A DNA stretch of 64,000 nt from Squalus acanthias. Its lineage: Eukaryota. Below, one piece after another: positions 1 to 64,000 of this stretch. Position 1 is the stretch's first letter; each line of letters opens with the position of its first letter. Under the pieces are notes generated by a model that worked only from the letters and a program-made list of their open reading frames with translations, was not told where the DNA came from and did no database searches. The stretch lies in contig CM059431.1 in NCBI GenBank assembly GCA_030390025.1, positions 137,580,001 to 137,644,000 on the forward strand, given 5' to 3'. The position numbers and the translations under genes were made by a program.

Positions 1-465
1 ATTAAAATAAATGCCCACACGAAGATAGACATGGACTCATAGGAGTCTCAGGATCAGGCTCCCATAGGAAATCGGAATGCAGATTTGGCCGCAAAACTAG
101 CCGTGGAGGAACTTAAACCAGAAGCCGTGTTAAATATGGTCATGACAGCCAGTGGGGTACAGGAAGTGAATATAATGGAGGTACAAGAAAATACTAGTAA
201 AGAGGAAAAGGAGAGATGGAAACAAGCTGGCGCACAGTTACGAGATGGAATTTGGAGATGGGGCCCACGAAACCAGGTGGTGGCACCGGAATGCGGTAGA
301 CAACAACTGATGGGGCTGTACCATGGTGTAACACATACCGGCAGAAGTAACATGTTGCACCTACTGACACAGTACTGGTAGTGGCCAAAGATGGGTCTAG
401 AGGTGGCGAAGTATTGTCACCGTTGTATAATATGCGCTAAGAATAATGTAGGACAGAGATGCAGA
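1..465 (+). pseudogene. pol: First RNase H C-terminus + integrase-type HHCC Zn-binding module
   Basis: Frame +1: IKINAH...GNRNADLAAK, then LYHGVTHTG...W*WPKMGLEVAKYCHRCIICAKNN; in-frame TAG at 40 and 379. Confidence 0.8.
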
Positions 466-469
466 GTTA

Positions 470-1980
470 GAGTAGCAAACCAACTGTGATGGCAGGGGAT
501 ATCGTCTTACACACTCGGCATACACTGGTAGAGATGTTAAATACCGGGAAACTACGGTCAGTTTCCAATATGCGGCGAGCTCGTTGGGAAGCAGTCCTAC
601 TGCCGATAGACCAGACAGTTAAGATAATTCGGGATACAGGGGAAAACCCCGCGGAAGGCATCCTGAGCGAGGGAAGCCCCCATCAGTGCTCAGAGACGAT
701 GGAGATCTAGACGAAACCCTCGTGCAGGACAAACCGCTGGAGGAAGCTCAGATGACACTGTACGTAGACGGGTCAAGGAAATATGTAGAGGGATCTCCCC
801 GGACAGGATGGGCAGTAGTAAATGATCAGTTGGAAACAGAAATGTCGGGAAGGTTAGACGGAGGCTTGTCGGCACAAGTAGCCGAGATAGTAGCGTTAAC
901 AAAGGCGCTAGAATTAGCAAGGGGAAAGACAGTAAACATCTACACGGATAATAGATATGCATTCGGAGTGGTACACGATTATATGACAGCTTGGGGGAGC
1001 AGGGGGTTTGTGACAACTGGAGGGGATCACATAAAACACCAGCAGCGAATAGAGGCCCTCTTGGAAGCCACAAATGCCCCAGCACAAGCTGCAGTAATAA
1101 AAATCAAAGCGCACCAGAAGATACAGAATCAGGAGCAAAAAGGGAACCAGGCCGCTGATCTAGCAGCACAGCGAGCTCTTGAACAAGAAATGGTTGAAGG
1201 GAACGTAGCTAGTGCACAGGTAGAGGAAATAGATATCAGTAAATTGCATGTAGGCGCCCCAGAGGACGAAAGACAGGAATGGTACCGAGTAGGGGGTAGA
1301 TCAAATGAAGAGGCAATATGGCGAAAGAATGGAAAGGTGATAGCCCCCGCGTGCATCAGACAGACACTTTTAGAACTACATCATGGAAAGAATATATGCA
1401 GATGGATGGGCATAAAACAGAAATTCCACATCCCATAGCATCGTCAAAGTTCTGGAATGGTAGAAAGAATGAATCGCACCTTAAAAACTGCGGTAGCCAA
1501 AGCATTGGGGGAAAAACAGCAACGGTGGGTGGATGTGCTACCCACAGTATTAATGAAACTAAGAGCCACCCCAAATCGAACCACGGGCCTATCACCATAT
1601 GAGCTAATGACGGGGAGGGCAATGCAGCTCCCCCCATGGTATAATGACTGGAGGAGAAGATGTGGGTCCCCTAAAGGATAAACTCCGCAGATATGTCCTG
1701 GAAATGAGTAACCAATTAAAATAAATGAAACAGCAAACTAGGAAAAGACAGGAAGAAAGAGATAACGATTTGGAATTGACCGCATTTCCATATATCCCTC
1801 CAGCGAGGACCAAGGTAATGGTTAAGAATCTACCAGGAAAACTCGGGTTCGCCCCAAAAATGGTCGGGACCATATCAGAGTTTAATTAGTGGGGATACGT
1901 GTGCTTGCATTAATATAAAGGGCATGGGACGATGGAAGCACTGGACACAGCTGAAAGCCTATGACCCTTCTCCAATTTAA
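470..1980 (+). pseudogene. pol: pol: RT tether end, RNase H, partial integrase (most of the Zn finger and the N-half of the core deleted) and integrase C-terminus
   Basis: IVLHTRH...RRARWEAVLL (tether); LYVDGS, SAQVAEIVAL, NIYTDNRYAFGVVH, KIKAH, GNQAADLAA (RNase H); QSSGMVERMNRTLK, LRATPNRTTGLSPYELMTGR (integrase); frameshifts and stops. Confidence 0.92.
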
Positions 1981-1982
1981 GA

Positions 1983-2210
1983 ATGGATACACCAGAACAA
2001 GTAGCTTTTGTAGAAAGTGAAGAATATGCTAGACAATATGACGAATGGGAATGGACGCTGACACAAACACTGGTTTGGATAATATGTATTAACTTGATAG
2101 GATATACCTTGGGATATATCCTGAAATATATATGGGAACGGTCCCGTCAACTCCAACCGGTCGAGCAGGAGGAGGGAATCCAAATGATTATGATCGAGGA
2201 ACCAGCGTAA
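1983..2210 (+). CDS. Putative 75-aa single-pass membrane accessory protein between pol and env
   Basis: Intact ATG-TAA ORF starting 2 nt after the TAA at 1978-1980 that ends the pol region; acidic N-terminus, hydrophobic LVWIICINLIGYTLGYIL, acidic tail. Confidence 0.45.
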   Translation: MDTPEQVAFVESEEYARQYDEWEWTLTQTLVWIICINLIGYTLGYILKYIWERSRQLQPVEQEEGIQMIMIEEPA

Positions 2211-2314
2211 TAACAATATTCCATTCACACCCACAGGAAAATAGAATGTATAAGCAACAAAGTGTTTAGGTTGGCGATATAGCCTTTGGGACATTGTTAA
2301 CATAAAGTGATAAG

Positions 2315-3119
2315 ATGAACGTGTTATGCGATATCATGTGTAGTTTGCTTGTTTGTGTAAACATAATATGTAGCCTCGGGAGGACTCAGGCTAGAGTACC
2401 ACCACGGGCCAAAAGAGAGTTACGGGTAAATTGGCAAGGGAATCCATTAACATGGCCCTTGACTATGTGTTGGCAGAAAAAGGGGGAACCTGTGCCCTAA
2501 TAGGTACAGAATGTTGTACCTACATACCAGACAGCTCAGAAGAAATAACTAACTTGGCAGAACACATACAGGAAGAAGTAAAAGAGTTAAAACAACCTCC
2601 GGCATCCACCCTTTGGGGCTGGACAACTGGATGGTTGGGATCACTCAGGACATCAGTAGTACAAGGATTGATTTTGTTCTTTGTTATAATATTAGTGATG
2701 TATGGTCTGGTTTTATTGTTGAAATGTTGCTGCACCCAAATGGCAAAAGATGTTGTTCCAGCCGCACCAGTGGGGCAGGTGTATTACATAGAAATATAGA
2801 AACATAGAAACTAGGAGCAGGAGTAGGCCATTCGGCCCGTCGAGCCTGCTCCACCATTCAATACGATCATGGCTGATCATCCAAATCCAGTACCCTGTCC
2901 CTGCTTTCTCACACCGAATCCCCACATCGAGCCTGCACCTATCCCACCCTATCCCCGTAACCCCACGTATTTAATTCCCCCTAACATATCCCATCCTATC
3001 CCCATAACCCCACATATTTAATCCCCCCCTAACACTAAGGGTCAATTTATCATAGCCAAATCAACCTAACCCGCACATTTTTGGACTGTAACATAAAAGA
3101 TAGATCTCTGTTTATCTAA
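2315..3119 (+). pseudogene. env: env, SU almost wholly deleted; gamma-type TM subunit; interrupted near the 3' end by a SINE/LINE insert
   Basis: Signal-like N-terminus followed by RAKR, then a jump to MALDYVLAEKGGTCALIGTECCTYIPD (ISD + CX6CC), a membrane span and a CCC tail; removing 2791-3090 restores ...YYIKDRSLFI*. Confidence 0.88.
2791..3090 (-). mobile_element. 5'-truncated chimeric HE1-like SINE / CR1 3' tail insertion
   Basis: (catagaaa)n tail and ggccattcggcc CR1 3'UTR in antisense, then a SINE-like body (caatttatcatagccaaatcaacctaacccgcacatttttggactgt); ACATA repeats at 2786-2790 and 3091-3095 as likely TSD. Confidence 0.75.
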
Positions 3120-3629
3120 GAAATGAAAATGCTTATGCGCGGGTAACGTTTGTATTAATGCATGTGTAAAACTTTAGAGATAGTGTAGAATAGGGACAAA
3201 CCATTGATTGCGGCATATGACACAAGAAGAAACAAACAAACAGATGAAGAAGGGAACAACTTTAAGCTACAAGGAATGCGTCTACACACGGAAGAAATGG
3301 ATCATCGATATTTCAAAGAGAAGGACATGTTCATGACAAGTCAGGCGGAGGACGGAGGATAAAGAAATAAAACCGGAAGAGGAGCGGAAGAACCTAACCT
3401 AAATGGTACGAATAGCTCAACAGTCATGATGTGACTGGACTGTGCAGCTCAACCTCTTCCGGGGTGTCTTTCTCCCTCGTTCTCCCGAGCGCGTTCTCAT
3501 TTACATTGGACTGTGAAACAACAATGACATCGTCAAAAGATCTCGTCAACAGAGCATAAGGAACTGTGTGCCGCCGTTATAACCATGGTATGATGGTCCC
3601 CAGGACAAATCAAGCTTTGGCCAGGGACC

Positions 3630-3641
3630 AATAGGAGGGAC
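3630..3641 (+). other. Polypurine tract
   Basis: aataggagggac immediately before TG at 3642. Confidence 0.75.
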
Positions 3642-4187
3642 TGTAAGAGTAAAACAAGAATTAATTGTAATAATGTAAGGGCAAATCAGTTGAAATGTTT
3701 AAGATTAGTTGAACTGCTTAACGGACTATAGTAAAGGTCAAAGTATCTCCCTTAGGCATGGAGACAGGGGTATAATTAGATAAAAGACCAACTTGCTTAG
3801 GCTGCAGTATAGATAATGCAGACACTGCAGAACAAAAATGTGAATCATTGTTTTTCTATAAACTAACCTCGAATAGGTGTAAGAATGAAATCTTGCAGCG
3901 CAGATGGCTGACGAAAATCAAAAGTAAAAAATAAGTTTCGCCAACAGTGTAAAATTCTAATCAAGTTGTTTTTAGAGACCATAAGGGTCGCTTATGATGT
4001 AATAACTGTGCTGAGGTTTGTATTTTCTGGCTTCTGGAAGTATATAAAGAAGCTTGGGTGAGCACTGTTAGATTGAGAAGCTGGTCATTAGGCCGTAGGC
4101 TGTGACCTTTCTCCCAGAGCGCTCTGAATAATAAGCTGTGATATTTTGCTTTAAGACAGACTCGAGTGAATTAATTTTTCACCAACA
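3642..4187 (+). repeat. 3' LTR (~546 bp)
   Basis: Starts TGTAAG after the PPT and ends CCAACA at an abrupt junction with CR1; TATATAAA at 4041; AATAATAA near 4127. Confidence 0.82.
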
Positions 4188-5175
4188 GTATACATTGCAC
4201 TCGGTCCTTTCATCCAAGTCATTAATATAGATTGTAACTAGCTGCGGCCCAAGCACTGATCCTTCTGGCACCCCACTAGTTAGAGCTTGCCAACTGGAAA
4301 ATGATACGATTATCCATACTTTCTGTTTTCTGTCCGTTAACCAATCCTCTATTCTTTTACCCCCAACCCCATGAGCCCTCATCTTACGTAGCAACCTTTT
4401 ATGTGACGCCTTATCAAATGTGTCTTGGAAATCCAACTACAGCACATCCCCTGGTTCCCCTTTATCTACCCTGCTATTTGCATCCTCAAAAAACTCTAAT
4501 AAATTTGTCATATATGATTTCCCTTTCCTTAAACCATGTTGACTCTGTCTAATCATGTTATGTTTTTCTAAGTGCCCTGATACCACTTCCTTAATAGTGC
4601 ATGCCATCATTTTCCCAACGACTGATATCAGGCTAACCGGCCTGTAGTTCCCTGTTTTCTCGCTTCCCCATTTCTTGAATAGCGGGGTCACATTTGTTAC
4701 CTACCAATCTGTTGAGACCGTACCAGAATCGAGGGAATATTGTACAATCACGACCAATGCATCCACTATCACTGCAGCCACCTCTTTTAGAACCCTAGGA
4801 TGTAGGCCATTCGGTCTATGGGATTTGTCAGCTGTTAGTTCCGTTGGTTTCTGAAGTAATTTTTCCCTACAGATATTAATTACTTTAGGTTCCTCACTCT
4901 CATTAGCCCCTTGGTTCACCGCTATTTTGGTGTGCTATTTGTGTCTTCTATTGTGAAGACAGATAAAACGTATTTGTTTAAAGTCTCTGCCGTTTCCGTT
5001 TTCCCAATATAATTTCTTCTGTCTCAGCCTCTATGGGACCAATGCTTACTTCTGTTACACTCTTACTTTTTACATACTTGTAGAAGCTCTTGCAATTTTT
5101 ATTTGTATTGCTAATTTACTGCCATATTCTATTTTGTCCCTTTTTAAATCAATTTTTCGTCTTCCTTTGCTGGTT
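4188..5175 (-). mobile_element. CR1 LINE ORF2 RT fragment (ERV integration target)
   Basis: [40 protein letters not shown] motifs; cut at the LTR end. Confidence 0.9.
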
Positions 5176-5289
5176 AACAGAATACAACTTCCAAGTGCAA
5201 TTTCACACGCTAAACGTCTGCTTCTGTAAATAGCATTAAATATATTTATCGTTTATTACACGCTTCGTAACAAAAATTTAGAGGTCAAT

Positions 5290-8080
5290 ACCATAGAAAC
5301 TTGGAACCAGACATCACATAAGGAGGCCATTCGGCACAACGTGCCTGTACCGACTATTTGAGACAGCAATCCAATGTGTCCACTCCCCTGCTCTGTCCCC
5401 AGAGCACTGCTAATGTTCTCCCCTTCGTGCATTTAACTAGTTCAGTTTTAAATGTTACTATTGCCTCTGCTCCCACCACTCTTTCAGACATTGCATTCCA
5501 GATCATAATAACACGATGCCTGAAAGCAATCTCCTCATCTCACCTCTGGCTCTTTTGTCAATTACATTCAATCCGTCCCCTCTGTTTAACGACCCTTCTG
5601 TCAGTGGATACGGTTGCTCCTTATTTACTCTATCGAAACACCTTCCTGATTTTGAGCGCCTCTATTAAATTGCCCTTAACCTTTTCTGTTCTAAGTAGAA
5701 CAATTCCAGCTTCTCTGGTGGCTCCATGTAGTGAAGTCCCTCATCTCTGTCACTATTCCCGGAAATCTCCTCTCCACTCTCATCAAGGCCTTGAAAGCCT
5801 TCCTAAAGTGCGGTGACCAGAATTGGACACAATGCTGCGGCTGAGGGATAACCAGTGTTTGATAATGGTTGAGCATAACTTCGTTGTGTTTGTACTCTAT
5901 GGGCAAAACTGTGGCAGATAGAGTTCAATGTGGGAAAGTGTGAGGTAATTCACTTTGGACCTAAAAATTAAAGATGGGAGTATTTTCTAAATAGTGAGAA
6001 GCTAGGAACCGTGGATAAGCAGCGAGAATTAGACGTCCGAGTATAGAAATTATTAGAAGCTATTCGACAAGTAAAAAATAAGTAAAACGGCTAATGGAAT
6101 GTTTGGCTTTATCTCAGGAGGGCTGGAACACTAAAGTAATGTTGCAGCTGTACAGAGCTCTGGTTAGAACCGAGTTAGAGCACTGTGCTAAGTTCTGGGC
6201 ACGGCACCTCAGGAAGGATATCTTGGATTTGGTGGTGGTGCAGCTCAAAGTTGAAAGAGTTAAATTATGAGGACTGATTGCATAGACGAAGCTTGTATTC
6301 CCTTGAATATGAAATATTAAGGGGTGATCTAATTAAGGTGTTTATGATGATCAAATGAATTGATAAGATAAAGAGAGATAAACTGTTTAATCTGTTGGAG
6401 GAGCCCAGAACAATGGGGCATAACCTTAAAAGTAGAGCTGGGCCATTCAGGGATGATGTCAGAAAGCATTTCTTCACACATGGGTCGTGTAAATCTGTAT
6501 CACTCGCCCTCAACAGCTGTTGAGGCTGGGGGTCAATGAAAATTCCAAAACTAAGTTTGACAGGTTTTTGGGAGACAAGCGTATTTAGGGTTGCGGAATC
6601 AAGGCGGGTAGATGGAGTTAAGATAAAGATCATCCATGATTGAATTGAATGGCGGAACAGGGTCGAAACAATGAATAGCCTACTGTTCCTACGTTCCTGT
6701 ATTCCTATGCCTCTGCTTATAAAGCTAATGATCATGTATGCTTTTCTAAAAGCCTTGTGAACGTGCCCTGCCACCGTCAAATATTTCTGTATGTATGCCC
6801 CCATGCTTGTCTGTTCTTGCACCCCCTTTATATTTGTACAATTTGTTTTATATTACATCTCCTCATTCTTTCTTCCAAAATGCATCACTTCATGCTCCTC
6901 TGCATTAATTTTCACCTGCCATGTGTCCGCCCATTTCACCAGACGGTTTATGTCCTCCTGACTTCTTCTAATATATTCCTTCAGGGTTTACGACTTTTCC
7001 GAGTTTTGTTTCATCTGCAAACTTTGAAATTATGAACTGTATACCTAATTCCAGGACATTAATATTTATCAAAAAGCGCAATGCTCGTAATAGTGACCCC
7101 TGGGGATACCATTGTACACTTCTCTCCAGTCTGAAAATCCTCGGTTCACCACAACTTTCTGCTTTCTGTCCCTTCGCTAATTTAGTATCCACGCTAACAT
7201 TGCACATTTAATGTCGTTGGTTTCAATTTTGCCAATAAGTCTATTATGAGGTACTTTGTCAACGGTCTTCCAAAGTTCCATATACACAACATCAACTGTA
7301 CAACCTTCAACAGTCCGCTCCCTTATTTCATCGAAGAAGTGAAACAAGTCAGACTCGATTTGCTTTTAACCAATCTGTTCTGGATGTCGTTTATTAACTC
7401 ATGTTCTTCCAAGTAACAAGTAGTTTTGTCTGTGGCTATTGTCTCAATGATTTGTCCCAAGAAGTTACCTCAACACCGGCGTTAGGCTGAGTGGCTTGTA
7501 ATTACTTGGTTTATCACACGCCCCATTTTTAAACAAATGGGTAAACTTCACCACACGGACTGCAGCGGTTCAAGAAGGCTGCTCACCACCACCTTCTCAA
7601 GGGCAATTAGGGATGGGCAATAATTGCTGGCCTTGCCAGCGACGCCCACACCCCAGAAACGAATAATGAAAAAAAATCCCGTCCTGTGGCACCACTCCCT
7701 TATCGAAGCAGGATTCAAAGATTGTGGCCAGAGCCTTCCTTCTCTCAGCAATCCGGGATGCATCCCATCCAGACCGTACAAATTCTCTACCACCTTCTCC
7801 TTTACTGTAACATTGGCAGCATCCTCTTCTTTAGTGAAGGCAGATGCAAAGTATTCATTTAGTACCTAAGCCATGCTGACTGCATCCACAAGAACGTTGC
7901 CATTTTGTCCTTAATCGTCGCACCTTTCCGTTGACTGTCCTTTTAGGCTTTATATGTTTAAAACAGATTTTAGTGATCCCTATTATGTTGCCATTAATCT
8001 TTTCTCATACCTTTTCCTTGGCCCTCTTAGTTCCTTTTTCATTTCTCCTCTCTACTTTCTGTATTCAGCTTGATTCCATA
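5290..8080 (-). mobile_element. Degenerate CR1 (minus) with a nested + strand CR1 3' fragment (~5900-6708) and a short LINE 3' tail (~7549-7677)
   Basis: HCVQFWSPHFRK, ISKFADETKLG, GLDGMHPGLLRE on minus; + strand fragment ending in a (ttcctat)n tail. Confidence 0.85.
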
Positions 8081-8579
8081 CTGTGCTTTTGTTGCTGTCG
8101 TGTGTTTACTATACAAGTGTTTGTCTGTGAAACAGTAGAAAACTGAATCCGACAAGGTCTCAAACTTGGTTAGAATTTAACGCCGGCGAATAACTTCAAC
8201 TATAGTTTGGAGAAATTACTGATCCGAGATTGAATCGCTTTTACATTTCCACAGTGGGAAAAGGAAAGGACGTTGACTGAGAGTTTGATTGGACGAACGT
8301 GCGAGGACCCACACAGCGAGACACGCGCACAAGTGGGGAATTAAAATTGTAAAGCAGCAGTCAATTCAAACTAGTTATGCTTTTAAGATGTTTACGGAAA
8401 TTGTAAGGCCCCTAAAGACATTCCAAACAAAAATGTTCTGCGTCACCAATCTGCTTAAAGTTACACAACTAATAACATTGCACATTAGTTTAATATTAGT
8501 GGAACAGTGGTGAATGTCCTCACCTCCTACAGTGCTCATTAGTCAAGTTCTGACACCATGAGGGATGACCCCAGCTTTA

Positions 8580-9200
8580 TTACTAGAGGATGAGAGAATA
8601 AAAGCAAGGAAGTTATGTTAACCCGTTATAAAAGACTGGTTCGGCCTCAGCTGGAGTATTGTTTTCAATCCGGGCACCGCACTTTAGGAAGGATATCAAG
8701 TCCTTGGAGGCGGTGCAGAAGAAATTTGAGAGAATTGTACCAAGGATGAGCGACTTCAGTTATGGGGAAAGACTGGAGAAGTTGGTTTGTTCTCTTTAGA
8801 GCAGAGAAGGTTAAGAGGAGATTTCATTGAGCTGTTCAAAATCATGAATGGTTATGATGAGTAAATAAGGAGAAACTGTTTCCATTGGCAGAAGGGTCGG
8901 TAAACAGAGGTCACAGATTTAAAGTTAGTCGCAAAAGAACCACAGGCGACATAAGGAAACATTCTGTTCCACAGCGAGTTAGTGTGATCTGGAATGCATT
9001 GCCCGAAAGGGTGGTTGCAGCAGATTCTGTTGTAACATTGAAAAGGGAATTAGATAAATACTTGATGGGAAATCATTTACAGGGCTATGGGGAAAGAAAG
9101 GGAAAGTGGTAATAATGGGATAGCTCTTCCAAAGAGTCAGCACAGGCACGACGGTCCGAATTACCTCCTTCTGTGCTGTATCATGCCACGATTCTATGAT
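8580..9200 (+). mobile_element. CR1 3' fragment with 3'UTR
   Basis: RGHRFKV...WNALPERVV...ELDKYL, followed by a CR1 3'UTR. Confidence 0.85.
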
Positions 9201-10224
9201 GCAGTCTCGCCTAGTCAATGGAGGTGCATGATGAGGCGATCTCAGCACAGAGATTTGAATCCACCGCCAAATGCTGGACCGTGAAATTGGAACTATCAAA
9301 TTTGCCTCTGGTGCTACAGTAATCGGTTACTGTGCACCAGAAGCAGCATCTTAGGTTCAATAATGGCCTACCAGAGGGACAGAAGGCCGAAATGTAATTC
9401 ATTGCTGGGGATCAGCTATCCGCGGTCGGGGAGCTAGGACAGTAAGTGCACGAGGAGCAGTTTAATGGGATGGACAATGGAGGCAATGACATGGAAACAA
9501 ATACCAGCTGAGACCATATCGAATGCTGTGGAAAGGTGACTGATGGACAAGTAAGGGTTACACACCATGGTCACAGTCACGGAGGTTGCAGTTTGTGACT
9601 TTATTCGGGGCAGATTAGAATTAAATAGAAAATGCAGCAGAGAAACAGTCCATTCGGCCCAAGTGGTCTATGCTGTGTTTAAACTCCACGGGAACCTCCT
9701 CCCATCTAATTACATCTTGACACCGTATCGACATATACGTTCGAGGGCGTTAGACTAGTGACACCAATATTAAATAACATGCGGAACGGTAGAGATCGAA
9801 TTCTCCTGGAATGAATTGAGTGAGTTTGCCGCACTCCCCTCACTTCACTGATAATGAAGATACTCGGTAAAAATTATATTGTGCTTTGAGACCACCGTGA
9901 CCCGGAACCCTCCTTTAATTATTCACTCTGCAATGAAGAGCTCCAGATGTGCCTGTAGCATTAGAGTACCGTGCGCAGTATCGCGCTCTAGGCTTTAGGG
10001 AGGATATTGAGTCTCTAGAGAGTGAAAAAAACAGATTCACCAGGAAGCTGCCAATAGCTGGAAAAACAAGTACAAACAACTACTTGGAATAACGCCGTTT
10101 ATTTCATTAGAACAACACATATTATGGAGCGATATGAGAGATGTGTTCAAAATTATGGGCGGATGGGACAGGGTAGATAGACACAGGCTGTTTTCAGCAG
10201 TTGAGCTAACACGCACCGAGGAGC

Positions 10225-11580
10225 CAATGAATTTAATTTTCAGAGTTTGCCAGGCCCACAATGAATTGGATCCGGCATTAAACATGTAACAGAAAGAGGA
10301 AATGAAAAGGAGAGATTTCAGCTCAGTGTATGAATGTTAACCGGTCAACGATGCTGAACTTCCACTTGTTTACCGCACACATTTACTGATTCAGTTCCAG
10401 TAAGTGAAACCCGGAGCCTGATTCTCATGGGTGTGACCATCCTCATCAAGGCCGCGACTGTTACTCATTAATTGGAGACTGGCTCCCGGATTTTATCATC
10501 ATTGCTCTGTGGTTAATAATTGACCATCACTGGAAAATAACCTGTACTATACCTGTGACGGGAATTGTCGAAATCTAGGATATCCAGATCAGATGAACAT
10601 TATATTTCGTCTAACACCAAGATCAATAGAGCTGTGATCCGAAAGTAGTTCATTCCCGCAGAGTTAGAATCGGGACAATTAAACAGATAAAGATCGAAAG
10701 GTAGATAATTCCACAGAAGTGTGTTGTGTTATCACAAAGAGCTCAATGCTCTTCCCTCTGGTGTTTGATCCCAATAAACTAACAGCGATCTTTGTCCTTC
10801 GCTATTTCTGCTCTTTCATAGTCTGATAATAAACAGGTTTTATGGTGAGCAATATAATCGAATTGATGTCACAGATATGAATCGAGATACAGAACGCGGT
10901 TTACCTGCGGGGACTTCTGAATCGAAGATGGAAGAGATGGGGGAAATTAAATCATTTTTACCAAAGAAATGATTAATTACTTTGGGTCAAAGATCAGTAG
11001 TTCATCAGAACAATTCAAACAGAAAGGGACCGTGTGTGATTCAGATCGAGCCCTGCATCAGTGAACAGGGCGGGGAGGGCTTGTACTGATCAGGCTGAAG
11101 GTCGGGTTGAGGACTGTGCTGTGTAACTGATCTTTAGCCAGGGTGTGTTTATTACACTATATAACCCACAATGATAACTTACACGGACTCTCTGGAACCA
11201 GAATAAGGGACCGCAGCACAAGGTAAGGACCCGGAATATACTGAGCACCATTATAGTGTTTTATTGTAGCAGAACTGACCCAGTGCCATTTCCTGGTGGA
11301 GTAGGTCAATCAGTGAAATGTTGAAATATCAACATTGGATCAGGTATGAAATCATTGTTTTATTTTTTAGAAATTGCAGCAGCGACATTTAACAGAATAA
11401 AACTTCCAAATGTAACCTCACACATTAACATTCTGCTGTTGGAAATATTATTGAAAAAATGTTCTAGTTTATGACACGCTTTTGAATAAACAGTTAGGGA
11501 TCGAGACTTTTCAACGTAAATCACCGCCCCGAACCATCACTGAAATCCAATATATCCAGCCACGGAAGGTGTCCTCTTTG
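10225..11580 (+). repeat. Non-coding cassette copy 1 (putative promoter/5'UTR module; 81-nt exon 11142-11222)
   Basis: Colinear with 13870-14875 and 26570-27930; aactgat-ctttagccAG acceptor and aag|GTAAGG donor. Confidence 0.8.
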
Positions 11581-11899
11581 ACCCACATTGAGCTTAGGCT
11601 GCTGGGACTCATTGGGGTCAAACCGAGTCAAATGCTGCCTGTTGTCGAGGCGAGTTACGGTCCCGCTATTGATGAGTCCATCCGTCACTTTGCTGATCAG
11701 TGTGGGGTGGCTGGTAGGGCGGTAATTGGCCTGATTCCTTCTGCCCTTAACTTTGCGGATAGGACATTGATGGTCATCTAAATCATATCCCTAAGCAGGT
11801 AAAATTTCACTTGTACAGTCAAACAACCAGGGTCTGCATGTGCGGTAAGTTCAGTATAAAACTGAAGGAAATGACTCACACTAATGTCAACATAAGCGT

Positions 11900-12930
11900 T
11901 AATCCTGAGGACTGGGGGAAACATAGAAAACAACAAATGATACAAAGAAAATATTAAGAGCCGATAAAGGGAATACGAAACCACCTTGCAAATAATATAA
12001 AAGCTAAAAGTAACAATTCATGTAAATATATTAAGATTAAGGGAGTGACTGATTGAGATGTGGGCAATTAAATACAGAAACAGATGATACGGTAATAGCT
12101 CACAAGGTAACAGCAGATTTATTTAATGAATACATTGTGTCAGTTTTCACAGTAGATGAAAATGATAAAATATCACTGATAGAAGGGAAACTAAAAATAA
12201 ATAAAGGAGAGGAACTTACTAATAGTAAAAATGTTGATGGGGAAAATATTGGAAATCTCTAGGACCTGATCATTTCCACCCAAGGTTATTAAAAGAAGTA
12301 GGGTGGAAATTGCAGAAGCGTTCGTTAGAATCCTTCAACGCTTTCTTGATTCGGGAATTGTGCCGTTACACTGGAAATTGCTAACGACACTCTACTTTTT
12401 AAGATGGGTGAGATAGAAATTTAGGGAACTACATGCATGTCAGTTTAATGTCGGTTAAGCGGAAGCTATTGGAATCGGTCATTAAGGACCGAGTGACTGA
12501 GCATTTGAGCAAAATGAGCTGATCAGAGAACCAGAATGGCTTTATTCAAGGTCATTCATATCTGACTAATCTAGTGGAATATTTTGAGTGCCTATGGATG
12601 TTATCGATGTGGACATGCAGAAGGCATTCGATAAGGTTCCATACAAAAATTAATTGGCATAAATGAGAGCGCATGGAAATAGAGGCAGCCTTTTAACTTT
12701 GTTTAGAAATTGTTATGGGTTTAGGAGGAAGAGTTGTGATCAATGGTATGCACTCCAATTGACCGGGTACACAAGCCTGGCTTGTATGCGCTTGAATATA
12801 GAAGATTGAGGGGCCACTTGACCGAGGTGTTTAAAATGTTAAGTTTCGATCGGGTAGATAGAGAGAAACTATTTCCTCTGAGCGGGAAATTAAGAACGAG
12901 GGGACATGGTTAAACTTTAGAATGAGGCCC
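11900..12930 (+). mobile_element. Old CR1 ORF2 fragment
   Basis: LFNEYIVSVFT and gcagaaggcattcgataaggttcc (QKAFDKV) remnants; many lesions. Confidence 0.75.
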
Positions 12931-13164
12931 TAAACTCATGAAACTACAACTAAGACAAAGTACCACAAGGGGAACTTTGAACACGGAGATGTGTGATCAC
13001 ACGAATAACTATTGAAGAGTAATATTACCCAGCTGGTTGATGCTGATTCATTATTGTGGGACCATTTCTCCAGTCTGTAACAACATTCGATGCATAGAAT
13101 ATGGGATGGGTTTTGGAGTATGCTGTACTGCAAATAGATTTTAAATATTATTCAAAATACTGCG

Positions 13165-13336
13165 GAAATCTGAAATAAAAACAAAGAATGCTGAAAATTC
13201 TCAGCAAGTTAGGCAGCATATGTGGAGAGAGAACGTTTCAGGTTCTGGCGAAAGGTCATCGGCCTGAAACGTTGAATCTTTCTCTCTCCACAGATGCGGC
13301 CTGACGTGCTGAGTATTTCCAGCATTTTCAGTTGTT
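13165..13336. mobile_element. Foldback of two inverted Penelope-like pLTR ends with a degenerate hammerhead core
   Basis: Arms ~13180-13242 and 13263-13336 are reverse complements and match the PLE end at 28510-28610; ctggcga-a-aggtc-atc-ggcct-gaaac. Confidence 0.7.
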
Positions 13337-13869
13337 ACACATTGTGTGTGGTGGATAGGAATTTAGACAGGCAGCAGGATGGGAAATCACCAGGGAAAGT
13401 AATCAGACATGGGGCAGGCGGAAAGAAAAGGAGAGGGTGAATCAGATATAGAGAAGGAGGGCAAATTGGTGTGGGAATATCGGGCACGGAGCAGGAAGAA
13501 AGGAAGGTCAAGGGTAAAATTAGTATTGCTGCAGGTGGGGAGGAATAAAGGGTTAGCGGGAGATAGTTAGAGGTGTAGGAAGGAGGCAGTTACAGATGCG
13601 GAGGGCACTCAGGCATGGAGCAGGTGGGATGGGATAGGAATGGAAATAGGGGGAGAAACAGATATAATCCGGTGAGGGAGGGAAACAAACATTAAAGACC
13701 AGGCATATAATCGGTGGTGGAAGCAGACAGGTAAAAGGCAGGGATTTCAAACACGGAGCAGGGAGAGCTGTAAACAGACTGGGAGCGGCAGCACAGAGAA
13801 GCAGGAAGGGGTTTGAGACACGGAGCAGTCGCAAGAGGTAGCCTGAACTTTTTATATTTATATTAAATA

Positions 13870-14875
13870 CAATTACTGATTGGCAAATGAATTTAATGTT
13901 CCGAGTTTCCCAGTCTCATAATAAATATGCTCCGCCGCCAAACTTCTAAAAGAAAGATTAAAAGAAAATGTGAAATTACATCACGACCACTAAAAGTTAA
14001 CAAGTCGATGAAGCAGATTTTCACTTGTTTACCGCCCACATTGACTGGTTCAGTTCAAGTTACTGAAACCCGAAGCCTGAGACTCATGGGGGTGAACATC
14101 CTGATCAAGGCCCAGACTGTTACTCATTAACTGGAGGCTGTTTGTTGGAGATTATAATCAGCGATCTTTGTCCCTTGCCATCTCTGCCCATCTCTGGTCC
14201 GAGAATAAAGAGGCTTTATGGTGAATAATGAAATTTAATTGAGGATCTGAAACTGATTCCCGTTACAGAGCACGGATTCACTGCAGGGTCTTCTGAACCA
14301 CAGATGGAAGAGCTGTTGGAAATGTAGTCATTGTTACCACACAGAGGATTAATGACTCTGGGTCAAATGTCAGTAATTTATCAGAACAATTCAAACTGAA
14401 TGAGACCGTGTGTGATTCTGATCGAGCCCTGCACCAGAGAACAGGGCGTGGAGGGATTGTACTGATTAGGCTGAAGGTGGTGTTTATGACTGTGATGTGT
14501 AACTGATCTTTACCCAGGGTGTGTTCATTAACCTGCAGAACTCACAACGCTAACTTGCCCGGTCTCGCTGGAAGCAGAATCAGGAGCCGCATGACAAGGC
14601 AAGGACCCGGAATATACTGAGCACCATTATTGTATTTTAATGTACAGTAAATTCCGTTTATTTGTGTAGTGGTTCAAAGATAGTCGCAAGTTAACATAAT
14701 AATGGTCAGGTAATAACGGATGTATTTTCAGAAATTGAGTTACTGGGAGTTGCGTCATTTAACGGAATGACACTTCCACGTGTAATTTCACACTCTAAAA
14801 TTCTGCTGCTCTAAATAGTATTCCAGTTTATATATCGTGTATTACAAGCTTAGGAACAAAGGGTAAGGGATCGCT
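13870..14875 (+). repeat. Non-coding cassette copy 2 (81-nt exon 14518-14598, GC donor; ~300-bp internal deletion)
   Basis: Colinear with copies 1 and 3; tacccAG acceptor, aag|GCAAGG. Confidence 0.8.
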
Positions 14876-14876
14876 A

Positions 14877-17468
14877 TCATAGAATCATCCAGCAGAGAAC
14901 CGGCCATTCGGCCTATCGAGCCTGGACCGGCTCTTTGAAAGAACAATCCAATTAGTCCCAAACCCCTGCTCTTTCCCCTGAGCACCACAATTTTCTCCCC
15001 TTCAAGTATTTATCCAAACTCCCTTTTAAATGTTACTAATGCTTTTGCTTCCACCCTTTCAGGCAGAGCATTCCAGATCATAATTACTTGATACCTAAAA
15101 ATAATCTCTCCTCATCTCACCGCTGGCTCTTTTGACAATTATATTAAATCTGTGTCCTCTGTTTACCGACCTTTTTGCCAGTGGCAGCAGTTTCTCCTTA
15201 TTTACAATGTCAAAAAAGCTTCATGATTTTGAACAACTCTATAAAATTTCACCTCAAAATTCTCTGCTCCAAGGAGAACGATTCCAGCTCCTCTGGGCTC
15301 TCCATGTAACTGAATTCCTCATCCTTGTTACCATTTCAGTAAATATCCTCTGCATCCTCCCCAAGGCATTGACAGCCTTGTTAAAGTGTGATGATAGAAT
15401 TCGATACAATACTCCAGCTGAAGCCAATGATTGATGAAAGTTGAGTCTAACTTCCTTGATTTTACACTGTATGGGCAAAACTGTGGCAGATGGAGATCTA
15501 TGTGGGAAAGTGTGAGCTCCATCACTTCGGACCTGAAAAAGAGAGATCAGAGTATTTTCTAAATGGCGAGAAGCTAGGAACTGTGGATGAGCAGAGAGTA
15601 GTAGGCTCCGAGTACAGAAACCACAAAATGATAGTCAATCGGTGCAAAAAATAATTAAACAGTGAAATGGAATATTGCCCTTTATCTCAGGAGGGCTGGA
15701 ATACAAACGGCGAGAACTTCTGCTCCAGCTGTACAGAGCTCTGGTTAGACCCCATTTTGATTTCAGTGTCACGTTCTGAGCACTGGACCTCAGGAAGGAT
15801 ATAATGGCCTTGTAGGGGGTGTAGCTGAGATTCACTGGAATGATACCAGGGATCAAATGGTTGTTAGGAAGACTGAATGCATAGACGACGTTTGTATTCC
15901 CTTGTATATCCACGATTAAGGAGTGAGCTAATTGAGGTGTTTAAGATGATCAAAGGAATTGATAGGATAAAAAGCGACAAACTATTTCCTCTGGTGGAGG
16001 AGTCCAGAAGAATGGGGTCAACCTCAAAGCACAGCTGGGCCGTTCAGGGATGATGTTAGAAAACTATTCTTCACACAACTGGTGGTAGAAATCTGGAACA
16101 CTCGTCCTCAAAAATCTGTTGTGGTTAGGTCAAATGAAAATTTCAAAACTCAGATTGATAGATTTTGTTGGGCAAGGTTATTTAGAGTTACAGAACCAAG
16201 GCGGATAGATAGAGTTAAGATACAGATCAACCATGATCTAATTGAATGTCAGAACAGGCTCCAGGAGATAAGTGGCCTACTCCAGTTACTATGTTCCTAT
16301 ATTCCTATGCCTCTATTTATAAAGCCAAAAATCCCGTATACTTTCTTAACAACTTGTCCTGCCACCTTTAAAGATTTATGTACGTATACACTTCTGTTTT
16401 TTTCTGTTCCTGCACCCACTCTAACATTGTACAATATAGTTTATATTGCATCTCCCCATTCTTCCTTCTAAAATGCATCTTTTCACACTTCTCAGCGTTA
16501 CATTTCATCTCCCATGTGTCTTTGCCCTTCTGAAATCTACTACTAACCTCCTCAATGTTTACGACTTTTCTGATTTTCCTGTCATCGTCAAGCTTTGAAA
16601 TTTGCACTGTATACTCAAGTCCAAGTCATTAATATATATACAATGAGCAGTGGTCCTAATACCGACCCCTGGGGACACAAGTGTACACTTCTCTCCATTG
16701 TTTCACCACAACACTCTGCTTCCTGTCGCTCAGCAATTTAGTTTCCATACAGCGATTGCTCCTTTAATATAATTTGCTTCAATTATGTGAATAGATCTAC
16801 TATGCGACACTTTAGCAATCTCCTTCTGAAGGTCCATATACACAACATCAACAGCAGTACCTTCATCAGCCCGCTCCCTTAATTCAGAGAAAACTCACTC
16901 AAGACAATCAGACTCGATCTGCCTTGAGCGAATCTGTTATGGTTGTCGTATCGATGCTGACTGCTGTTTATTAAACCATCTTCTTCCAAGTGACAATTAA
17001 TTTTGTCTCGAATTATTGTCTCTCCACGTTTCCCATACCCTGATGTTAGGATGACTTGCCTGTAGTTACTTGGTTTATTCCTATCCCCTTTTTGAACAGG
17101 GAAGTAATTATTGAAAACCTCCAGTCCTCTGACACCACTCTCATATCCAATGAGGATTGCAAGATTGTGGCCAGAGTCTCCGCGATTTTCATCCTTACTT
17201 CTGTTAGAAACCTAGAATGCATCCCATCCAGACCGGGTGACATTTCCAGTTTGAGCGCTGTCAGATGTTTTAATACCTCCTCTTTTTCTCTTGATAGCTC
17301 ATCCAGTTTCTCAACCACCTCCTCCTTTACTATAAGATTGGCACCATCCTCTTCGTTATTGAAGAAAGAGGCAAAATACTCATTTAGGACATTAACCATG
17401 TCCTCTGCTCCCACAACAAGACTGCCTTTTATGTCCATGATCGGCCCCACCTTTCCTTTGACTATCAC
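14877..17468 (-). mobile_element. Degenerate CR1 (minus) with a nested + strand CR1 (~15472-16309); paralog of 5290-7950
   Basis: Same nested junctions as the 5.3-8 kb block; RT motifs. Confidence 0.85.
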
Positions 17469-17469
17469 T

Positions 17470-20400
17470 CGCAGAATCATGGAATAGTTACAGCACAGAA
17501 GGAGGTCATTCGGTGCGTCGAGCACGTGCAGGGTCTCTGCAAGAGCACTTCAGCTAGTCCCACACACCAGCCTTTCCCTGCAGCCCTGCATTTTTTTCCT
17601 TCGGTTACTTAACCAATACCCTTTTGACAGCCATGATTGAATCTGCCTCCACCACACTTTCAGGCTGTGCATTCCAGATCATATCCACTCGCTGCGTAAA
17701 AAGGTTTTTCCTCATGCCACCTTTGCTTCTTTGTTTCTCGACTCTTCAACCAATAGGAACAGTTTCTCTCCACCAACTCTGTTTAGACCCCTCATGATTT
17801 TGAGCATCTCTATCAAATCTCCTCTCAATCTTCTCTGATCGAAGGAGAATAACCCCAGCTTCTCCAGTCTATCCATGTAACTGAAGTCGCTCATCCCTGG
17901 AACCATTCTTGTGAATCTTTTCTGCACCCTCTCTCAGGCCTTCACATCCTTCTTAAAGTGCACTGCCCAGAACTGTACACAATACTCCAGTTGAGGCTGA
18001 ACCAATGTTTTATACAGGTTCATCGTGACTTCCTTGTTTTTGTACTCTTTGCCTCTATTTATAAATCCCAGGATCCCGTCTGCTTTTTAACCGCTTTCTC
18101 AACCTGCCCTTACACCTTCAACGAATTGTGCACAAATACTCCCATCACTCTCTGTTAATGCACACCATTTAGAACTGTATCCTTTAATTTATATTTCGTC
18201 TCCGAGTTATTCCTACCAAAATGTATCACGTCGCACTTTTCTGCATTAAATTTCACCTGCCATGTGTCCGCTCATTCTACCAGCTGATCTATGTCCTCTT
18301 GAATTCTATCACTATTCTCCTCATTTTTCACTATACTTCCAAGTTTTGTGTCATCTCAAAATTTTGAAATGTTGCCCTGTACAGCAAATCTAAGTCATTA
18401 ATATATATCAAGAAAAGCAATAGTCCGATTACCGAACCCTGGGGAACACCACTGTGTACCTTCAACCAGTCTGAAAAATATACGTTCACCACTACTCTCG
18501 GTTTCCTGCCCATTTCGTATCCATGCTGCCACTATCCCTTTTAGTCCATGGTCTTAAACTTTGCTGGCAATCCTATTATGTGGCACTTTATCAAACGCCT
18601 TTTGGAAGTCCATGTACACCACAGCAAACGCATTGCCCTCATCAACCCTCTCCGTTACCTCATCAAAAAACTCAATCAAGTTAATTAAACACGATTTGCA
18701 ATTAACAAATTCTTACTGGCTTTCCTTAAGTAATCCATACTTGTTCAAGTGAGTGTTAATTTTGTCCCGGATTATCGTTTCTAAAAGCTTCGCCACTACC
18801 GAGGGTAAACTGATTGGACTGTAGTTGCTGGGTTTATCCGTACACACTTTTTTGAACAATGGTGTAACATTTGGAATTCTCCAGTCCTCTGCCACCACCC
18901 CCGTATCCAAGGAGGATTGGAAGATTATGGTCAGTACCTCCTCGCAATTTCCACCTTTACTTCCCTTAGCATCCTAAGATGCGTCCCATCCGGTCCTGGT
19001 GACTTAACTACTTTAAGTACAGCCAACGTTTCAAATAACTCCTCTTTATCAATTTTTATCCCAACCAGTATCTCAACTACCTCCACTTCAAATATGACTT
19101 TGGCAGCATTTTCTTCCATGGTAAAAAGAGATACAAAGTCTTCATTTATTACCTCAGCCATGACCTCTTCCTGCATGTATAGGTCTCCATTTTGGTCCCG
19201 CTTAGGCCCCATCCCTCCTCTTACTACCCGTTTACTATTTACGTGCATATCGAAGACTTTTGGATTCCCTTTTATGTTAGCTGCCAATCTATTTTCATAC
19301 TCTCTCTTTGCCCCTGTTATTTCCTTTTGCAATTAAACTCTGAACATTCTATATTCGGCCAGTTTCTCACTTGTATTTTCAACCTGACATCTGTCATAAG
19401 CCCCCCCCTTTTCTGCTTCATCTTACTCTCTATTTCTTTCGTCATCCAGGGAGCTCTGGCTTTTGTTGCCCTACCTTCCGCCCTAGTGGGAATGTACCTC
19501 GACTGTACCCGAACCATCTCCTCTTCAAAGACAGTCTGCCAATCTTTGATTCCAATTTACCCTGTCCAGATCTATTCTAAACCCAGGGAAATTGGCCTTC
19601 TTCCAATTAAGTATTTTTACACTAGATTACTCCCAGTCCTTTTCCAAAGCTAATCTGAACCTTATGATACCGTTATTACTGTTCCCTAAATGCTCCCCAA
19701 CTGACAATTGCTCTAGTTGACCCAACTCATTCCCCACAAATAGATCCAGCAATACTTCCTTCCTGGTTGGGCTGGAAACATACTGATCAAGAAAGTTCTC
19801 CTGAACAAACTTCAGAAATTCTTCTCCCTCTCTGCCCTTCACACTATTACTATCCCAGTCTATATTAGGATAGTTGAAGTCGCACATTATCACTACTCTA
19901 TAGTTCTTGCATCTCTCTGTAATTTCTCTTCAAATTCGCTCATCTATATCCTTCCCACTAGTTGGCAGCCTATAGAATACACCTAGTAGTGTAATGGCAC
20001 CTCTATTGTTCCTGAAATCTAACCAAATAGATTCTGTCCTTTTAACCTCCAGGACGTCCTCTCTCTCCAGCACTGTAATATTCTCTTTAATCAATACTGC
20101 TGCACCACCTTCTTTCTTTCCTTCCCTATCTTTCCTGAACACCTTATATCCAGGAAGATTTACGACCCAATCCTGACCTTTTTTGAGCCAGGTCACCGTT
20201 ATCGCCACGACATCATATTCCCATGTGTCTATTTGCTCCTGCAGCTCCCCAATCTTTTTTACCACACTTCGTGCATTCACACACATGCATTGTAAAGCTT
20301 TTTTAGACCTTTTATTCTCTCTTAGTCTGACCCCACCCAGTACCGTATTATTTATTGCTCTAGTTCTATCTGTCTCTGCCAATCCTTTGTGCACATTGTT

Positions 20401-22030
20401 TCTCCTTTCTAATGCTACATCCTGCTGCCCATCCCCCTGCCAACAGCACTAGCATCCCCACAACCCACGGCGGTCATTGGACCCAGCCCTGATGTTTTGC
20501 AAACCGTCCGGCCTGTGAAGATCCCACCTCCCCCAGAATTGGTTCCAATGTCCCAGGAATCTAAAGCCCTCCCTCTACACCATCTCCCCAGAAACGCATT
20601 CATCTGCTCTATCCTCCTTTTTCTATATTCACTAGCTCGTGGCACCGAAAATAATCCGGAGATTACGACTTTTGAGGTCCTGCTTTTAATCTCTTCCCTA
20701 GCTCCCTAAAATCTGCCTGCAGGACTTCATCCTTCTTTCTAACTATGCCGTTGATACTGATATGGACCACGACCTCTGGCTGTTCACTCACCCCCCTCAA
20801 AATGTTCTGCAGCTGCTCAGTGACATCCTTGACACTGGCACCACGGAGGCAACATACTATCCTCGAATCACGTCTGTGGCTGCAGAAACGCCTGTATGTT
20901 CCTCAGCTATCGAATCTCCTTACACGAATGATTTTCAGATCTATCTCCTGCCCCCCCCCCTCCCTCCCCCGTACAACTGAGCCACCCGTGGTGCCATGGA
21001 CTTGGCTCTGGCTGTACTCCCCAGAGGAACCATCGCCCTCACCATACTGGTTAGAGAGCGAGATGCACTCAGGTGAATCCTGCATTCCCTGCCTGGTCCT
21101 CCCTGTCACTCTGACCGTCAGCCACTCCCTCTCTGCTTGCACACTCTTACGCTATGGGGTGACCACCTCCTCAAACGTACTATCCACGTCGCTCTGAGCC
21201 TCACGGATGCACCGCGATGACGCCAGCTGCTGCCCAAGCTCCGAAACCTGGAGCTTGAGATCCTCCAGCTGATGACACTTCCTGCATATGTGTTTCTTCG
21301 GGACACGGGAAGTATGCTGGAGTTCCCACATGGCACAAGATTTGCATTCCACGGGACCGAGGTGCCCTGCCAATCCTCTACTTAATAGACTATTAAGTAA
21401 CTTAACATAAATAAAATTAAGCCCTAAAATAAAATCATCAACTACTCACCAATCAGCTCCTTCAATTGCGCTGACGTCACTTACCAAGCTCCGTGTCACT
21501 CGCGGCCCACCGGGCTCTTGGGCCTACCTTTATCCGTGGCCGCTCCTCTCGATTTCCCGCAGATCCACTCTCGTGTCATTAACTTAGCTCCGCTCCTCCT
21601 TTTCAGTCTGACGTCTGCACCGCCTTTTCCTTTCCACCAATTCCTGTGCTCACAAAATTCCTCAGTACTCTTACGATTCACTTAATTTGCGATCACCCAG
21701 CTCTGTGATTTTACAAGCTTGTGCCTAAGATATACCTTTTGAGAGTCAAACAAGCTACACCTGCTTAATCAGATTCTAGATCACCGCTTTTACCACCTAC
21801 TCAAGCAGCCACTTACAGCCGATAGCTCTAAACTGCGAACTGCCACTGATCATGCAATTTGTTTTATGTTACAATACAAAGCCAAATTCCAATCTGATGA
21901 TTACTTACCTAACTTAACTTATACCTAGCAGTGAATTCCCCCTCTCCACCAATTCCTGCGCTCACAAAAGTCCTCACTCTGCTTGCTATTCACTCGGTTT
22001 GCGATCTCCCAGCTCTGTCTTCAAGCTCGG
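17470..22030 (-). mobile_element. Near full-length degenerate CR1 LINE (5'UTR, ORF1 Zn-finger/coiled-coil/esterase remnant, ORF2 APE + RT, 3'UTR)
   Basis: ORF1 VECKSCAMWE...HICRKC; APE CVNARSVVKK...DVVAIT, DFNYPNIDW; RT GVPQGSVIG; tail at ~17475; multiple frameshifts. Confidence 0.9.
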
Positions 22031-22224
22031 TGCTCAAGCTCTCTTCTAACCCTACATTAAAATCCATTTGGCACAGTTTTGCCTATTCAATTAGTCTATC
22101 AATATCTCATTGTAATTTATGCTTCTATCTATACTGCTTACATTTCCGCCTATCCTTGTGTCATCGGTAAATTTGCCCTAACAACGCTTTGTAATTGTTC
22201 AAACTGATTTAAAACAATACCACA

Positions 22225-24720
22225 GGGTTCTTAAACAGGTTTTTTGTTAATTCTAGTCTAATAATTTGAAAATGTCCGATTTATTTTCTAACATGTGAAA
22301 CTTAACTTCAAGGCTGAGTCTTGGATTGTAACTTATCTTTTGTTAAACAAACTTTTTTGTTTTGGTTCGTCTCAGCCTTTCCACACCAGCGTTTCTAACT
22401 GAAATTGTAATTGAGTTTTTTTCCATAATTCTGGGTGCACAATCTTAAATTAAAATGAACATACCCAATCAACTATATTCACACGTTTATGCAACTTCGA
22501 AATATAGTTTCTAGCGATTCTAACCATTTCTATCTCTGGGCCTCGCAACGTTGTTTCAGGCCGCCACCATTAATTCTGTTGCCTTTTGATGCGAGTCCAC
22601 GTTTGGACTGCTCGAAAATGGCAGTGATTCTTATATCTGGTTATTTCCCGTTCGGATTTGGCTCCTATTTGATGGGACCAGTCTCCCCTACTTTTCCTTC
22701 CATTGATCCCTGCAATGGGTTATGAACACAAAGTGCCAAAATTTAATTGATATTCGCTAGTCGCGAGCCAAGAAACATTGACACAAACTCGCGGAAACGT
22801 TTTCATCTCGTTTAACTGAAAACAAAACACGATGACGACACTTATCTTATTCCTTCTTTACAGCTATCCTAATTCTTTAACATTGGCTGTGGGCTTTTCA
22901 ACTTCTTTCTCACTTTCCTAACCCCTTTTGGTGCACATTAAGTCTTCAACCCAGGGTTTTTATTAGCTGCTATTTACCCCACACACTGCTCGGGCAACGC
23001 CACACCTGGAGGTAAGGCAGCCTGCAGCAGTGGAGAAGCATCCTCGTCTGTCGAGGCGTCTGGCTGCTGCAGCAATCGAACTGTACATGGTAACTGACTT
23101 GGGTCTCCTATTCCCTCATATTTGGGCAATTGGCCACTGAGTTGGCACAATTCTGGAAGGGTCAGATCCGACTTATTTCTTTAGCTTTGTATTCATACAG
23201 GACTTGACTTTCCCTGTTTGTCATCCCTCCTGTGAACAGGAGTTTGGTAACTATGGGGGCCATATTAGCAGATCTGTGTAACCCCGTACTATCTCCTGTA
23301 TTAGACTGGCACTCGCTACATTACTACTGATACTAGAAGTACGACTTTCTCCCTGCTCGGCATTACAGACCTCCACCTTCACTGGTCTTCCAGACTGTGG
23401 GGAGGCTGTTGGGAGAACTGGATCATCCTCGTCACGTCAGTACTGGATTCCACCTCGTAAGTGCCCACAGACAAAGCTGCCACTCTAACTTTTAATTCTT
23501 TAATATTTTATCGTCCTCTGCTCTCCCCCGCCTCTTCTCTCTTCATTGCCTTATCACCTCTCTATCCTTGTTTTCCTGCGTCAAATTCCATAGTTCTCGA
23601 TAAGCTATTTTATTATCCGTCTATTTTCCCTGTATCTTTCCTATTGTTTCTGAATAGTTTTGCAGCTGGACGCATAACTGGTGCATCTCCAACTGTTGGT
23701 TGGCGGATAATTTGCCTTCTGCCTGTACAAAACCCAATACGTGTTTTAAATCTCTCTACTTCTGTCTGTAGAGTCCGAGCCTGGAATTTGGTGAGCATAC
23801 AGCTTAGATTACCATTCCTGAATTCTAGCTACTGGTGTCCTTTGTCCCGCTCTCCTTCATCTCTCTGATAGTTGTTGACCCTTATGTCGCCACGTTGTGT
23901 GCAAACGTGAGCTGCAAAGTGTAACCACTGCCTGCCTTTCTAATCGTCTGCCCGCACCCTCTATGAGGGTACTACATTGTTAACATTTAACGTTTTATTT
24001 TTACAGTTGTTCCATGTTTGGCCCTCTCCTTCTTCGATTCGGTCTTTATCACACGTCATCGTGAGTTCCCTGTAAGGGTCACCGTGGCCTTCCTGAAAAG
24101 GTCCTGCTCGAGTGCGCTTTTGGACATCACCTTCTGCCTACAACATCCGCGATAATATTCATTTATTAACGTTTATTTTTTACAGCTGTTCCCTGTTCGG
24201 TACTCTCCTTTTTGGACTCGGCTTTTATTGGAGTTTATCCATCTCCAATTTCCTTACAACAACGTTCCCCTTTCTGTGATGTCTATAAGAGATTGAGGAC
24301 TATGCGATTAGTAGAGTGGTCCTTCAGCCACTGTCACGTTAAAACGCCATGTAACTTTTTATCTACTATACCCCATTATCAAATTGAATATTACTCACAC
24401 GTAGAGATTCTTTTATCCTGAGTCCTGCTGTGTTACCTTGGTTTGTCGTTGGTAAAAGCAGTCTACCTCCTTCCCCAGAGCTAGTTCGCCATTGAGTCCT
24501 TAATGGGTGTGATTCGATTTCAGTCCCGTCTCGCCCCCCGCCCCCCCGGTTTTCAAACAACAACAACATTAGGTCCTTTTCTCGGCTCGCCAATGTTGTC
24601 TTAAACAGGGTTCTGTTTGTTCACTTGAGTAGTAACGAATTCACGCTTTTGGTTATAATCATTTTATTCTTTAACTTCACCATAAAAAAAACAATTTACA
24701 AGCGGAGTACAGTCACAGTT
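22225..24720 (-). mobile_element. gag: Degenerate LTR retroelement/ERV relic (LTR U5, PBS, leader, gag remnant, divergent second LTR end)
   Basis: Minus strand AATAAA (24663-24668)...ACAACA-T-TGGCGAGCC (24584-24592); similar U5 end at ~22226-22290; capsid-like LTLPELCQLSGQLPKYEG near 23110-23165. Confidence 0.6.
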
Positions 24721-25229
24721 AGTCACTCAAAATAGGCGTGGGTCTTTTGGTGCCGCATGAACAAAGGAAATAGCTTACATTTATACACTGCTTTCTTATC
24801 AAACTGGAGCAGGCATTGCCTAATATGGTAGTCCAGAGACACAAGTCTGCATTTTCTTCAACGTACATCAACAACGTTAGAAGCAAAAAAACACATCGTG
24901 GCATTGCTGTGGTAAATATCTAAGGCCACAAACACCAGCTGTGGCTAAGTGAAATCCGTCTCTCCCCCTCTCTCTCCAATGATACCAACTACATGTTTTC
25001 CCTACATCGGATGAACTAAAATTAACTCTTTTCAGAAGCTGAATTAACCGAGTTCCATATGCCAACAGACAAGCATCACAATTGTCGCTGCCGGACTTTC
25101 TCAGGACTGCACCCTTGGTTAGATACATCCATAAATGACTTTCTCTCTGTCTTAAGTTCAGGAATCGATCTGTTCTCTGTAAATTCAACAGTGCCCTGCT
25201 CGATTTAAAACTTCATAAATAATGAAGCA

Positions 25230-26030
25230 ACCCATGACAGCCTATTTGAGGACTAGAACATTTTCCAGGCGTGTGCTAAAAGAGGCAGCTTTCATTTGTG
25301 CCATGTCATTGCCAGGCAATTAACAGATCCAACAGAAAAAGTCACAACACATCGCTCCATCATTTTGGGGCAACAAAATCACCTACTGTTGCCCCATCAA
25401 CATCCTGGAAGTGCCCATAGACCAGAAGATTAACGGCAGCTACTGTATCAACACTGCAGATGAACGGCAGAGACTGGGTTCTCCTGGATAAGTGTCTCTC
25501 TTCCTGATCTCTGAAAACCTATTCACTCGGCCTCCAGTTAGGAATGTGATGGAATAATCACCACTTGTATCAAATGGATACACCCATAACACCACTCATA
25601 AAGCTCGGCGACATCCAGGACAAAACATTCTGCGTGATTCTAAGTCCTTAATATCCACCCCGTCCACCAACAGTGAACTATTGCTGCAGTGTGTATTATC
25701 CACAGCAAATCACCAAGCATAACTTGACATCACCGCTCAGACCAGTTCTCTCCATCACTGATAAGGATAAGAGCAGAAGTGTCTTGAAATACCCGCTGCT
25801 CCAATGTCCCCTCCAAGTCACGGACCATCCTGACTTGGACACATATCACGGTTCCTTCATTGTTGGTGAATCAAAATCCTGCGATTGTATTGTTATCACA
25901 ATCCTAGTAACATCATCACCACAAGGATTGCAGCGGTTTGAAAAGGCCAACCAGGACCTACTCGAGGCAGCTAAAGACGAGAGATCAAAACCAACGGGCC
26001 GAATGAGAAATAATGGATTTCTTTAAATAT
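25230..26030 (+). mobile_element. Old non-LTR retrotransposon (CR1/L2 group) 3' fragment
   Basis: gacatccaggacaaa and ggattgcagcggtttgaaaagg match the tail family also seen at 7549-7677. Confidence 0.6.
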
Positions 26031-26569
26031 TGAGATATGTGAGCAGAAATAAATGACTATTGAAGAGAAACATGAGGCGGCTGCTAGCCTAGTATTGTAG
26101 GACCCGTTTTCCCAATCGGTAACTGCATTCGGTGAAGTTAATAGGAGAGGGTCTCTGTTCTTTATGGGGGATTATGCGCACACTTAGTGTGATGCTGAAG
26201 TACTTTGAATAGATTTGATGTGTTCTTTGTGGTGAATGGGGAATCAGACATGAAACAGGATGGAGAGGATAGCAGGGAAGGTAATCAGATATAGAGGAGA
26301 TGGAAAGGGAAGGACAGGGAGCATCAGATATAGAGCCAGAGGGCGAACGGATGCAGGAACGGAAACAGGAACCGTGCAGGAGAAAAGGAACGTAAAGGGG
26401 ATAATTAGGATTATAGCAGGTGGGGGAGGGAAGGAAACATCAGGGAAAGAACAGGTGGGGAACCAGAGATGAAGCACCGGAAGGAGCGGCACGGAGAAGG
26501 AGGAAGGGGAATCAGACACAGAGGAGTCGGGAGATATATTAGAAAGTATTATTATTTATGTTAAATGCA

Positions 26570-27930
26570 AATTATAATTATGAAATTAATTTAATTTTTG
26601 AGTTTCCCAGTCTCACAATGAGTTAAATCCACTGCCAGATGTATTTTTAAACATGAAATTAAAATGGAAGTTTACAGCACCACCAATAAAAATTAACTGG
26701 CCAATGATACAGAGGGTTCGCTTGTTTACTGCACACATTTGCTGATGCAGTTCCAGTCAGCGAAACTCGGAGCCTGATACTCATGTGTGTGACCAACTTG
26801 ATCAATGCCCAGACTGTTACTCATTAACTGGAGACTTTCTCCCGGATTTTATAATCATTGCTAATAAATAACCGTCAATGGAGAGTAACTTGCGACTGGT
26901 CTTGTATCGGGAATTATAGAAATCCATGTCAATCGAGATCAGGTTAACATTGTAAAAAGCCTGATACCGAGATTAATAGAGCCGGGATCAGAATTAATTA
27001 CATTTACACAGAGTTAGAATCGGGTCAAAGAAACAGCGAATGCTTGAATGAGAAGGTAATTTCAAAACATTAACGTGTTAACTCAGGGAGCTCACCCTGC
27101 CCTTCCCTCTGGTGTTTGATCCCAATAAATTAACAGCGATCTTTGTCCCTTGCTATCTCTACTCTTTTATAATCTTACAATACAGAGATTTTATGCTGAG
27201 CAATGCAATCGACTTGAGGACACGGAACACTATCCTGTTACAGAACTCGGTTTCCCTGCGGGGTCATTTGAACCGCAGAAGGAAGATGTGGGGGGAATTT
27301 AGTCATTGTTATCACACAGAGTCCATGACTTTGGGTAAAAGATCAGTAATTCATCAGAACAATTGAATTCGAATAGAACCGTCTGCGATTCAGATCGAGC
27401 CCTGAACCAGAGAACAGCGAAGAGGGATTGTACTGATGAAGCTGAAGGTCCTGTTTATAATTGTGACGTGTAACTGTTCTTTACCCAGGGTGTGTTCATT
27501 AACCTGAAGAACACACAACGCTAACTTACCCAGACTCTCTGGAACCAGAATGAGGACCCGTAGCACAAGGTAAGGACCCGGAATATACTGAGCACCAGTA
27601 TAGGGTTTAAATATACCGGAGTGGACTCACTTCCGATTGTTAGTGTCATTGTTCAATGGTATTGAAAAAAGTTGTAGTATCCATAATGCATCAGGCAAGA
27701 AAAGAATGTTTTTTCAGAAATTAACTTACTGAAAGCAGCGCCATTTAACAGAATAAAACTTCAGAATGTAAACCTCCACGCTAAAATTCTACTGCTGTAA
27801 ATCGTATTTATATATATTTCTCATTTATGACACGGTTAAGGTCAGAAAGGTAGATGTCGAGACTTTTCAACATAACTCCAAACTTTCACCGAAATCCAAA
27901 GTTTCCAGCCACGAGAGGTTTACCTTGACT
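26570..27930 (+). repeat. Non-coding cassette copy 3 (81-nt exon 27489-27569)
   Basis: Colinear with copies 1 and 2; tacccAG acceptor, aag|GTAAGG donor; closest copy to the NLR ATG exon. Confidence 0.8.
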
Positions 27931-28029
27931 TTATGGATAAGACACAGCTCATCATTGTGCTATATTGTCCAGTAGATGCCAGTGTCAAATGGTCGGGAAT
28001 CGGCTGCCCCTATTTTAACTCGTACATGT

Positions 28030-28420
28030 CACGTTTACGCAGTGCTCGCTGACCTACACTGGCTTCCTGTTCGGCAAAGCCTCGATTTCAAAATGCACAT
28101 CCGTCTGTTTAATTCCTAATGTGACCTTCCCCCTCCCAATCTCTGTAACCTCCTCCAGCCCTTCAATCCTCCGAAGTCGCTGCGCTCCTACAATTTTGTC
28201 ACATCCCCGAATTTCAGCAATGGCGGTCGTAGCTTCAGATGCCTGACTCCTAAGCTATGAAATTCACTCCCTGCCTCTCTACCTCTCTCCAACCTGAAGA
28301 CGCTCCTTAAAACCTACATACTTTGCCAATATTTTATGAAATTTAGTTTCATAACTATACCTGTGTAGAGGATTAGAGTGTTTTACCGCGATAAAGGCTC
28401 TACATAAATGCAAGTAGTTC
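28030..28420 (+). mobile_element. L2 LINE 3' fragment
   Basis: VLADLHWLPVRQSLDFK (L2 RT C-terminal LHWLP motif) and ...ctacataaatgcaagt tail. Confidence 0.75.
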
Positions 28421-28505
28421 TTTTGAAACACGTGTCAATGAGGAAAAGATAGAAATTCCAACTAATGAGCAGTAAATCTAAGGAAAGGATCAGTCTGTAA
28501 GTTGT

Positions 28506-29126
28506 AATAACAACAGAAAACGCTGGAAAAACTCAGCAGGCCAGGCAGCATCCGTGGAGAGAGAAAGAGAGTTGACGTTTCAGGTCGATGACCTTTCATC
28601 AGAACTGTGAAGAGCCGGAAATCAAATAGATTTAAGGCCAGAGTAAAGCTGGGAAAAGGGGGAGGGGATAAAAGAACAAAGGGGGAGATGAAGAGACATT
28701 AAGAGACATTAAGAGATATGCAAGGCTAGAGGTGGTGTAAATGTGACAGATTAAGGCTGAAAGAAGTGTGAAATCCACTGGCAGAATGAAGGACAGCTGC
28801 CAGCTTCTAGGAGGAAAAAAAAGGTGGGGGAGGACAAATAAAAGGGTGGAAAAAATAAAATATAAATGTGATTGGAGCTGAGGTTATGATCTAAAATTGT
28901 TGAACTCGATATTGAGTCCAGAGGGCTGTAGCGTGCCAAAACGAAAGATGAGGTGCTGTTCCTCGAGCTTACGCTGCGCTTCCGTGGAACAGTGTAATAG
29001 GCCGAGGACGGTGAGGTCAGAGTGGGAGTGAAGCGGTGAATTAAAGTGACAGGCCACCGGGAGCTCGGGGTCCCCCTTACGGACTGAACGGAGGTGTTCC
29101 GCAAAGCGGTCACCCGATCTGCGTTT
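28506..29126 (-). mobile_element. Penelope-like element, 5'-truncated (GIY-YIG C-terminus + pLTR with hammerhead)
   Basis: Minus frame TKRRSGDRFAEHLRSVRKGDPELPVACHFNS...RKLEEQHLIFRL; flanking direct repeat agtctgtaagttgt at 28492-28505 and 29127-29140. Confidence 0.88.
28568..28608 (-). ncRNA. Minimal hammerhead ribozyme motif in PLE pLTR
   Basis: Minus strand CTGATGA-A-AGGTC-ATC-GACCT-GAAA-CGTCAACTC: intact core boxes and a perfect 5-bp stem II. Confidence 0.7.
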
Positions 29127-30090
29127 AGTCTGTAAGTTGTGTTGTGTTTTCAGGTATCAGTCACATTTAAACTTGAAACGCTTTCACACTGAGATCTAAT
29201 TCCTTCTCTTTGTAAATTGAGTGCAAGGTATAGTTGGAAACTGTGCTCTGATCTTATCGCTAATCCCATTCAGTCAGAAATGTCTGGTTATTGGGCAATT
29301 CAATTTTGAGAGAAAAGGAGCAGACGTGAACGTTTCAGTCTTTCAGCGATTGAACTGAAATTTTCAGAGAATGTTCAGTATCTCAGTATTTTAAAGCATT
29401 TCCACCACTGACTCCCTGCACACTGGCCCCTCCGGAAGGGTCATCACTGAACGTCCCCACCCTGACCCCGGCGGTGGTTTATCAGTGACCCCCAACCCAA
29501 CCTGACCAGGCCTGTTTTTTTTATCAATGAGGGCCCAATCCTGAATGGCCGATAGTTTATAATTGTCTACCTCCACACACGCCACACCATCCCGCCCCCC
29601 GCATCCCCCCCCCCCCCCACACACACACACACACTGACCACTCCGGCGATTTATCAATGAGAGTCCCACCCTGGAACGCTGGTAGTTCATCACTGACTCC
29701 GCCCCGCCCTACACACAGCTCAACCCTTACCGCCAGCGGTTCATCAACGATGCTTGTTCCATCGCTCGCTCAGAATATTCGTTACTTTAAGAATGCAGGA
29801 GATGGTGGCTGCACGGTAGGAGTAGATTTTACTAAATGGCGCTGCTGTTGAAGAGGTCCATCCAACGGGAGCCCATACCGGGTGTGGAGCTCGGTGGGCC
29901 CGATTGATTTTACTGTGCTCTAAATATGGGACAAACTTGAAGTGCAAACTCTCTATCACAGAGCTAACAGTTGCTCCACTGAACGGGTAGGGAACTTAAC
30001 ATTCTTTGCATATTAGTAATTCTATCTAACCGTCCTATATCTATTATAATTATTACAGAGCATCAGAATCTGGAAGCATCTATCACCACA

Positions 30091-30154
30091 ATGGCTGAAG
30101 TTCCAAAATCGATGGGAGATGCAACACTTTCCACAATAACAAGACAAGACATAG
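30091..30154 (+). CDS. NLR coding exon 1 (MAEVPKSMGDATLSTITRQDI)
   Basis: Acceptor ttacAG at 30058, acaATGG start, ag|GTAAAA donor, phase 1 matching exon 2. Confidence 0.65.
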
Positions 30155-30360
30155 GTAAAATCAGAAAAATATTCCAAAGATCAATTCTTTGCATAGCAAC
30201 GGTTTACATTTTGGGCACAAACCCGAACCTCGCAGAGGAAATAGAGCAGTCGATAGACTATGTGGAAATAGGTAAGTGTAGAGAAGCACCTCAGGGAACC
30301 GCTGAGTGCTGGAACTGGGAAGACAGACCTGGTGCTGACAAGTGTAAAGTGGATAGAGAC

Positions 30361-30546
30361 AGGGCGATTTTAACCAAACTCACCGACAGCGGAACCCACG
30401 GGATCTGGTTGAACTCCAGTTTTACACCCCGCAAATTATTACTCTGCATTGACGTCAACGGAGAGTAAAATCTGGCTAAGCGTAAAACCAGCGGTCCACC
30501 AGATCCCGACAGTTTCCCGTCGGGCGGGATTGGTTTAAATTGCCTC
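30361..30546. mobile_element. Foldback/MITE-like palindrome
   Basis: ~90-bp imperfect arms centred on TTGACGTCAA (30449-30458); ends gggcgattttaacc / ggtttaaattgcc. Confidence 0.75.
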
Positions 30547-30624
30547 AGTAGTACTGATGAGTCAGAAGACCGTATTCCTGTGTAAATCTGCGGCCCTGGG
30601 AGCAGGACTTTTCTACGATGAGCA

Positions 30625-31153
30625 TCATGGATATCAGTGTTGGCCAGAGGTTGAAGTTGTTTATTGCCGGGTAGAGGGATTGGCAGAGACCCTTCTATGG
30701 GACTGTAAATATAGGGGTTGGGTTTGCAGTTAGGGGAATGAGTTGATCAGCGAAGCTGCGGGCTAATCAACTGCTGGTGATGAGCTATTGGCTGTGGAGG
30801 ACCATAGGAATAGGAAAGCAATAGTGGTGGCTATTCTATAGTTTGGGGAGTAGACGACCTCTTTGGCAGTCCCGAGCCAGAGCACTGGATGGCAATTTGC
30901 CTCGCTGATACCAGAACGAAGAAAATCGTAGGACAGGAGGAACCATTTCTGGGTGGAGTTAGCGAGCAGAAAGAAGATGTGGTCGGACGCAATAGCTCTT
31001 CACAAACAGTTGATGAACCCGCACCTCAGCTGATCAGCTCCTTCCCCCAACTCCATCCCCTCCCCTATATTAATAGTCACAACACGATATCTACCAATCC
31101 TTCCGCCCAGCAACAAAGAACTTCCAACCTCTGACCGACACTGATATCCATGA
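30625..31153. repeat. ~165-bp inverted repeat pair enclosing a CR1 ORF1 esterase-like fragment
   Basis: 30625-30790 is the reverse complement of 30990-31153 (tcatggatatcagtgt...gagctattg); spacer begins RKAIVV-like and resembles the CR1 ORF1 SGNH start. Confidence 0.7.
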
Positions 31154-31213
31154 CACGTCACAGGGCAGTCTCATTACAGGCGCAGTCGCTACAATGAACC
31201 ATACGACAGATAT

Positions 31214-33210
31214 ACACTGCCCTCTGTGGCAATGAGTTCCACAGGTTCACCACCCTCTGAGTGAAGAAATTCCCCCTCATTTCTGTCCTAAATGGTTTAG
31301 CCCTTATCCTTAAATTATGTCCTCTAGTTCTGTTCTCACCCGCCAAGGGAAACATTCCTTCTGCATCTAGTCTGTCTAGACCTGTCAGAATTTTATACAC
31401 TTCTATGAGGTCCCCTCTCAATCTTCTAAACTCCAGTGTGTACATCCCTAAACTACATAGTCTCTCCTCATAGGTCAATCCCGCCATTCCTGGTATCAGC
31501 CTGGTGAATCGCCGCTGCACCCCCTCCATGGCAAGAACATCTTTCCTCAGATGAGGCGACCAAAACTGTACACAGTACTCGAGGTGTGGTCTCACCAGTG
31601 CCCTGTACAGCTGCAGCAAGGTATCCCTGTTCCTGTATTCCAACCCTTTTGCTATGAAGGCCAGCATACCGTTTGCCTTCTTGATCGCCTGTTGCACCTG
31701 CATGCTCGCCTTCAGTGACTGGTGTACAAGAACACCCAGGTCTCTCTGTACTTCCCCCTCTCCCAATTTATTGCCATTTAAATAATAATTTGCCCTCCCG
31801 TTCCTGCACCCAAGGTGGATAACTTCGCACTTGTCCACATTATAGTGCATCTGCCATTTATCCGCCCAATCACCCAGTCTGTCCAAATCGCTCTGGAGCT
31901 TCCTGGTCTCCTCCTCTGAGCCCACCCCCGCTCCTAGTTTAGTGTCGTCTGCAAATTTGGAAATGCTGCATCCGACTCCCTGATCCAGGTCATTAATGTA
32001 AATTGTGAACAGCTGGGGACCCAGGACAGATCCCTGTGGTACCCCACTTGTTACTGCCTGCCATTCAGAAAATGAGCCGTTTATTCCAACTCTCTGTTTT
32101 CTATCTGACAGCCAGTTCTCTATCCACGTCAATACTTTCCCCTTTATCCCATGAGCTTCAATTTTCCCTGCTAATCTTTTATGTGGGACCTTATCGAAGG
32201 CCTTTTGGAAGTCCAGGTACACCACATCTACTGGCTCTCCCCCATCTATTTTACCAGTTACTCCCTCAAAAAATTCCAATAGATTAGTCAAGCACGATTT
32301 ACCCTTTGTAAATCCATGTTGACTCTGTCCTATCCTGTCCCCATTTGCTAAGTGCTCCGCTATTTCATCCTTAATGATGGACTCCAGCATTTTGCCCACA
32401 ACTGATGTAAGGCTTACAGGTCTGTAATTACCTGCTTTTTCCCTACCCCCCTTTTTGAATAGTGGGGTAACGTTAGCTACCCTCCAATCCATGGGCACTG
32501 TTCCCGAGTCTAATGAATTCTGAAAAATCATACTTAGTGCATGCGCTATCTCTAGGGCCACCTCCTTCAGCACCCTAGGATGCATGTTATCAGGCCCTGG
32601 GGATTTGTCCGCCTTCAATCCCTTTAGCTTCCTTAACACCATATCCTTAGAGATATTGACTTGCGTCAGTTCCTCCTTTGCAAATGTCCCTATTTTTCCC
32701 GATATCCCAGGGAGGTTTTTTGTGTCTTCCTTCGTAAAGACTGACCCAAAGTATGCATTTAGTTGGTCTGCCATTTCTTTATTTCCCGTTATATATTCCC
32801 CCGTATCTGACTGCAATGGGCCAACTTTGGTTTTCACCAGTCTTTTCCTCTTGATATACTTATAAAAGCTTTTGGAGTTAGTTTTTATATTTTCCGCCAG
32901 CTTGCTTTCGTAAGCTATTTTGCCCCTCTTGATTAAGCCCTTTGTCCTCCTTTGCCCTATCTTAAACTGTTCCCAATCTTCCGCTCTGGTGCTTTTTTTG
33001 GCTATTTTATACGCCCTATCTTTGGATTTTATGCTGTCTCTAATTTCCCCTGTTATCCACGGTTGAGTCACCTTTTTAGATTTCCTTTTATGCCAGATTG
33101 GTATAAACACTTTTTGCAATTTTGTCATTCTATCTTTAAATGCTTGCCATTGTTTATCTACCTCCAGTCCTCCCAGGAACGTTGTCCAATCATACCTACT
33201 CAGTTCCCGT
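31214..33210 (-). mobile_element. Young CR1 LINE ORF2 RT fragment, uninterrupted frame, truncated at both ends
   Basis: 703-aa ORF with [31 protein letters not shown]; lacks the 3'UTR and tail. Confidence 0.95.
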
Positions 33211-33332
33211 CTAAGTCGCAAAGTCAAATGCAGTGATTTATTAAAGAGACAGAACAGCCCTAATGTCACCAGTGTGTTGACAGTAAGTTAATCTTGCGTA
33301 TTCTGCCCGCCTACGAGGTGCTCCCCGAGTTA

Positions 33333-33847
33333 GAACATAAGATAATAAGAAATAGGAGCAGGAGTAGACCATTCGGCCCTTCGAGCCTGCTCCGCCATTC
33401 AATGAGAACATGGCTGATCTTCTGCCTCAATTCCATTCACTTGCCCTATCGCCATATCCCTTGATGCCCTTACTAGCCAGACATCTATCGAATTCTGTTT
33501 TGAATATACCCAATGATTGAGCCTCCAAAGCCCTCTGGGCTCGAGCATTACAAAAAGATTGACCACCCTCTGTGTGAAGATATTTCTTCTCCTCTCAGAT
33601 CCTGAATGGCCTACCCTTTATCTTGAGGCTGTGGCACCTGCTTCTAGACTCCCCAGCCAAGGGAAAGATTCTCCCAGCATCCATCCTATCAAGCCCTGTA
33701 ATAATTTTGTATGCTTCAATGAGATCCCCTCTCATTCTTCTAAATTCAAAAGCATACAGGCCCAGTTTACTCAATCTCTTCTCATACGACAGTCCCGCTA
33801 TCCCAGGAATCAATCTCGTGAACCTTCGTTGCACTCCCTCTATGGCA
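33333..33847 (-). mobile_element. CR1 3' fragment with tail
   Basis: AIEGVQRRFTRLIPG...; (cataagaa)-type tail at ~33335. Confidence 0.88.
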
Positions 33848-34536
33848 GTTGCCTGTAGATTGCAGAGTGCTGATGACTTGTGGCACAATGCCACTCAAGC
33901 TGGAAGCAGTCACCTCTGTACTCTCAGGCAGGGTAGAGCAGCTCTTAGGGTAGGATTGCCAATCCCTCATACAATTGCAGGTGCACCAGTAGCATGTTTT
34001 CCTTGCAGGCTGACCCCTCAAGCTCTGTTCAGCCGCGCTAGGAGTCGAGAGTGCCCAATTGTGAGCCAACGATCGGGATGACATTTCCACATTTCTGCTC
34101 CTGTTATCTTCAGCTCTGTGGTTCAACGTGTGCAGAGTCATGTAACTCACAATCTGTTCCACCCGGGGAAACGATTTATCTACTAGTGCTTGAGAGCGAA
34201 GGAACCAGTACTGCTTCATCCTGTGCATCATGTGGGGCCCAGGTCTTCAGAGGGACGTACACAAATCGGGAGAGGGACATGACACGGAAAGGCTAGTCAG
34301 TTGCAGCACTCTTTATACTACACGTGGGCAGTCTGAACATGGATGGAAATGAGGCCCGGGCATCGAATTGGTTCGGGGCTAAGAATGATGTATTTTATAT
34401 CTCGTTAATCTGAACTGGTAAAAACGAACTTAAGCTGTTTATCTTCTAATGGAAAAGCAAAAGGAAACGGATCCATTCCGCTGCAATTCCTAAAACAGTA
34501 ATCTCAGGAATTAAACAATTCGTTTTGTGTTCACAG

Positions 34537-34703
34537 ATCCGAGCTCTACAATCACTGACCTCTTGACAAAGTGCAACGATTACCAGCTGTTCCAATTGAC
34601 GAAATTCTACTGGGACAGACTAGAACAGGCGATTGAAGAAGGGGTGGACGGAGTCAGCTCGTTGTTAACATACGAGTGGCATTTCAATGGACAAGAACAT
34701 CGG
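34537..34703 (+). CDS. NLR coding exon 2 (N-half of CARD-like domain)
   Basis: ttcacAG acceptor, DPSSTITDLLTKCNDYQLFQLTKFYWDRLEQAIEEGV...QEHR, cgg|GTGAGT donor. Confidence 0.85.
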
Positions 34704-35431
34704 GTGAGTGGGAGGGACACAGAATGCGTGCAGGTTAATTCAATATGACAAAAATGACAGGACATCAGATCGTAGAATCGTCCAGAACAGGCAAAGTTAA
34801 ACAGACAGAGCGAAAAACAGAAAATGTTGTTTGAAATAACAATGCAAAATTGAGATTTCCCAGCAGACCTGTGAGTGTCTCTACCGTGAGTCAGAGGGTA
34901 ACGTATCCGATATAACCTTTAGTGTGAACTGAAAACTAACTGGAGAAATAACTTAATGGGAAAGGGACAAGAACCAGAGACGGGAAAGACGGACAGGATT
35001 CAGAGGGAAGGTAACGAGTTGAGCAATCTGCAAATTACTGTGTTGCAATTCAGGGAACTGAGAGATTAGCCAGAATTTGAAACCATCGGCTCCTCGTGAA
35101 CGCAGAGGCGGCGAGTCTTGGATCCACTTTCAACAGGTTGAAGTGGTTGTTAGAAAATGAAACCAACATAAACAAAGCCATTATAGGGAATATTCGCAGA
35201 TAATGGGTCCTATATGATGGCATTAAAAAGTTAAAGTTGCTAGAAATTTTTTTTTTCCCCAAACAAATTAAATCAGAGAAAAGTTTATGTAAATTATCGC
35301 TTAAATTAATAACTAATACAGACATTTTAACTACAAAGGATACCATTTTTACCATGATATATTTCATTCACGATGACGTTACAAGCTCAAAGCTTCAGGA
35401 ATATAGTGCAGACCACTAATAATTATTTGCT

Positions 35432-38400
35432 TCAGTTAGTTCGGTGTACAGTACCGATCACTGACATTTGTGTTCTACAGTTAGTTCAATGTACAGTAAT
35501 GATCACTGATATTTGAGTTCTACAGTTAGTTCACTGTACAGTACTGATCACTGATAATTGTGTTCTCCAGTTAGTTCAATGTACCGTACTGATCACTGAT
35601 CATTGTGTTCTACATTTAGTTCAATGTACAGTACCGATCACTGAACTTTGTATTCTACAGTTACTTCAATGTACAGTACTGATCACTGATCTTTGTGGTC
35701 TACAGTTAGCTCAATGTACAGTACTGATCACTGATCTTGGAGTTCTACAGTTAGTTCAATGTACAGTACTGATCACTGATCATTGTGCTCTACAGTTAGT
35801 TCAATGTACACTACTGATCACTGATCTTTGTGTTCTACTTTAGTTCAATGTACAGTACTGATCACTGATTTTTGTGCTCTACAGTTAGCTCAATGTACAG
35901 TACTGATCACTGATCTTGGAGTTCTACAGTTAGTTCAATGTACAGTACTGATCACTGATCATTGTGCTCTACAGTTAGTTCAATGTACAGTACTGATCAC
36001 TGATCTTTGTGCTCTACAGTTAGTTCAATGTACAGTACTGATCACTGATCTTTGTGCTCTACAGTTAGTTCAATGTACAGTACTGATCACTGATCTTTGT
36101 GCTCTACAGTTAGTTCAATGTACAGTACTGATCACTGATCTTTGTGTTCTACTTTAGTTCAATGTACAGTACTGATCACTGAGATTTGTATTCTACAGTT
36201 AGTTCAATGTACACTACTGATCACTGATCTTTGTGTTCTACTTTAGTTCAATGTACAGTACTGATCACTGAGATTTGTATTCTACAGTTACTTCAATGTA
36301 CAGTACTGATCACTGATCTTTGTGTTCTACTTTAGTTCAATGTACAGTACTGATCACTGATCTTTGTGTTCTACTTTAGTTCAATGTACAGTACTGATCA
36401 CTGATTTTTGTGCTCTACAGTTAGCTCAATGTACAGTACTGATCACTGATCTTGGAGTTCTACAGTTAGTTCAATGTACAGTACTGATCACTGATCATTG
36501 TGCTCTACAGTTAGTTCAATGTACAGTACTGATCACTGATCTTTGTGCTCCACAGTTAGTTCAATGTACAGTACTGATCACTGATCTTTGTGCTCTACAG
36601 TTAGTTCAATGTACAGTACTGATCACTGATCTTTGTGCTCTACAGTTAGTTCAATGTACAGTACTGATCACTGATCTTTGTGTTCTACTTTAGTTCAATA
36701 TACAGTACTGATCACTGAGATTTGTATTCTACAGTTAGTTCAATGTACACTACTGATCACTGATCTTTGTGTTCTACTTTAGTTCAATGTACAGTACTGA
36801 TCACTGAGATTTGTATTCTACAGTTACTTCAATGTACAGTACTGATCACTGATCTTTGTGTTCTACTTTAGTTCAATGTACAGTACTGATCACTGATCTT
36901 TGTGTTCTACTTTAGTTCAATGTACAGTACTGATCACTGATCTTTGAGTTCTACAGTTACTTCAATGTACAGTACTGATCACTGATCTTTGTGTTCTACT
37001 GTTACTTCAATGTACAGTACTGATCAGTGATCTTTGAGTTCTACAGTTAGTTCAATGTACAGTACAGATCACTGAGCATGTGTTCTAGTTAGTTCAATGT
37101 GCAGTACTGATCGGTGATCTTTTTTTTCTACAGTTAGTTCAATGTACTGTACTGATCACTGAACATTGTGTTCTACAGTTACTTCAATGTACAGTAAAGA
37201 TCACTCAGCTTTGAGTTTTAAAGTTTGTTCAATGTACAGTGCAGATCACTGAACTTTCTGTTCTACAGTTAGTTCAATGTACAGTACAGTTCAGTGATCT
37301 TTGTGTTCTACAGTTAGTTCAATGTATAGTGCAGATCACTGAACTTTGTGTTCTACAGTTAGTTCAATGTACAGAACAGATCAACGATCATTGTGTTCTA
37401 CAGTTAGTTCAATGTGCAGAATAATCACTGATCATTGTGTTCTACATTTAGTTCAATGTACCGTACCGATCACCGGTCTTTGTGTTCTACGGTTAGTTCA
37501 ATGTACCGTACCGATCACCGGTCTTTGTGTTCTACGGTTAGTTCAATGTACAGAATAATCACTGATCATTGTGTTCTACATTTACTTTAATGTACAGTAC
37601 TGATCACTGGTCATTGTGTTCTACATTTACTTTAATTTACAGTACTAATCACTGGTATTTGTGTTATACAGTTAGTTCAATGTACAGTACCACTCACTGA
37701 TCTTTGTTTTATACAGATATTGCAATGTACAGTACCGATCGCTGGTATTTTTGTTCTACATTTAGTTCAATGTACAGTACTGATCACTGATCTTTGTGCT
37801 CTACAGTTAGTTCAATTTACAGTACTGATCACTGAGATTTGTTATCGACAGTTAGTTCAATGTACAGTGCTGATCACTGATTTTTGTGTTCTACAGTTAG
37901 TTCAATGTACAGTACAGATCACTGATCATTGTGTTCTACAGTTAGTTAAATGTACAGTACAGATCACTGATCGTTGTATTCTGCAGTTAGTTTAATGTAC
38001 AGTACTGATCACTGATCTTTGAGTTCTACAGTTACTTCAATGTACATAACTGATCACTGATCATTGTATTCTACAGTTAGTACAATGTACAGTACTGTTC
38101 ATTAATCTTTGTGTTCTGCAGTTAGTTCAATGTACAGTACTGATCACTGATAATTGTGTTCTCCAGTTAGTTCAATGTACCGTACTGATCACTGATCATT
38201 GTGTTCTACATTTAGTTCAATGTACAGTACCGATCACTGAACTTTGTATTCTACAGTTACTTCAATGTACAGTACTGATCACTGAACTTTGTATTCTACA
38301 GTTACTTCAATGTACAGTACTGATCACTGATCTTTGTGGTCTACAGTTAGCTCAATGTACAGTACTGATCACTGATCTTTGTGTTCTACAGTTAGCTCAA

Positions 38401-41400
38401 TGTACAGTACTGATCACTGATCTTTGCGTTCTACAGTTAGTGCAATGTACAGTACTGATCACTGATCTTGGAGTTCTACAGTTAGTTCAAAGTACAGTAC
38501 TGATCACTGATCATTGTGTTCTACAGTTAGTTCAAAGTACAGTACTGATCACTGATTTTTGTGTTCTACAGTTAGTTCAATGCACACTACTGATCACTGA
38601 TCTTTGTGTTCTACTTTAGTTCAATGTACAGTACTGATCACTGAGATTTGTATTCTACAGTTACTTCAATGTACAGTACTGATCACTGATCTTTGTGTTC
38701 TACTTTAGTTCAATGTACAGTACTGATCACTGATCTTTGTGTTCTACTTTAGTTCAATGTACAGTACTGATCACTGATCTTTGTGCTCTACAGTTAGTTC
38801 AATGTACACTACTGATCACTGATCTTTGTGTTCTACTTTAGTTCAATGTACAGTACTGATCACTGAGATTTGTATTCTACAGTTAGTTCAATGTACACTA
38901 CTGATCACTGATCTTTGTGTTCTACTTTAGTTCAATGTACAGTACTGATCACTGAGATTTGTATTCTACAGTTACTTCAATGTACAGTACTGATCACTGA
39001 TCTTTGTGTTCTACTTTAGTTCAATGTACAGTACTGATCACTGATCTTTGTGTTCTACTTTAGTTCAATGTACAGTACTGAACACTGATCTTTGAGTTCT
39101 ACAGTTACTTCAATGTACAGTACTGATCACTGATCTTTGTGTTCTACTGTTACTTCAATGTACAGTACTGATCAGTGATCTTTGAGTTCTACAGTTAGTT
39201 CAATGTACAGTACAGATCACTGAGCATGTGTTCTAGTTAGTTCAATGTGCAGTACTGATCGGTGATCTTTTTTTTCTACAGTTAGTTCAATGTACTGTAC
39301 TGATCACTGAACATTGTGTTCTACAGTTACTTCAATGTACAGTAAAGATCACTCAGCTTTGAGTTTTAAAGTTTGTTCAATGTACAGTGCAGATCACTGA
39401 ACTTTCTGTTCTACAGTTAGTTCAATGTACAGTACAGTTCAGTGATCTTTGTGTTCTACAGTTAGTTCAATGTATAGTGCAGATCACTGAACTTTGTGTT
39501 CTACAGTTAGTTCAATGTACAGAACAGATCAACGATCATTGTGTTCTACAGTTAGTTCAATGTGCAGAATAATCACTGATCATTGTGTTCTACATTTAGT
39601 TCAATGTACCGTACCGATCACCGGTCTTTGTGTTCTACGGTTAGTTCAATGTACCGTACCGATCACCGGTCTTTGTGTTCTACGGTTAGTTCAATGTACA
39701 GAATAATCACTGATCATTGTGTTCTACATTTACTTTAATGTACAGTACTGATCACTGATCTTTGTGTTCTACATTTACTTTAATGTACAGTACTGATCAC
39801 TGGTCATTGTGTTCTACATTTACTTTAATTTACAGTACTAATCACTGGTATTTGTGTTATACAGTTAGTTCAATGTACAGTACCACTCACTGATCTTTGT
39901 TTTATACAGATATTGCAATGTACAGTACCGATCGCTGGTATTTTTGTTCTACATTTAGTTCAATGTACAGTACTGATCACTGATCTTTGTGCTCTACAGT
40001 TAGTTCAATTTACAGTACTGATCACTGAGATTTGTTATCGACAGTTAGTTCAATGTACAGTGCTGATCACTGATTTTTGTGTTCTACAGTTAGTTCAATG
40101 TACAGTACAGATCACTGATCATTGTGTTCTACAGTTAGTTAAATGTACAGTACAGATCACTGATCGTTGTATTCTGCAGTTAGTTTAATGTACAGTACTG
40201 ATCACTGATCTTTGAGTTCTACAGTTACTTCAATGTACATAACTGATCACTGATCATTGTATTCTACAGTTAGTTCAATGTACAGTACTGTTCATTAATC
40301 TTTGTGTTCTGCAGTTAGTTCAATGTACAGTACAGATCACTGATCGTTGTGTTCTACAGTTAGTTCAATGTACAGAACTGATCACTGATCATTGTGTTCT
40401 ACAGTTAGTTCAATGTACAGAACTGATCACTGATCATTGTATTCTACAGTTAGTTCAATATGCAGTACTGTTCATTAATCTTTGTGTTCTGCAGTTAGTT
40501 CAATGTACAGTACTGATCACTGATCTTTGTGTTCTGCAGTTAGTTCAATGTACAGTACTGATCACTGATCTTTGCGTTCTACAGTTAGTTCAATGTACAG
40601 TACTGATCACTGATGTTTGTGTTCTACAGTTAGTTCAATGTACAGTACTGATCACTGATCTTTGCGTTCTACAGTTAGTGCAATGTAAAGTACTGATCTC
40701 TGATCTTTGAATTCTGCAGTTATTTCAATCTACAGTACTGATCACTGATCTTTGAGTTGTCCAATTAGCTCAATACAGTAATGATAACTGATCTTTGTGT
40801 TCTACAGTTAGTTCAATGTACAGTACTGTTCACTAATTTTTGTGTTCTGCAGTTAGTGCAATGTACAGTACTGATCACTGAACTTTGTGTTCTACAGTTA
40901 GTTCAATGAACAGTACTGATCACTGTATCTTTGTGTTCTACAGTTAGTTCAATGTACAGTACTGATCACTGATCATTGTGTTCTACAGTTAGTTCAATGT
41001 ACAGTACTGATCACTGATTTTTGTTTTCTACAGTTAGTTCAATGTACAGTACTGATCACTGATCTTTGTGTTCTACAGTTAGTTCAATGAACAGTACTGA
41101 TCACTGATCTTTGCGTTCTACAGTTAGTTCAATGAACAGTACTGATCACTGATCATTGTTTTCTACAGTTAGTTCAATGTAATGTATTGATCACTGATCT
41201 TTGTGTTCTGCAGTTAGCTCAATGTACAGCAAAGATCGCTGATTTTGAGTTCTAAAGTAAAGTACAGTCCTGATCACTGATCATTGTGTTCTGCAGTCAT
41301 TTCAAAGTACAGTACTGATCACTGATCTTTGAGTTCTACAGTGAGTTCAATGTTCAGTACTGATCACTGATCTTTGTGTTCTGCAGTTAGTTCAATGTAC

Positions 41401-44400
41401 AGTACTGATCACTGGTATTTGTGTTCTACAGTTAGTTCAATGTACAGTACCACTCACTGATCTTTGTTTTATACAGATATTGCAATGTACAGTACCGATC
41501 GCTGGTATTTTTGTTCTACATTTAGTTCAATGTACAGTACTGATCTCTGATCTTTGTGTTCTACAGTGAGTTCAATGTACAGTACTGATCATTGAACTTT
41601 GTTTTCTACAGATAGTTCAATGTACAGTACAGATCAGTGATCTTTGTGTTCTACAGATAGTTCAATGTACAGTACAGATCACTGATCGTTGTGTTCTGCA
41701 GTTAGTTTAATGTACAGTACTGATCACTGATCTTTGAGTTCTACAGTTACTTCAATGAACAGTACTGATCACTGATCTTTGCGTTCTACAGTTAGTTCAA
41801 TGAACAGTACTGATCACTGATCATTGTTTTCTACAGTTAGTTCAATGTAATGTATTGATCACTGATCTTTGTGTTCTGCAGTTAGTTCAATGTACAGCAA
41901 AGATCGCTGATTTTGAGTTCTAAAGTAAAGTACAGTCCTGATCACTGATCATTGTGTTCTGCAGTCATTTCAAAGTACAGTACTGATCACTGATCTTTGA
42001 GTTCTACAGTGAGTTCAATGTTCAGTACTGATCACTGATCTTTGTGTTCTGCAGTTAGTTCAATGTACAGTACTGATCACTGGTATTTGTGTTCTACAGT
42101 TAGTTCAATGTACAGTACCACTCACTGATCTTTGTTTTATACAGATATTGCAATGTACAGTACCGATCGCTGGTATTTTTGTTCTACATTTAGTTCAATG
42201 TACAGTACTGATCTCTGATCTTTGTGTTCTACAGTGAGTTCAATGTACAGTACTGATCATTGAACTTTGTTTTCTACAGATAGTTCAATGTACAGTACAG
42301 ATCACTGATCGTTGTGTTCTGCAGTTAGTTTAATGTACAGTACTGATCACTGATCTTTGAGTTCTACAGTTACTTCATTGTACGGAACTAATGACTGATG
42401 ATTGTATTCTACTGTTAGTTCAATGTACAGTACTGTTCATTAATCTTTGTGTTCTGCAGTTAGTTCAATGTACAGTACAGATCACTGATCTTTGTGTTCT
42501 ACAGTTAGTTCAATGTACAGTACTGATCACTGATCTTTCTGCTCTACAGTTAGTTCAATGTAATGTATTGATCACTGATCTTTGTGTTCTGCAGTTAGTT
42601 CAATGTACAGCAAAGATCGCTGATTTTGAGTTCTAAAGTAAAGTACAGTCCTGATCACTGATCATTGTGTTCTGCAGTCATTTCAAAGTACAGTACTGAT
42701 CACTGATCTTTGAGTTCTACAGTGAGTTCAATGTTCAGTACTGATCACTGATCTTTGTGTTCTGCAGTTAGTTCAATGTACAGCAAAGATCGCTGATTTT
42801 TAGATCTAAATTAAAGTACAGTCCTGATCACTGATCATTGTGTTCTGCAGTCATTTCAAAGTACAGTACTGATCACTGATCTTTGAGTTCTACAGTTAGT
42901 TCAATGTTCAGTACTGATCACTGATCTTTGTTTTCGACAGTTAGTTCAATGAACAGTACTGATCACTGATCTTTGTGTTCGACAGTTAGTTCAATGTACA
43001 GCAATGTTCACTGATCTTTGAGTTCTAAAGTAAGTTCAATGTACAGTCCTGATCACTGATCATCGTGTTAAGCAGTTAGTTCAATGTACAGTGCAGATCA
43101 CTGATCTTTGTGTGTTACAGTTAGTTCAATGTACAGTACTGATCACTGATCTTTGAGTTCTACAGTTATTTCATGTACAGTACAGATCAATGATCTTTGT
43201 GTTCTACAGTTAGTTCAGTGTACAGTACAGATCACTGATCTTTGTGTGTTACAGTTAGTTCAATGTACAGTACAGATCACTGATCTTTGTGTTCTACAGT
43301 TAATTCAGTGTACAGTACAGATCACTGATCTTTGTGTATTGCAGTTAGTTCAATGTACAGTACTGATCACTGATCTTTGAGTTCTACAGTTATATCAATG
43401 TACAGTACAGATCACTGATCTTTGTATTCTACAGTTAGTTCAATGTACAGTACTGATCACTGATCTTTGAGTTCTACAGTTATTTCATGTACAGTACTGA
43501 TCACTGATCTTTGTGTGTTACAGTTAGTTCAATGTACAGTTCAGATCACTGATCTTAGAGTTCTACAGTTACTTCATGTACAGTACTGATCACTGATCTT
43601 TGTGTGTTACAGTTAGTTCAATGTACAGTTCAGATCACTGATCTTTGAGTTCTACAGTTATTTCATGTACAGTACTGATCACTGAATTTTGTGTTCTACA
43701 GTTAGTTCAATGTACAGTACTGTTCACTGATCTTTGTGGTCTACAGTTAGTTCAATGTACAGTACTGTTCACTGATCTTTGTGGTCTACAGTTAGTTCAA
43801 TGTACAGTACCGATCACTGATCTTTGTGTTAAGCAGTTAGTTCAATGTACAGCAAAGATCACTGATCATTGAGTTCTAAAGTAAGTTCAATGTATAGTCC
43901 TGATCACTGATCATTGTGTTCTGCAGTTAGTTCAATGTACAGTACTGATCACTGATCTTTGTGGTAAGCAGTTAGTTCAATGTACAGTACTGTTCACTGA
44001 TCTTTGTGTTCTACAGTTAGTTCAATGTACAGTTCAGATCACTGATCTTTGTGTGTTACTGTTAGTTCAATGTACAGTACTGATCACTGATCGTTGTGTT
44101 CTACAGTTAGTTAAATGTACAGTACAGATCACTGATTGTTGTATTCTGCAGTTAGTTTAATGTACAGTACTGATCACTGATCTTTGAGTTCTACAGTTAC
44201 TTCAATGTACAGAACTGATCACTGATCATTGTATTCTACAGTTAGTTCAATGTACAGTACTGTTCATTAATCTTTGTGTTCTGCAGTTAGTTCAATGTAC
44301 AGTACTGATCACTGATCTTTGTGTTCTGCAGTTAGTTCAATGTACAGTACTGATCACTGATCTTTGCGTTCTACAGTTAGTTCAATGAACAGTACTGATC

Positions 44401-47400
44401 ACTGATGTTTGTGTTCTACAGTTAGTTCAATGTACAGTACTGATCACTGATCTTTGCGTTCTACAGTTAGTGCAATGTAAAGTACTGATCTCTGATCTTT
44501 GAATTCTGCAGTTATTTCAATCTACAGTACTGATCACTGATCTTTGAGTTGTCCAATTAGCTCAATACAGTAATGATAACTGATCTTTGTGTTCTACAGT
44601 TAGTTCAATGTACAGTACTGTTCACTAATTTTTGTGTTCTGCAGTTAATGCAATGTACAGTACTGATCACTGAACTTTGTGTTCTACAGTTAGTTCAATG
44701 AACAGTACTGATCACTGTATCTTTGTGTTCTACAGTTAGTTCAATGTACAGTACTGATCACTGATCATTGTGTTCTACAGTTAGTTCAATGTACAGTACT
44801 GATCACTGATTTTTGTTTTCTACAGTTAGTTCAATGTACAGTACTGATCACTGATCTTTGCGTTCTACAGTTAGTTCAATGAACAGTACTGATCACTGAT
44901 CATTGTTTTCTACAGTTAGTTCAATGTAATGTATTGATCACTGATCTTTGTGTTCTGCAGTTAGTTCAATGTACAGCAAAGATCGCTGATTTTGAGTTCT
45001 AAAGTAAAGTACAGTCCTGATCACTGATCATTGTGTTCTGCAGTCATTTCAAAGTACAGTACTGATCACTGATCTTTGAGTTCTACAGTGAGTTCAATGT
45101 TCAGTACTGATCACTGATCTTTGTGTTCTGGAGTTAGTTCAATGTACAGTACTGATCACTGGTATTTGTGTTCTACAGTTAGTTCAATGTACAGTACCAC
45201 TCACTGATCTTTGTTTTATACAGATATTGCAATGTACAGTACCGATCGCTGGTATTTTTGTTCTACATTTAGTTCAATGTACAGTACTGATCTCTGATCT
45301 TTGTGTTCTACAGTGAGTTCAATGTACAGTACAGATCAGTGATCGTTGTGTTCTACAGATAGTTCAATGTACAGTACAGATCACTGATCGTTGTGTTCTG
45401 CAGTTAGTTTAATGTACAGTACTGATCACTGATCTTTGAGTTCTACAGTTACTTCAATGTACAGAACTAATGACTGATCATTGTATTCTACAGTTAGTTC
45501 AATGTACAGTACTGTTCATTAATCTTTGTGTTCTGCAGTTAGTTCAATGTACAGTACAGATCACTGATCTTTGTGTTCTACAGTTAGTTCAATGTACAGA
45601 ACTGATCACTGATCTTTGTGTCCTACAGTTAGTTCAATGAACAGTACTGATCACTGATCGTTGTGTTCTACAGTTAGTTCAATGTACAGTACTGATCACT
45701 GATCTTTGTGTTCTACAGTTAGTTCAATGTACAGTACTGATCACTGATCTTTCTGCTCTACAGTTAGTTCAATGTAATGTATTGATCACTGATCTTTGTG
45801 TTCTGCAGTTAGTTCAATGTACAGCAAAGATCGCTGATTTTGAGTTCTAAAGTAAAGTACAGTCCTGATCACTGATCATTGTGTTCTGCAGTCATTTCAA
45901 AGTACAGTACTGATCACTGATCTTTGAGTTCTACAGTGAGTTCAATGTACAGTCATGATCACTGATCTTTGTGTGTTACTGTTAGTTCAATGTACAGTAC
46001 TGATCACTGATCTTTGTGTTCGACAGTTAGTTCAATGTACAGCAATGTTCACTGATCTTTGAGTTCTAAAGTAAGTTCAATGTACAGTCCTGATCACTGA
46101 TGATCGTGTTAAGCAGTTAGTTCAATGTACAGTACTGATCACTGATCATTGTGTTCTGCAGTCATTTCAAAGTACAGTACTGATCACTGATCTTTGAGTT
46201 CTACAGTTAGTTCAATGTTCAGTACTGATCACTGATCTTTGTGTTCGACAGTTAGTTCAATGAACAGTACTGATCACTGATCTTTGTGTTCGACAGTTAG
46301 TTCAATGTACAGCAATGTTCACTGATCTTTGAGTTCTAAAGTAAGTTCAATGTACAGTCCTGATCACTGATGATCGTGTTAAGCAGTTAGTTCAATGTAC
46401 AGTGCAGATCACTGATCTTTGTGTGTTACAGTTAGTTCAATGTTCAGTACTGATCACTGATCTTTGAGTTCTACAGTTATTTCATGTACAGTACAGATCA
46501 ATGATCTTTGTGTTCTACAGTTAGTTCAGTGTACAGTACAGATCACTGATCTTTGTGTGTTACAGTTAGTTCAATGTACAGTACAGATCACTGATCTTTG
46601 TGTTCTACAGTTAATTCAGTGTACAGTACAGATCACTGATCTTTGTGTATTGCAGTTAGTTCAATGTACAGTACTGATCACTGATCTTTGAGTTCTACAG
46701 TTATATCAATGTACAGTACAGATCACTGATCTTTGTATTCTACAGTTAGTTCAATGTACAGTACTGATCACTGATCTTTGAGTTCTACAGTTATTTCATG
46801 TACAGTACTGATCACTGATCTTTGTGAGTACTGTTCACTGATCTTTGTGCTCTACAGTTAGTTCAATGTACAGTACCGATCACTGATCTTTGTGTTAAGC
46901 AGTTAGTTCAATGTACAGCAAAGATCACTGATCATTGAGTTCTAAAGTAAGTTCAATGTATAGTCCTGATCACTGATCATTGTGTTCTGCAGTTAGTTCA
47001 ATGTACAGTACTGATCACTGAGCTTTGTGTTAAGCAGTTAGTTCAATGTACAGTACTGTTCACTGATCTTTGTGTTCTACAGTTAGTTCAATGTACAGTT
47101 CAGATCACTGATCTTTGTGTGTTACTGTTAGTTCAATGTACAGTACTGATCACTGATCTTTGTGTTCTACAGTTTGTTCAATGTACAGTACTGATCACTG
47201 ATCTTTGTGTTCTGCAGTTAGTTCAATGTACAGTACTGATCACTGTTATTTGTGTTCTACAGTTATTTCAATGGACAGTGCAGATAACTTATCATTGTGT
47301 TCTGCATTTAATTAATGTACAGTACTGATCACTGATCTTTGAGTTCTGAAGTTAGTTCAATGTATCGTACTGTTCCCTAATTTTTGTGTTCTGCAGTTTG

Positions 47401-47875
47401 TTCAATGTGCAGTACTGATCACTGATCTTTGTGTTCTACAGTTAGTTCAATATACAGTGCAGATCACTAATCTTTGTGTTCTACATTTAGTTCAACGTAC
47501 AGTACTGATCACTGCTCTTTGTGTTCTACAGTTAGTTTAACGTGCAGTACAGATCACTGATCTTTGTGTTTTACAGTTAGTTCTATGTACAGTACAGATC
47601 ACTGATCATTGTGATCAACAGTTAGTTTAATGTGCAGTACAGATCACTGATCATTGTGTTTTACAGTTAGTTCTATGTACTGTACAGATCACATTGTGTT
47701 CAATAGTTAGTTTAATGTACAGTGCAGAGTAGTGATCATCGTATACTACTGTTCGATTTATGTGCAGGACAGAAGAGTGATCATTGTGTTCTAAAGTTAA
47801 TTCAAAGTACAGTACAGAACAGAGATCATTGTGTACCACAGTTAGCTCAGTGTACAGTACAGAGCAGTGATCATT
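35432..47875. repeat. 45-bp tandem satellite, about 275 monomers by length, with higher-order duplications
   Basis: Consensus tacagttagttcaatgtacagtactgatcactgatctttgtgttc; no unique spacers. Confidence 0.98.
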
Positions 47876-49887
47876 AACAGAACATAGACAAAGAACAGTA
47901 CAGCACAGTACAGGCCCTTCGGCCCTCGATGTTGTGCCGAGCATTGTCCGAAACCAAGATCAAGCTATCCCACTCTCTATCATTCTGGTGTGCTCCATGT
48001 GCTTATCCAATAACCGCTTGAAGGTTCCTAAAGTGTTCGACTCCACTATCACAGCAGGCAGTCCATTCCACACCCCAACCACTCTCTGAGTAAAGAATCT
48101 ACCTCGGACATCCCTTCTATATCTCCCCCCATGCACCTTATAGTTATGCCCCATTGTAACAGCTACATCCACCCGAGGAACTAGTCTCTGAACATCCACT
48201 CTATCTATTCCCCTCATCATCTTATAAACCTCTATTAAGTCGCCTCTCATCCTCCTCCGCTCTAAAGAGAAAAGCCCTAGCTTCGTCAATCTTTCCTCAT
48301 AAGACCTCCCCCCCAAACCAGGCAGCATCCTGGTAAATCTCCTTTGCAGTCTTTCCAATGCTTCCACGTCCTTCCTATAGTGAGGTGACCAGAACTGCAC
48401 ACAATATTCCAAATGTGGTCTCTCCAAGGTCCTGTACAGTTGCAGCATAACCTCACGGTTCTTAAACTCAAACCCCTTGTTAATAAACGCTAACACTCTA
48501 TAGGCCTTCTTTACTGCTCTATCCACTTGAGTGGCAACCTTCAGAGATCTGTGGATATGAACCCCCAGATCCCTCTGTTCCTCCACGTTCCTCAGAACCC
48601 TGCCGTTGACCCTCTAATCCTTATTCAAATTTGCCCTACCAAAATGAATCACCTCGCACTTATCAGGTTTAAATTCCATCTGTCATTTTTCGGCCCAGCT
48701 CTGCATCCTATCAATGTCTCTTTGAAGCCTACAACAGCCCTCCACCTCATCCACTACTCCACCAATCTTGGTGTCATCAGAAAATTTACTAATCCACCCT
48801 TCGGTCCCCTTCTCCAAGTCATTGATAAAAATCACAAACAACAGAGGATCCAGCACCGACCCCTGTAGCACACCGCTGGTAACTGGTCTCCAGTCCGAAA
48901 ATTTTCCATCCACCACCACCCTCTGCCTTCTATGAGATAGCCAGTTACTTATCCAATCGGTCACATTTCCCTCTATCCCACAACTCCTTACTTTCTTCAT
49001 GAGCCGACCATGGGGAACCTTATCAAACGCCTTACTAAAATCCATGTATACGACATCAACTGCTCTACCTTCATCTACACACTTAGTTACCGCCTCAAAG
49101 AATTCAATCAAATTTGTTAGGCAAGACTTACCCTTCACGAATCCGTGTTGACTATCCCGGATTAAGTTGCATCTTTCCAAATGGTCATAAATCCTATCCC
49201 TCAGGACCTTTTCCATTATCTTACCAACCACCGAAGTAAGACTAACCGGCCTATAATTAACAGGGTCATTCCTATTTCCTTTCTTGAAGAGAGGAACAAC
49301 ATTCGCCACTCTCCAGTCCTCTGGCACCATCCCCGTGGACAGTGAGGACCCAAAGATCAAAGCCAAAGGCTCTGCAATCTCCTCCCTTGCCTCCCAAAGA
49401 ATCCTAGGATAATTCCCATCTGGCCCAGGGGACTTATCGACCCTCAGGTTCTTCAAAATTGCTAAAACATCTTCCCTCAGAACATCTACCTCCTCCAGCC
49501 TATCCACCTTTATCACACTCTCTTCCTCAAAAACATGGCCCCTCTCCTCGGTGAACACTGACGAAAAGTATTCATTCATCAACTCTCCTATCTCTGCTGA
49601 CTCCATGCGCAAGTTCCCACTACTGTCCTTGACCGGCCTTACCCTGACCCTGGTCATTCTTTTATTTCTCACATAAGAGTAAAAAGCCTTGGGGTTTTCC
49701 TTGATCCGACCCGCCAAGGACTTCCCATGCCCCCTCCTAGCTCTCCTAAGCTCTTTTTTTTAGCTCATTCCTTACTACCTTGTACCCCTCAATCGACCCA
49801 ACTGAACCTTGTTTCCTCATCCTTACATACGCTTCCTTTTTCCTCTTGACTAGACATTCAACCTCTTTTGTGAACCATGGTTCTCTC
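47876..49887 (-). mobile_element. CR1 LINE (second subfamily), 5'-truncated, inserted in the satellite
   Basis: ORFs 48683-49717 and 47960-48586 (RT); tail aacagaacatag at the left end; tgatcatt on both flanks. Confidence 0.95.
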
Positions 49888-50301
49888 ACTGATCATTGTG
49901 TTCCATAGTTAATCAAATGTACAGTATAGAGCTGCGATCATTCTGTTGTACACTTACTTCAATGAAATGTATAGAACATTGATCATTGAGTTCACATTTA
50001 GTTCAGTGTACAGTACAGAGCAGTGATCATTGTTTGCTACAGTTAGTTCAGTGTATATTGCAGATGACTGATCTTTGTATGATTCAGTTAGTTCAATATA
50101 CATCAAAGAGCAGTGATCGTTTTAATCTACAATTAGTTCAATCTACCGTACAGTGCAGTGATCATTGTGTCCTCCAGTTAGTTCAATGTACAGTTCACAG
50201 CAGTGATCATTGTTTTCTACAATTAGTTCAATTTACAATACAGAGCAGTGATCATTGTGTCCGACAGTTAGTTCAATGTACAGTACAATGCAGGGATCAT
50301 T
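49888..50301. repeat. Degenerate continuation of the 45-bp satellite (residual monomer also at ~51119-51155)
   Basis: cagttagttcaatgtacag...gatcattg units with many substitutions. Confidence 0.9.
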
Positions 50302-51118
50302 TTGGGTAATTGGGCAGAAGCATGGCAGATGCAAAACAAAGTGGATAAATGCGAGGTTATCCACTTTGGTGTCAAATACAGGAAGGCAGATTATTATCTG
50401 AACGGCAATAGATTTGCAGAAGGGGAAGTGCAACGAGACCTGGGTGTCCTTGTGCACCAGTCGCTGAAGGTAAGCATGCAGGTGCAGCAGGCGGTTAAGA
50501 AGCCAAATGGTATGTTGGCCTTCGTAGCGAAAGGGTTCGAGTACAGGAACACATCTTGAGTATTGTGTGCAGTTTTGGTCGCCTTATCTGAGGAAGGATG
50601 TTCTTGCCATGGAGGGAATGCAGCGAAGATTCACCAGGCTGATACCTGGGATGGCAGGAATGATGTATGAGGAGAGATTGGGTCGATTGGGCTTATACTC
50701 GCTGGAGTTTAGAAGAATGAGAGGGGATCTCATTGAAACTTATAACATTCTAACAGGACTAGACAGACTAGATGCAGGAAGGATGTTCCCGATGGCCGGG
50801 GAGTCCAGAACCAGGGGTCACAGTCTAAGGATAAGGGGTAAGCCATTTAGGACTGAGATGAGGAGGAATTTCTTCACCCAGAGTGTGGTGAACCTGTGGA
50901 ATTCTCTACCACAGAAGGCGATAGAGGCCAATTCATTAAATATATTCAAGAAAGAGTTAGATATATTTCTTAAAGCTAAAGGGATCAAGGGATATGGGGA
51001 GAAGGCAGGGACAGGGTACTGAATTTCAATGATCAGCCATGATCTCATTGAATGGCGGAGCAGGCTCGAGGGGCTGAATGGCCTGCTACTGCTCCTATCT
51101 TCAATGTTTCTATGTTTC
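50302..51118 (+). mobile_element. CR1 3' fragment with (atgtttct)n tail
   Basis: WQMQNKVDKCEVIHFG...GYGEKAGTGY*, small internal deletion. Confidence 0.92.
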
Positions 51119-51758
51119 TGTTCTACAGTTTCTTCAATGTTCAGTACAGAGTAATGATTGATTTTGTATTCACTTGAAAATACCCGGTAAAACTAAGATC
51201 GTAATTAACAATCATTGTTTAAATATTCCATTGTAGTTCCATTTTGTTCTGCTATTTTGAGTGTTTCAGCTTTAGACCTTTTTCTAGAGCTGTATTCAGT
51301 CGACATGATCGGTTTGGCACATGTTAATAGGAACTGTCTTGATACCTAAGGGCCATTCAGGTCCTGTGCCCACAGTAAGTGTGGTTTCAAAGGCTTTCAT
51401 TGAGAACTACCCAGTTCTTTCCCAGAAGCGGTCCCAGAGATAAGCCTGATATCGTGTTGGACAACGCATTATAATAAATTAGTCACATTCACTATTGCAG
51501 ATTAACAATGTTTCTTCACAGACCAGCTGAATGATTCCTACTTTAGTGTCATCACTTCTATGTATCATTAATGACTGTAACAAGATATTTGCAGAATATT
51601 TATATATTTAGAATGGATCAATAACCAGCCCATGATTAATTTTCTCAGCAGAATTATCAAAACCTAGTTAATCGCATCGCGGGGCAGAACCTATCCTTCT
51701 CATTCTCGGTGTGTGCCATTCACTCCGCTGCTCAATATATTAATTTTATTCGTTACAG

Positions 51759-53543
51759 AAAGTGACTGAGCTCGCGGAGAAGGGAAACCGGGCGGACAGT
51801 TCCAAACTTCTCCTAAATCTGGTGATGGAGAAAGGCTCTGGGGCCCAAAGGGATTGAAGGCGGACAAATCCCCAGGGCCTGATAACATGCATCCTAGGGT
51901 ACTGAAGGAGGTGGCCCTAGAGATAGCGGATGCACTAAGCATGATTTTTCAGAATTCATTAGACTCGGGAACAGTGCCCATGGATTGGAGGGTAGCTAAC
52001 GTTACCCCACTATTCAAAAAGGGGGGTAGGGAAAAAGCAGGTAATTACAGACCTGTAAGCCTTACATCAGTTGTGGGCAAAATGCTGGAGTCCATCATTA
52101 AGGATGAAATAGCCGAGCACTTAGCAAATGGGGGCAGGATAGGACAGAGTCAACATGGATTTACAAAGGGTAAATCGTGCTTGACTAATCTATTGGAATT
52201 TTTTGAGGGAGTAACTGGTAAAATAGATGGGGGAGAGCCAGTAGATGTGGTGTACCTGGACTTCCAAAAGGCCTTCGATAAGGTCCCACATAAAAGATTA
52301 GCATGGAAAATTGAAGCTCATGGGATAAAGGGGAAAGTATTGACGTGGATAGAGAACTGGCTGTCAGATAGAAAACAGAGAGTTGGAATAAACGGCTCAT
52401 TTTCTGAATGGCAGGCAGTAACAAGTGGGGTACCACAGGGATCTGTCCTGGGTCCCCAGCTGTTCACAATTTATATTAATGACCTGGATCAGGGAGTCGA
52501 ATGCAGCATTTCCAAATTTGCAGACGACACTAAACTAGGAGGGGGGGTGGGCTCAGAGGAGGAGACCAGGAAGCTCCAGAGCGATTTGGACAGACTGGGT
52601 GATTGGGCGGATAAATGGCAGATGCACTATAATGTGGACAAGTGCGAAGTTATCCACCTTGGGTGCAGGAACGGGAGGGCAAATTATTATTTAAATGGCA
52701 ATAAATTGGGAGAGGGGGAAGTACAGAGAGACCTGGGTGTTCTTGTACACCAGTCACTGAAGGCGAGCATGCAGGTGCAACAGGCGGTCAAGAAGGCAAA
52801 CGGTATGCTGGCCTTCATAGCAAAAGGGTTGGAATACAGGAACAGGGATACCTTGCTGCAGCTGTACAGGGCACTGGTGAGACCACACCTCGAGTACTGT
52901 GTACAGTTTTGGTCGCCTCATCTGAGGAAAGATGTTCTTGCCATGGAGGGGGTGCAGCGGCGATTCACCAGGCTGATACCAGGAATGGCGGGATTGACCT
53001 ATGAGGAGAGACTATGTAGTTTAGGGATGTACACACTGGAGTTTAGAAGATTGAGAGGGGACCTCATAGAAGTGTATAAAATTCTGACAGGTCTAGACAG
53101 ATTAGATGCAGAAGGAATGTTTCCCTTGGCGGGTGAGAACAGAACTAGAGGACATAATTTAAGGATAAGGGCTAAACCATTTAGGACAGAAATGAGGGGG
53201 AATTTCTTCACTCAGAGAGTGGTGAACCTGTGGAACTCATTGCCACAGAGGGCAGTGTACGCCAGCTCATTAAATATATTTAAGAGGGAATTAGATATAT
53301 TTCTACAGGCAAAAGGGGTTAAGGGTTACGGAGAGAAGGCGGGGACGGGATACTGAATTGAAGGATCAGCCATGATCTCATTAAATGGCGGAGCAGGCTC
53401 GAAGGGCCGGATGGCCTACTCCTGCTCCTATCTTCTATGTATCTATGTATCTATGTTGTATCTATGTGATGTGGAATTCCTTTGTGTATATGCGCCATGG
53501 GGTGCCAAAGTTGGAAAAATATTGAAAGAAATGGAGGAACTTG
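51759..53543 (+). pseudogene. NLR coding exon 3, split by a CR1 insertion (halves 51759-51851 and 53466-53543)
   Basis: ttacAG|KVTELAEKGNRADSSKLLLNLVMEKGSGAQR // VMWNSFVYMRHGVPKLE(K, -1 nt)ILKEMEEL|GTACGA. Confidence 0.85.
51847..53465 (+). mobile_element. Young 5'-truncated CR1 with intact 500-aa RT frame and (atctatgt)n tail
   Basis: ORF 51854-53356; near-identical to 31214-32626 on the minus strand. Confidence 0.96.
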
Positions 53544-53637
53544 GTACGATAAAATCACACTGAATTCAATTTCATATTTTAACAAGACTGTAATACTGAT
53601 TAAAACTGGTTTCATGAAATCTAATTGATCTGAACAG

Positions 53638-53703
53638 ATGCTGAAGAATTTGAAAACATAAATATCGCACAAGGTTTAACTGAAGTTGGCGAACATCTGA
53701 AAG
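53638..53703 (+). CDS. NLR coding exon 4 (66 nt, phase 1-1 linker)
   Basis: gaacAG|at gct gaa... DAEEFENINIAQGLTEVGEHLK g|GTAAAT. Confidence 0.75.
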
Positions 53704-53954
53704 GTAAATGACGAACTTGGCATTTTATACAATTTATTTTAATTCTGAACGTGTGACCATATCCCGTTTGTCTAAAGATTGATGGATAATCGGTATCAGA
53801 CGTTCATGGTGTTGGGTCAAAACAGCTGCATTGTTTGTCAATCCCCAAACGTACTGCGCGGATCGAAGTTCCATTGCACACTGTGTTCAGAGGTTTATTT
53901 AAATTTGCAGCTGTATTTTAACTCCCGTTACTGAAGATGTATATCATTTTCAGT

Positions 53955-56062
53955 TGCGAAACCCAATACACACCTGGCAGGATCCTGATACACTGGGAAA
54001 CCCCATACACACCTGGCAGGATCCAGATACATTGTGAAACGCCATGCAAGCCTGTCAGGATCCTGATACAACGTGTAAATCCATACACATCTGGCAGGAT
54101 CCTGATGCACTGTGAAACCCCATACACACCAGGCATGGCCTGCTACACTGTGAAACACCATACACACCTGGCAGGATCTTGATACACTGTGAAACCCCAT
54201 ACACACCTGGCAGGATCCTGATATACTGTGAAACCCCATACACACCAGGCATGGCCTGATACATTGTGAAACCCCATACACACCTGGCAGGATCCTGATA
54301 TACTGTGAAACCGCATACAAACCTGGCAGGATCCTGATACACTGTGAAACCCCATACACACCTGTCAGGATCCTGATACACTGTGAAACCCCATACATAT
54401 CAGGCAGGAATATGCGATAAGGTCCCGCATAAGAGATTAGCGGGTAAAGTTAAGGCACATGGGATTGGGGGCAAGGTATTGACTTGGATAGAGAACTGGT
54501 TGGCGGACAGAAAGCAGAGAGTAGGAATTAATGGGTCTTTTTTCCGAGTGGCAAGCAGTGACTAGTGGGGTACCGCAGGGATCGGTCCTTGGACCCCAGC
54601 TTTTCACAATATACATTAATGATCTAGATAAGGGAATTAAATGTAATATCTCCAAGTTTGCAGATGACACAAAGCAGGGTGGGAGTGTGTGCAGCGAGGA
54701 GGATACCGAGAAACTTCAGGATGATCTGGACAGGTTGGGTGAGTGGGCAGAAGCGTGGCAGATGCAATATAACGTGGATAAGTGCGAGGTTATCCACTTT
54801 GGTGTCAAAAACAGAAAGGCAGACTATTATCTGAATGGCAATAGATTGGGAGAAGGGGAAGGGCAACGAGACCTGGGTGTCCTTGTGCACCAGTCGCTGA
54901 AAGTAAGCATGCAGGTACAGCAGGTGGTGAAGAAGGCAAATGGTATGTTGGCCTTCATAGCGAAAAGGTTTGAGTATAGGAGCAGGGATGTCCTGCTGCA
55001 GTTGTACAGGGCCTTGGTGAGACCACACCTTGAGTACTGTGTGCAGTTTTGGTCGCCTTATCTGAGGAAGGATGTTCTTGCCATGGAAGGAGTTCAGCGA
55101 AGATTCACAAGGCTGATACCTGGGATGGCAGGAATGACATATGAGGAGAGATTGGGTCGATTGAGCTTATACTCACTGGAGTATAGAAGAATGAGAGGGG
55201 ATCTCATCGAAACATATAAAATTCTGACAGGTCTGGACAAACTAGATGCATGAAGAATGTTCCCGATGATCGGAGAGTCCAGAACCAGGGGTCATAATCT
55301 ACGGATAACGGGTAAACCATTTACGACAGAAATGAGGAAGAATTTCTTCAACCAGAGAGTGGTGAACCTGTGGAATTCTCTACCACAGAAGGAAGTTGAG
55401 GCGAAGTAATTAAATATATTCAAGGTTGAGTTAGATATATTTCTGAAAGCTAAAGGTATCAAGGGATATGGGGAGAAGGCAGGTACAGGGTACTGAGTTT
55501 AGATGATCAGCCATGATCTCATCGAATGGCGGAGCAGGCTCGAGGGGCCGAATGGCTTACTCCTGCTCCTATCTTCTATGTTTCTATGTTTCTATGAACC
55601 AGATACACTGTGGAAACCGACACACATCCTGGCAGGATCCTGGTATACTGTGAAACTCCATACACACCTGGCAGGATCCTGATACACTGTGAAACCCCAT
55701 ACACACCAGGCATGGCCTGATACATTGTGATACCCCATACATACCTGGAAGGATCCTGATACACTGTGAAACCCCATACACACCTGTCAGGATCCTGATA
55801 TACTCTGAAACCCCATACACACCAGGCATGGCCTGATACACTGTGAATCCCCATACACACCTGGCAGTATCCTGATACACTGTGAAACATCATACACACC
55901 TGGCAGGATCCTGATTGACTGTGAAACCTCATACCCACCAGGCAGAATCCTAATTTACTGTGAAACCCCATACACACCTGGCAGGATCCTGATACACTGT
56001 GAATCCCCATACATACCTGGCAGGATCCTGATACACTGTGGATGCCCATACTCACCGGCAGG
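53955..56062. repeat. 38/39-bp minisatellite split by a CR1
   Basis: Units gatacactgtgaaaccccatacacacctggcaggatcct and ...caccaggcatggcct at 53955-54409 and 55601-56062. Confidence 0.95.
54416..55596 (+). mobile_element. 5'-truncated CR1 with tail
   Basis: DKVPHKRLAGK...GVPQGSVLGP...; (tatgtttc)n tail. Confidence 0.93.
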
Positions 56063-58054
56063 TTACGAATACACAGCCATCATATGCCGCATAGACATTT
56101 TAACTTTCCACGTGGAAAACACTTACTTGAATCAAATTTGGGGATGGGAAGGGGGCACCTGTATTCCTGGAATTCTATAGTGGATAATCTATGGGGAACG
56201 AGGCTGGAAAAAGTAAAAATAAGTATTATTACTGCAAAGCACAGAAAGAGCCGTCTGCAATTGTTGCATGCTATATGAAAGATGCACGGATTAGCATATA
56301 ATCGGACATTTATTCAAGGTCAATTTTATGTGTGAGTGGCAGTGAAACAGACAGCGTGGGCACGGATAATAGTATTTAAGTCTGAAGTTTTGTTTTACCC
56401 AATTCACAGTCTATTTTAATTTCCAAAATTAAGTTTTACAAAGAAAGCTTCAAAACGACATTGAAATGAAAATCGAGCGAGGTGTAAAACGGGTTGTCGA
56501 ATCGTTATCGTCCGTTTTTCGTCCCGCGATTAAAGTAAAATGACTCCCAATTGTCTCTTGACCCTGTTTATATGGTCCTTTCATTGTCCTTCCCTGGTCG
56601 CTCCTTTGGTGAAAAATTCAATCAGGCTTTCCTTCATTGTCATGGCTTCGTTGTCTCAGTTTTATCCATTACCATGCGTTAATTTTGAGAATTCCGTTCC
56701 ATTTTTTTCAATACACCCTTGCAAAAGAAAGAAATCCAACTCCCTCGCCCTTTCCTCAGCCTAAATTTCAGATACATACTATATCTTTCTTATTTCCCTC
56801 TGTACAGAAAATGCAAATAACATTCTTGCTGCAATCAATGGCCTCTAATTGCACACAATACCCCAGATAACTAACCCAACACCCGATACAATAATAGTGT
56901 AATTTCTGAACATTCTCATTCTATACTTCACCCAGTACACATCATTCGCCAGTGTGCCTGCCCAAGGCCTGTACAGTAATGATGGAACTTCTGTACATTT
57001 ACCGTTTTTCCCTTTTCCAATGACACCCAATAATTTATTTTCTATTCCTTCAGAAAGTAATAACACAGGAGCGTTCCTAAGTTTATCCCTAGAGCAGAGT
57101 TGTTCAGTACATTAGCCACAAGCCACAAGTGGCAAATTTCATTCTGATTAATCAATAAAAAGTGAGACACGGTTTCTGCATGACTAATTTAAATCTTTCT
57201 GTGCAATGTTTGCAAAAGTGGTAAGATGAAAAGCAGACTATCAGGATATTTTGATCGTGGTGTAGGCTTTACGCCCGTGGGTACGTATAACTAAAATAGT
57301 TTCTAACATGGGCGAAAACGCCAGTCTAAAGCAACATGGAAAATCCATCTACATTGTATGGAGAGGTGAGCTGTCATCCTGGTCAGCTTAACCAATCGGA
57401 GTAACCGCTCCAGACAGCAGAGGAAAGCAAGGCCATCCAAGAACTAGGAACTCCACCAGGGCGCATTATGGTAAAGGAAAAGCAGCCTCGCATGGATGGA
57501 GAGCAAGACGGATCTGGTGGGTCTCGTTTTGCGAGACAGTATTCTGAGCAACTACTCTGCTGCAGTCAAAGCAGCGCTCGCAACTGCTGGTCAAATGCCT
57601 AGAAGCCGCAGTGATGTGTCTGAGAAATTGATGGCAGCATTTCAATGGTGCAAGTTTGATGAAAAGGAGAAGGAATGGCTTCAGATTTTGGGCGGTACTG
57701 TAAACTGGAGGATATCGAACTGATTGCCCATTGCACGAGCTCATTGGAATCGGACATGGTGTATAATGTGCGGCTCATTCTATGTCACACAATTTACACC
57801 ATCGCCCAAAGTTAAAATTGCCCCCAGAGACTGCAAAGCTTTGCAATGAATGGTTGTAGATGTTTGTTAAGTAAATATACAGGGGAAGCACATTTGTCTG
57901 TGTTGTGGCGTACGGCATTTGCTACTTAAAATAGTGCATGCGGCTAACACCAATGGATACTCAGCGATATTTATTTTGACAACACCGCACTAGAAGCAAA
58001 CATGCCATATAACCAGAATCGTGAGATGTCTATAGTTCATTTCAGGAGCTATAG

Positions 58055-60305
58055 TATCGATATAGCAGAAATATTGAATAATTATTTTGCTTCAGTATTT
58101 ACTAGAGAGAAGGGTCAGGGGTACATTACATCAGGAGACAATATTAGAACTTATATAACCGTTTATACAGTAAAAATAGGAGTACTGTGTACAGTTTTGT
58201 TCTCCTTATCTAAGAAAGGATAAACTTGCCTTGGAGCGGTTGCTAGATTGACTAGATTGATTCCTGGGCTCACAGGGCTTTCCTATAAGGAAAGATTGAG
58301 CAGAATAGGCCTGTGGTGTCTGATTGTTAGAAGAATGAGCGGTGATCTCAATGAAATGTATAACGTGTTTAGAGGGCTTGACAGGCAAGATGCTGAGAGG
58401 TTTTTCGCCCTGGCTGGAGTGTCTAGAACTCGGAGCATAGTCTCAGAATAAGGGATCGGCCATTTAAGACTGAAATGAGGAAAATTTCTTCATTAGAGAG
58501 TCAGGAATCATAGGAATTCTCTACCCCAATGGGCTGTAGATGCTCAGTCGCTTAGTATATTCAATGCTGAAATAGATAGATTTTTGGCACAAAGGGAATC
58601 AAGGGATATGTGGATAGGGCAGGAAAGTGGAGTTGATGTAGAAGTTCAGGCATGGTCGTAGTGAATGGTGGAACATGCTCGAGGGGCCGTATGCCCTACT
58701 CCTGCTCTTATCACGTATGTTTTTAAATTAATCTAACTCAAGGAGAATCAAACGCCTGGTCTGGACGAATTGCATTTGCGTATTATAAAATCTCTAGAGA
58801 TGAGATAGCTGAGGCAATATTATACATCCTTAATAATTCTTTAGAGAAAGTTGTAGTGCTAGAGCACTGGTGGATAACTAATGTTATATCTACATTGAAG
58901 AAGGGAGACAGAACATGTCCAGTGTACTATAGACCAGTCAACTTAACATCGCTTATCGGGAGGATAATGGAATCCCAACTAAAGTAGAAAATAGAATTTA
59001 GAAACCAAAAATATAATAAGGAACAACAGCCAGCATGGATTTCTAAATGGGAAGTCCTGCTTGACCAATCTCATTGAATTCTTTGAAAAGATAACAGCAA
59101 AAGTAGACGAGGTTAATGTAGTAGATGTAATTTATCTAGATTTCCAAAAGGCATTCGATAAGACACCACATAATAGACCAATGAATAAGGGCAGAGAATA
59201 CGGAGTCAAGGGATTAGTATCAGTATGGATAGCAAGCACCTGCAAGACGAAAACAAAGACTGTAGGTAAATGGTAGCTAAACAGAGTGGCAAAACGTGGG
59301 GTCCCACAAGGATCAGTGCTGGGCCCACAGTTGTTCACAAATTACATTTACGATTTAGACTTTAAAATAATAACACAATTTATAAGTTTGCGGAAGACGC
59401 CACATTTGGTGGGGGGAGGGTGAATATTAAATACTCAGGATGACTGCAATAACTTACAAGAAGATATTGATAAACTTACAGAATGGCCATATAATTGCCA
59501 AATGAATTTCAAAAGAGATTAGTGTGAGTTATTACATTTTGTTAAGAAAAATATGGAGGTCACATACTTCTTGGGCAATTAGAATCAAAATTGGGTAGAG
59601 GAGGACGGGAATCTGAGAAAAAAAATACACAAATCGTTATAAGTGTGGTCGCTGGCTATTAATGGTATTAAGAAGAAAACCAGTCCAGAGGGATAGAATT
59701 GAAAAGTTGACAAGTTATGCTAAACTTGCATCGAACATTGTTTTATCACACTTGGAGTACTGAGTACAGTTCCAGTCGCCATATTATAGAAATTATATAG
59801 AGGCATTTGAGAGGGTGCCAAAAAGAATTACAAGGCTGATACCAGAACTGTGAGGTTATACATATCAGGAAAGGATGAAGAGGCTGAGTGGCATTTATAT
59901 AGTAAAGAAAAGGCTCAGGTGTACCCTAATAGAGCTCTTTACAATTATGAAAGGTTTTGATAGCTTAGATAGAGAGTGAATGTTTCCACTTGTGGGAAAT
60001 AAAAAAAACTAGAGGTAATCATTATAAAGACATTTAATAGGGAATTCAGGAGCAATTTATTTACACAGACAACGGTGATTACGTGAAACTCGCTACCACA
60101 GGGAGTAGGTGAGGCGAATAGTATAGATGCATTTAGAGGTAAGCTAGGTAAGCATATGAGGGAGAAGGGAATATAGGATTATGCTACTAGAGCAAGATGT
60201 GGAAGGATGGGAAGAGGCTCGAGTGGAGCACAAACATCGGAATGGTCGAGATGGGCTGAATGGGCTGATTCTGTGCGTTATATTCTATGTAATTCGATAT
60301 AATTC
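58055..60305 (+). mobile_element. Old CR1 RT with a nested CR1 3' fragment (~58180-58720)
   Basis: LNNYFASVFT, YLDFQKAFDK, gtcccacaaggatcagtgctggg; tail tattctatgtaattcgat. Confidence 0.85.
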
Positions 60306-60665
60306 TGTGTATTAATCATCATAGGCAAATGTGACATTTTTTTCAAATCTTTATTTTAGCAAGTATTCAAATCAGGTGCGCAGTTGAAACATTTCTTAGT
60401 GATTATATAAATAAATATTGGAATGGAGTATAGTAGGCGGCTATTACGTTAGCGCCCATTTTACATCCTCACCCAGTTAAATGTACCCCAATGCACTCAA
60501 CCACATTGCGCATTCACTGTGTGGTAATGTTCTGCACTCGCCTCTATTGAATTTATGATTTAATTATTTCACAAATCTTCACTGGAACGCAACATATTAT
60601 TTAGAAGTCGTTTCATAAATATGTAACGAATACTGAAATCCACTTTCTGTATGTTCTAATTAAAG

Positions 60666-62438
60666 GTGTTCAACAGAAACACAAGGAAACACTCCGGGTA
60701 CAAACTGAAACACTGAGAGTGAACACTATCCTAATAAAGGAGAAGGTTAAGATTTTCCAGCTGGTTGATCGATACGCTGAGCTAACGGTCATTTCTACTG
60801 TTCGAGATCGAATACTTGTAGAACATGAACTGCTGGCAAGAGGTCGAGACCATGAAGAATGGAGAGAGAAACATCTCCGGAGAGAGCTGGAAAAAATCCG
60901 AACTGATCAATTGTTCCAGAGCAGTTTCTCCTGGATAGGCAGATTCCTCCTGAAAATGAAAGCTATCTTCTGGCGATCCAATTCTGGTAATTCAGCAGCA
61001 GTGAGCGGAGTCCCGGGAATTGGAAAAACAACAATGGTACAAAAGATTGTATATGACTGGGCCACTGGGAAAATATACCCACACTTCCAATTTGTTTTCA
61101 GCTTTAAATTCCGGGACTTGAACGCTATTACCTGTAGAATAAACCTGAGGAATCTGATACTGGATCTGTATCCTTACTTTGGGAATATTCTGCGAGAGCT
61201 CTGGAAGAACCCAGAGGGATTGCTGTTTATATTCGATGGTTTGGATGAATTCAAGGACAGGATCGATTTTTCTGACAATCGGAGAAATACAGAACCTCAG
61301 TCCATGTGCACAGATCCCGAATGCTGGTGTGAAGTGTCTGACATTGTGTACAGTTTAATACAGCACAAGCTGCTCCCAGGATGTTCAGTGCTAGTGACCA
61401 GCCGCCCCACTGCTTTACATTTATTGGAAAAGGCTCAGATCAGTGTCTGGGCTGAAATCCTGGGATTTGTTGGTGAAGAACGGAAGGAATATTTCAACAA
61501 ATTCTTTGAAGATCAGACGGTGGCAGCAGCTGTGTTCAAACACGTGGAGGAGAACGAGATCCTGTACACCATGAGTTACAACCCTTCCTACTGCTGGATC
61601 CTCGGTCTGGCACTGGGTCCCTTCTTTACACAAAGTGACAGGAAACAGCAGCGAGTTCCCAAGACCATCACCCAACTATATTCCTACTATATTTACAACA
61701 TTCTGAAAAACCATGGCAGAGAGATTGAAAGCCCCCGAGGTGTGTTACTGAAGCTTGGTGAGATGGCCTTCACAGGAGTCTCCGAGAAGAAGATTGTGTT
61801 TAGAAATGGAGATTTGATCAAGTACAATCTGCAACCTTCCCAGTTCCTGTCCGGGTTCATGATAGAACTTTTGGAGAGAGATGATTCTGCCCAGAATGTT
61901 GTGTACACCTTCCCGCACCTCACCATCCAAGAGTTGTAGCTGCACTCGCACAATTCCTGACTCCAGATACCGGGGACATCCTGAAACTCCTCAGTGAAGC
62001 CCACAGCAAGGAAGATGGCCGATTTGAAATATTTCTCCGTTTTGTTGCTGGTCTCTCCTCCCCACAGGCAGCTCGGCCCCTGGAGGAGTTTCTGGGTCCA
62101 TTTCTTCATCAAACCACCTGCCGAGTGATTGATTGGGTGAAGGAGAAGATTGAAGACCAGATTGGAAACACATCGAGTGAAACTGGTAAAAGGAACCTCC
62201 TGAACACATTCCACTATCTGTTTGAGTCTCAGAATGCAGCACTCGCTCGGGCCACAGTGGGATCTGTGAAGAAAATTAGATTTAGTGGATTGCGACTGAC
62301 CCCGATTGATTGTGCGGTCCTGTCTCATGTCATTGGACTCTGTGATACAATAAAAATGCTCGATCTCGGGATTTTTTCCATTCAGTGTGAAGGACTCCAG
62401 CGGCTGGGACCCGTACTGCACAAATGCCAGGAGTTGAG
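60666..62438 (+). pseudogene. NLR large NACHT exon (NACHT, HD1, WHD, HD2, first LRR) with a 1-bp deletion at ~61934
   Basis: Walker A GVPGIGKTT, Walker B LLFIFDGLDE, sensor VLVTSRP, WHD FPHLTIQE; after the shift VAALAQFL...FLRFVAGL...HYLFESQN...LTPIDCAVL; ag|GTAACT donor. Confidence 0.95.
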
Positions 62439-63268
62439 GTAACTGTTTATTTGTCTCTAACTGTTGGTCGAATTGTCGAACACTCACGGATTGTGTTGTT
62501 GCTCTGTAATGAAGGGAAACAAACAGTTCAGTTAAACCAGAGAGAAGCAGATTCAACACAAATATGACCAATACAAGAGGATCGGTTAGTAATTCCCTAA
62601 GGACTGGAGTATATAACATGTATGCTTGTGAACAATTAGGGATTTTACAGCCTTTATCGGATCAGCAAATACAGGTCACTGAGATTCTGATAATTTAATT
62701 AGACTAAATCAGATGTATTGCTATTTTTCACTACCTAAGATACCTCCATTGACTAGACTCGTTTTCATTATTACATGTACGTAATTGCAGCAGTCCTTGT
62801 GTCAGATCATCTCACGCTCTTCCCGAGGTGTAGGGGCAAGTGACAGTCACCGGAATGTCAACGCGTGTAGGAGAGGGGAGCAGAAACAGCAAATATTGAG
62901 TAACAAAGAGCAAAGCACAGCTTTCGGGCAGTGACCCGCCAGTGGGCGAGCGGAGCGTTCCCCGCAGGACGTCAGTATGTTATCTTAACTCCTCAATGAC
63001 ACCGCCCTGCACACTCTCCAATACATCCGTCATCTCTTCGCCCAGCTGGCAACAATCGCGCCTCTGTGTCAGAGGGTCGTGAATTCTGGCCCCACGCTCC
63101 GAATGCAGGCCAAAACTTCAGTGACATTTGGGAGCTAAAATCTCTGCTAAAAAGGTTCCAATCTAATGGGTTGTGGGGTATGAGTCCCGGAGTAAAGACA
63201 CACACCGGCCAGCGGTGGGGCCTCGCACACAGCGGGCGGCTGCTGGGTAAACCGGGGGCAGTGAACCC

Positions 63269-63421
63269 GGGAATTCCCCATAATCCGCCCCCTGTGTGTG
63301 AGGACCCGCTTGGGGAGGGAACTTCCGAAATTCCCCAAAATCTGTCGGGCCAGTTACAACTGAAATAAATGTAGAGCCAGTTTTTTGGGAAATAAAGTGA
63401 GAGACTCCCCTCCCCTATAAA
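63269..63421 (+). promoter_or_regulatory. Cluster of NF-kB-like sites, GC box and TATA-like motif in an NLR intron
   Basis: GGGAATTCCC 63269-63278, GGGAACTTCC 63317-63326, GAAATTCCCC 63327-63336, CCGCCC ~63285, TATAAA 63416-63421. Confidence 0.3.
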
Positions 63422-63587
63422 CTAGGAGCACAGGGAGATTTAACACTTGTAACGGGACAGAATAAACTCTCCTTGTTACATAAAATCCTGGGGGACATTA
63501 CAGCAGCAGTCAGCTTCGTTTCACAATATAACTCACAACGAGATATTATACAGATTAATATAATGCACAGAGTATAAAGTAAAGGGA

Positions 63588-64000
63588 ATCATAGAATAGA
63601 ATCTTAGAATCATAGAAAGTTACATCATTGAAGGAGGCCAATTCGGATAATCGTGTCCGCGCCGGCCAACAAAGAGCTATCCAGCCTAATCCCACTTCCC
63701 AGCTCTTGCTCCGTTGGCCAGCAGGTTAGAGCATCCCAAGTGCACATCCAAGTAATTTTTAAATGTGGTGAGGGTTCCTGCCTCTACCATCCTTTCAGGC
63801 AGTGAATTCCAGACCCCCACAACCCTCTGGGTGAAGATATTTCCCCTCACAATCCCTCTAAACCTTCCACTAATTACATTAAATCTGGGCCTCTTGGTTT
63901 TTCGCCCTTCTGCTAAGGGGAATAGGTCCTTTGTATCCATTTTATCTAGGCCCCTCATAATTTTATACACCTCAATAAGGTCTCCCCTCAACCTCCTCTG
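63588..64000 (-). mobile_element. CR1 3' end with (catagaat)n tail
   Basis: RGDLIEVYKIMRGLD...FTQRVVGVWNSLP. Confidence 0.92.

Follow-up and report, generated by a model that had tools for sequence, protein, structure and literature searches.

Two distantly related RNase H/zinc-finger segments in tandem in the pol of a decayed endogenous retrovirus from Squalus acanthias

Recombinant, helper-dependent endogenous retroviruses (ERVs) are already known, and recombinants re-integrated with helpers have been described in humans in the accessible parts of Vargiu et al. (2016; PMC4724089), where mosaics of the Harlequin type are attributed to co-packaging and template switching. An additional RNase H is known from plant Tat elements, and according to the available portion of Ustyantsev et al. 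(2015; PMC4408406) this domain is of archaeal type and host-derived, has Arg in place of His, is not accompanied by a zinc finger, and belongs to an intact Pol. Retroviruses themselves possess a dual RNase H, made up of the tether and the RNase H proper (RH), and repeated replacement of RH and of the integrase (IN) has been inferred from trees, as set out in the accessible sections of the work of Wang and Han (PMC7947760, PMC9040795). No published report of a doubled RNase H/zinc unit in a retrovirus was found, within a literature coverage that lacked most subscription journals, Repbase and supplements, and the available parts of PMC2717909, PMC5210030, PMC6894440 and PMC8672886 contain nothing on such a unit.

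The window, meaning the whole stretch of 64,000 nucleotides analysed here, begins inside a retroviral pol, and the element found there is a decayed ERV whose pol has two distantly related RNase H/zinc-finger segments in tandem. Module 1 (1–468, plus strand, frame 1, with two stops read as X) comprises the C-terminal end of RNase H copy 1 (1–99), which is cut by the window edge and has a stop codon at 40–42, the linker from RNase H to integrase (100–285), and a complete integrase HHCC zinc domain with the beginning of the core linker (286–468), with a stop codon at 379–381. The first of these can be aligned with the C-terminal end of RNase H in P0014, P0030 and P0051 and retains the C-terminal His and Asp motifs (NAH...GNRNAD), whilst the zinc domain, which aligns to P0030 and P0031, has an Integrase_H2C2 match at residues 96–149 (Pfam PF17921, E = 1.1e-11) and a spacing, read directly from the sequence, of H-X3-H-X29-C-X2-C. 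After an out-of-frame join (463–489) comes the C-terminal half of the RT connection (tether) domain (474–695, plus strand, frame 3), which is 73% identical to P0014 505–578 and 80% identical to P0010. Module 2 (701–1387, plus strand, frame 2) then consists of RNase H copy 2, which is whole (701–1180; Pfam PF00075, E = 6.2e-22), and a linker with the first half of zinc domain copy 2 (1181–1388), which ends at a cut at 1388. The first-pass annotation had placed an RNase H C-terminus and a complete HHCC module upstream of the tether, and the start of a second RNase H/zinc module downstream of it, and both observations hold, with the two motifs that it quoted lying where it had put them.

Lost at the cut at 1388 is the counterpart of P0014 residues 819–952, in which the zinc domain is completed and the integrase core begins. 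Beyond it, the C-terminal part of the integrase core and the integrase C-terminal domain (1388–1960, plus strand) are interrupted by stops and frame breaks, with 76% identity to P0014 953–1034 and a further match to P0004 483–585. A remnant of the env transmembrane subunit with a CX6CC motif follows (2395–2799, plus strand; TLV_coat, Pfam PF00429, E = 1.3e-5, a score barely above the Pfam cut-off), the bulk of env being gone, and the likely 3' LTR (3642–4187, plus strand) was recognised from the sequence by its TG...CA ends and the purine tract in front of it; no second copy of this LTR is present within the window. The order of a tether followed by a His-type RNase H and an HHCC integrase is that of class I-like (gamma/epsilon-related) ERVs, as is the env transmembrane subunit with CX6CC. 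P0014, from the nearest family, scores 1e-100 against MLV-type RT/RH and 1e-42 against foamy Pol, the window itself having no RT, and no sequence of the snakehead retrovirus was among the matches. Several smaller features accompany the element. The interval between integrase and env (1981–2210) has a short open frame of about 76 residues with one hydrophobic stretch and no Pfam match, possibly an accessory gene, and the broken frames in the roughly 600 bases between env and LTR (3030–3640) may represent further ones. At the end of env (2787–3028) lies a short repeat, likely a SINE, which is present several times in the window; after it come two 45-base direct repeats. Directly after the LTR, on the minus strand (4179–4934), is a decayed fragment that we take to be from a LINE reverse transcriptase.

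The nearest named relatives are from sharks (Pristiophorus and Mustelus). Counterparts of the tether, module 2 and the integrase piece are found, at 60–79% identity, in a shark ERV family of ordinary type (P0001, P0012, P0014). The identity to this family, which includes P0012 from Mustelus asterias (XP_078069418.1), and to P0010 from Pristiophorus japonicus, amounts to 72–80% in the tether, 59–76% in RNase H copy 2 and 79% in the integrase piece. This family has the ordinary order of PR-RT-tether-RH-Zn-IN with a single module, to which module 1 of the window is just 38% identical, and in the closest autonomous family Pol begins at the protease and has one RNase H/zinc module. P0010 (a histidine decarboxylase model) and P0011 (an unnamed Mustelus protein) are shark gene models into which parts of ERVs from this group have been drawn, probably through errors of annotation. 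For module 1, no close relative was found among 1.84 billion representatives, where the 143 matches reached 38–47% at best, and word-index protein searches gave no match. Metagenome contigs, viral contigs and prokaryote genomes yielded no DNA relatives, the phage collection gave only weak matches to phage RNase H, and the Atlas returned unnamed clusters and minor RNase H/H2C2 shares, which are uninformative as to layout.

Profiles of six domains were applied to 206 related proteins, a redundant set with about 15 near-identical cyprinid entries, in which RT occurs together with RNase H in 45 proteins and protease as well in 13. An RNase H before RT, a zinc domain before RNase H, or two RNase H ends were found in none of the 206. 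Because predicted Pol proteins begin only downstream of the gag stop, this survey alone would be blind to a module in the gag frame, but such a module should have surfaced in the scan of 1.84 billion representatives, and none did. P0125, P0132 and P0171, which have a zinc domain ahead of RT, were set aside; they lack a retroviral RNase H and appear to be fused models of Gypsy type. P0183, P0185 and P0193, from the 16-member P0136 cluster, have a gag-like N-terminus in frame with the middle of the tether, RNase H and integrase, and no protease or RT, which may reflect either a parallel RT-less lineage or an artefact of gene modelling.

The two modules are related, as evidenced by a local alignment score of 151 compared with 30 ± 5 and a maximum of 48 in 500 shuffles, which rules out a chance likeness. 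They share 39% identity over 96 columns and give no blastn match to each other at a word size of 7, which rules out a recent tandem duplication, in agreement with the first-pass annotation on this point. Module 1 is about as far from module 2 (39%) as from P0014 (43%) and P0030 (39%), whereas module 2 has 52–54% identity to the latter two, suggesting that module 1 split off before the parting of the family to which module 2 belongs (family B) and the Mustelus family. The domain mapping confirmed both modules, and the trees place module 1 apart from module 2, P0014 and P0030. In a 65-row tree, which took in proteins with an RNase H end and a whole zinc domain and left out 21 mostly near-duplicate ids, the two modules belong to a single starred group (98/93), inside which P0014 and P0030 cluster with module 2 (94/85, unstarred) to the exclusion of module 1. 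A 24-row tree concurs (93/79), with module 1 on a branch of ordinary length; its rows were hand-picked from two neighbouring groups, without the long-branched P0136 and P0148. Module 1 goes on resembling integrase after the zinc finger, in the core linker, as far as the join (alignment to P0030/P0031), and judged on these alignments module 1 looks like the cut end of the ordinary pol of a second family. Distances and trees appear to favour parts from different families. There are counterpoints, as tree support is moderate, an AU test on the 24-row set did not reject modules 1 and 2 as sisters (p = 0.057; the branch separating them is unstarred), and composition fails to separate the parts of the element, which do not differ in the make-up of third codon positions (p = 0.46).

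The junction between module 1 and the tether piece, at about 463–478, is a direct coding-to-coding join with no LTR or repeat. Both sides have the same sense, the joining stretch fits both parents at the protein level, and the tether piece is without its first half and in a different frame from module 1. Frame 1 ends at a stop (487–489) that overlaps a tether ATG (489–491), though this overlap may be due to chance because it is produced by two codons of the tether's own. Of 20 listed sequencing runs none is recorded as RNA, though X11 and X15 may be. Contigs of 4 of the 20 were aligned to window 1–2400, and none contains more than 0.44 of the words, so they represent related copies of the element. 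One of these (X15 record 18, organism B) covers 399–554 with no gaps and so crosses the join, being the only piece among the 32 listed of 1091 that satisfies the 31-letter bridging rule, and three more of the listed pieces run unbroken to 484–490, which is 6–12 letters past 478. In organism A, a contig from X3 with a depth of 548 covers place 492 with 56 letters left to its end, from which we infer that the join is crossed there too. The lowest X3 records have depths of 11–25, depth not being equal to copy number, and the depth of module 1 in two DNA runs (546–4900) is within the range of the remaining element. No alternative form of the join occurs among the matches listed.

Since contigs from two organisms cross the join, it is not private to the window copy and looks fixed in the family; several copies bear the same internal mosaic, all in sense, by observation in organism B and by extension in organism A. 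A private assembly error or private deletion is ruled out by these contigs, and a nested ERV with its own LTR at the join is ruled out by the boundary, where the target-site repeat and LTR expected of a nested insertion are absent. The suggestion in the first-pass annotation that this layout is a family trait is therefore borne out, with organism A counted by inference. Its view that the RT core had been deleted in this copy does not survive, as the join is common to other copies and nothing indicates that RT ever lay between the modules.

Other features differ among copies. For the stop at 40–42, no variant is listed among 40 of 349 rows, whereas places 46 and 48 are listed, which hints that this stop may be family-wide. 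The stop near 380 is not seen in other copies, in which module 1 is hence more open. The cut at 1388 is common to X15 record 22 but not to the X3 and X11 contigs, whose loose ends enter the missing part, suggesting that the integrase was cut later than the join was made, in a sub-lineage. A separate 1716-letter contig (X11 record 13) matches 1388–2000 at about 93%, its first 1105 letters being unmatched to RNase H copy 2 or module 1; this may reflect a third kind of mosaic or simply the limits of the alignment tool.

Taken together, we consider this element to be probably an inter-family recombinant whose lineage depends on helpers, in the manner of Harlequin. Under this reading, the pol of a family A would break off just past its integrase zinc finger and continue, in another frame, from the middle of the family B tether, which would give RNase H and the zinc finger twice and make module 1 the ordinary RNase H/zinc end of the second family's pol. 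The event was probably a template switch, in which reverse transcription of two RNAs packaged together would have passed from the integrase linker of A to the tether of B at a brief stretch common to both. With the join out of frame and the tether halved, no whole Pol could be made and spread would need helpers, so the hybrid would have moved with helper-virus enzymes, and a sub-lineage would later have lost its integrase core through the cut at 1388. Neither module is assigned a function of its own, and the mosaic, which is family-wide, is probably non-functional. The parents of the hybrid were seen neither among the proteins nor among the 24 listed of 162 loose ends, none of which shows module 1 followed by an integrase core or a close tether extending further upstream; among those 24, the only tether with a different continuation is that of an 82% relative (X1 record 2).

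The suggestion of the first-pass annotation that this family may have an extra N-terminal RH-HHCC module before RT is unsupported by the relatives, none of the 45 with RT and RNase H having one and the closest family being single-module. The corresponding explanation is an autonomous parent in which protease and RT were preceded by an additional RNase H/zinc module, the lineage having since lost the stretch between. A family-wide join and a module 1 as abundant as the other parts would fit such a parent, as would P0183 and P0185, apparently RT-less derivatives from the same wider group that are joined at mid-tether, and plant Tat lineages I and II do have an extra RNase H upstream of RT (PMC4408406, in its accessible part). 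We nevertheless think it unlikely, given the relatives just cited, a closest family that starts at the protease, the retention of the core linker in module 1 up to the join, and the absence among 1.84 billion representatives of the close module 1 relative that a gag-frame module in the closest family would be expected to yield. The same layout would result if virus A had inserted in or beside provirus B and a chromosomal deletion had fused the two, the fused locus being copied later by helpers or by locus duplication. Secondary integration is a known cause of mosaics (PMC4724089, in the part available), and the window copy has other deletions and a SINE, but a same-sense, coding-to-coding join at a stretch fitting both parents at the protein level, with no LTR or repeat, makes this origin at the level of the host rather improbable.

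A working split Pol would be a self-copying family in which frame one gives protease-RT-RNase H1-zinc 1, and RNase H2-integrase is made as a second protein by a restart at 487–491. The overlap of stop and ATG is indeed present, copies with an uncut zinc 2/integrase exist (the loose ends at 1388 in X3 and X11), and no other form of the join is among the matches listed, yet the overlap is explained by chance through the tether's own codons, the stop at 40–42 may be common to the family, and a free integrase would lose Gag-Pol packaging, so that we hold this to be very improbable. Least probable of all is that the unit was duplicated long ago in a single lineage and that copy 1 then diverged fast; the AU test leaves sisterhood of the modules unrejected, but P0014 and P0030 are at least as near to module 1 as module 2 is, and the branch of module 1 is not long, making such a history highly unlikely. 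More broadly, that a shark retrovirus lineage captured another retrovirus's RNase H/zinc-finger module and kept it working is a doubtful proposition that we regard with some scepticism, whether the module stood in front of RT or closed a split Pol whose integrase was made as a second protein.

If the element is an inter-family recombinant, retroviruses whose proteins are only about 40% identical in this part can be fused out of register, and the product can nevertheless give rise to a lineage that has many copies and is present in more than one host species. Such an event would also be a tangible way in which retroviral RNase H and integrase domains could undergo the shuffling that has been inferred for them. 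If instead an autonomous parent did have the extra module, its Pol layout would be one for which our searches gave no retroviral example. A captured and working module, if true, would give this retrovirus two integrase zinc fingers and three domains of RNase H type, and would show in progress the kind of RNase H and integrase swap for which trees have been the only evidence so far.

Among described systems, the element resembles plant Tat lineages I and II in having an additional RNase H at an unusual place, which in Tat is upstream of RT (Ustyantsev et al., 2015; PMC4408406, as far as accessible). Module 1 is, however, unlike the Tat domain in being retroviral, keeping its His and lying out of frame, and a layout like that of Tat I/II is not seen, RT being absent from the window and none of 45 relatives having RT downstream of an extra RNase H. 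With the recombinant, helper-mobilised ERVs of the Harlequin type it shares a same-sense mosaic, probably of related class I families, in many copies (Vargiu et al., 2016; PMC4724089, in the portion available). The differences from Harlequin, as far as that portion describes it, are that here the proposed switch is out of register, so that RNase H and zinc domain are doubled, that the parts are about 40% identical in protein, and that recombination is proposed from the internal mosaic. The accessible parts of the work of Wang and Han (PMC7947760, PMC9040795) describe no third RNase H-type domain and no doubled RH-zinc unit. The window shares with the retroviral dual RNase H the tether followed by RH, and a misaligned join such as this one may be one possible start of the swaps of RNase H and integrase.
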